From: a virus | Lineage: Duplodnaviria > Caudoviricetes | Strand: one strand, 5' to 3' | Virus record (IMG/VR): IMGVR_UViG_3300011435_000030 | Coordinates: 1-38,557 of that record | Length of the DNA: 38,557 nt | Part shown: piece by piece, positions 1-38,557 of the stretch | Numbering within the stretch: position 1 is the stretch's first letter | Layout of the letters: every line of letters begins with the position of its first letter | Made by a program: the position numbers and the translations under genes | The notes under the pieces: generated by a model | Databases searched by the model: none | What the model was told of the DNA's origin: nothing | The model's input: the letters and a program-made list of their open reading frames with translations, nothing else

Positions 1-51
1 ATCTCCCTGCTTCAAGAACTTGGACTCACGCATCTCGGAAACTTTGGGCAT
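1..51 (-). CDS. 5' end of phage protein running off the window (MPKVSEMRESKFLKQGD...), possibly ssDNA-binding/replication-region protein
   Basis: ATG at 51 with AGGAG RBS; S-K-F-L-K-x-x-D start resembles a common phage replication-region family (recalled, not searched). Confidence 0.5.
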   Translation of the reverse strand, partial: MPKVSEMRESKFLKQGD

Positions 52-131
52 CTCTTCTCTTCTCCTACTCAGTCGTCCTGTGATTCGGCCGGGGTCATCG
101 CCATCGCGGCCCCAGTAAGGTTCTAGTGCTC

Positions 132-350
132 TCACTTGCTCCGCTCGGTCAGCATCGCGTCGGCCAGTTCATAGGCAATCTTGGCGGCCCTGAGCTTCCC
201 GACATTGCCATAACCATCAGTGGTGAGATAGTCGGCCCACGTCTGGTTGCTGACCAGGGCTGCTACCGCCTTGGCCGCGAAGTAGTCCCGCAAACTAACT
301 GGCAATTCGAGCACGACTTGATCGCCACGCTTTGTGTCTTCCACTAGCAC
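132..350 (-). CDS. C-terminal part of conserved phage early protein (SLRDYFAAKA...AYELADAML family), apparently split from its N-terminus by an HNH insertion
   Basis: Family motifs LRDYFAAKA and AYxxADAML; the matching N-terminal NDGGPA motif is at the start of the upstream HNH ORF. Confidence 0.65.
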   Translation of the reverse strand: MLVEDTKRGDQVVLELPVSLRDYFAAKAVAALVSNQTWADYLTTDGYGNVGKLRAAKIAYELADAMLTERSK

Positions 351-801
351 ACCCCTTGCAGTAGGTCTTTCGGCCTAGCCATTTAGTAGTGTCCATCGAA
401 AACGCCGAGAGTGGCATCACGCGAAGGCAACCAGGGCACCGCCTCTGATCTGCCGGTATCGCGTAGAACTCGTCACCTTCGTGCGCAGCATGCCGCGTGT
501 TGCACGCTCGGCAAATAAGCCTATAGGCTCCAGACCTGTCGTGCTGGAGTGACATCACTGTAGATTCGCCGTCTTTAGCAAGCCAATTCATAACGCGCCC
601 GCACGGTGGACACACCATTCCATCAGGAATAAGCGTCTCAAATTGCTCGGTTGTAGGAACCGTTTTACCGTGACGCTTCGCACACGCGCGCATCGTTGCG
701 AACCGATAATGACGATGGCAATACTTCGCGTTGCCAAGCCGACGAAAGGCAGGCGAATTACAGTCGGCACGAGAGCACGCCGGCCCGCCGTCATTCGCCA
801 A
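295..801 (-). CDS. HNH/endonuclease VII-like Zn-finger endonuclease (probable homing endonuclease)
   Basis: CPPC...SLQHDRSGAYRLICRACN motif plus extra CxxC pairs; visibly lower GC than flanks; TTG start at 801 overlapping upstream gene end. Confidence 0.7.
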   Translation of the reverse strand: MANDGGPACSRADCNSPAFRRLGNAKYCHRHYRFATMRACAKRHGKTVPTTEQFETLIPDGMVCPPCGRVMNWLAKDGESTVMSLQHDRSGAYRLICRACNTRHAAHEGDEFYAIPADQRRCPGCLRVMPLSAFSMDTTKWLGRKTYCKGCASGRHKAWRSSRARIAS

Positions 802-1087
802 GGTAGCCAGCCTTTCGCAGCACATTGATCGCCCGCAGCTTCGGCACGTCCGACAGGTGCAGGTAGAGGCGCGGGTCGTAGCGATGCCACATCAGCACGA
901 GGTGATCGAACGCCGTCAGGCTGCGCTCGAGCCACGTCTGCTCAAGGTCCAACAGCCGCATGTCCCGCACGAGACACTGACGGCTCTCGGTGTCCGAGTA
1001 GACCCGCTGCTCGCGGGGGTCCCAGCCGGGACGGTCCATGTCGATCGACACGCGGCGCACCGCGTCGGTGATGCGATAGCCGCTCAC
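791..1087 (-). CDS. Hypothetical phage protein
   Basis: 98 aa ORF coupled to neighbours. Confidence 0.65.
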   Translation of the reverse strand: MSGYRITDAVRRVSIDMDRPGWDPREQRVYSDTESRQCLVRDMRLLDLEQTWLERSLTAFDHLVLMWHRYDPRLYLHLSDVPKLRAINVLRKAGYLGE

Positions 1088-1323
1088 GACTCACGCTCCA
1101 AGTCGCGCAGGTCGGCCCACAGACCCGTGATCGTCTCTATCAGCAACTCGCGCTGCTCCATCGACAGCAGGGCCGACACGCAGCCGAAGCGTTTCTGGCT
1201 GACCAGATCCGCCACGTCGAGAATGGCCTGCGTGTTGTCCGGCTCGGGCGGAATCCAGCCGCGCTGTTGCATGATGGCCCTCGGAATGTGTATAATTTCC
1301 ATCTCAGTGCCTCCTTGGGCCAC
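1084..1323 (-). CDS. Hypothetical phage protein
   Basis: 79 aa ORF; AGGAGG before internal Met suggests the start may be MEIIH. Confidence 0.6.
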   Translation of the reverse strand: MAQGGTEMEIIHIPRAIMQQRGWIPPEPDNTQAILDVADLVSQKRFGCVSALLSMEQRELLIETITGLWADLRDLERES

Positions 1324-1328
1324 CCCTG

Positions 1329-1643
1329 CTACTCACAGGTGGTGGCCCTTCGTCGTTCACGTTGAATCCGCTGGTAGTGCAACTCGATCATTCGCTCGAT
1401 CAACTCGGCCGGCATGTCGTCGCACATCTTGCCCTTGCCCATGCGCTTGGCCCCCTGCTGGCACCTCCAATCGCAATAGCGTTTGTTCCGATAGACCCGC
1501 AGCCCCAAGTCGGGGAACGTAGCGCCGCAGAACGTGCAATGCGTCGGCACCGGCTTGGCCTTGCCCTTCTGCCGCGCTCGGCTCGCACAGATGCCGCAGA
1601 AGTCCCCGCGACAGCGCCGGCCACAGGGGCAGTAGTTGGTCAC
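1329..1643 (-). CDS. Cys-rich zinc-finger protein
   Basis: GTGA-coupled start; CPCG..C, CGIC, CTFC...YCDWRC motifs. Confidence 0.65.
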   Translation of the reverse strand: MTNYCPCGRRCRGDFCGICASRARQKGKAKPVPTHCTFCGATFPDLGLRVYRNKRYCDWRCQQGAKRMGKGKMCDDMPAELIERMIELHYQRIQRERRRATTCE

Positions 1644-1786
1644 AGCAGAACCAGGCAGACACCAACCAGACCGACAAGCACCACAGCAATGACGTAGGGC
1701 CACACCTCGAAGTAGCCGTACTCGTCTGACCGTGTGTCTTCTGGGCTCAGTGGATTACGATCGCGTCCGAACGGCATCGCCGCCAT
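1640..1786 (-). CDS. Small membrane protein (C-terminal TM helix)
   Basis: TAATG coupling; ends VWPYVIAVVLVGLVGVCLVLL. Confidence 0.6.
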   Translation of the reverse strand: MAAMPFGRDRNPLSPEDTRSDEYGYFEVWPYVIAVVLVGLVGVCLVLL

Positions 1787-1926
1787 TACTCGTGTCTCTC
1801 CAGCAACCGCTTGAGCGCGCATTCCTCCATCATCAGGTCGCCGTGCTTGGCCGAACGGCAGAGCGCCCAGGTGAACGTGATGGCCGCGCCAAAGAGCACG
1901 GCGCCAGCAATGATGAGCATGTTCAT
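1786..1926 (-). CDS. Small membrane protein (N-terminal TM helix)
   Basis: MNMLIIAGAVLFGAAITFTWALC..., purine-rich RBS. Confidence 0.6.
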   Translation of the reverse strand: MNMLIIAGAVLFGAAITFTWALCRSAKHGDLMMEECALKRLLERHE

Positions 1927-1993
1927 GTCAGTCTCTCTTCGGTGAAGTGCCCCGATCCTTCCGTCGCGCTCGGGGCCAACGCTGCTTACCTGC

Positions 1994-2134
1994 TTACGGG
2001 CACTGGTCACACAGGAACGACCACCACGTCCCGCAGACGCCTTCGACCTTGCACCAGTCGATCGGCATCATCACCGCGAACGCCGATAACGCCGCCGCCG
2101 CCAACGCCGCACGAACCCAGGTCTTTGCCTTCAC
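1994..2134 (-). CDS. Small secreted Cys/Trp-rich peptide, 46 aa (not in ORF track)
   Basis: AAAGGAG RBS, GTG start; MKAKTWVRAALAAAALSAFAVMMPIDWCKVEGVCGTWWSFLCDQCP has a basic n-region, Ala/Leu h-region, AFA cleavage motif and 4 Cys. Confidence 0.7.
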   Translation of the reverse strand: MKAKTWVRAALAAAALSAFAVMMPIDWCKVEGVCGTWWSFLCDQCP

Positions 2135-2157
2135 GCACGCTCCTTTCGTTGGGGGGT

Positions 2158-2592
2158 TTACGCTGACAAACGCTGCACGATGCGGGCGAGGTTTTCGTTC
2201 TGCACCACAACCCCGCCGTTCGGTTCCGCGAACTCCCGTGCCAGTTCCAATTCAAATCGGTGCTGATACGGGCCGAAGTGGTAGCGGTCGAAGTGCATCG
2301 GCTCCTTGTTGTTCAACTGCCGGGAGAGCTGCGCGTAGTCCATCCTGGCGCGATAGGCCGCCTCTTTGATCGAGATCCCCGTGCGCGCCATCGCCCGAAC
2401 CACCTTCGCCACCAGTTCCCGCGACTCAGGCGTCGAGGCCCACGCCGCGCCGGCTCCAACCGCCACCAATAGCACCCACAGCGGGCCATACACCGCACGC
2501 AGCCGCGCGCAGACATACAGCGTCCCAAGAATCACCACCACCAACCCGAGGCAACCGACGCCGACCAAGAGGTAACGGAGAACGGTTTTCAT
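2158..2592 (-). CDS. Membrane-anchored HTH regulator (CII-like position)
   Basis: Two hydrophobic helices at N-terminus, then GISIKEAAYRARMDYAQLSRQLNN HTH; GGTGAGG RBS. Confidence 0.7.
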   Translation of the reverse strand: MKTVLRYLLVGVGCLGLVVVILGTLYVCARLRAVYGPLWVLLVAVGAGAAWASTPESRELVAKVVRAMARTGISIKEAAYRARMDYAQLSRQLNNKEPMHFDRYHFGPYQHRFELELAREFAEPNGGVVVQNENLARIVQRLSA

Positions 2593-2711
2593 ACAGACCT
2601 CACCTGCAAATAAATTGCGTATCGGTTTCCGTCTGACACGCGCAGACTCTCCCCATGACACGCCTACTGGTTGCCCCCGAAGGTTCGCGCCGCGGTCCCA
2701 CCGCGGACGTC

Positions 2712-2924
2712 ATGCTGCGACTGGAACCTCCCGTCCCCGGTCGCTTGCATCAGTTCCGGCCGCCAGCCGAGGGACCGGAACTGCCCCCCCTGTCGCAGAA
2801 GCCGGCGGTTGTCGATGGGCAGACGGCCGAACTGCTGGCCGCCATCAGCCGCGTGCGCTTCGCCACCGCGGCGCTGCGAGAGGCCCGCGCCGACCTCCTG
2901 CGCCTGATGCGGAAGTACCCGTGA
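2712..2924 (+). CDS. Possible small antisense-oriented protein in the early operon
   Basis: C-terminal amphipathic helix ELLAAISRVRFATAALREARADLLRLMRKYP; start uncertain (2655 or 2712). Confidence 0.35.
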   Translation: MLRLEPPVPGRLHQFRPPAEGPELPPLSQKPAVVDGQTAELLAAISRVRFATAALREARADLLRLMRKYP

Positions 2925-3016
2925 GGCCGCGTGAATCGTGTAATGTGGTCGAGGCGAACAGGTGTGGCCGAACGCGAAAACAGCGCGAGAAATTATGTAA
3001 CCTACGCCGTAGGCAT

Positions 3017-3044
3017 AGTTTACAGACCACTCATTATCAGACAC
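3017..3044 (-). other. dif-like XerC/XerD site 1 (degenerate XerD arm)
   Basis: - strand GTGTCTGATAA-TGAGTG-GTCTGTAAACT; 11-6-11 layout; XerC-type arm identical to the site at 32701-32728. Confidence 0.6.
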
Positions 3045-3094
3045 GCGCGGTTTTGCTGGCGATTCCGCGGCCATCGTTTCGGGCACCTGCCAGA

Positions 3095-3328
3095 TCATAC
3101 GGCTTCCTCGTATTCCGGCGGCCACTCCGCGATTGTCTCGATGGGGACGTGTGAGATTTTGGACAGTTTCAAGGCCAACGCCAGCGAACACCTGCGAGAT
3201 TTGCGGAGGACGTTACTCAGGTGCGACTCCGTACACCCCAACATCCTTGCCAATCTCGCGTTGTTCGTGCCGGTAGCGACCTGCCAGTCCTGAACAGACT
3301 GGAATGCGCGTCTGAAGTGTTTAGCCAT
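3095..3328 (-). CDS. cro: Cro-like XRE HTH regulator
   Basis: TNNARLARMLGCTESHLSNVLRKSRRCSLALALKLS HTH; divergent from the repressor. Confidence 0.8.
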   Translation of the reverse strand: MAKHFRRAFQSVQDWQVATGTNNARLARMLGCTESHLSNVLRKSRRCSLALALKLSKISHVPIETIAEWPPEYEEAV

Positions 3329-3361
3329 GCCTTGTTTGGGTTCTCCGTGAGTGCTGCGAAC

Positions 3362-3389
3362 ATACTACGCAAAATCAGAACGAAAGCAA
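3362..3389 (-). promoter_or_regulatory. Candidate sigma70 promoter for cro
   Basis: TTGCTT-16 bp-TAGTAT on - strand in AT-rich intergenic region. Confidence 0.45.
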
Positions 3390-3442
3390 GCATAATTCTT
3401 GAGGTTGTGTAGAAAACCCGCAAGTTGTTGACCGCAAAAGCG

Positions 3443-3485
3443 TTGGACTCTGACCTCAACTGGGGTATGTTTGCTGACAGCAAAC
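3443..3485 (+). promoter_or_regulatory. Candidate repressor promoter overlapped by a palindromic operator
   Basis: TTGGAC-17 bp-TATGTT; perfect 8-bp inverted repeat GTTTGCTG-A-CAGCAAAC at 3469-3485. Confidence 0.5.
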
Positions 3486-3500
3486 CGGACAGAGAGTCAC

Positions 3501-3959
3501 ATGGCACATCAGGACGCCGCAGCCCGCGTGCGACAGCGGATTAGAGACTGGCTGGAGAACGAAGGGCGCGGCGGAAAAAAGCGGCTGGCGGATGCCGTCA
3601 ACTCGCGCTATGGGCACACCAAGGGGGCGAGCTGGGTCACGGGGATCGTCAAGGGGCCGGACAATAAGGGCCAGGATCTCCGCTTGTCTAACCTCGATGA
3701 CGTTGCGGAGGTCATGGGCATCGCGCCGGGTGATCTGGTCCGGCACCCCGACAAGCACTGCATCGAAGTCACGGAGACGGAATTCCGCATTCTTCAATAC
3801 ATACGGGCGATGCCCGATACGATCCGCGCCGGGTACGTCAACTGGCTCGATTACCTGTTCAAGTTCAAGCGGGACGCGATGGCCGAGCAGGCCAAGGAAC
3901 GGGACCACCGCACGAGGCGCGCCCGACGACACGAGAGCAGCAACGCGCGGCCACACTGA
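3501..3959 (+). CDS. cI: CI-like phage repressor (XRE HTH, no S24 autopeptidase domain)
   Basis: HTH-like N-terminus (KKRLADAV...SWVTGIVKG...LRLSNLDDVAEVMGIAPGDLV), ETEFRILQYIRAMP helix, divergent from cro. Confidence 0.75.
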   Translation: MAHQDAAARVRQRIRDWLENEGRGGKKRLADAVNSRYGHTKGASWVTGIVKGPDNKGQDLRLSNLDDVAEVMGIAPGDLVRHPDKHCIEVTETEFRILQYIRAMPDTIRAGYVNWLDYLFKFKRDAMAEQAKERDHRTRRARRHESSNARPH

Positions 3960-4018
3960 CGGGCCAACCCACCTCACAAGCCGGGGCGGCTTGCGGTGCC
4001 CAGCGGGTCGGCCCGTCA
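3957..4018. terminator. Long stem-loop between convergent cI and late genes
   Basis: TGACGGGCCAACCC...GGGTCGGCCCGTCA outer stem with inner CAAGCC/GGCTTG hairpin. Confidence 0.55.
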
Positions 4019-4024
4019 ACCTCG

Positions 4025-7000
4025 TTAGTGAACCACCGTCCCCAGTGAGTAAATCGTCACCGTCTCCTCGCCGGACGTGGCGTTCGTCACCAGCAGCTTG
4101 AACTTCCGCGTATTGGACTGCGCGATGGTCATGGTGCCGCTCAGGGTGACATCGGTCCCGGCCGTGACCGTGATCGTCTCGGCCGCGTCCGCGGTGTTCC
4201 GAATGTCGAACTCGATAACGTCCCCCACCTCGGCGCAGGGGATGGCCGCGACGAGCTGCGCCGCGGTCGGCGTCACGTCCGACCGGTTGCTGCCGGCCGG
4301 GTCACGCAGAATCAGCCCGCCGATCACCTCCGAGGCGCTGTAGGTCGAGACGCCTGCCGTGGCGATGGTGGTCACGGTGAGCCGTGGGCGGAACGCAATC
4401 GAGCGCCAGTCCACTGCGGGCGACGTGCTGAGCAACAGCTTGAGCACGGGCGACGAGCAGGACAAATCGCCCCACAGGTCAGACGTCCGTACCGGCTCGG
4501 CCGGGGTCGAGACCGATGGCTCCGTCGCGCGGCCAAACAGCACCCGATCATCCATGTTGAAGCGGTCGGGGCGATTCGTGTTGACCGGCAGCGGTGGGTC
4601 GTCCGGGTCCACAGGGGGGTCGTCCGGGTCCACTGGCGGGTCTTCGGGAGGAACGATCTGCGTCAGCGTCACGATATAGTCCCGAGAGGCCGCGCGATCG
4701 TCGTCATCCGTCAGAATGACCGTGATCGGATAGGTGCCGGCCTCCACTCCGACGCCTGTCAGCGTGGCAGACGTGGAATCCACAGAGGTGAACGTGAGCC
4801 CTGACGGCAGGGTGCCTGACGTGGTCCACACGCAGGGCGTCTCCACGCAGGTGCCAGCGAAGGTCGCTGATGGATACGTCGCGCCAACCGTGCTATCTGA
4901 CAGGACCGTGGGGCTCAGAATCTCAGGCGGCGCGGTGACGGTGACGGTGCCAGAATTGTCGCCGCCGAGCGCAATGTTCGTCAGGGCGGTAATCGTGGAG
5001 ATATTCGCGCCGATGTCCGTCCCGTCCGTCGCGGCGTTGTGATACGTGCTGGTGGACTTGAGCGCAAAGTTACCGGCCGCGAAATCGACAAACTCACCCG
5101 CGAGTACCGCCGTGGTCGGGGCGAACGTCTCCGTACACCCGCCGGGGTAGTTCGCGCACGTGACATTGGCGACGACGTTGTTCTGCCAGACCGACGTGCC
5201 GGTGGTGTGCATTGTCCAGCAACCAGTGGTCGTCGCGTTGGTGAAGTCGCCCTGGCCGCACGAGAGGGCGCCGGTCACGCCGTAATTGAGCTTGTACCCG
5301 ATATTGTCGCGCCAGACGAAGTTCTCGGCCGCCTGCTCCACGGTCTTGTAAAGGTCGAACCAGATCAGCGCGTTGCCGGTTGTCTGGAGAAAACTGTTGT
5401 GGGCAACAGTCACGTCCAACGGGCCATTGGAGGTCGTATTGTTCGGCCAGTAGGCATTGCTGCCGTAGGTCGTAATCAGCAGCAACCGCACGCTCTGGCC
5501 CCACGCTGTGCCGATGTCGTAGAACAGATTATTGCTGATGGTCAGATCCTTGAGCCGCGCCGTTTGGCCGCCGCGTCCCATGATCTGCATCCCGCCCGCG
5601 GCGTTGCGGACGATGTTGTTCGTGAAGTCGATCTCCCCGACGTAGGTCGAGTCGTTGCCGTTACCGGTGTTGGCCGGGGTAAACAGAATCGCGTAGCCGT
5701 CCTGACCGTCTTCCCACACACCGTCGAAGACGTTCCCGTTGACGGTGATCCGGCGCCCGTTCTTGATCTCGAAGATGTTCTTGACGAACCACGTTGTCCC
5801 GCTCGACGTCGGCACGGTGCCAGAGGTTCCAGACGCTCCAGTGTCAACTTTAGTCACGGTCGGCGCCGTGACGGTCCAGTAGATGTTCTGGCCGCCCGAA
5901 GACCTGCCGTAGACGCGGTAGTCCACGGCGTTCGTGACCGCCGCCCATGTAATCGACACCGAACCCGTCGATCCTGTCGTGGTCACGCACTGCTGCGCTG
6001 AGGCTCCCGACGTGGCGGTGCCGTTGACCGCGGCCGGGTGACGCGCCACGACGCGGTAGCAGTAGCTGCCGGCGGCCAGCGTGCCACCCGTGGTCGAGGC
6101 CACCACGGCCACCGACTGCGGCGTGCCCACGATGGCTGAGCGCCAGGCTGGTGGCTTGTAGAAGTGATTCTTCTCAACGGTGACGTCGGACGGGATGATC
6201 CCCCAATCCACGTCCGCGCCAACCGATGGCGTCGTGCTCAGGGCCGGTGTCACCGTGATCGCATTCGAGGTGCAAGCCGCCTCAGCCACCGCGGTCCCGC
6301 AGGTGGCGACGTAGACCTGTTCCTCGACGCCACCGGCATTCGCGACCGTGATGGGGAGGCCCACGAACAAGTCCGTGCGACCGGAGAGCGTGAACGATGA
6401 CGCGCTCGCGGCCGAGGCGACCGTGATGTCCGGGTGGCAGCAGCCGCCAGCGCCGCCGAAGATGACCCCCTCGGCGCCGCCCTCGATGTAGTTGTTGGTC
6501 AGCGTACCGCCGGACGAGAACGAATTGAAGTAAATCGCCTGCCCTTCGCTGGTGGCCTTGATGTCCTTGATGTAGTTGTTCGTGATGATCCAGTTGTTCA
6601 CGTGGACGCGCATCCCGCGGAACTGGCCGGATACCGGGTTGCCGTAGATGTACACCTGATTGACGGTGAAGTGCGCCGGGATGCGGGCGATGGAGTCCTG
6701 CTCTCCGGTGTTGTCGCTGTCACTCCCGAGTTGAATCAGTGCCTCGCCGCCGTACGTGTTTGACGTGAACGCCAGGTGCTTGAGCGTCCAGTAGCCGCTG
6801 CTCCCGATGTCGCTGGCCGTGCGAATCGCAGGCGTGTTGTTCGTTTTCGCGCGCAGGATAGCCAGGTTGCTGCTCGTCGCGAGTGCCGGCGTCATGCGAA
6901 TGTCAGCGGCCGGGAACTGCGAGCTTGAGATGAGCGAGCCAGTTGACGTCACGCCCGTGCGAATCGTGACCATCGACGCACCCGTGTGCGCCGGCAGGAC

Positions 7001-7195
7001 CAGCGCGACGTCCGTAGTCGTGCCCTCTTGCAGCAGAATCGAGTCGCCGCCGACACTGGCGTTGATCGCCGTCGTCAGATTGGCTTCGGTGAGCGTATAC
7101 GTGCAACCAGACGCGCAGAGCGTGCGAACCGTCTGAGCCTGAGCCAGCGCCGGCACCAGTGCCAGCAGGAGAACCAGTAGTGATTTACGACCCAT
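4025..7195 (-). CDS. Large signal-peptide-bearing parallel beta-helix (pectin lyase-like) protein with FN3/Ig-like modules; putative depolymerase/adhesin
   Basis: MGRKSLLVLLLALVPALAQA signal; beta-helix Asn ladders (ITNNYI, VEKNHF, KNIFEIKNGRRITVNGNVF, FTNNIVRN); Ig-like GTLPSGLTF...GTYPITV; Pro/Asp linker. Confidence 0.8.
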   Translation of the reverse strand: MGRKSLLVLLLALVPALAQAQTVRTLCASGCTYTLTEANLTTAINASVGGDSILLQEGTTTDVALVLPAHTGASMVTIRTGVTSTGSLISSSQFPAADIRMTPALATSSNLAILRAKTNNTPAIRTASDIGSSGYWTLKHLAFTSNTYGGEALIQLGSDSDNTGEQDSIARIPAHFTVNQVYIYGNPVSGQFRGMRVHVNNWIITNNYIKDIKATSEGQAIYFNSFSSGGTLTNNYIEGGAEGVIFGGAGGCCHPDITVASAASASSFTLSGRTDLFVGLPITVANAGGVEEQVYVATCGTAVAEAACTSNAITVTPALSTTPSVGADVDWGIIPSDVTVEKNHFYKPPAWRSAIVGTPQSVAVVASTTGGTLAAGSYCYRVVARHPAAVNGTATSGASAQQCVTTTGSTGSVSITWAAVTNAVDYRVYGRSSGGQNIYWTVTAPTVTKVDTGASGTSGTVPTSSGTTWFVKNIFEIKNGRRITVNGNVFDGVWEDGQDGYAILFTPANTGNGNDSTYVGEIDFTNNIVRNAAGGMQIMGRGGQTARLKDLTISNNLFYDIGTAWGQSVRLLLITTYGSNAYWPNNTTSNGPLDVTVAHNSFLQTTGNALIWFDLYKTVEQAAENFVWRDNIGYKLNYGVTGALSCGQGDFTNATTTGCWTMHTTGTSVWQNNVVANVTCANYPGGCTETFAPTTAVLAGEFVDFAAGNFALKSTSTYHNAATDGTDIGANISTITALTNIALGGDNSGTVTVTAPPEILSPTVLSDSTVGATYPSATFAGTCVETPCVWTTSGTLPSGLTFTSVDSTSATLTGVGVEAGTYPITVILTDDDDRAASRDYIVTLTQIVPPEDPPVDPDDPPVDPDDPPLPVNTNRPDRFNMDDRVLFGRATEPSVSTPAEPVRTSDLWGDLSCSSPVLKLLLSTSPAVDWRSIAFRPRLTVTTIATAGVSTYSASEVIGGLILRDPAGSNRSDVTPTAAQLVAAIPCAEVGDVIEFDIRNTADAAETITVTAGTDVTLSGTMTIAQSNTRKFKLLVTNATSGEETVTIYSLGTVVH
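4596..4648. repeat. 21-bp tandem repeat encoding PPVDPDD linker
   Basis: gggtcgtccgggtccacwgg twice plus a partial third copy. Confidence 0.85.
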
Positions 7196-7400
7196 GAGTG
7201 ATAGACCCCGCATCTTTCCAAGTTTGTCCGTCGTCCCGTGATACTTCCCACCCGACTCGACTCCCGCCCCCAGGCACGGATGTCCACACCGGGCGCACCT
7301 TATACGACACACTGTCGCGCACGATCGTGATGGCGCCTTCAAACGACTGCGGCGCGATGAACTCCGTCGGTACATAGGCAAAGCGAGGATAGGAGGGCAT
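7185..7400 (-). CDS. Hypothetical protein (Asp-box-like SRDDGQTW motif)
   Basis: ATG 2 nt after upstream stop; overlaps next start. Confidence 0.65.
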   Translation of the reverse strand: MPSYPRFAYVPTEFIAPQSFEGAITIVRDSVSYKVRPVWTSVPGGGSRVGWEVSRDDGQTWKDAGSITHGS

Positions 7401-7402
7401 GG

Positions 7403-7741
7403 CTAAATGGTCACTTCCGTGACCTGCATGGCTCCGACAGCACTGGCCCACACGGCGGTCACAATCCCCCAATAGTCGGGGCGCGTGGAGCTGTTGACGA
7501 CCACCGTGGGCATCTCCCACCGCTCGCCAGGGTCGAGAATCCAGGTGTAGTTTTCCGATGTGGCGCCTTCGCCGTACAAGATCCACGCCTGCGCTGGGCT
7601 GTCGTTGGTCAGCTTCAGCGTGAGGCGATGCGTGTTGGCGGCCCGCACGGTGGTGGACGTGGTGGCTGCGGCCACGCGCGTGGTGGTCGGGGTATTCACC
7701 ACCTGCGACCCCGGCACAACGATAAATTCACCCGATGGCAT
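7403..7741 (-). CDS. Virion-associated beta-rich protein (putative)
   Basis: 112 aa, GGAG RBS, Thr/Val-rich beta-strand pattern. Confidence 0.7.
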   Translation of the reverse strand: MPSGEFIVVPGSQVVNTPTTTRVAAATTSTTVRAANTHRLTLKLTNDSPAQAWILYGEGATSENYTWILDPGERWEMPTVVVNSSTRPDYWGIVTAVWASAVGAMQVTEVTI

Positions 7742-7765
7742 TGGTAGTCTCCGTTCGTTCCGATC

Positions 7766-8416
7766 TCATGGCTTGACCGTCTTCTCCCAAAATTTTCCGA
7801 CACGCGACCGGATGGTCTCGGCCCCGACGCCCATCCCGACGCTGTTGGTCCCGAGTTGGACCATCATCACGACTTCGCCGGCTGCGTTGATGACTGGCCC
7901 GCCTGACTGCCCACCCACGAACGTGGCGTCGGTCATAAACAACGGCCCGCCGATGCCATCGTACGGAATGTAGGTTTCCGCTGAGATGTGCGTGAGCCTG
8001 AACAGGGGTCGCTCGAGGCCGTAGCCGTAGCCGAACGAGGCGATCTCGTCCCCGACCTTTGGGTTGTCCGCGGCCAGCTTCATGGAGGGCCTACCGCTGT
8101 CCTCGATGGACAGGACCAGCAAGTCCTTCTCCTTGTTTTTGGCGATGACCTTGGCCTCGGCCTGGTCAGCCCAGAGCTTGACGGCCTCGCAATGCGCTGC
8201 GGTCAAGATGAAATCGACGTCATCGTCATCCTTGTCCTTGGCCTTACTGTTGATGACGAACCCCGTGCAACTGGTGCCGGCGTCGTTGCGCTCGATGGTG
8301 ACGACGGACTTCTCCAGCGTTTTCACCAGTGCCGTCCAATCCGTACGCGCGTGCAGTGGCACACCGCAGAATGCGTAAAGTCCCGCCACGACCGCCACGA
8401 ATGCACGCCTCATCAC
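7766..8416 (-). CDS. Secreted trypsin-like serine protease (S1, HtrA-like catalytic domain without PDZ)
   Basis: Signal peptide; CTGFVI, LTAAHC (His), KDLLVL (Asp), GGQSGGPVIN (Ser). Confidence 0.9.
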   Translation of the reverse strand: MMRRAFVAVVAGLYAFCGVPLHARTDWTALVKTLEKSVVTIERNDAGTSCTGFVINSKAKDKDDDDVDFILTAAHCEAVKLWADQAEAKVIAKNKEKDLLVLSIEDSGRPSMKLAADNPKVGDEIASFGYGYGLERPLFRLTHISAETYIPYDGIGGPLFMTDATFVGGQSGGPVINAAGEVVMMVQLGTNSVGMGVGAETIRSRVGKFWEKTVKP

Positions 8417-8427
8417 CAGCCCCCTAT

Positions 8428-8859
8428 TCAGTCACTCTCACTCGCTATACCCATATCGACAATCCGCGCAGACGGTTGGGTCGTGGTACAGCCCATCGCC
8501 GCGTACTCCGGTCCAAAGCGCCGCGTAGGCGCCGCCAGCTCGGAGGTTGCTGACGGCTCCGCACTGGGTGCAGGTAACGTCTCGTCCAAAAGGAGGACCG
8601 CTAGCAACGAATACACCGCGTTGTCCACCAGCGAGTCCCGCAGGCTCTCGTGCTTCGGCGTCTTGCCGCTCACCAGTTGCTTGATCCGACTCCATTTATC
8701 CGTCAGCCTCACCAGCACACCCGTCAGCGCAGGCACGCCCATCGCTTCACATTCCCGCAGGTTGCTCAGCGGGTCGCCGTCATGTGTGTAATCGTGGTTC
8801 TTGGAATCGTGCAGCGCCCGAATCTCATCGAGCAGTGCCACGAACGCCGGGTTCCTCAC
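8428..8859 (-). CDS. DUF1599 / nucleotide-modification-associated domain 1-like protein
   Basis: SKNHDY..DPLSN, GVLVRLTDKWSRI, ESLRDSLVDNAVYSLL motifs. Confidence 0.75.
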   Translation of the reverse strand: MRNPAFVALLDEIRALHDSKNHDYTHDGDPLSNLRECEAMGVPALTGVLVRLTDKWSRIKQLVSGKTPKHESLRDSLVDNAVYSLLAVLLLDETLPAPSAEPSATSELAAPTRRFGPEYAAMGCTTTQPSARIVDMGIASESD

Positions 8860-9242
8860 TCAGTTTCCTCCCGCACCAGCAGCGGCCCGAACGGGGCTTT
8901 CGGTGGCGCGTGCTTGAAATCGTCAAACGTCCATACCCGCTGATCGGTGTCGAAGATCAGCCCGTGCCGCAGCACCACGACGTGGTAACTCTTGCGGTAC
9001 TTCACCTGCAACAACCCCTCGTCCGTCTCGGACCACTTGCGCTTCACCACCATGCGCGTGCCGAGTGTCTCGGCCGCTCGCTTCAAGTGGGTCCACCACA
9101 CGCCACTCTTCAGCACTGACGGCGCTTCGCTCCCAATGGCGATCAGGGCGTCCTCATAACTCACGCCCAGGAACATGGCGAGGCAGGCCACGCCGCAATC
9201 AGACTCGTGCCGCTGGGCGACGACCCTGATCAGCGCCTTCAC
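8856..9242 (-). CDS. Peptidase C39-like cysteine protease
   Basis: QRHESDCGVACLAM catalytic Cys motif, HVVV His, IFD Asp. Confidence 0.85.
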   Translation of the reverse strand: MKALIRVVAQRHESDCGVACLAMFLGVSYEDALIAIGSEAPSVLKSGVWWTHLKRAAETLGTRMVVKRKWSETDEGLLQVKYRKSYHVVVLRHGLIFDTDQRVWTFDDFKHAPPKAPFGPLLVREETE

Positions 9243-10264
9243 GCCACCCGCCCCTGCTGCGTTTCAAAGTCGAAGTTGTGCTCCCGCACCGAGTTCAGGT
9301 CCGTCACGCCGTTGGTCTGCTCGAAGGTGACGTAGCCGCGCATCTGCGGGCGCCCGCCAATCTTCGGCTTCAGCATGTAGCCCTGCGTCTGGCAGAGACA
9401 CCCGACCTCCACCAGCAACTGCCGGCCGCGCCACGGGAACTTGCCCATCTGGTGGGTGTGGCCCAGACAAATCAGGCGGTAGCGGCCGAGGCCCAGGTCA
9501 AACTCATGGTCAGACAGCCAGTCCTCGACGCCACGTAGCGCCGCGCCAGGAGTGCGGCTATACTTTTCTGGATGACCCAACCAAGCATCGCCGCAGGTCG
9601 TGAACCAGTCTACGGAATCTCCGTTCGGTACGTGGTGACGGGCCACGCTGACGTTCGGATAACGCTTAGCGAGGGCGGTGACCGGGCAAAGGATGCCGCC
9701 CGCCAGATACTTGACCGCATCGACCATGTCCTCAGAGAGACGTTCCCGGAGACGTTTCTCAAGGCGCGCGTCGTGGTTACCAATGACGACTTCGACACTG
9801 GGGAACGCCTCACTCATTGCCTGCATGACGGCAGTGACGCTGGCCCACTCCTCTGAGAAACTGACCCGCCGGTAGTGGGTGTAGGTGCTCAGGGCGTAGC
9901 TGTCTGACAAGTCCCCGATGCAGATGACCTTGTCCGCGTCGGCCTCCCGCGTCAGCATGTCCGCGAACATCCCCTCCTCGTGGAAGGGCGCATGGACATC
10001 AGGAACCACGAGAATCTTCTGCGTCTTCCCTGGCCGCTTCGCCTTCGGCCCCTTATAACGGTCCTTGCTCATCTGGACCGCCTTCATCCACTGCGCCCAC
10101 GCCGCGTCGAAGCTGTTCAGCGGCTCCAGGATGTTGGCGGGCTTGGCCTTGTGCCAGCCGGGTCGCTCCGCGCAGGGCTTGCACCGTGCGGAGTTGCGGT
10201 CCCGCATCTTATTAGTGCGGCATTCGGGACAGACTGGCTCTTTACCCTTGGGGTAGCATCCCAA
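9239..10264 (-). CDS. Calcineurin-like metallophosphoesterase with N-terminal Zn ribbon
   Basis: DVH, GDLSD, GNHD, H, GHTH motifs; CPEC..CKPC. Confidence 0.9.
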   Translation of the reverse strand: MGCYPKGKEPVCPECRTNKMRDRNSARCKPCAERPGWHKAKPANILEPLNSFDAAWAQWMKAVQMSKDRYKGPKAKRPGKTQKILVVPDVHAPFHEEGMFADMLTREADADKVICIGDLSDSYALSTYTHYRRVSFSEEWASVTAVMQAMSEAFPSVEVVIGNHDARLEKRLRERLSEDMVDAVKYLAGGILCPVTALAKRYPNVSVARHHVPNGDSVDWFTTCGDAWLGHPEKYSRTPGAALRGVEDWLSDHEFDLGLGRYRLICLGHTHQMGKFPWRGRQLLVEVGCLCQTQGYMLKPKIGGRPQMRGYVTFEQTNGVTDLNSVREHNFDFETQQGRVA

Positions 10265-10275
10265 TCAGCGTCTCC

Positions 10276-10518
10276 TCATCGCTTGGACCGCTCGATCTGT
10301 TCCCATCGGATCAGCGCCTCCATGTCGAACGGGTCCACAATCACCTCGAAGCCCATCGAGGCGAACGTCTCGGCATCCTCCAGCGTCATCGCCGCGTTGC
10401 AGACGTGCCTCGTACCATCTGGCCCGCGAGTGTCGCCCTTGGGCCTGACGATGGGCGTGAACCGCTTGTCGGACCACCACGCCACGATGCACTTGACTAC
10501 CGGCCGCCCGTCAGACAC
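10276..10518 (-). CDS. Hypothetical protein
   Basis: GTG start just after upstream stop. Confidence 0.55.
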   Translation of the reverse strand: MSDGRPVVKCIVAWWSDKRFTPIVRPKGDTRGPDGTRHVCNAAMTLEDAETFASMGFEVIVDPFDMEALIRWEQIERSKR

Positions 10519-10522
10519 GCGC

Positions 10523-10711
10523 TCACCCAACAATCTCGGTAATGGTTCTCGACTCAGCCTTGAGGGAGTCGATGCGCGTCTCCAGCTTCGCCACCACCGC
10601 CGCGAGGCCGTCCATGCGGACGTTGGCCGCAGACGCCAGCGCAATCGCCTGATGCGCCAACCCCAGGACTTCCGCCACCTGTCGGCGTAGGTCAATCTCC
10701 TGCTCCGTCAT
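10523..10711 (-). CDS. Small coiled-coil protein
   Basis: ATGA coupling; MTEQEIDLRRQVAEV... Confidence 0.6.
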   Translation of the reverse strand: MTEQEIDLRRQVAEVLGLAHQAIALASAANVRMDGLAAVVAKLETRIDSLKAESRTITEIVG

Positions 10712-10890
10712 CGCACCACCAACCACACACACACCGCCAAGAGCGCCGCCGTGACGAACGTCAGCCCGATGGCCCACCAGATGACCGCGAGCCGGTCAGC
10801 TTCCTCCTGGGCCGCCAGTCTGGCCCGGCGCTGGAAGCTCGTTTCCGGCGGATGGCGCAACAGATTCTGTTTCGCTGACTCGCCCTTCAT
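10708..10890 (-). CDS. Small membrane protein
   Basis: C-terminal TM LAVIWWAIGLTFVTAALLAVCVWLVV; start could be 10932. Confidence 0.55.
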   Translation of the reverse strand: MKGESAKQNLLRHPPETSFQRRARLAAQEEADRLAVIWWAIGLTFVTAALLAVCVWLVVR

Positions 10891-11023
10891 TGGCGTCCCC
10901 CGTTCCTGATTCCAGAATCTGGAATGGTCCATCTGCCGTGACGTCTGCCAACCGCCTGAACACCTCCACCAACTCGGCGTACCGCTTGTTGTCGGCGCGG
11001 ATGATGTCGATCAGCGGAATCAC
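10796..11023 (-). CDS. Hypothetical protein
   Basis: GTGA coupling; overlaps next gene by about 95 nt. Confidence 0.4.
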   Translation of the reverse strand: MIPLIDIIRADNKRYAELVEVFRRLADVTADGPFQILESGTGDANEGRVSETESVAPSAGNELPAPGQTGGPGGS

Positions 11024-11295
11024 AGAATCTTCCCCGTCCACGTCACCGTCCGGCTCCGCGCCACGTCCTGAGCTGACACCTTGCCAGTCACGGTCACGCC
11101 GTCACCCTTCTTGGCCGCCCGCTGGATCGCGTCCCAGTGCTGCTGCACGATGGCCTTCAGGTCGTTGACATCAGCCTCGAGCTGGGCCAGCCGCGCCTCT
11201 GGGTCGCTGGGCGCAGGCTGCTCGTCTACACGTTTTCCCAGCGCCTCGATGGCATCGCGCAGCGGGCGGAAGTCCCAGACCAGCGGTTCAGTCAT
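11020..11295 (-). CDS. Coiled-coil protein
   Basis: ATGA coupling; heptads RLAQLEADVNDLKAIV. Confidence 0.65.
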   Translation of the reverse strand: MTEPLVWDFRPLRDAIEALGKRVDEQPAPSDPEARLAQLEADVNDLKAIVQQHWDAIQRAAKKGDGVTVTGKVSAQDVARSRTVTWTGKIL

Positions 11296-11594
11296 TTCCA
11301 CAGCACCTTGACTAATTCGATGATGCCCACCACGCCAGCCGCGACCCCGGCCCCAATCGCGCTGTCTTTGCGGCCAGACCGCGGCTCGCCCCGCTCGTCC
11401 TCGCGGGCCTCAATCTCCTGCACGGCTTTCTGCACCGCTTTCAGCGCAGAGATGTCCTCGCCGTGTCGTTCGGTCTTGCCGTTTAACTTGTCCAGGCGCG
11501 AGTTGAGCCCAGAAAACCCCGTCTCCATCGACCGCGAGAGCGCACCCAGCGCGGCATAGAACTCGTCCCGATTTAACTCGCGCTCCATTACCAT
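11292..11594 (-). CDS. XhlA/holin-like coiled-coil protein with C-terminal TM
   Basis: RLDKLNGKTERHGEDISAL coiled coil then GAGVAAGVVGIIELVKVLWK; first gene after a leader element. Confidence 0.6.
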   Translation of the reverse strand: MVMERELNRDEFYAALGALSRSMETGFSGLNSRLDKLNGKTERHGEDISALKAVQKAVQEIEAREDERGEPRSGRKDSAIGAGVAAGVVGIIELVKVLWK

Positions 11595-11602
11595 TTGTCC
11601 CC

Positions 11603-11703
11603 AAAAGAAAAGGCCGCCTGTCTCCCCCGAAGGAGAGTCAAGACGGCCTCTGCGTCCTGTGCCGGATTCAGTTGTCAGCCTACGGTGCCACCCGCTGGCT
11701 GTC
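11603..11703 (-). promoter_or_regulatory. Structured RNA leader / intrinsic terminator A
   Basis: AGGCCGTCT...CTCTCC-UUCG-GGGGAG...AGGCGGCCT hairpin then TTTTCTTTT; upstream CAGCC/GGCTG stem. Confidence 0.7.
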
Positions 11704-11745
11704 TTCGCTTGCGCTTTCGCCTAAACTGTGTGCTACAAAGGTAGC

Positions 11746-11853
11746 ATGGTAGACACGCTTGCCGCGCTTTTCACCCTCGCCTGGGTAGGTGCTTGCTTCA
11801 TCATCTTTCTCGCGGTCCTACTGTGGGCCGTTCGGTTCCTGCTCGGACTGTAA
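11746..11853 (+). CDS. 35-aa hydrophobic membrane peptide (superinfection-exclusion or type I toxin-like; not in ORF track)
   Basis: MVDTLAALFTLAWVGACFIIFLAVLLWAVRFLLGL; extended -10-like TGCTACAAA ends 6 nt before the ATG (leaderless). Confidence 0.6.
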   Translation: MVDTLAALFTLAWVGACFIIFLAVLLWAVRFLLGL

Positions 11854-13035
11854 CGCACCAAACAAGGTCAGTAACGCCGTCTTGAATGCCGCCGGCAACG
11901 GCGCGCGAGACAGGCGGTCTGTCCCGAACGCGATGCGCGAGCCAGTCCCAGGCGCCACGGCCCCGAGCCACGTCATGGGGTTGGTCCCCATGAAGCCGGG
12001 GCTGCGGGACTCGGCATCGGCTAGTGCCTCTTCCAGCCCCATCAGCCGCTGCGTCTCAGCGTTCACGTCCTTGACACCGGGGACGTGTTTCTCAATCCCC
12101 GTCTTCAACCCTGTCGCGATGGCCTTGTCCGTGTGTGCCCCGATGTCGTTGACGACGGTCCCGGCATCGGCGGCGCGGAACGCCCGCGTGGCCTGCCCCT
12201 GCGCCTCGCGCTTCAAGTCCTGAGCGACGGTCAGCGGGATGCCCTGTGGGTTCGCGCCGCGCATCGCGCGAATGCGCCCGACGATGCTGGGGGTTTCGTC
12301 GCCCTGACCAAGTTGCACCCGCAGTTTGGCTTTGTCAACTACTGGCCGCATTGGTGCCGCCACGTCACGCATGGAGACAGGACCAGCACCGGCTTGTTCT
12401 GCAGCGGCAATCATCTGGTCGGCTTGACCGGCTGACGCCTTCGCGCTCGCGCCAACCTTCTCGGACTGCCCTACAGGTACGCCTTCTTTCAGGAACGACT
12501 CAATCAGTTCGTCCTGGCCGTATTCCCTCTGGAGTGCCTTTGACGGCTTGAGAATGGCGCGAGAGAGATGCGGGGCCACCTTGCCAGCGATGGTCGCCAG
12601 GCCACGACCGATGCCTTCTCCAGCGGCGCCCATCGCGCCCTCTGCGGCCATCGTGCCGGCCACACTGCCAGCCGTGCGAGGCTTACCAGTGCCCAACTGC
12701 TCCGCGATCAGGCCGAGGCCCGCGCCACCGGCCGCGCCAAGGCCAGACGCCGCCATCGCCGGCAGGAGCGAGGCTCCGGCCGTCATGGGGGCAGCAGCCA
12801 GCCCACCAGCGATTGCGCCAGCCGTGGCCGGATTGTTCTTGATGGTACCCATCACGGCACTGCCGATGCGCGAGAAAGGCATCCCGGCCGCTGTCGGCTG
12901 TTGTGGCGCCTGCGCCGCAGCGGGTGCGGCGTTCTGGCCGCCAATCGCCGCAAGCACGTCCTGCTCGGACGGTGGCGCGTCAGCCTCCACTTGGAACTTC
13001 CGCCCGTCGCTCAGCTCGATGAGGTACTTGGGCAT
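11818..13035 (-). CDS. Internal virion / DNA ejection protein
   Basis: MPKYLIELSDGRKFQVEA N-terminus, Gly/Ala hydrophobic stretch, helical C-terminus; last of four helical genes after the tail hub. Confidence 0.7.
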   Translation of the reverse strand: MPKYLIELSDGRKFQVEADAPPSEQDVLAAIGGQNAAPAAAQAPQQPTAAGMPFSRIGSAVMGTIKNNPATAGAIAGGLAAAPMTAGASLLPAMAASGLGAAGGAGLGLIAEQLGTGKPRTAGSVAGTMAAEGAMGAAGEGIGRGLATIAGKVAPHLSRAILKPSKALQREYGQDELIESFLKEGVPVGQSEKVGASAKASAGQADQMIAAAEQAGAGPVSMRDVAAPMRPVVDKAKLRVQLGQGDETPSIVGRIRAMRGANPQGIPLTVAQDLKREAQGQATRAFRAADAGTVVNDIGAHTDKAIATGLKTGIEKHVPGVKDVNAETQRLMGLEEALADAESRSPGFMGTNPMTWLGAVAPGTGSRIAFGTDRLSRAPLPAAFKTALLTLFGALQSEQEPNGPQ

Positions 13036-14121
13036 CTACTTGATCTCGGTGATGGACTTGATCGAGGTGGCGCCCTTGCCACCGGGCGCGGCGGCCGGTG
13101 CAGCGGCCGGTGCCTCGCCGCCAAGCACCTTATTTATGCGCGCAATCTTCCGATTCTTGAGGGTCTTTGAATCCTTCGGCCCAGGCAGAATCTTGCGGGC
13201 GCTCTGAACGTCCAGCTCGGTCAACACGCCCGTGTGTCCCATCGCTCGCGCCCACAGAGGCGTGAAGGACTGCACCATCGCCTCGTATTCGGCCACATCG
13301 TCATCGAGGTTCACCTTCGCCGCCTGCTGCGCCGCTGCGCCACGCGCCGATGCGTACACCCCCTCGTTCACGTTGATGCGATCCGACAGTTCGACAACCG
13401 AATCCAGCAACGGCTGCACGCGCCCGCCCGCGGCTTTGCGGTTCCGCTCGTCTGTCGTGGGTGCTGCGTCGAAATCCTTACCCACGGCATCAGTCTTCGA
13501 CGTGACTTTCGTCACCGCGTTACCGTCAGCATCAGTGGTGTGGATCTGGATGGCTGGAGGACCCCAACTGGTACGAGTCTCGGCCAACTGCCGCATCGCC
13601 TCCGCGATGTCGATGCGCTGGTTGGACAGCCCCTCCAGCACCTTGTGATACCGCTCCGTCTCGGCGGCCCGGTCGGCTTGCGCGTTCGCGTCCTGCGTGC
13701 CGCCGTACTCAAACTCCGGCTCGCCAGCCGCGTTTGTGGCGGGCTTCAGCATTGGGCTCGCACCGTACTTGGCGAAGTCCACCGCCTGCTCGCCGGTAAT
13801 GCGCGCCCCTTTCGGCATCATCCGAATCCGGCCCTGGAACTTCTGCTCGGCCTGTAGTTCGCGGGACGCATCCCGATCCTCGTCGCGCTTTTTGCGGTCG
13901 TCGTTCAGCCCTTCCTGCGTGGCTTGCCGCAGCCGTTCCGTCGCCTCGACTTGCTTGAGGTCGATGTCGTTGCGCCGGGTGGCCTGCGCGTTGACCATGT
14001 CGGCCTGCCGCGTCTCCTCCATCAACTTCTGCTGGCTGATCTGCTCAAGGAACTTCTGCTTCAGCAGCTCCTGAAACGCATCCCCGCCTGCGCCCGCCGC
14101 GCCCGATAGTGCGAATCCCAT
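13036..14121 (-). CDS. Internal virion / DNA ejection protein
   Basis: Gln/Ala/Glu-rich coiled coil; synteny. Confidence 0.65.
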   Translation of the reverse strand: MGFALSGAAGAGGDAFQELLKQKFLEQISQQKLMEETRQADMVNAQATRRNDIDLKQVEATERLRQATQEGLNDDRKKRDEDRDASRELQAEQKFQGRIRMMPKGARITGEQAVDFAKYGASPMLKPATNAAGEPEFEYGGTQDANAQADRAAETERYHKVLEGLSNQRIDIAEAMRQLAETRTSWGPPAIQIHTTDADGNAVTKVTSKTDAVGKDFDAAPTTDERNRKAAGGRVQPLLDSVVELSDRINVNEGVYASARGAAAQQAAKVNLDDDVAEYEAMVQSFTPLWARAMGHTGVLTELDVQSARKILPGPKDSKTLKNRKIARINKVLGGEAPAAAPAAAPGGKGATSIKSITEIK

Positions 14122-15119
14122 TACACCCTCCGCGGCAGCACAGTAGACGTGACCGGCGGGGGCTGCTGGCCCCTCGGTCGGCCCAGTGCATCACCCAGCG
14201 CCCCGCCCAGCGTGCCGAGAATCCCGCCGATGCCCGCCGCGTTTTCCCAGCCAGACGGTTGCGGGGTCGCACTCAACTGCGGGGGGGTCAGCACCTCGCC
14301 GCCCGTGAACTCGTCGCCCGACAACAGCGCGAGCATGGCCTGCTTCGCCATCTCTGACGCCGCGCCACGCCCGCCCTCTCCCAGCGCCGACGCCTTCAGC
14401 CCGCCGTTCACCGTGGCGTTCTGGATGCCGGGGATGTTGATCGACAGATCTTGCAAGTTGCTCAGGAGGTTGCCGGTCACGGCCTGCTTGCCGCGACTGC
14501 CTCGGGCGGTTTCAGAGAAGCCCTTGCGCGCCAGGTCGAGCGAGCCCGCATTGAACTGTGCGTTCTGCGCCGTGCCGTACTGCTGGTTGCGGATGGCGTC
14601 CCGCTGGTTCTCAAGCAACGCTTCGACGTGGCGACCCTCAGCCGCGCCCTGCGCCTGGTTGCCCAGCACCGAGCCGACATCGCCGGCAATCCCCAGTAGG
14701 TTGCTCCAGTTGGATGGATTCGACAGCCACCCCATGATGCCGCCGCCCCCGGAGGACGCGCCGCCCAGCCCGAGCGCCCCCAGATCCATTGCGCCCGGCA
14801 ATCCTGCCGGAACACCCGTCGTCACCATACCGCCTCCTGCACCAGACGCCCCTGCGGCACCCGCCCCACCAAACACACCGCTCCCCGTCGCCGCGGCATA
14901 GCCAAGCCCGCCAGCCGCTGGCGCAGCCATCAGATACGGCGAGATGTCATTTAGGAGCTGCAACCACCTGTCCCGCTCCGGCTGCACACTGCCCGTGCGG
15001 TCGTTGTAGGCAAACCCGTCAGGGACCTGATAGTTTGGGTCTTGCCGGCGCCGCATGTCGTGATACGCGGCGCTGTTCGGGTCGTACTCCTCGGGTCGCC
15101 TGTCGCGTGCGGTATCCAT
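14121..15119 (-). CDS. Internal virion / DNA pilot protein
   Basis: Gly/Ala-rich hydrophobic segments typical of pilot proteins; synteny. Confidence 0.65.
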   Translation of the reverse strand: MDTARDRRPEEYDPNSAAYHDMRRRQDPNYQVPDGFAYNDRTGSVQPERDRWLQLLNDISPYLMAAPAAGGLGYAAATGSGVFGGAGAAGASGAGGGMVTTGVPAGLPGAMDLGALGLGGASSGGGGIMGWLSNPSNWSNLLGIAGDVGSVLGNQAQGAAEGRHVEALLENQRDAIRNQQYGTAQNAQFNAGSLDLARKGFSETARGSRGKQAVTGNLLSNLQDLSINIPGIQNATVNGGLKASALGEGGRGAASEMAKQAMLALLSGDEFTGGEVLTPPQLSATPQPSGWENAAGIGGILGTLGGALGDALGRPRGQQPPPVTSTVLPRRV

Positions 15120-15122
15120 GTG

Positions 15123-16124
15123 TTAGAGTCCACTCAGAAGCGAGATGAGCGCCTGTTGATTCAGCCCCGCCTCGGCCAGCGCCTTCTGGAGCGCGATCGA
15201 CATCCCGAAGTGCTCGTCGCTCTGATTCAGCCCGAGCAACCCGAACGCTGGTCCGAGCGCAGCTAGTTGGCCCTCGCGGTTCTGGTCGTTCTTCCCCGCG
15301 AGCAGATCCGCGTCGTAGGCAGACTCGGCATCACCGCGGGCCGACAGCAGCGTGTCCACCTGACCGTCAAAGGCGCCGCCCATCGTGCCCGTGGCCGCCG
15401 CCCGTTCGGCCGCCGCCGCACGCTTCCGCTCATACGACCGCTGTTGCCCGATCCGGTTCGCCTGCGACTGGGACGCGAGGTCGGGGTCGCTCAGGCTGGC
15501 CGCCGTCGGATTCATCAGTTTCAACAGGGCATCCACGAACGCCTGTTCGACACCGCTGACAGCGGCCGGCGTGGTGGTGGATGGCACAGTCGCGCCTCCG
15601 TCGTCAAACTTCTGACCGCCACCACCCTCCGGCTCGTACCCGGGGCTGGGGCCTGTCCCGAACTGCTCGTTGCCCGTCCTCCACGCCCACCCGCCGTCGC
15701 CCCACGTCTGACGGTCCCCAATGACCGTGACCATGCCGTAGCCGGGGATGTTGTGCAGCCTTCCGCGGGCGGTACCGTCGCCCCTGTCAAGTTGCACTGA
15801 GCCGGGACCGAACGCCTGGTCGATGAGGGGGGCCACGTCGCGCAGCGTGCGCTCGTTGGTGTTCCCACCGCCGAGCAGGCTCATGATCCATTCACGGGCA
15901 TCCCCACCGCCATACGGCGCCGGGCCGGTCTGCGCGGACGGTGGGGTCACGGGCGGGATCGACGTGTTGTTGCCGCCGTAACCGCTGATGCCGGTGTTGC
16001 CATTCGGCGGGGTGTAGTCGGTGGCCGTCTCGTCACGGTTGGTGGCCGTGCCGGTGCCGCCCCCGCCGTAGTCCATCTCGTCCAGTAGCGCGTCCTGATA
16101 CCGTGCGCGTTTACCCCTGTCCAT
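15123..16124 (-). CDS. Internal virion / ejection-type protein
   Basis: Gly-rich N-terminus, helical C-terminus; synteny. Confidence 0.6.
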   Translation of the reverse strand: MDRGKRARYQDALLDEMDYGGGGTGTATNRDETATDYTPPNGNTGISGYGGNNTSIPPVTPPSAQTGPAPYGGGDAREWIMSLLGGGNTNERTLRDVAPLIDQAFGPGSVQLDRGDGTARGRLHNIPGYGMVTVIGDRQTWGDGGWAWRTGNEQFGTGPSPGYEPEGGGGQKFDDGGATVPSTTTPAAVSGVEQAFVDALLKLMNPTAASLSDPDLASQSQANRIGQQRSYERKRAAAAERAAATGTMGGAFDGQVDTLLSARGDAESAYDADLLAGKNDQNREGQLAALGPAFGLLGLNQSDEHFGMSIALQKALAEAGLNQQALISLLSGL

Positions 16125-16128
16125 CTGA

Positions 16129-16638
16129 TTACCTCGTCCTGATCTCGATCTGTCCGTCGATATTCACGGTGCCCGGTGTGAAGTTCGCGGCGTCCGAGCG
16201 ATAGATTTCCACTTGGGCAGAATTGGCATTGACGAACGCGAGCCCCATCGTCCGTGTCCCGGCATCAATCAGATACACCGGGTTGGTCGCCCGCGACTTC
16301 GACATGAACCCGCCAGGGATCGGAAACATCAGCGGCGAATTAGTCGCCCCCGCTACCGTCCCAGTCAGCGAAAATCCCAGATGCAGCGCGTCGCCGTGTT
16401 TCCACCAGTCGAACGTCAGCACTCCCGAGCTCGCCACCGTGAGCGTCCCGCCGCCGGTTGCCGTGAAGTAGGACGCGCCAAGGTCGGTGCCCCACTGCGC
16501 CTGCGTATACCGCGGGATCGCATGGGTGCCGTCCGAGCGGTGCTCGCGCGTCCACACATGATTGATGCGGGCGACCATCTCTTCCAGCCGCGTGACGACC
16601 GCGGCCAGCGAGTCCCCCACGATCGTGCCCAGCCTCAC
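16129..16638 (-). CDS. Tail-associated protein (N-terminal helix plus C-terminal fibre-tip-like beta domain)
   Basis: GTGA coupling to the hub gene; EHRSDGTH motif; WWKHGDALHLGF...FPIPGG beta pattern. Confidence 0.65.
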   Translation of the reverse strand: MRLGTIVGDSLAAVVTRLEEMVARINHVWTREHRSDGTHAIPRYTQAQWGTDLGASYFTATGGGTLTVASSGVLTFDWWKHGDALHLGFSLTGTVAGATNSPLMFPIPGGFMSKSRATNPVYLIDAGTRTMGLAFVNANSAQVEIYRSDAANFTPGTVNIDGQIEIRTR

Positions 16639-18608
16639 GACAGCGACTCCTGCGCCTTGAGCGGAACGGAGAGGGCGTCCAACTCCCAATACGTCACACC
16701 AGTGGTGTCGGCGTCACCCAAAGTGAACTGCACCGCCGCCAGTGACCCGAACCCGCTGTCTCCCATGCGCCGAATGACCCGCGTCTCCGTGCCGTCCGCT
16801 GTCAGTAAGGCCGTGGCGGTCTTCGTCTCCGCACCGAAGTCCCGGTCCACCGTCAACGTGATCGTGGTGGCCGTGGAGGCTTCGGCCATCAACATGGCAT
16901 CGTACGTGAGCACCCGCGAGCCCAGGCCAGCCGGGAAATACGGACGGCTCGTGATGTACGCGCGATACCCTAAATCCTCGTCAAGATTCGTCGTCGGGTC
17001 GTCGTGCTTGTACAGGAAACTGGTGGTGTGAAAGTAGAACGGCTTCAGCGTGAACTGTGGCGAGGCATCCTGCACCCAATCGCTGCCGCTCAATACGAGA
17101 TCGGGGAACATCACCCCGCACGCCAGCGAGTATGACCCGTACCTCGACCACCCGCCGGTTCTGGTGTGGTACACCAGAATATAGAGCGACCCCTTGTAAA
17201 ACCACACCTGATCGCTATGGCCGTGGAAGATCGCAAACGTGTTCGTGGGGCTGTCCCACAGGTCGTCAATCGGGCGGCTGATCAGCTCCAGCGTGTCTTG
17301 GGTCGAAAGGTGGTAGACCCCGCGCGTGTTCCCGAAGTAGAGCGCCGGAGCGCCCGCCGCATCCACGCCGGCCACGATGCTCTTGTCATACGCGCACCCG
17401 ATGACGTTCGACACCATGCGCGCAGAGTACGGGACCAGATCGTCACCGGTGGGCACCAGCCGCCAAATCTGGCGGCGCTTGAAGACGTAGATAACCCCGT
17501 TGATGATGGCGAGTGCCGTCACGGGGCCGCCGCCGTCGTTCTCCCCGATGTCGATCCAGTTCTTCTGCGCGGGGGTCGTGCCGACCGCCGAGGTGTTCGG
17601 GATCGATTCGTCATCGCCCACGTCCGACGATCCCAGGACGCGCGTGAACCACACCCGGTTGTTCTTCGGGGCCGTCTGGCCGGCAGACGCCGACGCCTCA
17701 TACGCGCCAGCCATGAGGATGCGGTTCCCGTCCGAGATGATGTACTTCGCGCTCGGCGGGGGGACGTTGATGCCGGCAATCGACGGGGCATCCCCCGTGT
17801 AGCTGGCCGGCGCCGTCGTGTCGTCAGTGGTGGCCGATGCGGCCACGACAGTGGCGATCAGCTTGTAGTTGCTATAGACGTCATCCGGCGAGGCATAGAT
17901 CAGCCAGTGCGTCTCTCGCTCACCGGGGAGTGCCGGCCGAGTGATTCTCGCCGCCGCGCCAGCCCCTGACGGCGTAAAGACGGTGGAGGCCGCGGACAGT
18001 TCGCTGCGGCGCACCGTCGTGCTGCCAGAGATTTCCGCCCACGCCAGCCTGTAATACCGAGCGGTGGCCGCATACGCGCCAGCGCCCGTATTCGCCACGG
18101 TCGGCGCCGCACTGGGCACCGGCAGGCCCACCCGGCGGATGTACGTGCCGTCCCACACATGGAGGCGGTTCACGCCGTTCCCGTAGTAGGTCAGAAAGCA
18201 CTTACTGTTCAGGGTCGCCCCGTTCAGTAATGGTGTCTCCCAGGCGTCCCCACTCGGAGCTGCCGGCGCGTCATCGGTGGTGGGCGTGACCCAGTTATAG
18301 ATCCCCGTCGAGGGGCGCAGCAGCCGGATCGAATGCGCGCCGATTGGGGGATAGTTGTAGGCAAGCAGCTCGGCCGCGCTTTCGCCGCCCACCCTGGGAA
18401 GATGCACCACCGCGGCGCGTGGATAGTCAGGGTCGGTGCCAGAGATGTCCACATGGGACGCCCCATACCGACGTCGGCACAGCCCGCCCGCATAGAAGTC
18501 CACATTGACGGCGGCCACGCACTCGTCGTCACGCAGATCGACGGGAGAATCGGCACTATTCATGCCGCGAATCCCCGTCCAGATGAGGCGGTCCTTCTCT
18601 AGCCTCAT
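16635..18608 (-). CDS. Tail hub / DNA-stabilisation protein (P22 gp10-like, beta-propeller)
   Basis: GMNSADSP..L...AVNVDF..GGLCRRRYG start; RVWFT, VIYVFK, IGC, LYF..RGVY propeller blades. Confidence 0.8.
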   Translation of the reverse strand: MRLEKDRLIWTGIRGMNSADSPVDLRDDECVAAVNVDFYAGGLCRRRYGASHVDISGTDPDYPRAAVVHLPRVGGESAAELLAYNYPPIGAHSIRLLRPSTGIYNWVTPTTDDAPAAPSGDAWETPLLNGATLNSKCFLTYYGNGVNRLHVWDGTYIRRVGLPVPSAAPTVANTGAGAYAATARYYRLAWAEISGSTTVRRSELSAASTVFTPSGAGAAARITRPALPGERETHWLIYASPDDVYSNYKLIATVVAASATTDDTTAPASYTGDAPSIAGINVPPPSAKYIISDGNRILMAGAYEASASAGQTAPKNNRVWFTRVLGSSDVGDDESIPNTSAVGTTPAQKNWIDIGENDGGGPVTALAIINGVIYVFKRRQIWRLVPTGDDLVPYSARMVSNVIGCAYDKSIVAGVDAAGAPALYFGNTRGVYHLSTQDTLELISRPIDDLWDSPTNTFAIFHGHSDQVWFYKGSLYILVYHTRTGGWSRYGSYSLACGVMFPDLVLSGSDWVQDASPQFTLKPFYFHTTSFLYKHDDPTTNLDEDLGYRAYITSRPYFPAGLGSRVLTYDAMLMAEASTATTITLTVDRDFGAETKTATALLTADGTETRVIRRMGDSGFGSLAAVQFTLGDADTTGVTYWELDALSVPLKAQESLS

Positions 18609-18874
18609 TAGCTGAGGTATTTGCAATACATGGTGTTGGCGTCGTCCAGTTCCCCACTAGTTGCTGCCCGCACCACGTCGAGGTCGTCAGCGACGAGCGT
18701 GTTGCTGTCCACCTTTAAGGGGTTGTCATCACGCAGGTCTTCCACGTAATGCACGAACAGAAACGTCAGATCGCCAAAGACGACGGGGATCGTAACTTCC
18801 GTTGCCCAGGTGTCATCGGCCCATGAGTCATCAACCCAAGACCCAGTCGCCCAGAGGGGAGGCGCGAGAATCAT
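18608..18874 (-). CDS. Small virion protein with Trp pentad repeat; paralog of 22332-22514
   Basis: WATGS-WVDDS-WADDT-WATEV; C-terminal DLDVVRAA...DDANTMY. Confidence 0.7.
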   Translation of the reverse strand: MILAPPLWATGSWVDDSWADDTWATEVTIPVVFGDLTFLFVHYVEDLRDDNPLKVDSNTLVADDLDVVRAATSGELDDANTMYCKYLS

Positions 18875-19737
18875 ACCGGCCCCCACGGGGTGGCCGATCC
18901 GTCGCCGGTCAGGATCACGTCGTTGATTTCCTGCACGTTGGCATCAATCGGCGCCGCCGCGGCCGCCGCCAACACCGCCGCCGCTATTTCGGTCCCGAAG
19001 TCGGCTGCGGTCGCTGCCGCCGTGATGACGTTCGCGGCCAGCGCATTGACGGTGCCGACCGTGCCCGTGACGTTGCCGCCGACGTTCCCCGTGACGGACC
19101 CAACAGCTCCCGTGACGCTCCCCACGCTGCCCGAGATGTTGCCGGTGATGTTCCCGACAATGTCCATCGTCTGGTTCGGCAGGTTGATGTTCGTGAGTCC
19201 TGCGCCAGCTACGCCGATCTCCGTGGTATCCACGAGGATGCTGTCCACGTTGGTGTCGATGGTGTCGATCTTCCCGTCCAGCGTAGTCCCAGTGTCTACA
19301 AGGATGGCCGCCGTGTCGGTCTTGATCGCCGCGATGTCCGCACTAAACGTGGCGCCGACAGGCGTGCCTAGGCGCGACTCGAGGTCGTCCACGAAGTTGT
19401 CGATGGCGAGAATGTCCGCACTCACCGACGCGCCCGCTGGGGCGCCCAGTCGCGTGAAGGCATCACCGGCAATGGTGTAGACCTGCACCGTCGCCGGGAT
19501 CGCTCCGGTTCCGGTGAAGGTAAACGCGAGCAGGTCGCCGTTCGTCTCGGCCTGCGCGGGGGCATAGGTGTGATAGCCGTTACCCTCGTGCGTGCAGGCG
19601 CCGGACCCCACAGACCCCGTGGCCTGTACGCCGGCATCCACCGTGACGGACACCGTGACGGCGCTGGTAAACGCGCTCCCGTCAGTCGCGCTCACCATCT
19701 GAGCGCCCACCTTCTGGCTGGCGGTATTCTTAATCAC
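18871..19737 (-). CDS. Tail fibre/spike-like protein
   Basis: GSVGSVTGAVGSVTGNVGGNVTG repeats, coiled-coil IDTIDTNVDSIL, C-terminal GDGSATPWGP. Confidence 0.7.
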   Translation of the reverse strand: MIKNTASQKVGAQMVSATDGSAFTSAVTVSVTVDAGVQATGSVGSGACTHEGNGYHTYAPAQAETNGDLLAFTFTGTGAIPATVQVYTIAGDAFTRLGAPAGASVSADILAIDNFVDDLESRLGTPVGATFSADIAAIKTDTAAILVDTGTTLDGKIDTIDTNVDSILVDTTEIGVAGAGLTNINLPNQTMDIVGNITGNISGSVGSVTGAVGSVTGNVGGNVTGTVGTVNALAANVITAAATAADFGTEIAAAVLAAAAAAPIDANVQEINDVILTGDGSATPWGPV

Positions 19738-19853
19738 GGCACGATCCTTCCCGGCATGAGCACGACGTTAGAGCCGCGCGCCCAGGCGGCGACGAACGTC
19801 ACGGGCGTGCCGCCGCCCGCAAAACCCATGTTCATCAGGAGCATCAAGGTCAT
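19734..19853 (-). CDS. 39-aa peptide in tail module (not in ORF track)
   Basis: MTLMLLMNMGFAGGGTPVTFVAAWARGSNVVLMPGRIVP fills the gap between flanking genes; GTGA coupling. Confidence 0.65.
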   Translation of the reverse strand: MTLMLLMNMGFAGGGTPVTFVAAWARGSNVVLMPGRIVP

Positions 19854-19857
19854 GGCG

Positions 19858-21135
19858 TCACTTGTACCACGCGACCAAGCTCACGCCAGTTGCCGGGGCC
19901 GTGTTGCCGCCAGCCGTCGTCGTCGCGGCAACAGACCATCCCGCATTGCTGAAGGTAATCCCATACGGCAGGGCGAGGTTCGCCGCGCTCGTGGCCGGGA
20001 TCTGAATCGTGAACAGTGGATTCGTGGTCCCCACCGTGACCGACGCAGCCGCCGTGTTGTAGAAATGCACGAACGTGACGGCAGACTCCGGGTTGTAGGC
20101 GTAATAGCCGTACAGCACACCAGCGGACGCCTTGACGACCTGCGCGGTCGCCACGAGGATGCTGGACCCATCGGACCCCGACGCCATAAACGTGGTGCAT
20201 CCGCCGTTGGCGCTCGGTGTCAGCGTGCCCCAGACCGCGCCCACTTCGTTCGTCGCAAACGGCTCGTAGTCCGCATCGGTCGGGCCTGCACTCCGCTCTG
20301 ACGGCGCGGCTGACCGCACGCCGAGGGCCATCACGCCAACATCGCCCGACGTATGTTGGGCGTCTTCCGCCTTGCCAAGATTCGTCGCGCCCGTCCCGGC
20401 GATGACCGAGGTCACATCGACATCGCCAATGTCCACGCCGCTGTTCGCCGCCAACTTGCCGATGGCGTTCGTGCCCGCCGGAAGCGCCCCGACCACGTCC
20501 ACCTGAAGTTCGGTGTCAATCGCCGCGGCCAACTCGGTGAGCGCCGCGTGTGACACTGGCTGCGTGACACCCGAGCCGTCTACGGTAAACGTGCCTGAGC
20601 CAGTCGCCTGCACCGCCAGCCGACCGCCTGTCACCTGAAGGAACTCGTAGTCACCGTCCGTGCCGCTTTGTGCCGCAGGCGTGTCGGTGCGACGAGCCAT
20701 CACGACAATACCGGGGTCAGCCTCGGCGCTCGCCACATCCTCAGCCTTGACCGTCGTCGCTAGTGTCGCAAGATCGCTATTGGTCACGGCCACCGTGCCG
20801 TCAACCGTCAGGGAGCCAGCGCCATCGCTGACAGGGATCACCGTGCCGCTGGCGACCCCCTCGACCAGAAGCGCCCTGCGGGAACTGATCCGCACCGGAG
20901 CAAACTGGTTCTCAGTGACGGTGCCGGTGGCTGCATCATCGAACTGCCCGACCACGCCAACCGCTTGCACGCCGGTTGCAGTCGTGTCGAGGCCGTTGAC
21001 GACCGGGACGGCATCTACGGCCGTGCCATCAGCGCCAATACTCAGCTTCACCCGCTGGTGCTTGATCCCGCCGATGTCATCGGAGGCAATGGTGTCGCCG
21101 CCGGTCCCGGCGTTCAGCTCTGTGTTGTCTGCCAC
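19858..21135 (-). CDS. Tail fibre-like protein
   Basis: MADN..GTGG..IASDDIGG..HQRVKL N-terminus; internal KAED repeats; ALPAGTNAIGKL; C-terminal VVKASAGVLYG..N domain. Confidence 0.75.
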   Translation of the reverse strand: MADNTELNAGTGGDTIASDDIGGIKHQRVKLSIGADGTAVDAVPVVNGLDTTATGVQAVGVVGQFDDAATGTVTENQFAPVRISSRRALLVEGVASGTVIPVSDGAGSLTVDGTVAVTNSDLATLATTVKAEDVASAEADPGIVVMARRTDTPAAQSGTDGDYEFLQVTGGRLAVQATGSGTFTVDGSGVTQPVSHAALTELAAAIDTELQVDVVGALPAGTNAIGKLAANSGVDIGDVDVTSVIAGTGATNLGKAEDAQHTSGDVGVMALGVRSAAPSERSAGPTDADYEPFATNEVGAVWGTLTPSANGGCTTFMASGSDGSSILVATAQVVKASAGVLYGYYAYNPESAVTFVHFYNTAAASVTVGTTNPLFTIQIPATSAANLALPYGITFSNAGWSVAATTTAGGNTAPATGVSLVAWYK

Positions 21136-21921
21136 TTATCCAACTCCCAAGGCCGCAAGCGTTTTCACCGTTGGCCCGCCGCCACCGCCGGCCCCTTTGA
21201 AACTCGCCAGCGCCGCGAACCAGACACGAGACGCACCTAACGCCCAGTCCGCCTGATCACTTGTCGTCGCGGCCACGATCTTGTATTGGCTGCTATAGGT
21301 CTGGCCGAGGTCGTTGTCCTCGTTCTCGCCAATTTGCGTATAGCCGCCAGCACCGTCAACCGCCCATGTCGTATCCCCTCCGGTGTGACTGGCGATGGCA
21401 ATAATGACTTCCTCCGCTTGCGCCAGCGTGCCGCTCGCCACGTTCGGAGCCGCGGATGTGCCAGTGTTGTTTGTGGCGACGTCGTTGGGTGTCGCGCTCA
21501 TCCCGCTGAACTCAACGATGTCGGCCTCAATGTCAGCACTACCGGCCCCGGTTTCAGTCCACGTCAGTGTGTGCGCGTTCGTGTTCGCGGCGATTTTCCA
21601 TCGGATGATGACGTGGGAATCCGCATCGCCGGTCGCCGTCGAGATATTCGCCCACCCACCCCCTTGGTTGTCGCTCAGCGTCAACTCGGCAATGGTTGTC
21701 GAGAACGTTGCCTCCACGCTCACAAGCAGATTGCCGGCCGCGGCTGGCGTATGGCTGACCGTCGTCGTGCCGGAAAAGTTGACGCGCGTCTTTTTTGTCG
21801 GCGCGGCGACCAGTGCTATCGCCATCTCGGGTGTGTCCTCAGAGACAATATGAAGATTTGTCGGCGCCGGCACCTGCCATGACAGCAGGCCCAACGCCAC
21901 GATCAGCGCCGCACGCATCAC
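21136..21921 (-). CDS. Beta-sandwich virion/adhesin-like protein with N-terminal signal-like segment
   Basis: MMRAALIVALGLLSW signal; two repeated beta domains (AGNLLV..; EEVIIA..); C-terminal GGGGG-PTVKTLAALGVG. Confidence 0.7.
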   Translation of the reverse strand: MMRAALIVALGLLSWQVPAPTNLHIVSEDTPEMAIALVAAPTKKTRVNFSGTTTVSHTPAAAGNLLVSVEATFSTTIAELTLSDNQGGGWANISTATGDADSHVIIRWKIAANTNAHTLTWTETGAGSADIEADIVEFSGMSATPNDVATNNTGTSAAPNVASGTLAQAEEVIIAIASHTGGDTTWAVDGAGGYTQIGENEDNDLGQTYSSQYKIVAATTSDQADWALGASRVWFAALASFKGAGGGGGPTVKTLAALGVG

Positions 21922-22316
21922 AAACGGACAACCCGAAGGTTAGCCGGTGCAACGGGCACGATCACGAATTGCACCTGAAGTGGCGCTGACTTGACCGACT
22001 CCAATACGGTCGTCCCCATCGTGCGAATCGCCACTAACTCGATCGTGTGCGTGCCGGGGGTCATGGCTGGAAACGGGGCCACGCAGTCATAGCTCCCGGC
22101 GGCGCTGGCGGGCGCGCAGATAGCCCCAGTCAATGGCTGACGGGTGCCATCCACGAAGACCGCGTAAGTGAGCTCTGCGAGCTCGCTCGCGCTCGCCTGT
22201 TGTGTCCACCCGAGCCGATCGCTCGACACAGCCGGGGATTGTGCAGACAGCGGCATGGCGATCCCGCCAACCATCAGACAGATACCGAGCAAAATCCGCA
22301 TGTTGAGCAGCATCAC
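21918..22316 (-). CDS. Secreted FN3/Ig-like protein
   Basis: Signal MRILLGICLMVGGIAMPLSA; YAVFVDG, paired Cys, PGTHTIELVA, ES.KS.P, PVAPANLRV. Confidence 0.75.
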   Translation of the reverse strand: MMLLNMRILLGICLMVGGIAMPLSAQSPAVSSDRLGWTQQASASELAELTYAVFVDGTRQPLTGAICAPASAAGSYDCVAPFPAMTPGTHTIELVAIRTMGTTVLESVKSAPLQVQFVIVPVAPANLRVVRL

Positions 22317-22331
22317 CAGTCATACTCCTTT

Positions 22332-22514
22332 TTACCCGTCCAAGTGAATCCGATATAGGGTGTTCGCGTCGTCCACTTCGATGTCGAGCGGATGCGCCGC
22401 TCGCACGGTTGCCAAGTCCTGCGCGATCACCGTCGTGGTGTCTTTCTCTGGCGTCAACACCGCCGCTCGCAGTGTCGCGATGTACGCCTGAAACGCCAGG
22501 TTCAGATCCGCCAT
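22332..22514 (-). CDS. Small helical protein, paralog of 18608-18874
   Basis: TAATG coupling; DLATVRAA...DDANTLY. Confidence 0.7.
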   Translation of the reverse strand: MADLNLAFQAYIATLRAAVLTPEKDTTTVIAQDLATVRAAHPLDIEVDDANTLYRIHLDG

Positions 22515-22870
22515 TACGCCGCACCGATCCAGCGATATTCCCAATCCCCGCTCGGCCGGCGCTTCGACGCCATATAGATTTGCCCGCCGTGAACAATCGA
22601 TGGCCTGCGGGTATGGCTGGGAATCTGCACCCGCGCAATCTCGTGCTTGTGGTCCCCGCACATCAGGTGCAGCATCAGCGTGGGCTTGGGCGCCGACTTG
22701 GGCGCTGCCTGCGGCGCAAGCGGCGCGTCTGGCGGCCCGTCCTTGACCGTCTGGACATGCGCGTCAGGTTCCAACCGACGCCACAACGGGAACGCCGCCA
22801 CGCACACCAGCGACACCCACGACGCGATGAGCAGGCCCGCCAGCACAATGTCCCAGGTGTGATGTGTCAT
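22514..22870 (-). CDS. Membrane-anchored hypothetical protein
   Basis: ATGA coupling; N-terminal TM IVLAGLLIASWVSLVCVAAFPLW. Confidence 0.65.
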   Translation of the reverse strand: MTHHTWDIVLAGLLIASWVSLVCVAAFPLWRRLEPDAHVQTVKDGPPDAPLAPQAAPKSAPKPTLMLHLMCGDHKHEIARVQIPSHTRRPSIVHGGQIYMASKRRPSGDWEYRWIGAA

Positions 22871-23838
22871 CGCCACGACTCCGCTGGATACTGCCCGCCC
22901 AGCCGTGAACGTCCCGTCCGGCTCACGCCCACCACCGGCAGTTCATCACCGCTCCACCGCTCGTACTTCAGCCGCGACAGACCGCGCATATACGCCTGCT
23001 GCGCCAGCGCGTAGCGTTCGTCGTCCGTCTTCTGGTATTCCTTCATCAGCGCGTAGTCCACGAGCATGGAATGGAAGTCCGTGGGCAGCATCGGCTCGTC
23101 CGCGTCGTTCACGAGGTCCGTCAGTTCCCGGCGGTAGTCCACGTAATACGTCACCGCGCCCGCAGGAGTCGGCCAGAGGTAGAAGGCGTAGTAGCGTGGC
23201 CGCAACGCCCCGATGGTGATGCTCGCCAACTCAGTGCCGCCGCTGGCATCCTCATGCAGCGTCACCGTGCCCACCGCCGCGGCTGAGATGTAGAAGTCCT
23301 CGATGGTCACGAACGTGCTGATGGCCGCCGAGACATTGACCGCCGTGGTCCCCGTCATCGTCACCGATACCGTGCGCCGATAGCCGCCAGTGGTCAGACC
23401 CTCGATGTAGGCTGTCCCGGTATCGCTGGCGCTGGTGCTGTCCACGAAGATGCTGGAGGCGTCCGATGGCTGCGTGGCGATGGCGACCCGGCCGATCGGC
23501 ACGTAGTGCGACGGCGTGCCGGTGTTCGACGCCGCGTCAGGTTCTACCCGACGATAGCGGTCCATCGACATCACCTCCAACGCGAGGTCATTCGTCCGTT
23601 CCGAGATCCGCAGCACCCGCGCCACCGCTTCCGGCAGGACATACCGCGCCGTGCTCGCCACCGAGGCGAAGCTATACGGCACGTCCGAATCCGCCAGCCG
23701 CGCCAGCCCAGGCTCCCGCAGCGTCACCCGCAGCCCCTCGTTCACGTACCGCTTGATACGTGTCACGACGCCGGCCGGGGGCGAACTGTTGGCGTTCGTG
23801 TCCGCGTAGACGGCGGCCAGAATCTCGGCAAACGTCAA
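22867..23838 (-). CDS. Head-tail adaptor protein
   Basis: TTG start MTFAEIL..V; IKRYVNEG, YVLP, GTPSHY, LWPTP, DEPMLPTDFHSMLVDYAL motifs typical of podovirus adaptors. Confidence 0.8.
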   Translation of the reverse strand: MTFAEILAAVYADTNANSSPPAGVVTRIKRYVNEGLRVTLREPGLARLADSDVPYSFASVASTARYVLPEAVARVLRISERTNDLALEVMSMDRYRRVEPDAASNTGTPSHYVPIGRVAIATQPSDASSIFVDSTSASDTGTAYIEGLTTGGYRRTVSVTMTGTTAVNVSAAISTFVTIEDFYISAAAVGTVTLHEDASGGTELASITIGALRPRYYAFYLWPTPAGAVTYYVDYRRELTDLVNDADEPMLPTDFHSMLVDYALMKEYQKTDDERYALAQQAYMRGLSRLKYERWSGDELPVVGVSRTGRSRLGGQYPAESWR

Positions 23839-23839
23839 C

Positions 23840-24403
23840 TCAGGACTCCATCCCGACCAGCGTGGCGGCCATGTGGTCGTTGACCGCAGCGGCATACCGC
23901 TTGTGAGCGGGCATATCGTGGTGGACGATCTGGTAGAGCACGACGTGGACCGGCGGAATCTGCGCCTTCTCCTCGCGCGCCACGGGGAACTCCACGAACA
24001 ACTTCGTGATCTTCCCGGTCGGTGTCTTCTCCGCACGCACCGTCACCGTCATGTCCGAGAGATCCTTGCGAAGCACACGGTAGATGCCAGGCGTGAGTTG
24101 CGCGAACAGTTCCAGTTCCCGGTCGTGATGCGTCTCGATGGCCTTGTGGACCGGGAAGTTGTTGTAGTACACCTCGTGGCCCAGATTGATGAATGGGCCA
24201 CCATTGGGGTGGAACGCACTGACGTTCGGGTGCTCGTCGTTCTCCGGCTTGAGCGCCTTCTTCATCGACTGCGCCTGCCCGCTGAGCAGTTCCGCGAGGT
24301 CGTCCTTGGTCAGCCCAGAGGGCTGCTTGTTCTGCGCCAAGACTTCCAGCAGCATCTGGAACTTGTCGTCGATGCTCAGCACTTTCTCTTCCTTGTTCGC
24401 CAT
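23840..24403 (-). CDS. Hypothetical head-module protein
   Basis: 187 aa, GGAGG RBS. Confidence 0.75.
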   Translation of the reverse strand: MANKEEKVLSIDDKFQMLLEVLAQNKQPSGLTKDDLAELLSGQAQSMKKALKPENDEHPNVSAFHPNGGPFINLGHEVYYNNFPVHKAIETHHDRELELFAQLTPGIYRVLRKDLSDMTVTVRAEKTPTGKITKLFVEFPVAREEKAQIPPVHVVLYQIVHHDMPAHKRYAAAVNDHMAATLVGMES

Positions 24404-24619
24404 TTACGCGGTCCTCCGTTCGACCGCCAGCAGATTCGTGCCCGAGACAATCAGGTTCTCGTCGGCGCCATAGGCCGTGGCCACCGCGATCTTTTCCGTG
24501 TTGCCCCAAGTGGTGTTGGCCGGCGGGGCCGCGCCCTCGATGGTGCGCTCCACGCCCATCGCGCTCGCCACCGCGACGTTATCCACGCAATGCGTCCGTG
24601 CCTTGACGGTTCGTGCCAT
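24404..24619 (-). CDS. Small head-module protein
   Basis: MARTVKART..., GGAGAGGG RBS. Confidence 0.7.
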   Translation of the reverse strand: MARTVKARTHCVDNVAVASAMGVERTIEGAAPPANTTWGNTEKIAVATAYGADENLIVSGTNLLAVERRTA

Positions 24620-24631
24620 GTCCCTCTCCAG

Positions 24632-24667
24632 AAAACTCGGGGGCGCAGCCCAGCGCCACGCCCCCGA
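24632..24667 (-). terminator. Intrinsic terminator after capsid/decoration genes
   Basis: TCGGGGGCG/CGCCCCCGA stem followed by GTTTT on - strand. Confidence 0.65.
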
Positions 24668-24672
24668 CCGAA

Positions 24673-25410
24673 CTACGGGTTGATGCGAACGTCCACGAAG
24701 TTGGCCTCTCCGGTGACGCCAACCTGTGCCATGTGACCGATGACCTGACCGACGATCAGGTTGCCTGCCGCCACGACGACCTGTGCGGCTCCGGCGACCG
24801 TGCCGGGGCCGAGGACCATCGCGCCGAGTGCCGGCGTGCCAGTCGTGAGCACCGAGCACGTACCCCAGGTCAGAATCCAGCCGAACTCGTTCGCCGCGAT
24901 GACGTAGGTGGCGACACCCACGATCGTTCCAGTCGCGGTCGTAACCGGCAACTGAATGACGCCCTTGTACTTGTTCTGGATCAGCCCGAGACGCGAGCTG
25001 GTGGTCAGCGCCACCTGAATCGGGTCTTTCAGATTCAGCGTGAACGCCGTCGCGGACCCGAACGCCGCGTGGCTGTCGATGGCGTAGGTGTAACCCAGGC
25101 CAGGAGTGACACTCACCTGAAGGAAGCCGCCGTCGTACTGACCCACCGTGCCAGCCGTGGCGCCGGGAGTGCAGGTGAACGACGTCGCCCCAACCGCGAC
25201 CGCTGGCGCGGTCAGCGCCAGGTGGTTGGGAACGATGGCCGGCCCCTGGATGACGTCACCAGCCACGAGGGCCGACGCGCCAGCCTTGACGTAGCGGAAC
25301 ACCCGTCCGCTTTCGTCCATCGCCCTGGTCCCCAGCTTGTGCGCCTGGGTGGCAGACGAGATGAGGTCCGCTTGGCCGATGCCGATGGTTGATGCAACAA
25401 ACTTCGCCAT
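24673..25410 (-). CDS. Capsid decoration/cement protein
   Basis: Follows MCP; LGTR...GRVFRYVKAG and I.A..FGWI.T.G motifs. Confidence 0.75.
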   Translation of the reverse strand: MAKFVASTIGIGQADLISSATQAHKLGTRAMDESGRVFRYVKAGASALVAGDVIQGPAIVPNHLALTAPAVAVGATSFTCTPGATAGTVGQYDGGFLQVSVTPGLGYTYAIDSHAAFGSATAFTLNLKDPIQVALTTSSRLGLIQNKYKGVIQLPVTTATGTIVGVATYVIAANEFGWILTWGTCSVLTTGTPALGAMVLGPGTVAGAAQVVVAAGNLIVGQVIGHMAQVGVTGEANFVDVRINP

Positions 25411-25425
25411 GTGCGTTCCTCCTTT

Positions 25426-26394
25426 CTACGTGATGCTCGAAACGACGCCGAGGCGCCGAGGGTTGAGAGTCACCAGGTTCGCCATCGTGCGGATCACGAC
25501 GGTGTCCAGTGTCTGGTTCGCCGGACGAATCGGCTCCTGCGCCTTCATCCACGAGCCGGTCTTGTAGTACAGCTTCAGGAACTTGGGGTTCAGGAAGTAG
25601 AGCGCGCCCGAGAGGCAGTCGTTGTCGTAGGACAACTTGCAGCCCTTGAACTTGAGCACTTCGTTCTTGAACGATCCGTCCCCGTTGCTCTTGTCGGTGA
25701 ACCGCTCGTTGGCGAGCAACAGTCCCTCGAAGCCCTCGAACACCGTGCGGGTGGTCACGCCGAAGCTCGGGTGATCGCCGCTGATGCCGTTTGAGCAGAG
25801 GTTGTAGTTGCTCCGCATCGCCGCCCGCAGGTTGTCGAAGGCACTCGTGGTCTGGGTGCCCGTGGTCTGCTGGTTGCGTGCGAAGGTCCACGTCGCCCGG
25901 TCAACCGCCTGCACCGTGCCCGAGGTGGGTGCGGTGGAGACGAGCAACTGGAGGCCGGTGAACACCTTGGAGCCGTTCGCGGTGCCCGCGCCGAAGAGGT
26001 CAGCGTTGAACTGGCCCTTCATGGAGTTCTTCAGGTTCTCCAGCTTCGCGGCGCGCAGGTCGAATACCTGGCCCTCGCCCGCGTTCCGATCGCTTTCGAG
26101 GTCGGAAATCAGGTAGGTGCCGGCGTACTCTTTCCACTGCGCTTCGTAGCGGTCGAACACGTCGATGCGCGTGGTGTTGATCTCGTCGGTGTCGCTGTAG
26201 GACGAGACGGTCGTGTTGAGGGCGTACTCGATCGGCACGACGATGAAATCACCGCCACCCTTGCCGATGAAGCCGTCCCCGCTCGAGAGTTGGTTAAACA
26301 GCCAGTAGTCGTCGTGAATCTGGTCTTCCGGTTTCGTCTTGACAACCGCTTCCCAATTCGCGGCTACGCGCTGTCCACCCGTTGTCGGAGGCAT
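25426..26394 (-). CDS. Major capsid protein (HK97 fold)
   Basis: 322 aa after scaffold; GG..IVVPIEY, YSDTD, F..QWK, LF..GT...FTGL, LYFLN, L...NPRRLG motifs. Confidence 0.9.
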   Translation of the reverse strand: MPPTTGGQRVAANWEAVVKTKPEDQIHDDYWLFNQLSSGDGFIGKGGGDFIVVPIEYALNTTVSSYSDTDEINTTRIDVFDRYEAQWKEYAGTYLISDLESDRNAGEGQVFDLRAAKLENLKNSMKGQFNADLFGAGTANGSKVFTGLQLLVSTAPTSGTVQAVDRATWTFARNQQTTGTQTTSAFDNLRAAMRSNYNLCSNGISGDHPSFGVTTRTVFEGFEGLLLANERFTDKSNGDGSFKNEVLKFKGCKLSYDNDCLSGALYFLNPKFLKLYYKTGSWMKAQEPIRPANQTLDTVVIRTMANLVTLNPRRLGVVSSIT

Positions 26395-26408
26395 ACGCTA
26401 GTCCGTTC

Positions 26409-27353
26409 TCACCACTTCAGATCCCGGTCGTAAAACGACTTCGGGCTGCGTGGTGTGGAGGGCGCGGCGCTCCCTGGATTGGGAGAGGTTGATGCCGCGG
26501 CCCGACGTTGCAGGTCATCCAGTTGGTCAGACTTCGCTTTCGCAATGTCCGTCGTACGGTGCGTGTCGCTGAGCTCCATGTAGATGCGATAGACCGCCGC
26601 CTTGATCTCTGCCGGATGGTCCGACGTGAGTTGTTCGGCTGCGAACCGCTTCTTGATCTCTGGCTCCAACGCTTTGAAGTCCGGTCGCTTCTGGAGGTCC
26701 GCATAGAACCCCTTGGCGAACTGCGCGGCTTCGCGGGTCTTCTGCGCGTGCTCGTTGGCCTGTCGGAGTTGATTCGCGGTTTCGACAACCGGAGCGAACT
26801 TCTGCTCCGCTTCGCCTAACCACGCCTCCTTCAGCGCCTTGAGCGGCACCGTCTGCCCACCCCCGAGGTCAATCACCAGACCATCGAGATCGGGACCGGC
26901 GGGAGCCGGAGGTGCCTGCTGCTGACGAGTCCCCAGCATCCGCGCCAACTCCGACCGCAGTTGCGGCCCGAGCTGGGGGTCTGAGGACATATCCGACAGG
27001 AGCTGCCTCGCATAGCCGAGACGGTCTGTCGAATAGAGCCGACCGATTTCCACGGCCTGCTCAATCGCCTGACGATCCGCGCTTTCTGCCCACCCGTACT
27101 GCTCTTTCCATTGCTTGAGCGCGTTCCGTTCCGTGTTCACCTCGTCAAAGCGTGAACGTGGAATGAACGGGCTCCGCTCGTCCCCTCCTGGGGGTGAATC
27201 CGCTGCGTCTGTCGCCGGCAGTGCCGCCTCCGGTGGCGTGTTCGACTGAGCAGGGCTTTCCGACGCTGGCGAGGCATCGGACGCAAAGGCTTCCGCAAAG
27301 GTCGTCGGACCCGCGGAGGCCGGTGCGCTGTTACCGCCTGAGAGTTCTTCCAT
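26409..27353 (-). CDS. Capsid scaffolding protein
   Basis: Acidic Pro-rich N-terminus, IPRSRFDEVN coiled coil; between portal and MCP. Confidence 0.8.
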   Translation of the reverse strand: MEELSGGNSAPASAGPTTFAEAFASDASPASESPAQSNTPPEAALPATDAADSPPGGDERSPFIPRSRFDEVNTERNALKQWKEQYGWAESADRQAIEQAVEIGRLYSTDRLGYARQLLSDMSSDPQLGPQLRSELARMLGTRQQQAPPAPAGPDLDGLVIDLGGGQTVPLKALKEAWLGEAEQKFAPVVETANQLRQANEHAQKTREAAQFAKGFYADLQKRPDFKALEPEIKKRFAAEQLTSDHPAEIKAAVYRIYMELSDTHRTTDIAKAKSDQLDDLQRRAAASTSPNPGSAAPSTPRSPKSFYDRDLKW

Positions 27354-27394
27354 TCGTTCCTTACTCGCTCTTCCGCTGGCGAGTCCGCGAAAAG

Positions 27395-27535
27395 TGAAGC
27401 AACAACAAAAAAGGCGCCATGAACGGGGACCGAAGTCCCAATCCACAGCGCCTTCGTCTGTGTTGCCTCTTTGTCAGCGTGACGTGCGGAGGCTCGCACT
27501 TATCGGAGTAGCTGGCCGGCCACCCCTAGTCACAC
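27395..27535 (-). promoter_or_regulatory. Structured RNA leader / terminator B upstream of scaffold-capsid genes
   Basis: Three-way-junction-like stems (27477-27535), then AAGGCGC..GGGAC-UUCG-GTCCC..GCGCCTT hairpin plus T run. Confidence 0.7.
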
Positions 27536-27549
27536 CGTCAAACTCAAAA

Positions 27550-27660
27550 CTACGGCTTTATCTTCTTCTCCTGCGGCGGCTCAAACGTGCGCCCACACTT
27601 CGCGCAAATCACCACGCCGCTCGGGCGCGTATACGGATACGGCACCGCACACACGCACAT
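27550..27660 (-). CDS. 36-aa zinc-ribbon protein (not in ORF track as such)
   Basis: MCVCAVPYPYTRPSGVVICAKCGRTFEPPQEKKIKP; TGATG coupling. Confidence 0.6.
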   Translation of the reverse strand: MCVCAVPYPYTRPSGVVICAKCGRTFEPPQEKKIKP

Positions 27661-28055
27661 CAGTCCGCTCGCCCCGTGTCGCGTAGCCGCTCGTCGTGCA
27701 TCCGCCGCTGCTTGGCGTAGTAGGCACTGTCGTGCCGCACCACGTTCTCCAGCCCACGCGCCGCGACTTCCCGCTTCCACTGGCTCTTGCTCTCGATGTA
27801 GACCTCGTCGTGGCCCATCGTGTCGAACATCCGCGGGCCGCCCTCGATCTGGTCGTCAATCACCGCCACGCCCGCATAGGGGAAGCCGTGAGGACAGAAC
27901 GGCCACTCACCAATCTGGAGCGGTCGATAGCAGCGGTCGCAGGCCGCCTCAAGAGTCCCATTGCAGTCCGCGCATCTGCCGGTATTGAACCGGCGCAGGG
28001 ACGCCTCAAGTTCGGTCGTGATGCGACCGCACCCCGCGCAACAACGCACGCTCAC
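27660..28055 (-). CDS. Zn-ribbon protein typical between portal and scaffold
   Basis: CxxC pairs; IESKSQWKREV...GL motif. Confidence 0.7.
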   Translation of the reverse strand: MSVRCCAGCGRITTELEASLRRFNTGRCADCNGTLEAACDRCYRPLQIGEWPFCPHGFPYAGVAVIDDQIEGGPRMFDTMGHDEVYIESKSQWKREVAARGLENVVRHDSAYYAKQRRMHDERLRDTGRAD

Positions 28056-30106
28056 TGCAGAAGCCCCCCACCAGCCCCCATAGCCGCGTTTCCGCCAATG
28101 CCCTGCATCCCGCCGGTCTGATCTGCAGAATGCTTACTCAGGCTCTCCTGCGGCGCCAGCTTCCCGCCGTGCTCGGTCTGGCCCTTGGCCTGCGCCTGCG
28201 CGGTTTCGGCCTGCGCGTTCACCGCCGCCAGGATGGCTCCCAGCGCCTTGGTCTGCGCCTGCGCCTCGGCGCTGATCTCCAAGCCGAGCTGCTTGGCAAT
28301 CTCGAAAATCACGGGCGCCTGCGGCCCGACGAAGTCCTCGCCCTTGATGGCGATGCTCAGCTTCGGCGGCTCCGGCTTCGGCGGATCGGGCGGAAACACA
28401 ATCCCCTCGGGATTGATGTGGTGTTTCCGCAGCAGCTTCTCCAGCAGCTTCGGCCGGCCCTTCTGGATGAACGGATCGTTCGCTAGGAACGAATACAGGT
28501 CTACCGCCGTCTTCCGATCGACCGCCTGATCCACCCGGAGCGCACTATCCGGCATGGCCGTGAACGCCAAGGCGCTCGGCACCACCTTGCGCCACTGGTC
28601 CCAGATCGCGGCCCGCGCCTGCCCGACAATCTGCGCCGCTTCCTCCACCGGGAAGTACCGCTGCACCAGCGTGGAGTACTTCGTGACCCCTTGCAGATAC
28701 CGCTTCAGGAGAATGCCGCGCTCTTTCTCGATCCGCGCGTTCGCGTTCGCCTGCTGCAACTGATCCGCAGTCGCCGTCCGGCTGTCGCCCTGCACGCCCA
28801 ACTGCTGCGCGTCAATCCCCAGCGTCCGCGCGATGTCGTTGTCGATGTAGTCATTCGCAATGAACGACTCGCGGGGCATCGAGCCCTGCGGCAACTCCAC
28901 CAGGTTGTTCTCCAGCGGAAACGCCTCGTCCGGCAGCGGGATCATCCCGCCAATGGGCGAGCGGACGATCTTCTCCATCGCCTCCTGCGGGATGGCTGAG
29001 GCCCGGAAGCCCCACTTGAGCAGCACCGCATCGCGGAACTGCGTCTGCTGCGTGCGGAACACGTTCAGTTCCCGCTCGAGCGGCCGGATCATCGTGCCGT
29101 CAGACGAGGGATACGCCGTATCCGCCAGCTTCCGCACCGAGAACGGATGGATCGGGTTCCCGATCAGGCTGTCCGGGGTCAACTGGCCGCGCCCGTCCAG
29201 CGTCTGATGCGGGCTGTCCATCTCGATGACCGGCTCTTCGATGCCGTCCACCAATACCACTAGCGAGAAGTGGTCAGGGTGGAACACGTCCTCGCGGAAC
29301 AGCATCGAGCGATACCAGAGAATCGCCCCCGTGAACGTGTCCTCGCTCGGCGCCGTGTCCCCGCCGTGCTCGTAGTGCTGCTTGGAACTGCCCTTGTTCC
29401 CCTCAAACTCGTCCGGGATGTTGAACTTCTTCCGGTTCGCCACGGTCAGCGGCAACTCAAACTGCCGGCCCAGCCAGGGCGCTTTGTCCCACTTCGTGCT
29501 GCGGAACGAGTGCGGGATCAGCATCTGCTTGCCCGAGAAATGCTCCCAGAAGCAGTGCTGCTTCACCGGCACCGGCACCATCACCGGCTCACCAGTCATC
29601 GGATCGACCGCTGGCTCCTCACCCACCTGCTGCCCCGTCAGCGGGTCCAGAACCGGCTGCATCTGCGGCACGTCGATGGTGAAGGACTCGTACCCGATCT
29701 CCGTGCAACCGAACGCCTGCGTGCAGATGAGGTCGAACATGACGTCGTCCATCATCTCCGCGACGTCTACCCCGTCCTCGCCCAACTGCTCGTTAATGAT
29801 CTCCTCATGCGCCGCCAGTGGGCTCGGCACCGGCTGGCCGTCAGGCCCGATCGGGGGCTGGCCCTCCATCAGCGGGGTCGGGTTCAGCGTCACGTCCGGT
29901 CGCTTGCAGAACAGATCCGCCTTCTTGCGCTCCGTCAGCGTGAACGTGCGGTTCGTGCTGATCTCCGCACCATAGCCCTCGGGCGTCTTGTTGATCGGGG
30001 CATACGCCGCGAGATTGGCGTCCCACCAAGGTTCATACGTCGCCCTTCGAGCCAGGGCCAACTCGACCTGCTTGTTCCAGAAGGCGCCGCCCTTAGACTG
30101 AATCAT
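28052..30106 (-). CDS. Portal protein
   Basis: About 684 aa after terL; LGIDAQQLG..RTAT..Q motif; Gln/Pro-rich C-terminus. Confidence 0.9.
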   Translation of the reverse strand: MIQSKGGAFWNKQVELALARRATYEPWWDANLAAYAPINKTPEGYGAEISTNRTFTLTERKKADLFCKRPDVTLNPTPLMEGQPPIGPDGQPVPSPLAAHEEIINEQLGEDGVDVAEMMDDVMFDLICTQAFGCTEIGYESFTIDVPQMQPVLDPLTGQQVGEEPAVDPMTGEPVMVPVPVKQHCFWEHFSGKQMLIPHSFRSTKWDKAPWLGRQFELPLTVANRKKFNIPDEFEGNKGSSKQHYEHGGDTAPSEDTFTGAILWYRSMLFREDVFHPDHFSLVVLVDGIEEPVIEMDSPHQTLDGRGQLTPDSLIGNPIHPFSVRKLADTAYPSSDGTMIRPLERELNVFRTQQTQFRDAVLLKWGFRASAIPQEAMEKIVRSPIGGMIPLPDEAFPLENNLVELPQGSMPRESFIANDYIDNDIARTLGIDAQQLGVQGDSRTATADQLQQANANARIEKERGILLKRYLQGVTKYSTLVQRYFPVEEAAQIVGQARAAIWDQWRKVVPSALAFTAMPDSALRVDQAVDRKTAVDLYSFLANDPFIQKGRPKLLEKLLRKHHINPEGIVFPPDPPKPEPPKLSIAIKGEDFVGPQAPVIFEIAKQLGLEISAEAQAQTKALGAILAAVNAQAETAQAQAKGQTEHGGKLAPQESLSKHSADQTGGMQGIGGNAAMGAGGGLLQ

Positions 30107-30483
30107 CCGAGACTCACCGCCTCCACGACGCGCATCTGCCACCCGCGCAGGGCCGGATCTATCGTCACCGCCGCGCCCTTGAATTTCAGCGCATTCTTGA
30201 ACGCCGTGTCTCCACTGACGCCACCGGCCACACAGAACCGCTCACATGGCAACAGTTCACTCTCAAACGCCGCGTGCAGGCCGGGACTGACGTGCAGGAG
30301 CCTTGGGAACGCCCGATGCTTCGCGGAGTATTCGTTGTAGACCTTCCGCATGTACTGGAGCGCAAGGCACTTCCCGGCCTGTACCGTATCCAGCGCGGCA
30401 ATCGCCGCCTTCGGGACAGCCGCCAGCGCCAGCGCTGCCGTAACACCAACCCCGAACCGCTTCAGAAAGCCGCGTCTATTCAC
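30103..30483 (-). CDS. Tat-signal protein containing a major-capsid-like fragment
   Basis: MNRRGFLK twin-arginine motif plus h-region; body aligns by eye to the MCP segment MRSNYN...FKNEVLKFKG. Confidence 0.8.
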   Translation of the reverse strand: MNRRGFLKRFGVGVTAALALAAVPKAAIAALDTVQAGKCLALQYMRKVYNEYSAKHRAFPRLLHVSPGLHAAFESELLPCERFCVAGGVSGDTAFKNALKFKGAAVTIDPALRGWQMRVVEAVSLG

Positions 30484-32024
30484 CGCGCCAACACCCCTCT
30501 CGGCTGACTACTCATCTGCGATTTCACCCAGCCCATCGTCCACGGCTTGGCCGGCGCCTTCGCGCCGCCCAGTGTCCCCGGTGCCGGCCGCGACATACAG
30601 AAGTACCGCAGCGCATCCCCCGCGTGGTCCTCGCCGTCCGTATCCACGTCCTCCGGCTTGTTCTTGTCGCTGACCAAGCTCGGAATCGTCCGCGCCGTAT
30701 ACGTGCAGTGCGGAGACGCCGTGAACCAGGGTTGCCCGTCAGGACTCACCCGGAACCAATGCCGCATCCGCTGCCACCCGTTCAGCCGATCCTTGTCCGA
30801 CTGCTGCATCGGCACCCCGTGCCGCGAGAACGTTTCCGCAATCGACTCGCCCGTCTGACTGTCCGGCGTCCACATCGCCGTGTCCCCGACCGTGTAGCGG
30901 ACCTTTATGCCTCGGTCCATGCTTCGCCGCTTGATTTCCTTAGCCACGTCGGAGGCCACGGTGCGGGTGAAGACGTACTCATCCTCAAGGTAGACACGGC
31001 CTTCGGGCAAGAGGACAAACCAACCACAGATACCGGGCTTGACGAAGCCCCAATCCACCGCACAAACCCGTGGAATGTCGGCGTCGTAGGTAATGTGCTC
31101 AGGTGATACATGCGTCTTTCGTCTGAACTCCGGGAAATACTGGCCGGGAAAGATGTCCCAATCCCCTTCCCGATACGCCCGCCGCAACTCCGGCGGCAGC
31201 GCCAGCAGCTTCTTCTCGTAACTCGCGTCGAGATACGGGTTGTCCTCCAACCGGCTCGGAAGATACGCGTAATCCTCAGGCCGATAGTCCGGGTACTCGT
31301 CCAGATCCACCGTCTTGTCGATGAACCGGCTCCGAACCCAATGACTCTGTGGTCCGCCAGGGTTTGTGCCACTCAGCACACGAGGAGTCACCCCTGGCTT
31401 GCTGGTTCTGGCCCTCGATCCAATCAGGAGAAACTGGCTCTCCTCGAACGTCACCAGCTCGTCAAACAGAATCAGGTCGTATTCCGCCGAGAGATACCGC
31501 GCCGCATCCGCCGTCGTCTGGCAATGCCCGAACTGAATCACCGACCCGTTCGGGAACCGCACCACGTTCGCACTTGGGACCGCCTGTGCGCCAAAACGAG
31601 GCGCCTCCAACTCCGCGTCCCTGAGATGCGTCTGCTCCAACTCCCCGTAGGTCCGCCGCAGCAGCAGAACCCGAAAGCCAGTAACCCTGAGACATTCCTG
31701 ATACGCATACTGCCGCAGCGCCTTGCTTTTTGATCCGCCCGCCGCCCCGCCAAACAGCACATACGGCGCCGGACACTCGAAAAAGTCCACCTGCCGGGGC
31801 AACGGCACAAACAAGACTTCCGCCTTGCCCCCCTTCAACTGCGCCACCAGCGCGTGCTTCACCTGCCGCTGCCAGCACGCCTCCTGCCCACACAGCCACT
31901 GCGGCGACCCCTTGACCAATCCCCGCACAAACGGCCCGCCACACCAGCTACAGCGGGCGAGGGGGTGCGTCTCTGCTACTGCGCCAGCCACGCCATCAGC
32001 CCAGTCTCCGAAAACGCCGGACAC
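30480..32024 (-). CDS. terL: Terminase large subunit
   Basis: Walker A GGAAGGSKS, Walker B LILFDEL, coupling motif GTNPGG, nuclease VDWG and DH.GDALRY. Confidence 0.95.
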   Translation of the reverse strand: MSGVFGDWADGVAGAVAETHPLARCSWCGGPFVRGLVKGSPQWLCGQEACWQRQVKHALVAQLKGGKAEVLFVPLPRQVDFFECPAPYVLFGGAAGGSKSKALRQYAYQECLRVTGFRVLLLRRTYGELEQTHLRDAELEAPRFGAQAVPSANVVRFPNGSVIQFGHCQTTADAARYLSAEYDLILFDELVTFEESQFLLIGSRARTSKPGVTPRVLSGTNPGGPQSHWVRSRFIDKTVDLDEYPDYRPEDYAYLPSRLEDNPYLDASYEKKLLALPPELRRAYREGDWDIFPGQYFPEFRRKTHVSPEHITYDADIPRVCAVDWGFVKPGICGWFVLLPEGRVYLEDEYVFTRTVASDVAKEIKRRSMDRGIKVRYTVGDTAMWTPDSQTGESIAETFSRHGVPMQQSDKDRLNGWQRMRHWFRVSPDGQPWFTASPHCTYTARTIPSLVSDKNKPEDVDTDGEDHAGDALRYFCMSRPAPGTLGGAKAPAKPWTMGWVKSQMSSQPRGVLAR

Positions 32025-32248
32025 GGCTTCGGCTTCGGCTCAGCCCCAGGCTTCACATCCCGCGACGGGTGCCGCCGCCAGTCCGTCTCGCCCGTGCGGT
32101 AGTTCCAGAGCCGGACAAACGCCTGACCCTTCCACCACCCCACCGTCAGCGGCCTTCTCCCATAGCCAGTCAGCGTCAAGGCACGTTCCCACGCCTCTGC
32201 CACCACCTGGCCCGCGTTAGGGTTAGGCAGCGCCGCCCCCAGGGACAT
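31976..32248 (-). CDS. Hypothetical protein
   Basis: 90 aa between terS and terL. Confidence 0.5.
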   Translation of the reverse strand: MSLGAALPNPNAGQVVAEAWERALTLTGYGRRPLTVGWWKGQAFVRLWNYRTGETDWRRHPSRDVKPGAEPKPKPCPAFSETGLMAWLAQ

Positions 32249-32426
32249 CCGCGCCCACGTCCATGTCCTCCACCACCCTGACCCGACCGCACCGGCAGGC
32301 CCACAACTCGATGTTGGCCCTTTTTACTTCCAGCCCGCCGCCGCAGGAGCAGCTGGCCCCAGCAGAAACAGCTGGCCTTTGATCGGCCAGCCCCTCCGAC
32401 CGCTGAGGCTTGTCTGGCTCACTCAT
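32223..32426 (-). CDS. Small Zn-ribbon protein
   Basis: MSEPDK...CSCGG...WACRCG. Confidence 0.5.
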   Translation of the reverse strand: MSEPDKPQRSEGLADQRPAVSAGASCSCGGGLEVKRANIELWACRCGRVRVVEDMDVGADVPGGGAA

Positions 32427-32637
32427 AGCGCACCGGGATGACAACGGCCTCGCCCTCGTGCCAGTGCTCCCAGAGACCACACCCAAAGGCCAACTCCAAC
32501 AGTGGGTCAGGCTGATTCCAGGGACACGCCTTGTCCTTGCACACCCTTTGATCTGCACCGCCAGCCGACCGCTGAGAGGCCACCGCTCCCGGGGGTAGGG
32601 TCCCCTTCGGATCGCGCGCCGGGTTTGGGCTGCTCAT
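32419..32637 (-). CDS. Hypothetical Cys-containing protein
   Basis: 72 aa, AGGA RBS. Confidence 0.45.
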   Translation of the reverse strand: MSSPNPARDPKGTLPPGAVASQRSAGGADQRVCKDKACPWNQPDPLLELAFGCGLWEHWHEGEAVVIPVRYE

Positions 32638-32700
32638 GCTATCCTGCTGCGATGCGTGTCAACCTTGTGCCTTAGTCATTGCGTATCAATGAGTTAAGTC

Positions 32701-32728
32701 GGTTAACATAATCTACCTTATCAGACAC
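32701..32728 (-). other. dif-like XerC/XerD site 2
   Basis: - strand GTGTCTGATAA-GGTAGA-TTATGTTAACC versus E. coli dif GGTGCGCATAA-TGTATA-TTATGTTAAAT (XerD arm 9/11); intergenic and AT-rich. Confidence 0.8.
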
Positions 32729-32756
32729 AGTGCCCAATCATTGGGCTTTCTGCGTA

Positions 32757-33203
32757 TTACTCGGGCAGTGCTTGGACTTTCGCCCCATCCAGTGCGAGCT
32801 TGACGTCGCCATCCCTCACGCCGATCTGTATCAGCACCTTGGGCGTATTGCTCTCATCGTCACGCTTGCGCCACCTAGTAGGCCATCTCCGCTCCGCAAA
32901 CGTGGCATGTTTGGCCCAAAATGCGCCTGATTCCTTCCATTCCCGGGTATTGCCGATCTCAGCCCAAGCTTCCGCGCCTTTTACAGCGTCCCAGAACAGG
33001 GCATGGGCGCTGTCTACATTGCCTGCTAGGTGATCAGCCTCACCCTGTTCTAACCAGCGGTAGAAGCTGGACTTGCCTATCCTCAGGGCGTTAGCTACTG
33101 TCTCGATGTAGTGGCCTTCCCTGACGAGTGCTGCAGCTTCTGCCGCGAGTGCTTCAGTCAGTATGGTGGGCCGGCCGTTCGGGTTATTGCTTGGCTTACC
33201 CAT
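32757..33203 (-). CDS. terS: Terminase small subunit (putative)
   Basis: GRPT..T, HTH (IETVANALRIGKSSFYRWLEQG), F.DAVK.AEA, W...A..ERRWP..W; upstream of terL. Confidence 0.8.
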   Translation of the reverse strand: MGKPSNNPNGRPTILTEALAAEAAALVREGHYIETVANALRIGKSSFYRWLEQGEADHLAGNVDSAHALFWDAVKGAEAWAEIGNTREWKESGAFWAKHATFAERRWPTRWRKRDDESNTPKVLIQIGVRDGDVKLALDGAKVQALPE

Positions 33204-33435
33204 GCCAGCCCCTGATCGGCGTACGGCGCCGCTGGTCTGTACAGGTGTGGAGGGTTGCCCCGAGGAGCTGCTGGGGGCCGGGCTGCGTGGTGGCCGGCAC
33301 TGAGCACCAACGATTCCAATAGTTACGCTTGGTTAGCTTCAGGGCCAGCCGAATCGGCAGCGCACAGCGGGTACATGCCTTGACTGTATCCAAGACCCGG
33401 ACATGGAGTTGCCCTGGTAAATCGGATGTTCGCAT
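33196..33435 (-). CDS. Small Cys/His Zn-binding protein, first gene of the late operon
   Basis: CTRC..., H.C motif. Confidence 0.55.
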   Translation of the reverse strand: MRTSDLPGQLHVRVLDTVKACTRCALPIRLALKLTKRNYWNRWCSVPATTQPGPQQLLGATLHTCTDQRRRTPIRGWHG

Positions 33436-33551
33436 GCTCTGCTATACATTAAGAGGACATGGGCGGACTTGTCTATTAGGTGTATAGCGATAAACGCGAT
33501 ACACACGATATGGGGGTCTGAGAATTATTTAGTGTGAGTGCTGATTTATGC

Positions 33552-33580
33552 TTGACAGCTAGCAAGGGCGGGCGTATCTT
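33552..33580 (+). promoter_or_regulatory. Strong sigma70-type promoter for the + strand early cassette
   Basis: TTGACA-17 bp-TATCTT with AT-rich upstream sequence. Confidence 0.8.
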
Positions 33581-33628
33581 TCATCCATCGCACGGCAATC
33601 ACGCCACCCTAGACAGGGGGAGCGCAGG

Positions 33629-33784
33629 ATGTTGACCTTAACCCTTATCGCCGCCCGTCACGAACTCGTCGCCGCAGCCTCTAGCAATGTGCAGTGGATG
33701 CTCGCGCTTCTCATCCTGGTAGAACTCACGGTAGAGTTTGGCCTAGCAGTAATGGCGACCAGCCCGCGCAACGAATACCGATAA
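33629..33784 (+). CDS. 51-aa membrane peptide (not in ORF track)
   Basis: MLTLTLIAARHELVAAASSNVQWMLALLILVELTVEFGLAVMATSPRNEYR; GGGGGAG RBS. Confidence 0.5.
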   Translation: MLTLTLIAARHELVAAASSNVQWMLALLILVELTVEFGLAVMATSPRNEYR

Positions 33785-33826
33785 ATCGCACCGGCAATCA
33801 CGCCGACCTTGAAAGGTTGAGAGCAG

Positions 33827-34183
33827 ATGGCTAGAAAAGAATCGGCAGCAGCAATCCTGGCAGAGCGCAATACACTCCGCACCCGTGAGCACATCCTGAG
33901 CATCGCCTACCTCGAATCCGCCGATGCCACCTATCGGCACCGCATTGGCCGAGACGTCTACACATGGAAGGCCTACAGGCTGGAGGGCGCCGAGGGCGGT
34001 TTGGTGGTCTGCTACTTCGATGGATTCGCCAACCGTAAGCCGTCCATGTTCTACGTTGAGCGGCTGGACACGGCAGCGCAGCAGGTTCGGGAGCACGGTT
34101 GGGCCGTTCTCAGCGAATCCGGCATGTGCGATGCGGTGCAACAGTTCACGACGAAGCGCGGCGAGCTGACCGCAGCCGCGTAA
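33827..34183 (+). CDS. Hypothetical early protein
   Basis: 118 aa, GAAAGG RBS. Confidence 0.75.
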   Translation: MARKESAAAILAERNTLRTREHILSIAYLESADATYRHRIGRDVYTWKAYRLEGAEGGLVVCYFDGFANRKPSMFYVERLDTAAQQVREHGWAVLSESGMCDAVQQFTTKRGELTAAA

Positions 34184-34227
34184 CCTTCAACAATTCACGC
34201 TCTTTGCAGAAAGGCAAGGGTAAGCAG

Positions 34228-34707
34228 ATGACCACATATCAGCACCTCACGCGCTACACCCGCCCAAGCAATTTCGCGGACTTCTCCGACCTTAACCGCG
34301 GCGAGTACTACGTAGCCTATGGTCAGCACCGGGACTCGGACACGCTGGCGCAGTCCAATTTTCGCAGCATGTTGCGAGCATTGGGCGGCGAATCGGAAAC
34401 CGTGCTCGTCTTGCGCGATTCCCATTGGGCCGTGGGTTGGGTCGAGTCCATCTATATCCACGAATCAAACGCAACCGCCTGCGACACCGCCGATCGCATC
34501 CTGGCGGCGCTCGAGGATTATCCGATTGTGGACGAATCCGACTTCAGTGACTTGGAGGTTGAAACCGCCTGCGAGTACTGGGCCGGCATGGGTGTTTCTG
34601 AGCGGATGGAATGGTGCCGGCGCTATGACGTCTCGATCTTTGCCGCACGCAGGAATGAAGTACCAGACGATCGGCGCGGCGAACTGATTTCAGCACTCGC
34701 AAGCTAG
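34228..34707 (+). CDS. Conserved phage early protein (RDSD..SNF / HWAVGWVE / DYP family)
   Basis: Motifs recurrent in phage early regions (recalled); AAGGG RBS. Confidence 0.75.
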   Translation: MTTYQHLTRYTRPSNFADFSDLNRGEYYVAYGQHRDSDTLAQSNFRSMLRALGGESETVLVLRDSHWAVGWVESIYIHESNATACDTADRILAALEDYPIVDESDFSDLEVETACEYWAGMGVSERMEWCRRYDVSIFAARRNEVPDDRRGELISALAS

Positions 34708-34721
34708 GCCCGGAATGTAGA

Positions 34722-34756
34722 GACAAGGGCCGGCCCGCTCGGGTTGGGCCTTTGTC
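34722..34756 (+). terminator. Intergenic stem-loop
   Basis: GACAAGGGCC...GGCCTTTGTC. Confidence 0.5.
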
Positions 34757-34792
34757 CCTGCAATCAGGCAGGCGCTCCGAAAGGGTAAGCAG

Positions 34793-35284
34793 ATGACCAA
34801 GCGCGAAGCACTCCGACAGGCACAGCAGGAAAACACCCTCCTCGAGCTGGGCTTCACCCGTAGCGAGGCCGAGAGCCTGCGCCGTATCTCGATGACACTG
34901 CGCCGCTGGCATGAGCTGGAATGCGGAACGGATTCGTACTGCATCTCGCGCGGCAAGTGGAACCAGGAAACGCAGGAATTCGACCACGACGACGACGGCA
35001 AGCCACACTATGAATGGGCCGGCGGCAAGGGCAAGCACAGGTACACGCCCATTGCAGACCGTGAGACGGGCGCACGCAAGCGTTTGGCGGCCATCATTTC
35101 GGCCCGCAACGCGCGGCAGACGCCGATCTGTGCTGGGTATTACGGCGTTTCGCAGTCGTACCAAGTGTCGGCGTTCATCCAAGGCGATCCCCGCGGCGCG
35201 GCGCTCTACATCATCCGGCCGGGCGACGTGCCCGAGGGCAAGTCTGTCGAGAGCTATTACAACCGCGGGATCTGCGTGTATTGA
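34793..35284 (+). CDS. Conserved phage early protein (RW.E.ECG / QGDPRG..LY family)
   Basis: 163 aa, GAAAGGG RBS. Confidence 0.75.
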   Translation: MTKREALRQAQQENTLLELGFTRSEAESLRRISMTLRRWHELECGTDSYCISRGKWNQETQEFDHDDDGKPHYEWAGGKGKHRYTPIADRETGARKRLAAIISARNARQTPICAGYYGVSQSYQVSAFIQGDPRGAALYIIRPGDVPEGKSVESYYNRGICVY

Positions 35285-35297
35285 GATTTGAGGCCGA

Positions 35298-35768
35298 ATG
35301 AAGAAAACACACTGGGCCGAGCGATTCTGGGACAAGGTGAACAAATCCGCCGGCTGCTGGGAATGGACCGGCGGAACGAACGGGTACGGCTACGGAGTCC
35401 TAGCCATAGCACATGGACGGCCACGGCTCGCGCATCGTCTGTCGTGGGAATTAGCACATGGCCCCGTGCCGGATGGCCTGTGCGTGCTCCATCGCTGCGA
35501 TAACAGGCTTTGCATCAGGCCTGATCACCTGTTCATTGGCACTAGGTCAGAGAATACCAAGGATAGGCACGACAAGGGGCGAACGGCGCGCGGAGAAAGC
35601 TTCACCCCATCAAAGCTAACAGCCGCACAGGTCGCAGATATTCGCGCACGCTACGCGGCCATCCCACGCTACGCCAGAGGCCGAATGCGCCCGCTGTTGC
35701 GCGAGTTCGGCATCGCACAATCAACGCTGTATTCAATCGTTAACGAACAGACATGGAGGCGACCGTGA
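35298..35768 (+). CDS. HNH homing endonuclease with C-terminal HTH
   Basis: CWEWTG..GYG..AHRLSWEL..GPVPDGLCVLHRCDNRLCIRPDHLFIGT..EN; KLT..QV..IR. Confidence 0.92.
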   Translation: MKKTHWAERFWDKVNKSAGCWEWTGGTNGYGYGVLAIAHGRPRLAHRLSWELAHGPVPDGLCVLHRCDNRLCIRPDHLFIGTRSENTKDRHDKGRTARGESFTPSKLTAAQVADIRARYAAIPRYARGRMRPLLREFGIAQSTLYSIVNEQTWRRP

Positions 35769-36019
35769 GTTCGTTTATGCTCCGTCACATCCCGCCCGGA
35801 CTTGTCGCCAGAGCCAAGGACCGAGCGCGGGCCAATGGCACCACCCTAGACTCTGCCCTGCTGGTCTGGCTGGAGGCGTACGCCGAGGGCACGGATAACG
35901 TCTCAGCGGGCCGCAGGGGAGGCGCAGCGCGCGCGGCTGCCCTGACCCCTGATCGGCGCGCGGAGATTGCGAGGCAAGGCGCTGAGGCGCGTTGGAAGGG
36001 CACGAGGGAGGAGTTATGA
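35765..36019 (+). CDS. Ribbon-helix-helix regulator with basic C-terminal GRRGG..RA..LTP..R.EIA motif
   Basis: SFMLRHIPPGL..RAK.RA...G.TL; GTGA coupling. Confidence 0.7.
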   Translation: MSSFMLRHIPPGLVARAKDRARANGTTLDSALLVWLEAYAEGTDNVSAGRRGGAARAAALTPDRRAEIARQGAEARWKGTREEL

Positions 36020-36192
36020 ATCACGCACTCACGCACATCGCCAAAATAGACAGGACCTGCCACAAGTGCGGCGGGACCATCAAGGCCGGTGAACAGTATC
36101 GGCAAATCCGCGAGCGCGCCGTGAGCTACCACGAGGCCGCACACGCCGGCACCATGTATCCCGCTCGGCGGGTCTGTGCGAGGTGCGCGTAA
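36016..36192 (+). CDS. Small Zn-ribbon protein
   Basis: CHKCGGTIKAGEQY...CARC. Confidence 0.65.
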   Translation: MNHALTHIAKIDRTCHKCGGTIKAGEQYRQIRERAVSYHEAAHAGTMYPARRVCARCA

Positions 36193-36193
36193 A

Positions 36194-36457
36194 ATGCCAG
36201 GAACGAACGCCGGCACCGGACAGCCTCTTACGCTGCGCTGTGCAAAATGCAAGCGGTCGGGCCGCTATCAGTGGAGCGCGCGCGGCGGGACAGACTTGGC
36301 GGCGACTGGTCGCACAAGGCCAGCAGCGCATAAGGCCATTCGGCAGACGAATCGGAAGATTGAATATAAGTGCAACGATTGCGGGCATGTTGGCTGGACA
36401 CAGCACATAGACGCCGAAAAGCTTGACGTTCCACGCGCCCGGCCCCGCCCGCGATAG
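36194..36457 (+). CDS. Small Zn-ribbon protein
   Basis: CAKC...CNDCGH.GW. Confidence 0.65.
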   Translation: MPGTNAGTGQPLTLRCAKCKRSGRYQWSARGGTDLAATGRTRPAAHKAIRQTNRKIEYKCNDCGHVGWTQHIDAEKLDVPRARPRPR

Positions 36458-36525
36458 TGGGGCTGGCGCATCGCAAGTAGTATCCTCGCGCGCAGGCCAG
36501 GGCTGGCCTTGCCGGCGCGCGGGGA

Positions 36526-36909
36526 TTAGGCGCTGAGTCCGAGCCTCTCCTGATACTGCCTCAGGTGGTCCCGGTGGATCTTCCAGCGGCCCCACTTGGT
36601 GCCCTTCCGGCTCGGCACCCAGACCGCGGGCAACTGGTGCGCGGCGATCTCGTCGCGGATGAAGCTGGCGCTGAATCCGGTCTTCAGGCCCGCCTCTTGG
36701 GGCGTGAGCCATTCGTGGTCATAGGTCGGCGTCAATGGCCTCTCCCTTGCTCGTCTCTGGGCCAAGCAGCATGGTTGACCCCGTTTGTGACTGGCCGCAC
36801 GACACATGCAGCGTCCCACTGCATGAAAAGGCAACCCGGCTGTTTCTGCATACCCACCCCCACGCAGGGTCAGATTCAGACTGGCCCTGCGCCTCTCCAG
36901 TGGGATCAT
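36526..36909 (-). CDS. Excisionase-like MerR/HTH_17 DNA-binding protein
   Basis: WLTPQEAG..TGFSASFIR..I...QLPA...RWKIHRDHL; alternative TTG start at 36735. Confidence 0.7.
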   Translation of the reverse strand: MIPLERRRASLNLTLRGGGYAETAGLPFHAVGRCMCRAASHKRGQPCCLAQRRARERPLTPTYDHEWLTPQEAGLKTGFSASFIRDEIAAHQLPAVWVPSRKGTKWGRWKIHRDHLRQYQERLGLSA

Positions 36910-37319
36910 TTTCGCTCTCGCTCCATCTGCTGTAAGGCGGTAGAGAGGGAGGCGACCCGATCGAGCACAATCGACAGCGCCCGATAGTCCTGCGCGGATC
37001 GGAATGTCTCGTTGGGATACCCAAAACCCTTCAGCAGTTTCTGCCGATACACCTGAGCGTCAACCAGGGCGCTCGCACACAGCCGCGTCACCCGCTCATG
37101 CGCCCACGCGTAGTCTTCTCCCTTCTCCTGCTCGGGGGAAGACGCGAGGGGAGGGGACAAGGCGGCTTCATGGATCGGATGGTCCCTGTGATACTCGCAG
37201 TCCCTACACCAAATATCGCGGTCGTCGCCCGGTTCGTAGGGCGTGCGCGAGTAAAACTCGTGCGGCGTCTGTTCCTCATCGGGCGCCGCCTCGCGCGATC
37301 CGGGCTGGTGCTCGCTCAT
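36906..37319 (-). CDS. Ead/Ea22-like mosaic early protein
   Basis: ATGA coupling; shares MSEHQPGSREA start with the next gene. Confidence 0.65.
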   Translation of the reverse strand: MSEHQPGSREAAPDEEQTPHEFYSRTPYEPGDDRDIWCRDCEYHRDHPIHEAALSPPLASSPEQEKGEDYAWAHERVTRLCASALVDAQVYRQKLLKGFGYPNETFRSAQDYRALSIVLDRVASLSTALQQMERERK

Positions 37320-37863
37320 TTCGAGTCTCCTGATGGGAGGGGAGGCGCAGGAAGTGGGACCAGATTGTCTAGTTCGCTGATATTGTCACCATCACGCACA
37401 CGGAGCAGCGCGGCATGCCAGCCTCGCTGGAATCCATCGGCTGAGCCTTGCATGCGAGCATGGGCCACACGCAGCGATTCTGAGTCCGCCCCGCTGGGCG
37501 AGGACGCCCCAGAGAGCGCAGCCGCCAGTTCGTCGGCGCACTCATCAAGGCAGCACTCGCACGCCCCGCCACCTTTTACGGCATTCGCTCGCCACTTCGC
37601 CACAAGCTCCCGTAACACGTCCTGCCCTGGAGGCTGAACCGTAGCCGCCCTAACATCAGCCAGCGCATGGCGATAGCCCTGCGCGTAAGCCTCTCGGAAT
37701 GTGTCATCCATCGCAATCGTCGGCGGGACCGGCACATTCATACAGGCCGGGCCGACCTCTGCATCGCTGACAGTCAGTGCCCACCGCAGGGCTCGCAGCG
37801 CCTCGCGTGATCCGGGCTGGTGCTCGCTCATTTCGAGTCTCCTGATGGGATGGGAGGCGCAGG
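37288..37863. repeat. 64-bp direct repeat (37288-37351 and 37800-37863) spanning gene junctions
   Basis: 2 mismatches; encodes PAPP.PSGDSK-stop / MSEHQPGSREA. Confidence 0.9.
37316..37831 (-). CDS. Ead/Ea22-like mosaic early protein
   Basis: Shares QPPGQDVLRELVAKWR and CADEL..AALSGASSP modules with the upstream gene. Confidence 0.65.
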   Translation of the reverse strand: MSEHQPGSREALRALRWALTVSDAEVGPACMNVPVPPTIAMDDTFREAYAQGYRHALADVRAATVQPPGQDVLRELVAKWRANAVKGGGACECCLDECADELAAALSGASSPSGADSESLRVAHARMQGSADGFQRGWHAALLRVRDGDNISELDNLVPLPAPPLPSGDSK

Positions 37864-38301
37864 TAAGGACATCCAGTGGGTCAGCCTTGGAGCCGCGCCC
37901 GAATGGTAGCCATCATTCGCCCATTGCCACTGATCGTAGGTTTTTGACCACCACACCGGGTGGACGACACCGGCCCACGTCAGGCCAATAACCATCCGAC
38001 AATCCTTCGGCGCCGTCTCAATCGGTTGCCACGCCCCGCTGGGCGAGGACACCCCATCCTTGTGCCGGTCGCAGCCGATGTCCGGACAGACCATCGTCGT
38101 CCCGCACGCACAGAGCACGGGCGAGGACGCCCCAGAGAGCGCAGCCGCCGCCTCGTCACGCAACAGGATGGCTTCTAGTTCGTCGGCGCATCCCTCTAAT
38201 GCAGCGGCCTGCCCCGTCTCCCATGCCCCGCTGTCATCAGACATCTCGGAACGCCACTTCGCCACAAGCTCCCGTAGCACGTCCTGCCCTGGAGGCTGAA
38301 C
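37590..38301. repeat. 50-bp direct repeat (37590-37639 and 38252-38301)
   Basis: 1 mismatch; encodes VQPPGQDVLRELVAKWR. Confidence 0.9.
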
Positions 38302-38472
38302 ATGGGGCGCAGCCTTGAGCCTGTCGTTCTCCGCTCGCAGATCGCGGACTTCCCTGTCGGCGGCGTCCAGCTTCGCAGACAGCGAGGCGTAATCCCGCTG
38401 ATGCGACTTCGCGTGTTGCTGAAGCAATTGAACGTCCGTCATGGGCTGGAACACTTCGTAATCTTTAGGCAT
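37828..38472 (-). CDS. Ead/Ea22-like protein with C-terminal DUF551 domain
   Basis: WQPIETAPKD...THWMSLPAPP; N-terminal coiled coil; AGGAG RBS. Confidence 0.8.
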   Translation of the reverse strand: MPKDYEVFQPMTDVQLLQQHAKSHQRDYASLSAKLDAADREVRDLRAENDRLKAAPHVQPPGQDVLRELVAKWRSEMSDDSGAWETGQAAALEGCADELEAILLRDEAAAALSGASSPVLCACGTTMVCPDIGCDRHKDGVSSPSGAWQPIETAPKDCRMVIGLTWAGVVHPVWWSKTYDQWQWANDGYHSGAAPRLTHWMSLPAPPIPSGDSK

Positions 38473-38557
38473 CTCGGCTCCTATCCTGCCCTGAAGGCTG
38501 ATCGCTCATCTCACCTGCTCCCTTCATCGCTTCCCTCGCCTCTGCGCCGCCGACAGC

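What the first reader, a model, noticed from the sequence alone, without database searches (positions are those of the whole stretch)
1994..2592. Candidate phage peptide-signalling module: membrane-tethered CII-like HTH plus a secreted Cys/Trp peptide in the lysis-lysogeny region
Seen: downstream of cro, the gene in the CII position encodes two TM helices fused to an HTH. It is followed by an unannotated 46-aa ORF with a strong RBS, a Sec-type signal (AFA) and a mature part of about 26 aa, VMMPIDWCKVEGVCGTWWSFLCDQCP (4 Cys, 3 Trp). Known: in arbitrium, a secreted peptide and its receptor control lysogeny; CII proteins are normally soluble. Inference: an exported, possibly disulfide-bonded peptide sensed through a membrane-bound regulator could be a new communication or decision system unrelated to AimR/AimP. 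The phage-encoded secreted S1 protease is a possible processing enzyme.
Basis: partly seen in the sequence, partly recalled or inferred. Interest (0 to 1): 0.82.

Follow-up and report, generated by a model that had tools for sequence, protein, structure and literature searches.

The report
Membrane-anchored CII-like phage regulator
An uncultured phage carries, where temperate phages keep their lysogeny activator, a DNA-binding-type protein with a conserved hydrophobic hairpin predicted to anchor it in the membrane, and the small cysteine/tryptophan gene behind it is likely a separate envelope protein rather than a signal that the regulator receives.

Summary
Both ORFs are in the sequence as described. 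The 144-aa protein belongs to a family of 25 sequences, 22 of which keep a strongly hydrophobic first helix before an XRE-type HTH, so the upstream start is real. Soluble relatives follow the cI/cro pair in five related phages. A tree of the HTH domain alone splits soluble from tethered forms (98/95). A CAA-N5-TTG palindrome lies 13-17 nt before the start in 4 of 7 loci, within a conserved promoter-like block facing cI: a 186/lambda establishment layout. The 46-aa ORF has one close homolog (76% identity; RBS and four Cys kept, but dN/dS 0.81). A probable distant homolog in phage G005 follows a SOLUBLE HTH, carries an extra N-terminal membrane helix and has different Cys spacing. The tethered regulator has no TPR and only a loop of about 9 residues outside, so it is not arbitrium/RRNPP, and nothing links peptide to regulator as ligand and receptor. 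Best reading: a membrane-anchored CII analogue plus an accessory envelope peptide.

The parts
2158..2592 (-). 144-aa regulator: N-terminal hydrophobic hairpin + XRE-type HTH, in the CII position
2512..2574 (-). Predicted TM1 (about residues 7-27)
   Evidence: KD peak 2.51; KD17>=1.6 in 22 of 25 family rows
2437..2487 (-). Predicted TM2 (about residues 36-52), ending in the family motif A-A-W
   Evidence: helix 37-51; A50 and W51 near-invariant; KD17>=1.6 in only 12 of 25 rows
2218..2433 (-). XRE-type HTH domain (about residues 54-125); conserved Q-x-S-R, taken as the recognition helix (inference)
   Evidence: dN/dS 0.08 against L005 over residues 53-144
1994..2134 (-). 46-aa ORF: signal/anchor-like N-terminus, Cys/Trp-rich tail
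2140..2145 (-). AAGGAG ribosome-binding site of the 46-aa ORF, identical in L005
2606..2618 (.). GCAA-N5-TTGC inverted repeat (core CAA-N5-TTG at 2607-2617), candidate operator of the regulator
   Evidence: arms kept and spacer changed in L005; same core at the same offset in G005 and G053
2593..2657 (+). Non-coding block conserved with L005 up to the divergent ATG; candidate establishment promoter facing cI (possible -10 CAGACT at 2643-2648)
   Evidence: promoter is inference, not found by the consensus scan
2655..2924 (+). Divergent 89-aa ORF at the head of the candidate rightward transcript; not homologous to the L005 counterpart
3095..3328 (-). cro-like HTH gene
3501..3959 (+). cI-like gene, divergent from cro; named by position and by a resemblance, seen by eye, to the XRE gene at the same place in G005
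   Evidence: no family hit for the window protein itself
1786..1926 (-). Next small hydrophobic ORF (F-x-W-A-L-C-R type), also in L005 and G053
1640..1786 (-). Third small ORF with a C-terminal hydrophobic stretch
7766..8416 (-). Trypsin_2 (S1) protease with a signal-like N-terminus, in the late region; link to the peptide unproven

Best explanation
The 144-aa gene encodes an XRE-type HTH protein with an N-terminal hydrophobic hairpin predicted to anchor it in the host membrane, and it likely works as a CII-type lysogeny-establishment activator, while the 46-aa gene likely encodes a separate small envelope protein rather than its ligand. Shown by the data: the hairpin-HTH fusion is conserved across a family; soluble relatives occupy the same genomic slot; and a palindrome sits at a fixed distance from the start. 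Inferred: a dimer binds CAA-N5-TTG just upstream of its own start codon and switches on a rightward transcript that runs antisense through cro towards cI, as 186 CII does at pE. Also inferred: both termini are cytoplasmic, with only about 9 residues outside. Tethering would bring the activator to the membrane proteases that set CII levels in lambda and 186 (FtsH, RseP), so membrane proteolysis or release would tune the decision. The peptide is inferred to be inserted N-in/C-out, with its Cys/Trp tail kept at the membrane or released to the periplasm, acting on the envelope (protease modulation or exclusion) whether or not the HTH is tethered.
For: Fusion: (TM1 in 22 of 25 rows; TM region dN/dS 0.41). 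Fold. Soluble relatives downstream of the cI/cro pair in G005, G023, G032, G053 and G064, with further genes in between in G023 and G053. HTH-only tree puts the 6 soluble rows on one side of a 98/95 branch. The palindrome lies 14, 14, 13 and 17 nt before the start and 37, 39, 38 and 42 nt from a divergent ATG in window, L005, G005 and G053; background 0.12 per kb, about 1e-3 per 8-nt offset window. The HTH family shares S-R in its putative recognition helix, whereas the cI and Cro helices of window and G005 differ by eye, which points to this family as the binder. Weak CII-labelled PHROG hits: phrog_101 E 0.017 for the window HTH, phrog_725 E 0.006 for G053. Peptide independent of the tether: G005. 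Small TM ORFs are common after cro in these phages. FtsH/RseP control of 186 CII: PMC7708051 and PMC8538670, passages.
Against: The palindrome is missing at that offset in G064, G023 and G032 (3 of 7 loci). The core was defined after seeing G005, and the G053 offset needs an ATG other than the start my SD heuristic picked. Two more copies of the core lie in cro and in the cro-cI gap (3239, 3435), so CI or Cro could be the binder. The consensus scan found no rightward promoter there. No Pfam CII family was hit. No integrase was found in the window (74% complete), in G005, or in the complete G023; G064 has one, so lysogeny is inferred. TM2 is only moderately hydrophobic and the loop is basic in most rows, so topology is uncertain. 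G005-peptide homology is suggestive only: hhalign P 0.0016, probability 16%; shuffles 53 of 5000, tails alone 1376 of 5000, and an unrelated Ala-rich TM ORF scored 62 of 2000. The bootstrap had not settled, and the one-clade test did not finish.
Confidence: 0.5

Rival explanations
1. One reading: the 46-aa ORF is a propeptide exported by Sec, cut after A-F-A (perhaps trimmed by the phage S1 protease), disulfide-bonded and diffusible, and sensed through the tethered regulator to steer lysis versus lysogeny.
For: Basic n-region, Ala-rich marginal h-region and A-x-A kept in L005 (A-V-A), as are the 4 Cys and the RBS. The genes are adjacent (23 nt apart) in both tethered loci seen. Both long peptide-bearing records carry a Trypsin_2 protease, against 3 of 27 related records overall.
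Against: The probable homolog follows a soluble HTH in G005, as the second TM of a 79-aa protein, with 2 Cys in another spacing. The regulator exposes about 9 residues, with no TPR or sensor fold. The mature part is unchanged over 13 consecutive residues between window and L005, so no specificity change is seen there. The protease also occurs in G012 and G043, where no peptide was found. Peptide dN/dS is 0.81.
Confidence: 0.1
2. Co-component model (ToxR/ToxS- or TcpP/TcpH-like): the peptide stays in the membrane, packs against the hairpin and protects the regulator from proteolysis, its Cys tail reporting periplasmic redox.
For: Adjacent downstream gene with one TM and an outward Cys-rich tail, the arrangement described for co-component cassettes (10.1101/2022.04.08.487670, passages). 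The internal position of the helix in G005 suits an uncleaved anchor.
Against: In G005 the HTH has no membrane part to pair with. The regulator has no periplasmic domain, and the peptide is far too short for a lipocalin barrel.
Confidence: 0.15
3. The tethered HTH is a repressor or auxiliary early regulator (autoregulating at the palindrome), or the palindrome is a CI/Cro operator; it has no role in establishing lysogeny.
For: Best PHROG hits are labelled repressor (phrog_4583, phrog_2328). The palindrome is 14 nt from its own start. 3 of the 4 copies in the window lie in the 2.6-3.5 kb control region. No integrase was found in window, G005 or G023.
Against: Fixed 37-42 nt spacing to a divergent ATG, and a conserved block that ends at that ATG. 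Constant position downstream of the cI/cro pair in the 7 loci seen.
Confidence: 0.2
4. The 46-aa ORF is not a selected gene; it is a drifting by-product between two genes.
For: dN/dS 0.81, differences 7/7/7 by codon position, and amino-acid identity as high in other frames, one of which is also open in both copies. No family or further homolog found.
Against: Identical RBS, a usable start codon and an open frame in both copies, with conservative replacements and all 4 Cys kept. One local Leu/Ala swap inflates dN. The only one of 18 SD-led small hydrophobic ORFs in 17 other records with at least 3 Trp and 2 Cys in its tail lies in the same slot in G005.
Confidence: 0.1

Closest known systems
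Coliphage 186 CII / pE and lambda CII / PRE (PMC8538670, PMC7708051, passages)
   Same: HTH gene in the early operon after cro; a site next to it, with a promoter-like block facing back towards cI; CII level set by FtsH and RseP is the proposed control point.
   Different: Those proteins are soluble; here a TM hairpin is fused N-terminally. No hit to Pfam Phage_CP76 or Phage_CII; the nearest folds are XRE/C-proteins.
Transmembrane transcription regulators (PMC10269533, abstract and section 6; ToxR/TcpP cassettes, 10.1101/2022.04.08.487670, passages)
   Same: A DNA-binding HTH anchored by TM helices; a small adjacent membrane gene.
   Different: Order is TM-TM-HTH with no periplasmic sensor domain; phage-borne (the TTR survey's main text has 0 occurrences of 'phage'); the partner is 46 aa, not a lipocalin.
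Arbitrium AimR/AimP and RRNPP systems (PMC10075063, passages)
   Same: Adjacent regulator and small signal-peptide-like ORF in a phage decision region.
   Different: The receptor is 144 aa, membrane-anchored and without TPRs, against 250-500 aa, cytosolic and TPR-bearing; the candidate mature part is about 26 aa and Cys-rich.
VqmA-Qtip and TF-smORF modules (PMC10432266, passages)
   Same: A regulator gene with a counter-oriented small ORF beside it.
   Different: The divergent ORFs here are not homologous to each other, and in L005 and G053 they overlap a sense-strand gene, so the promoter rather than the ORF seems conserved; these are not repA-telN linear plasmid phages.
Lambda CIII (PMC1838920, search listing only)
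   Same: A short phage polypeptide that could act on a membrane protease controlling CII; a lead for the peptide's role.
   Different: No sequence similarity was found in family scans; CIII is cytoplasmic and encoded in the other early operon (recalled).

Membership tests
RRNPP / arbitrium | Receptor of 250-500 aa | tested here: not met
   144 aa; family 118-187 aa; criterion from PMC10075063
RRNPP / arbitrium | Receptor bears TPRs | tested here: not met
   No TPR family for the window protein (0 Pfam families at E<=1), none among the 25 of 27 families shown for the 25 members; the model is hairpin + HTH only
RRNPP / arbitrium | Small adjacent propeptide gene | tested here: met
   46 aa, 23 nt downstream
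RRNPP / arbitrium | Propeptide secreted by Sec and cleaved | not testable with these tools
   Pattern fits by eye; no SignalP available
Lambda CII (PF05269) / 186 CII (PF06892) | Sequence match to the family profile | tested here: not met
   PF06892: 0 of 5 records at E<=1; no Pfam family for the window protein at E<=1; only weak PHROG CII-like hits, E 0.006-0.09
Lambda CII (PF05269) / 186 CII (PF06892) | Fold like the solved CII structures | tested here: inconclusive
   Not among the listed rows; top rows are XRE/C-proteins at Z<=7.2
CII-type establishment activator (functional class) | Located downstream of cro in the early operon | tested here: met
   Window and L005; soluble relatives downstream of the cI/cro pair in 5 records, with genes in between in some
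CII-type establishment activator (functional class) | Binding site and counter-oriented promoter aimed at cI | tested here: inconclusive
   Palindrome at fixed offset in 4 of 7 loci; promoter not detected by the consensus scan
CII-type establishment activator (functional class) | Activates cI transcription and is needed for lysogeny | not testable with these tools
   Needs experiment; integrase not in the 74%-complete record
XRE / Cro-C1 HTH superfamily | Five-helix HTH domain | tested here: met
   Xre-like-HTH in 5, HTH_31 in 4 and HTH_3 in 3 of 25 members at E<=1
Transmembrane transcription regulator | DNA-binding domain plus predicted TM helix in one chain | tested here: met
   Hydropathy only; membrane insertion not shown
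ToxR/ToxS-type co-component system | Periplasmic domain on the regulator and lipocalin-like partner | tested here: not met
   Loop of about 9 residues; partner 46 aa, helical low-confidence model

The most novel reading that the evidence does not exclude
These phages run an envelope-based decision circuit of their own. A Cys/Trp peptide, displayed or shed outside the inner membrane, reports co-infection density or periplasmic redox. It controls whether a CII-type activator, in one lineage physically tethered to the membrane, survives or is released to switch on cI. This would be a phage peptide-communication system unrelated to arbitrium and without an intracellular TPR receptor.
Probability: 0.12. 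Interest if true: 0.85.

Novelty: new variant of a known kind. Interest (0 to 1): 0.5.

Why it matters
Known CII-type activators are soluble proteins whose level is set by host membrane proteases. A family that has fused a membrane hairpin onto the activator, probably once, would tie the lysis-lysogeny decision directly to the state of the host membrane. It also offers a small natural pair, soluble versus tethered, with a candidate shared operator, for asking how a membrane-bound factor reaches DNA and what tethering changes. My paper searches listed no phage example by title or abstract start, but that library is partial. If the peptide also proved to be a signal, it would be a second, unrelated phage peptide language; the present evidence makes that unlikely.

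Tried and rejected
Complex prediction of regulator with peptide was not available, so binding is untested.

Searches for more tethered-form loci found none:
- IMG/VR with the window protein, A4 and P0005.
- GTDB with A6; annotated phages.
- Capsid-related records: 0 of 24 and 0 of 50 (50 of 59 new loci given, nine short ones left out) held a tethered form. Most of these records are fragments.

Peptide searches found no further member:
-.
- Profile A7 in 0 of 50 records (no positive control in that call).
- Pattern scan: 20 hits, only G005 preceded by a TM, and the pattern was built with G005.

Ideas rejected:
- The regulator's hairpin and the G005 2-TM protein are homologous (shuffles 1359 of 5000).
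- The divergent ORF is a conserved smORF (E 17 against L005).
- A start downstream of the hairpin as the only start: family starts cluster upstream of TM1, and later in-frame starts cut into HTH helix 1.

Other calls that gave nothing:
- No Rfam match in 1-5000.
- ESM Atlas hits all under 0.9.
- Peptide model pLDDT 63.5, not used for a fold search.
- No RNA holder listed; contigs of close runs gave almost no variation over the peptide.
- Host not identified: capsid relatives in only two MAGs of different phyla; cultured phages at about 31% identity or less.
- Earlier-findings look-ups were empty.

Full report
Setting. The window is a linear virus record of 38,557 bp, 74% complete, 63% GC. It has terminase, major capsid and tail genes on the minus strand and a divergent pair near 3.1-4.0 kb: a cro-like HTH (3095-3328 -) and a cI-like gene (3501-3959 +). 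The cI-like gene has no family hit of its own; it is named by position and by resemblance, seen by eye, to the XRE gene at the same place in G005. The runs that hold half or more of the region are listed as freshwater sediment metagenomes. The host is unknown. No tyrosine integrase was found in the window, G005, G001 or the complete G023; G064 has one (1 of 5). A temperate life style is therefore inferred from the cI/cro layout.

Observation. Both ORFs are as described. The regulator starts at ATG 2592 with GAGG 5 nt upstream and has hydropathy peaks of 2.51 and 1.65. The 46-aa ORF starts at GTG 2134 with AAGGAG 5 nt upstream and ends at 1994.

The hairpin is part of the protein. A scan of 1.84 billion representatives gave 24 homologs at E<=0.001. 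In the 25-row alignment the called starts cluster before the first hydrophobic helix, and A50, W51, A79, Q92, R103 and G126 are near-invariant. TM1 reaches KD17>=1.6 in 22 of 25 rows and TM2 in 12 of 25; the remaining scored rows lie at 1.1-1.56. The three rows without TM1 are one starting within TM1 (P0010), one starting at TM2 (P0024) and one soluble protein (P0022). Against the 89%-identical L005 copy, dN/dS is 0.41 for residues 1-52 and 0.08 for the HTH part. AlphaFold2 on the alignment (pLDDT 92, pTM 0.65) gives helices 2-35 and 37-51 followed by an HTH domain. Its nearest solved folds are XRE and restriction-modification C-proteins (Z 7.2 at best, no Foldseek hit at E<=0.001). The N-terminus and the stretch after TM2 are basic, which favours both ends inside. 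The loop of about 9 residues is also basic in most rows, so topology is a prediction. There is no room for a sensor domain and no TPR.

Soluble relatives sit in the same part of the genome. I collected capsid-related records and searched them with family profiles: 24 records, 50 of 59 further loci, and 45 records with a mixed profile. Five carry a relative downstream of the cI/cro pair: G005, G023, G032, G053 and G064, all without the hairpin, with further genes in between in G023 and G053. None of the 74 carried the tethered form, but most are fragments. A tree of the HTH domain alone puts the six soluble rows on one side of a 98/95 branch. The bootstrap had not settled, the cI outgroup fell among tethered rows on a long branch, and the one-clade test did not finish. 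A single gain of the hairpin is thus compatible with the data, not proven.

A candidate operator. Between window and L005, DNA identity runs unbroken from the gene upstream to the divergent ATG at 2655 and stops there. The block holds GCAA-N5-TTGC, with the arms kept and 2 of 5 spacer bases changed. The core CAA-N5-TTG lies 14, 14, 13 and 17 nt before the start codon and 37, 39, 38 and 42 nt from a divergent ATG in window, L005, G005 and G053. It is absent at that offset in G064, G023 and G032. The background is 84 sites in 683 kb, about 1e-3 per 8-nt window. Three caveats apply: the core was trimmed after seeing G005; G053 needs an ATG downstream of the start my SD heuristic chose; and two of the window's other three copies lie in cro and the cro-cI gap. 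The family shares S-R in its putative recognition helix, while the cI and Cro helices of window and G005 differ by eye, which makes this family the likelier binder. A rightward transcript from here would cross cro antisense and reach cI, as 186 CII activates pE to make CI (PMC8538670, passages). The consensus scan saw no promoter at this place; activator-dependent promoters often score poorly in such scans (recalled). The divergent ORFs are not homologous and overlap sense genes in L005 and G053, so I read the start site, not the ORF, as conserved. In the window the ORF may still be coding: 4 of the 5 listed differences in one relative contig fall on third positions (15 of that contig's 19 differences were shown), while one difference in another contig is at a first position.

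The peptide. One close homolog exists (P0004, L005:1644-1793; 76% identity, same RBS, all four Cys, A-V-A for A-F-A). Selection is not evident: dN/dS is 0.81, differences fall 7/7/7 by codon position, and other frames are as similar, though one local Leu/Ala swap inflates dN. No family matched.

In G005 the gene directly after the soluble HTH is a 79-aa ORF with AGGAG, two hydrophobic helices and a tail that shares M-x-I-D-W, a Gly and S-F-L at identical spacing with the window peptide, but has two Cys in another register. Its homology is probable, not established. For: hhalign P 0.0016, probability 16%; shuffles 53 and 17 of 5000; a profile from window and L005 alone ranks it fourth of 14,506 other segments (E 2.3); and it is the only one of 18 SD-led small hydrophobic ORFs in 17 other records with at least 3 Trp and 2 Cys in its last 25 residues. 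Against: tails alone 1376 of 5000, and a control TM ORF scored 62 of 2000. I put homology near 70%. If so, the peptide does not need a tethered regulator, and its hydrophobic helix can be an internal second TM. Four of five soluble loci lack it, and small TM genes of other kinds are common in this region, including two more right after the peptide in the window.

The protease. Trypsin_2 is in G000 and G005 but not in G064, G053 or G023 (2 of 5). Among 27 longer records the window protease matched G005, G012 and G043; no peptide was found in the last two. It lies among late genes.

Mechanism, ranked. (1) Membrane-anchored CII analogue plus an independent envelope peptide, 0.5. Fusion, position and palindrome are shown; binding, activation, topology and control by FtsH/RseP are inferred from 186 and lambda (PMC7708051 and PMC3053222, passages). 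That 186 paper also cautions that protease-deletion data do not show the phage sensing protease changes. (2) Repressor or auxiliary regulator, 0.2. (3) ToxR/ToxS-like membrane partner, 0.15 (10.1101/2022.04.08.487670, passages). (4) Secreted signal sensed by the tethered regulator, 0.1. (5) Peptide ORF not a selected gene, 0.1. These overlap in part.

Comparison and novelty. It fails two defining RRNPP tests, receptor size and TPRs (PMC10075063, passages), and does not match the Pfam CII families. It works like a CII and is built like a transmembrane transcription regulator (PMC10269533: abstract, section 6 and a term search with 0 hits for 'phage'; supplements not read). TF-smORF modules (PMC10432266, passages) share only the counter-oriented layout. 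Searches for a phage-encoded membrane-anchored regulator of lysogeny or a disulfide peptide signal gave 4, 112, 0, 0 and 41 papers (4, 20, 0, 0 and 15 listed), none on such a system by title or abstract start. The library is partial. Verdict: new variant of a known kind, interest 0.5. The main limit is that DNA context was seen for only 2 of the 24 tethered rows, and these two are 89% identical.

Noticed in passing
L030:1172-1411 (-) (G005): 79-aa two-TM ORF with a Trp/Cys tail directly behind a soluble CII-like HTH; probable distant homolog of the window peptide.
   Followed up: yes
window 2655-2924 (+); L030:1797-1967 (+); L005:861-1118 (-): Unrelated divergent ORFs, each with a coiled-coil-like stretch by eye, start 37-39 nt from the palindrome; the window one shows mostly third-position changes in one relative contig.
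   Followed up: partly
window 1786-1926 (-); L005:1708-1863 region (+); L111:1149-1331 (+): A small single-TM gene family with F-x-W-A-L-C-R occurs next to the CII-like gene in three phages, after it in two and before it in G053.
   Followed up: partly
alignment A1, column of window residue 60: Met in 13 of 25 rows just after the hairpin (read); an internal start there would give a soluble isoform, but the other rows have mostly Ile/Val/Leu, so it may simply be a core position.
   Followed up: no
window 3239-3249 and 3435-3445: Two more CAA-N5-TTG copies in cro and in the cro-cI gap (3 of the window's 4 copies lie within 2.6-3.5 kb); also an 8-bp-arm inverted repeat overlapping the cI upstream region near 3469-3485.
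   Followed up: no
window 8856-9242 (-): Stand-alone 128-aa Peptidase_C39 domain (22.4 bits, cut-off 22) in the late region, near the S1 protease and a metallophosphoesterase.
   Followed up: no
window 4025-7381 (-): 1118-aa Thr/Gly-rich protein, probably a tail or surface protein, whose last 117 residues match phrog_673 (E 2e-36); it converges on cI, leaving no leftward early operon.
   Followed up: no
G023 (complete record): Has a cro-like gene and a CII-like gene but no tyrosine integrase hit; maintenance mode unexplained.
   Followed up: no
window 295-825 (-) and 1329-1643 (-): Cys-rich early ORFs with weak hits to endonuclease VII / Lar-like and DksA-like zinc-finger PHROGs.
   Followed up: no

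Follow-up and report, generated by a model that had tools for sequence, protein, structure and literature searches.

An XerCD core site of the dif type lies just behind the small terminase gene (terS) of an uncultured tailed phage, and it is very probably not an attP but a site that acts, or at least is bound, in cis on the phage DNA. The window, by which we mean the whole 38,557-nucleotide stretch of viral DNA analysed, holds this site (site 2) and a second, partly host-like one (site 1) beside a cro-like gene. We tentatively read site 2 as a self-recombination site at the packaging start, where host XerCD would circularise terminally redundant virion DNA after injection, and our doubts about this slightly outweigh our confidence. 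Xer hijacking has so far been described as an integration route, used by filamentous, tailless and small phages and by islands; a non-integrative Xer site kept at the packaging start in many tailed phages would, if true, be a new lytic-cycle use of a core host enzyme, and could explain the persistence of integrase-less, temperate-looking phages. A literature search, mostly of open texts without supplements, found no dif site at a tailed-phage terminase, the Xer use described there being that of filamentous phages, tailless phages, microviruses and islands; 10.1101/633727, as far as its accessible text goes, concerns an inovirus.

Site 2 and Its Surroundings

A sequence-only reading of this DNA had flagged a 28-mer between terS and the large terminase gene (terL), and the site is present exactly as that reading wrote it (Table 1). 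Its 13-base core pattern matches the window once, with no mismatches; with up to two mismatches allowed, the pattern was found in 1 of 100 shuffles. Two 11-bp host-matching arms around a 6-bp centre place it among dif-type XerCD core sites. The gammaproteobacterial-type dif pattern had no match in the window at three mismatches. The placement between the terminase genes held on the terS side, the site lying 28 bp past the terS stop codon; terL is 677 bp away, and small ORFs intervene. Both flanking palindromes are present in the sequence, at 32676-32692 and 32733-32745, and no promoter or terminator was called at the site by prediction.

Table 1. Positions of the two Xer sites and of associated features in the window.
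Feature	Position	Strand	Remarks
Site 1	3017..3044	-	Host XerC arm and host spacer (3028-3033), degenerate XerD arm; candidate attP
Site 2, Xer core	32701..32728	-	XerC-side arm 32718-32728, 6-bp spacer 32712-32717, XerD-side arm 32701-32711
XerD-side palindrome	32676..32696	.	Contains a perfect IHF-consensus match (32684-32696), 4 bp from the arm
XerC-side palindrome	32732..32746	.	Between terS stop and core; not conserved in relatives
5-bp motif, one copy	32779..32783	-	Paired at fixed XerC-side offsets in relatives
Terminase small subunit, terS	32757..33203	-	phrog_4102, E 1.4e-17
Terminase large subunit, terL	30480..32024	-	Terminase_3 type
cro-like HTH gene	3095..3328	-	Ends 50 bp before site 1
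cI-like repressor	3471..3959	+	Directly abuts a tail gene; no left early or integrase operon beyond
HTH gene, cII position	2158..2592	-	Downstream of site 1; candidate Xer activator, without DUF3653

Gene Content of the Record

The lack of a recombinase noted earlier held for the record itself, a linear virus contig that is 74% complete (CheckV): neither PF00589 (tyrosine integrase) nor PF00239 (resolvase) was matched, a statement that covers this incomplete record only. No terminal repeats were found within the window. Of the lysogeny genes that had been named, the excisionase-like gene matches HTH_17/phrog_66, albeit weakly, and the cro-like HTH gene is present, the cI label deriving from a position opposite cro and from homologues. 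Serine recombinase, resolvase, ParA, DUF3653 and FtsK-gamma were each found in none of five records, comprising the window and four relatives. PF00589 was likewise unmatched in the complete dif-bearing records G003, G009 and G028.

Two further regions were observed. Short genes at 33552-36457, on the plus strand, form a cassette that runs against the late operon. It has a sigma70-like promoter to itself (33552-33580), several of its genes are preceded by repeated leader sequences, and it looks like an early host-takeover array. At 37316-38472, two neighbouring genes have long near-identical stretches in common, and assembly breaks cluster there. In the close relative G458, a TROVE/Ro60-like RNA-binding gene (phrog_850; L246:7527-8942) adjoins cI.

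Host and Chromosomal dif

A scan of bacterial genomes with the arm pair of site 2 listed 123 stretches of an estimated ~260. Both arms are identical, at 22 of 22 positions, to chromosomal sites in at least four high-GC Acidobacteriota (L092, L114, L139, L148), and 216 of 301 genomes of the host class match the arm pattern, nearly all of them once. Octamers that we take to represent the KOPS motif pointed towards these host sites 43 times and away from them 11 times, as expected for a true dif. In site 1 the first 15 conserved bases, which take in the spacer, recur unchanged in 55 of the 112 genomes of one host family, and the order of that family retrieves the same genome set as Vicinamibacterales. 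These matches point to a member of the Vicinamibacterales (Acidobacteriota) as the likely host of the phage, and 28 bases may suffice to name the hosts of uncultured phages. The idea that the phage would use host XerCD is well supported by the arms of site 2, which are host-identical and conserved across relatives.

Some assemblies in the host searches carried additional sites. Those with 10, 6 and 3 dif-like sites and common flanking motifs (G130, with L448 and L457-L465; L056-L062), from Acidobacteriota and Bacteroidales, resemble pdif module arrays. Second, non-chromosomal Xer-like sites with a phage-type accessory module were seen in host assemblies G253 (L438) and G287 (L456).

Site 2 in Related Phages

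The arm pattern alone had 36 viral matches, representing 24 distinct sites, and 14 of these lie near terL in several unrelated terminase lineages (13 by tblastn within 5 kb, and G009 across the record ends). Relatives were then gathered with portal and terL profiles, which included three dif-selected phages; duplicates and contigs with too little upstream DNA were left out. Where terS was recognised, the site stood at the terS end in 13 of 14 distinct contigs; L228 is without a site. Among relatives with at least 1.5 kb upstream and no recognised terS, 4 of 13 had a site and 9 had none. Site scores ranged from 17 to 29, against 11.7 for the best downstream control, L215 excepted. Absence or variability of the site in close relatives had been named as grounds for rejecting it; the site is kept after terS in 17 of 27 relatives overall, and its spacers vary. 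Of 16 loci, 9 had a gap of 11-29 bp between the terS stop codon and the site, three an overlap of 15-57 bp and four an uncertain relation, and the distance from site to terL ran from 11 to 2339 bp. The core is inverted in several relatives, and L003 and L194 each carry two sites close together.

Four distant cultured terL relatives yielded no convincing site, with one weak match (L436). The portal profile matched once among 401 host-class genomes. The matching contig is phage-like, 36 kb long and has a site of low score behind terS; its post-cro site does not match the dif spacer of the same genome.

Spacers and Integration

Integration at dif through site 2, as the sequence-only reading had envisaged, appears unlikely in view of spacer mismatches, 7-bp spacer variants and coexisting integrases. 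The spacers of the relatives' sites are 6 or 7 bp long and occur in either orientation. Among 20 six-base phage spacers there were no identical pairs, and none equalled any of 50 host spacers, tallied by hand from 150 listed host matches. Phage spacers were nonetheless nearer to the host than random, 11 of 20 lying one mismatch away compared with ~14% of random hexamers that come as close or match, which we count against a reading in which a private spacer serves circularisation. In phages with two sites the spacers differ at 5, 5 and 4 of 6 bases (window, G458 and G028, respectively). Measured against an IMEX attP, site 2 lacks the central homology to host dif that would be expected on the XerC side at least, mismatching the host-type spacer of site 1 at five of six bases in the window. 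Nor does a want of integrase explain reliance on Xer: G444 and G445 carry the site together with a tyrosine integrase, contrary to the link drawn earlier between the site and the absence of an integrase, and so does an element in G269. This element (G269:C4, about 555800-603600; L466, L467, L469) lies beside a tRNA-Leu gene, encodes its own integrase and a DnaB helicase, and has two internal Xer-like sites, one with a 7-bp and one with a 6-bp spacer, that flank a terL-like gene. It is on a different contig from the host dif, and its far border is set by a 17-bp repeat only.

Site 2 could still serve as attP for an XerC-only exchange at host dif of the VGJ type, since its arms are canonical, the record has no integrase, and its first four spacer bases are common to some Acidobacteriota spacers (L049, L066, L266). 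We regard this as very improbable given a spacer that mismatches at five of six bases the one that site 1 implies for the host, the 7-bp variants and the sites that coexist with integrases; in addition, among 134 host loci, the single phage contig with a terL match had its site intact.

Accessory Motifs

With one mismatch or none allowed, what we assume to be the IHF consensus occurs no more than 60 bp from 11 of 23 phage sites and 3 of 40 host sites, and shuffles gave a mean of 0.87 and a maximum of 4. At the level of sequence, the perfect match in the window explains the XerD-side palindrome, which is likely an accessory site. Around 26 phage sites the 5-bp motif, spotted post hoc, was counted 48 times on the XerC side and 8 times on the XerD side; shuffles gave 4.7, and 33 host sites gave 13. 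Its offsets are unchanged in the inverted copies of G009, L198 and L202, and the motif therefore belongs to the core and not to the terminase genes. L018 is an exception in having its IHF-like motif on the XerC side. Motifs at fixed offsets are thus enriched at the phage sites and invert with the core, as might be expected of the accessory sequences of a cer/psi-type site.

XerCD might only bind at site 2, with no productive recombination, its part in packaging initiation being architectural or that of a roadblock; the motifs would then be TerS and IHF sites of pac. The tight link to terS, the unconstrained sequence and length of the spacer, the two differing sites that flank the terL-like gene in G269 and the paired nearby sites in L003 and L194 would all suit this explanation. 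We nevertheless judge it unlikely, because the arm spacing is held at 6-7 bp, as catalysis needs, and the motif offsets that persist in the three inverted copies follow the core.

Role of Site 2

Site 2 resembles the Acidobacteriota (Vicinamibacterales) dif of the XerCD/FtsK system in its spacer length of 6 bp and in both 11-bp arms, which are identical to several host sites, but differs from it in its non-host spacer, accessory motifs, phage location and lack of KOPS polarity (KOPS-like octamers around phage sites: 15 towards, 19 away). The reading that we prefer, circularisation, begins with packaging. The pac site usually lies within terS, and in phage P1, whose DNA is circularised near pac by Cre at loxP, two copies of the recombination site would be present in first-headful particles alone. 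By analogy, headful packaging would start in terS, which we infer to hold the packaging start, and proceed towards terL; first-headful virions would carry site 2 at both ends; XerCD and an IHF-like protein would recombine the two identical copies; and the odd spacer would guard site 2 against exchange with site 1 or host dif. The likeness to P1 lies in having a recombination site immediately downstream of terS in a phage that likely packages by the headful mechanism, the difference being that the recombinase of site 2 would be the host's and not phage-encoded. Position of the site and type of terL, as read from assembled contigs, are no more than consistent with a loxP-like circularisation site.

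The terL protein is likely of the headful type. The nearest cultured relatives whose ends have been described are PrincessTrina, Sonny and Jawnski; they are only 31-34% identical to the window terL, and their ends are given as circularly permuted (PMC5513430). We favour circularisation because the site hugs terS and because these nearest cultured terL relatives are circularly permuted. Several findings count against it: the site in G009 is upstream of the gene adjoining terL, not after it; sites are missing from 9 of the 13 relatives without a recognised terS and from L228; RecT, Erf and exonuclease genes in relatives could circularise DNA without Xer; and accessory sites arranged in this way are known from plasmid sites, which act on circular DNA.

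This last point leads to plasmid resolution. The cer site of ColE1 and the psi site of pSC101 have an Xer core with a non-chromosomal spacer, variable spacer length and flanking accessory DNA (PMC5357621), and site 2 shares these properties. It differs from them in that its motifs look IHF-like rather than of the PepA/ArgR/ArcA kind, and in that it lies at the presumed packaging start of a tailed phage in which no plasmid maintenance genes were found. The same self-site may thus resolve dimers or multimers of replicating circular phage DNA in a cer/psi-like manner, its position at terS being inherited synteny. We consider this possible, though improbable; the variable 6- or 7-bp non-host spacers, the often degenerate XerD arm, the accessory motifs that travel with the core and the absent KOPS polarity are as in plasmid resolution sites, yet a resolution site would be free in position, and this one keeps to the terS end even where genes have entered between it and terL, and lies by terL in unrelated lineages. 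The proposed plasmid-prophage fared poorly as well: ParA is absent from all five records (the window, itself incomplete, and four relatives), which leaves a plasmid-like replicon and stable plasmid lysogeny unsupported, and two complete dif-bearing phages, G009 and G028, encode their own DNA polymerase.

Site 1 as a Candidate attP

Site 1 lies 29,684 bp from site 2 in the same orientation, as had been noted, with a different spacer and an identical XerC-side arm. It is not canonical, its XerD arm being degenerate. The suggestion that each site has its own role agrees with the sequence, in that the host arm and host spacer occur together in site 1 and not in site 2. Two sites in one genome provide a clean internal control for work at the bench.

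The attachment sites of TLC-phi and of the GGI have a host-type XerC arm and centre and a divergent XerD arm (PMC5357621), and dif-type double jelly-roll phages have a left-armed attP of such form (PMC12715192). The G in position five of the XerD arm, which matters for XafT-driven exchange (PMC9226527), is kept in site 1. Site 1 combines the XerC arm and spacer of the host with a degenerate XerD arm, the fifth-position G and adjoining regulatory genes, and is a candidate attP of the TLC/GGI type. It differs from the known examples in belonging to a tailed phage of ~50 kb, in that integration was not observed, and in that an XafT-like activator (DUF3653) was found in none of the five records; XafT is described in PMC6744903, and GGI, in the accessible text, likewise has no DUF3653 activator. 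If integration occurs, it would proceed through site 1, and the lysogen would have its cro gene split off from the early operon.

The site-1 form follows cro in G458, which is complete and integrase-less, and in G447, both found through structural proteins. It also follows cro in L287, L378, L382 and L422, which are not independent, since the search pattern that retrieved them required spacers of this kind. The post-cro site is absent from G455 and from the integrase-bearing G444, and the match of post-cro to host spacers is one of counts alone. Viral matches to the 15-mer of site 1 were mostly low-GC (34 of 37) and look like chance. An integrated prophage at dif with hybrid attL and attR was found neither in 401 host genomes searched with the cI profile nor among 119 metagenome matches, and in four runs, as assembled contigs, no junctions or loose ends at either site were among those listed. 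A double match in G525 proved to be two overlapping contig ends, not attL and attR. Reading site 1 as the -10 box of a promoter was considered too, and inspection by eye showed no consistent -35.

Taken together, XerCD might run two steps in a family of Acidobacteriota tailed phages, a site with a private spacer at the packaging start circularising the DNA, and a site with the host spacer, placed between cro and early operon, integrating it at dif and thereby unplugging the lytic operon. This combined scheme is speculative, and we would sooner doubt than accept it. A second site of another form was seen in G028, a 67-kb phage with no integrase match: G028:40443-40470 has a host-type spacer, a canonical XerD arm and a degenerate XerC arm, and is a candidate for a right-armed attP.
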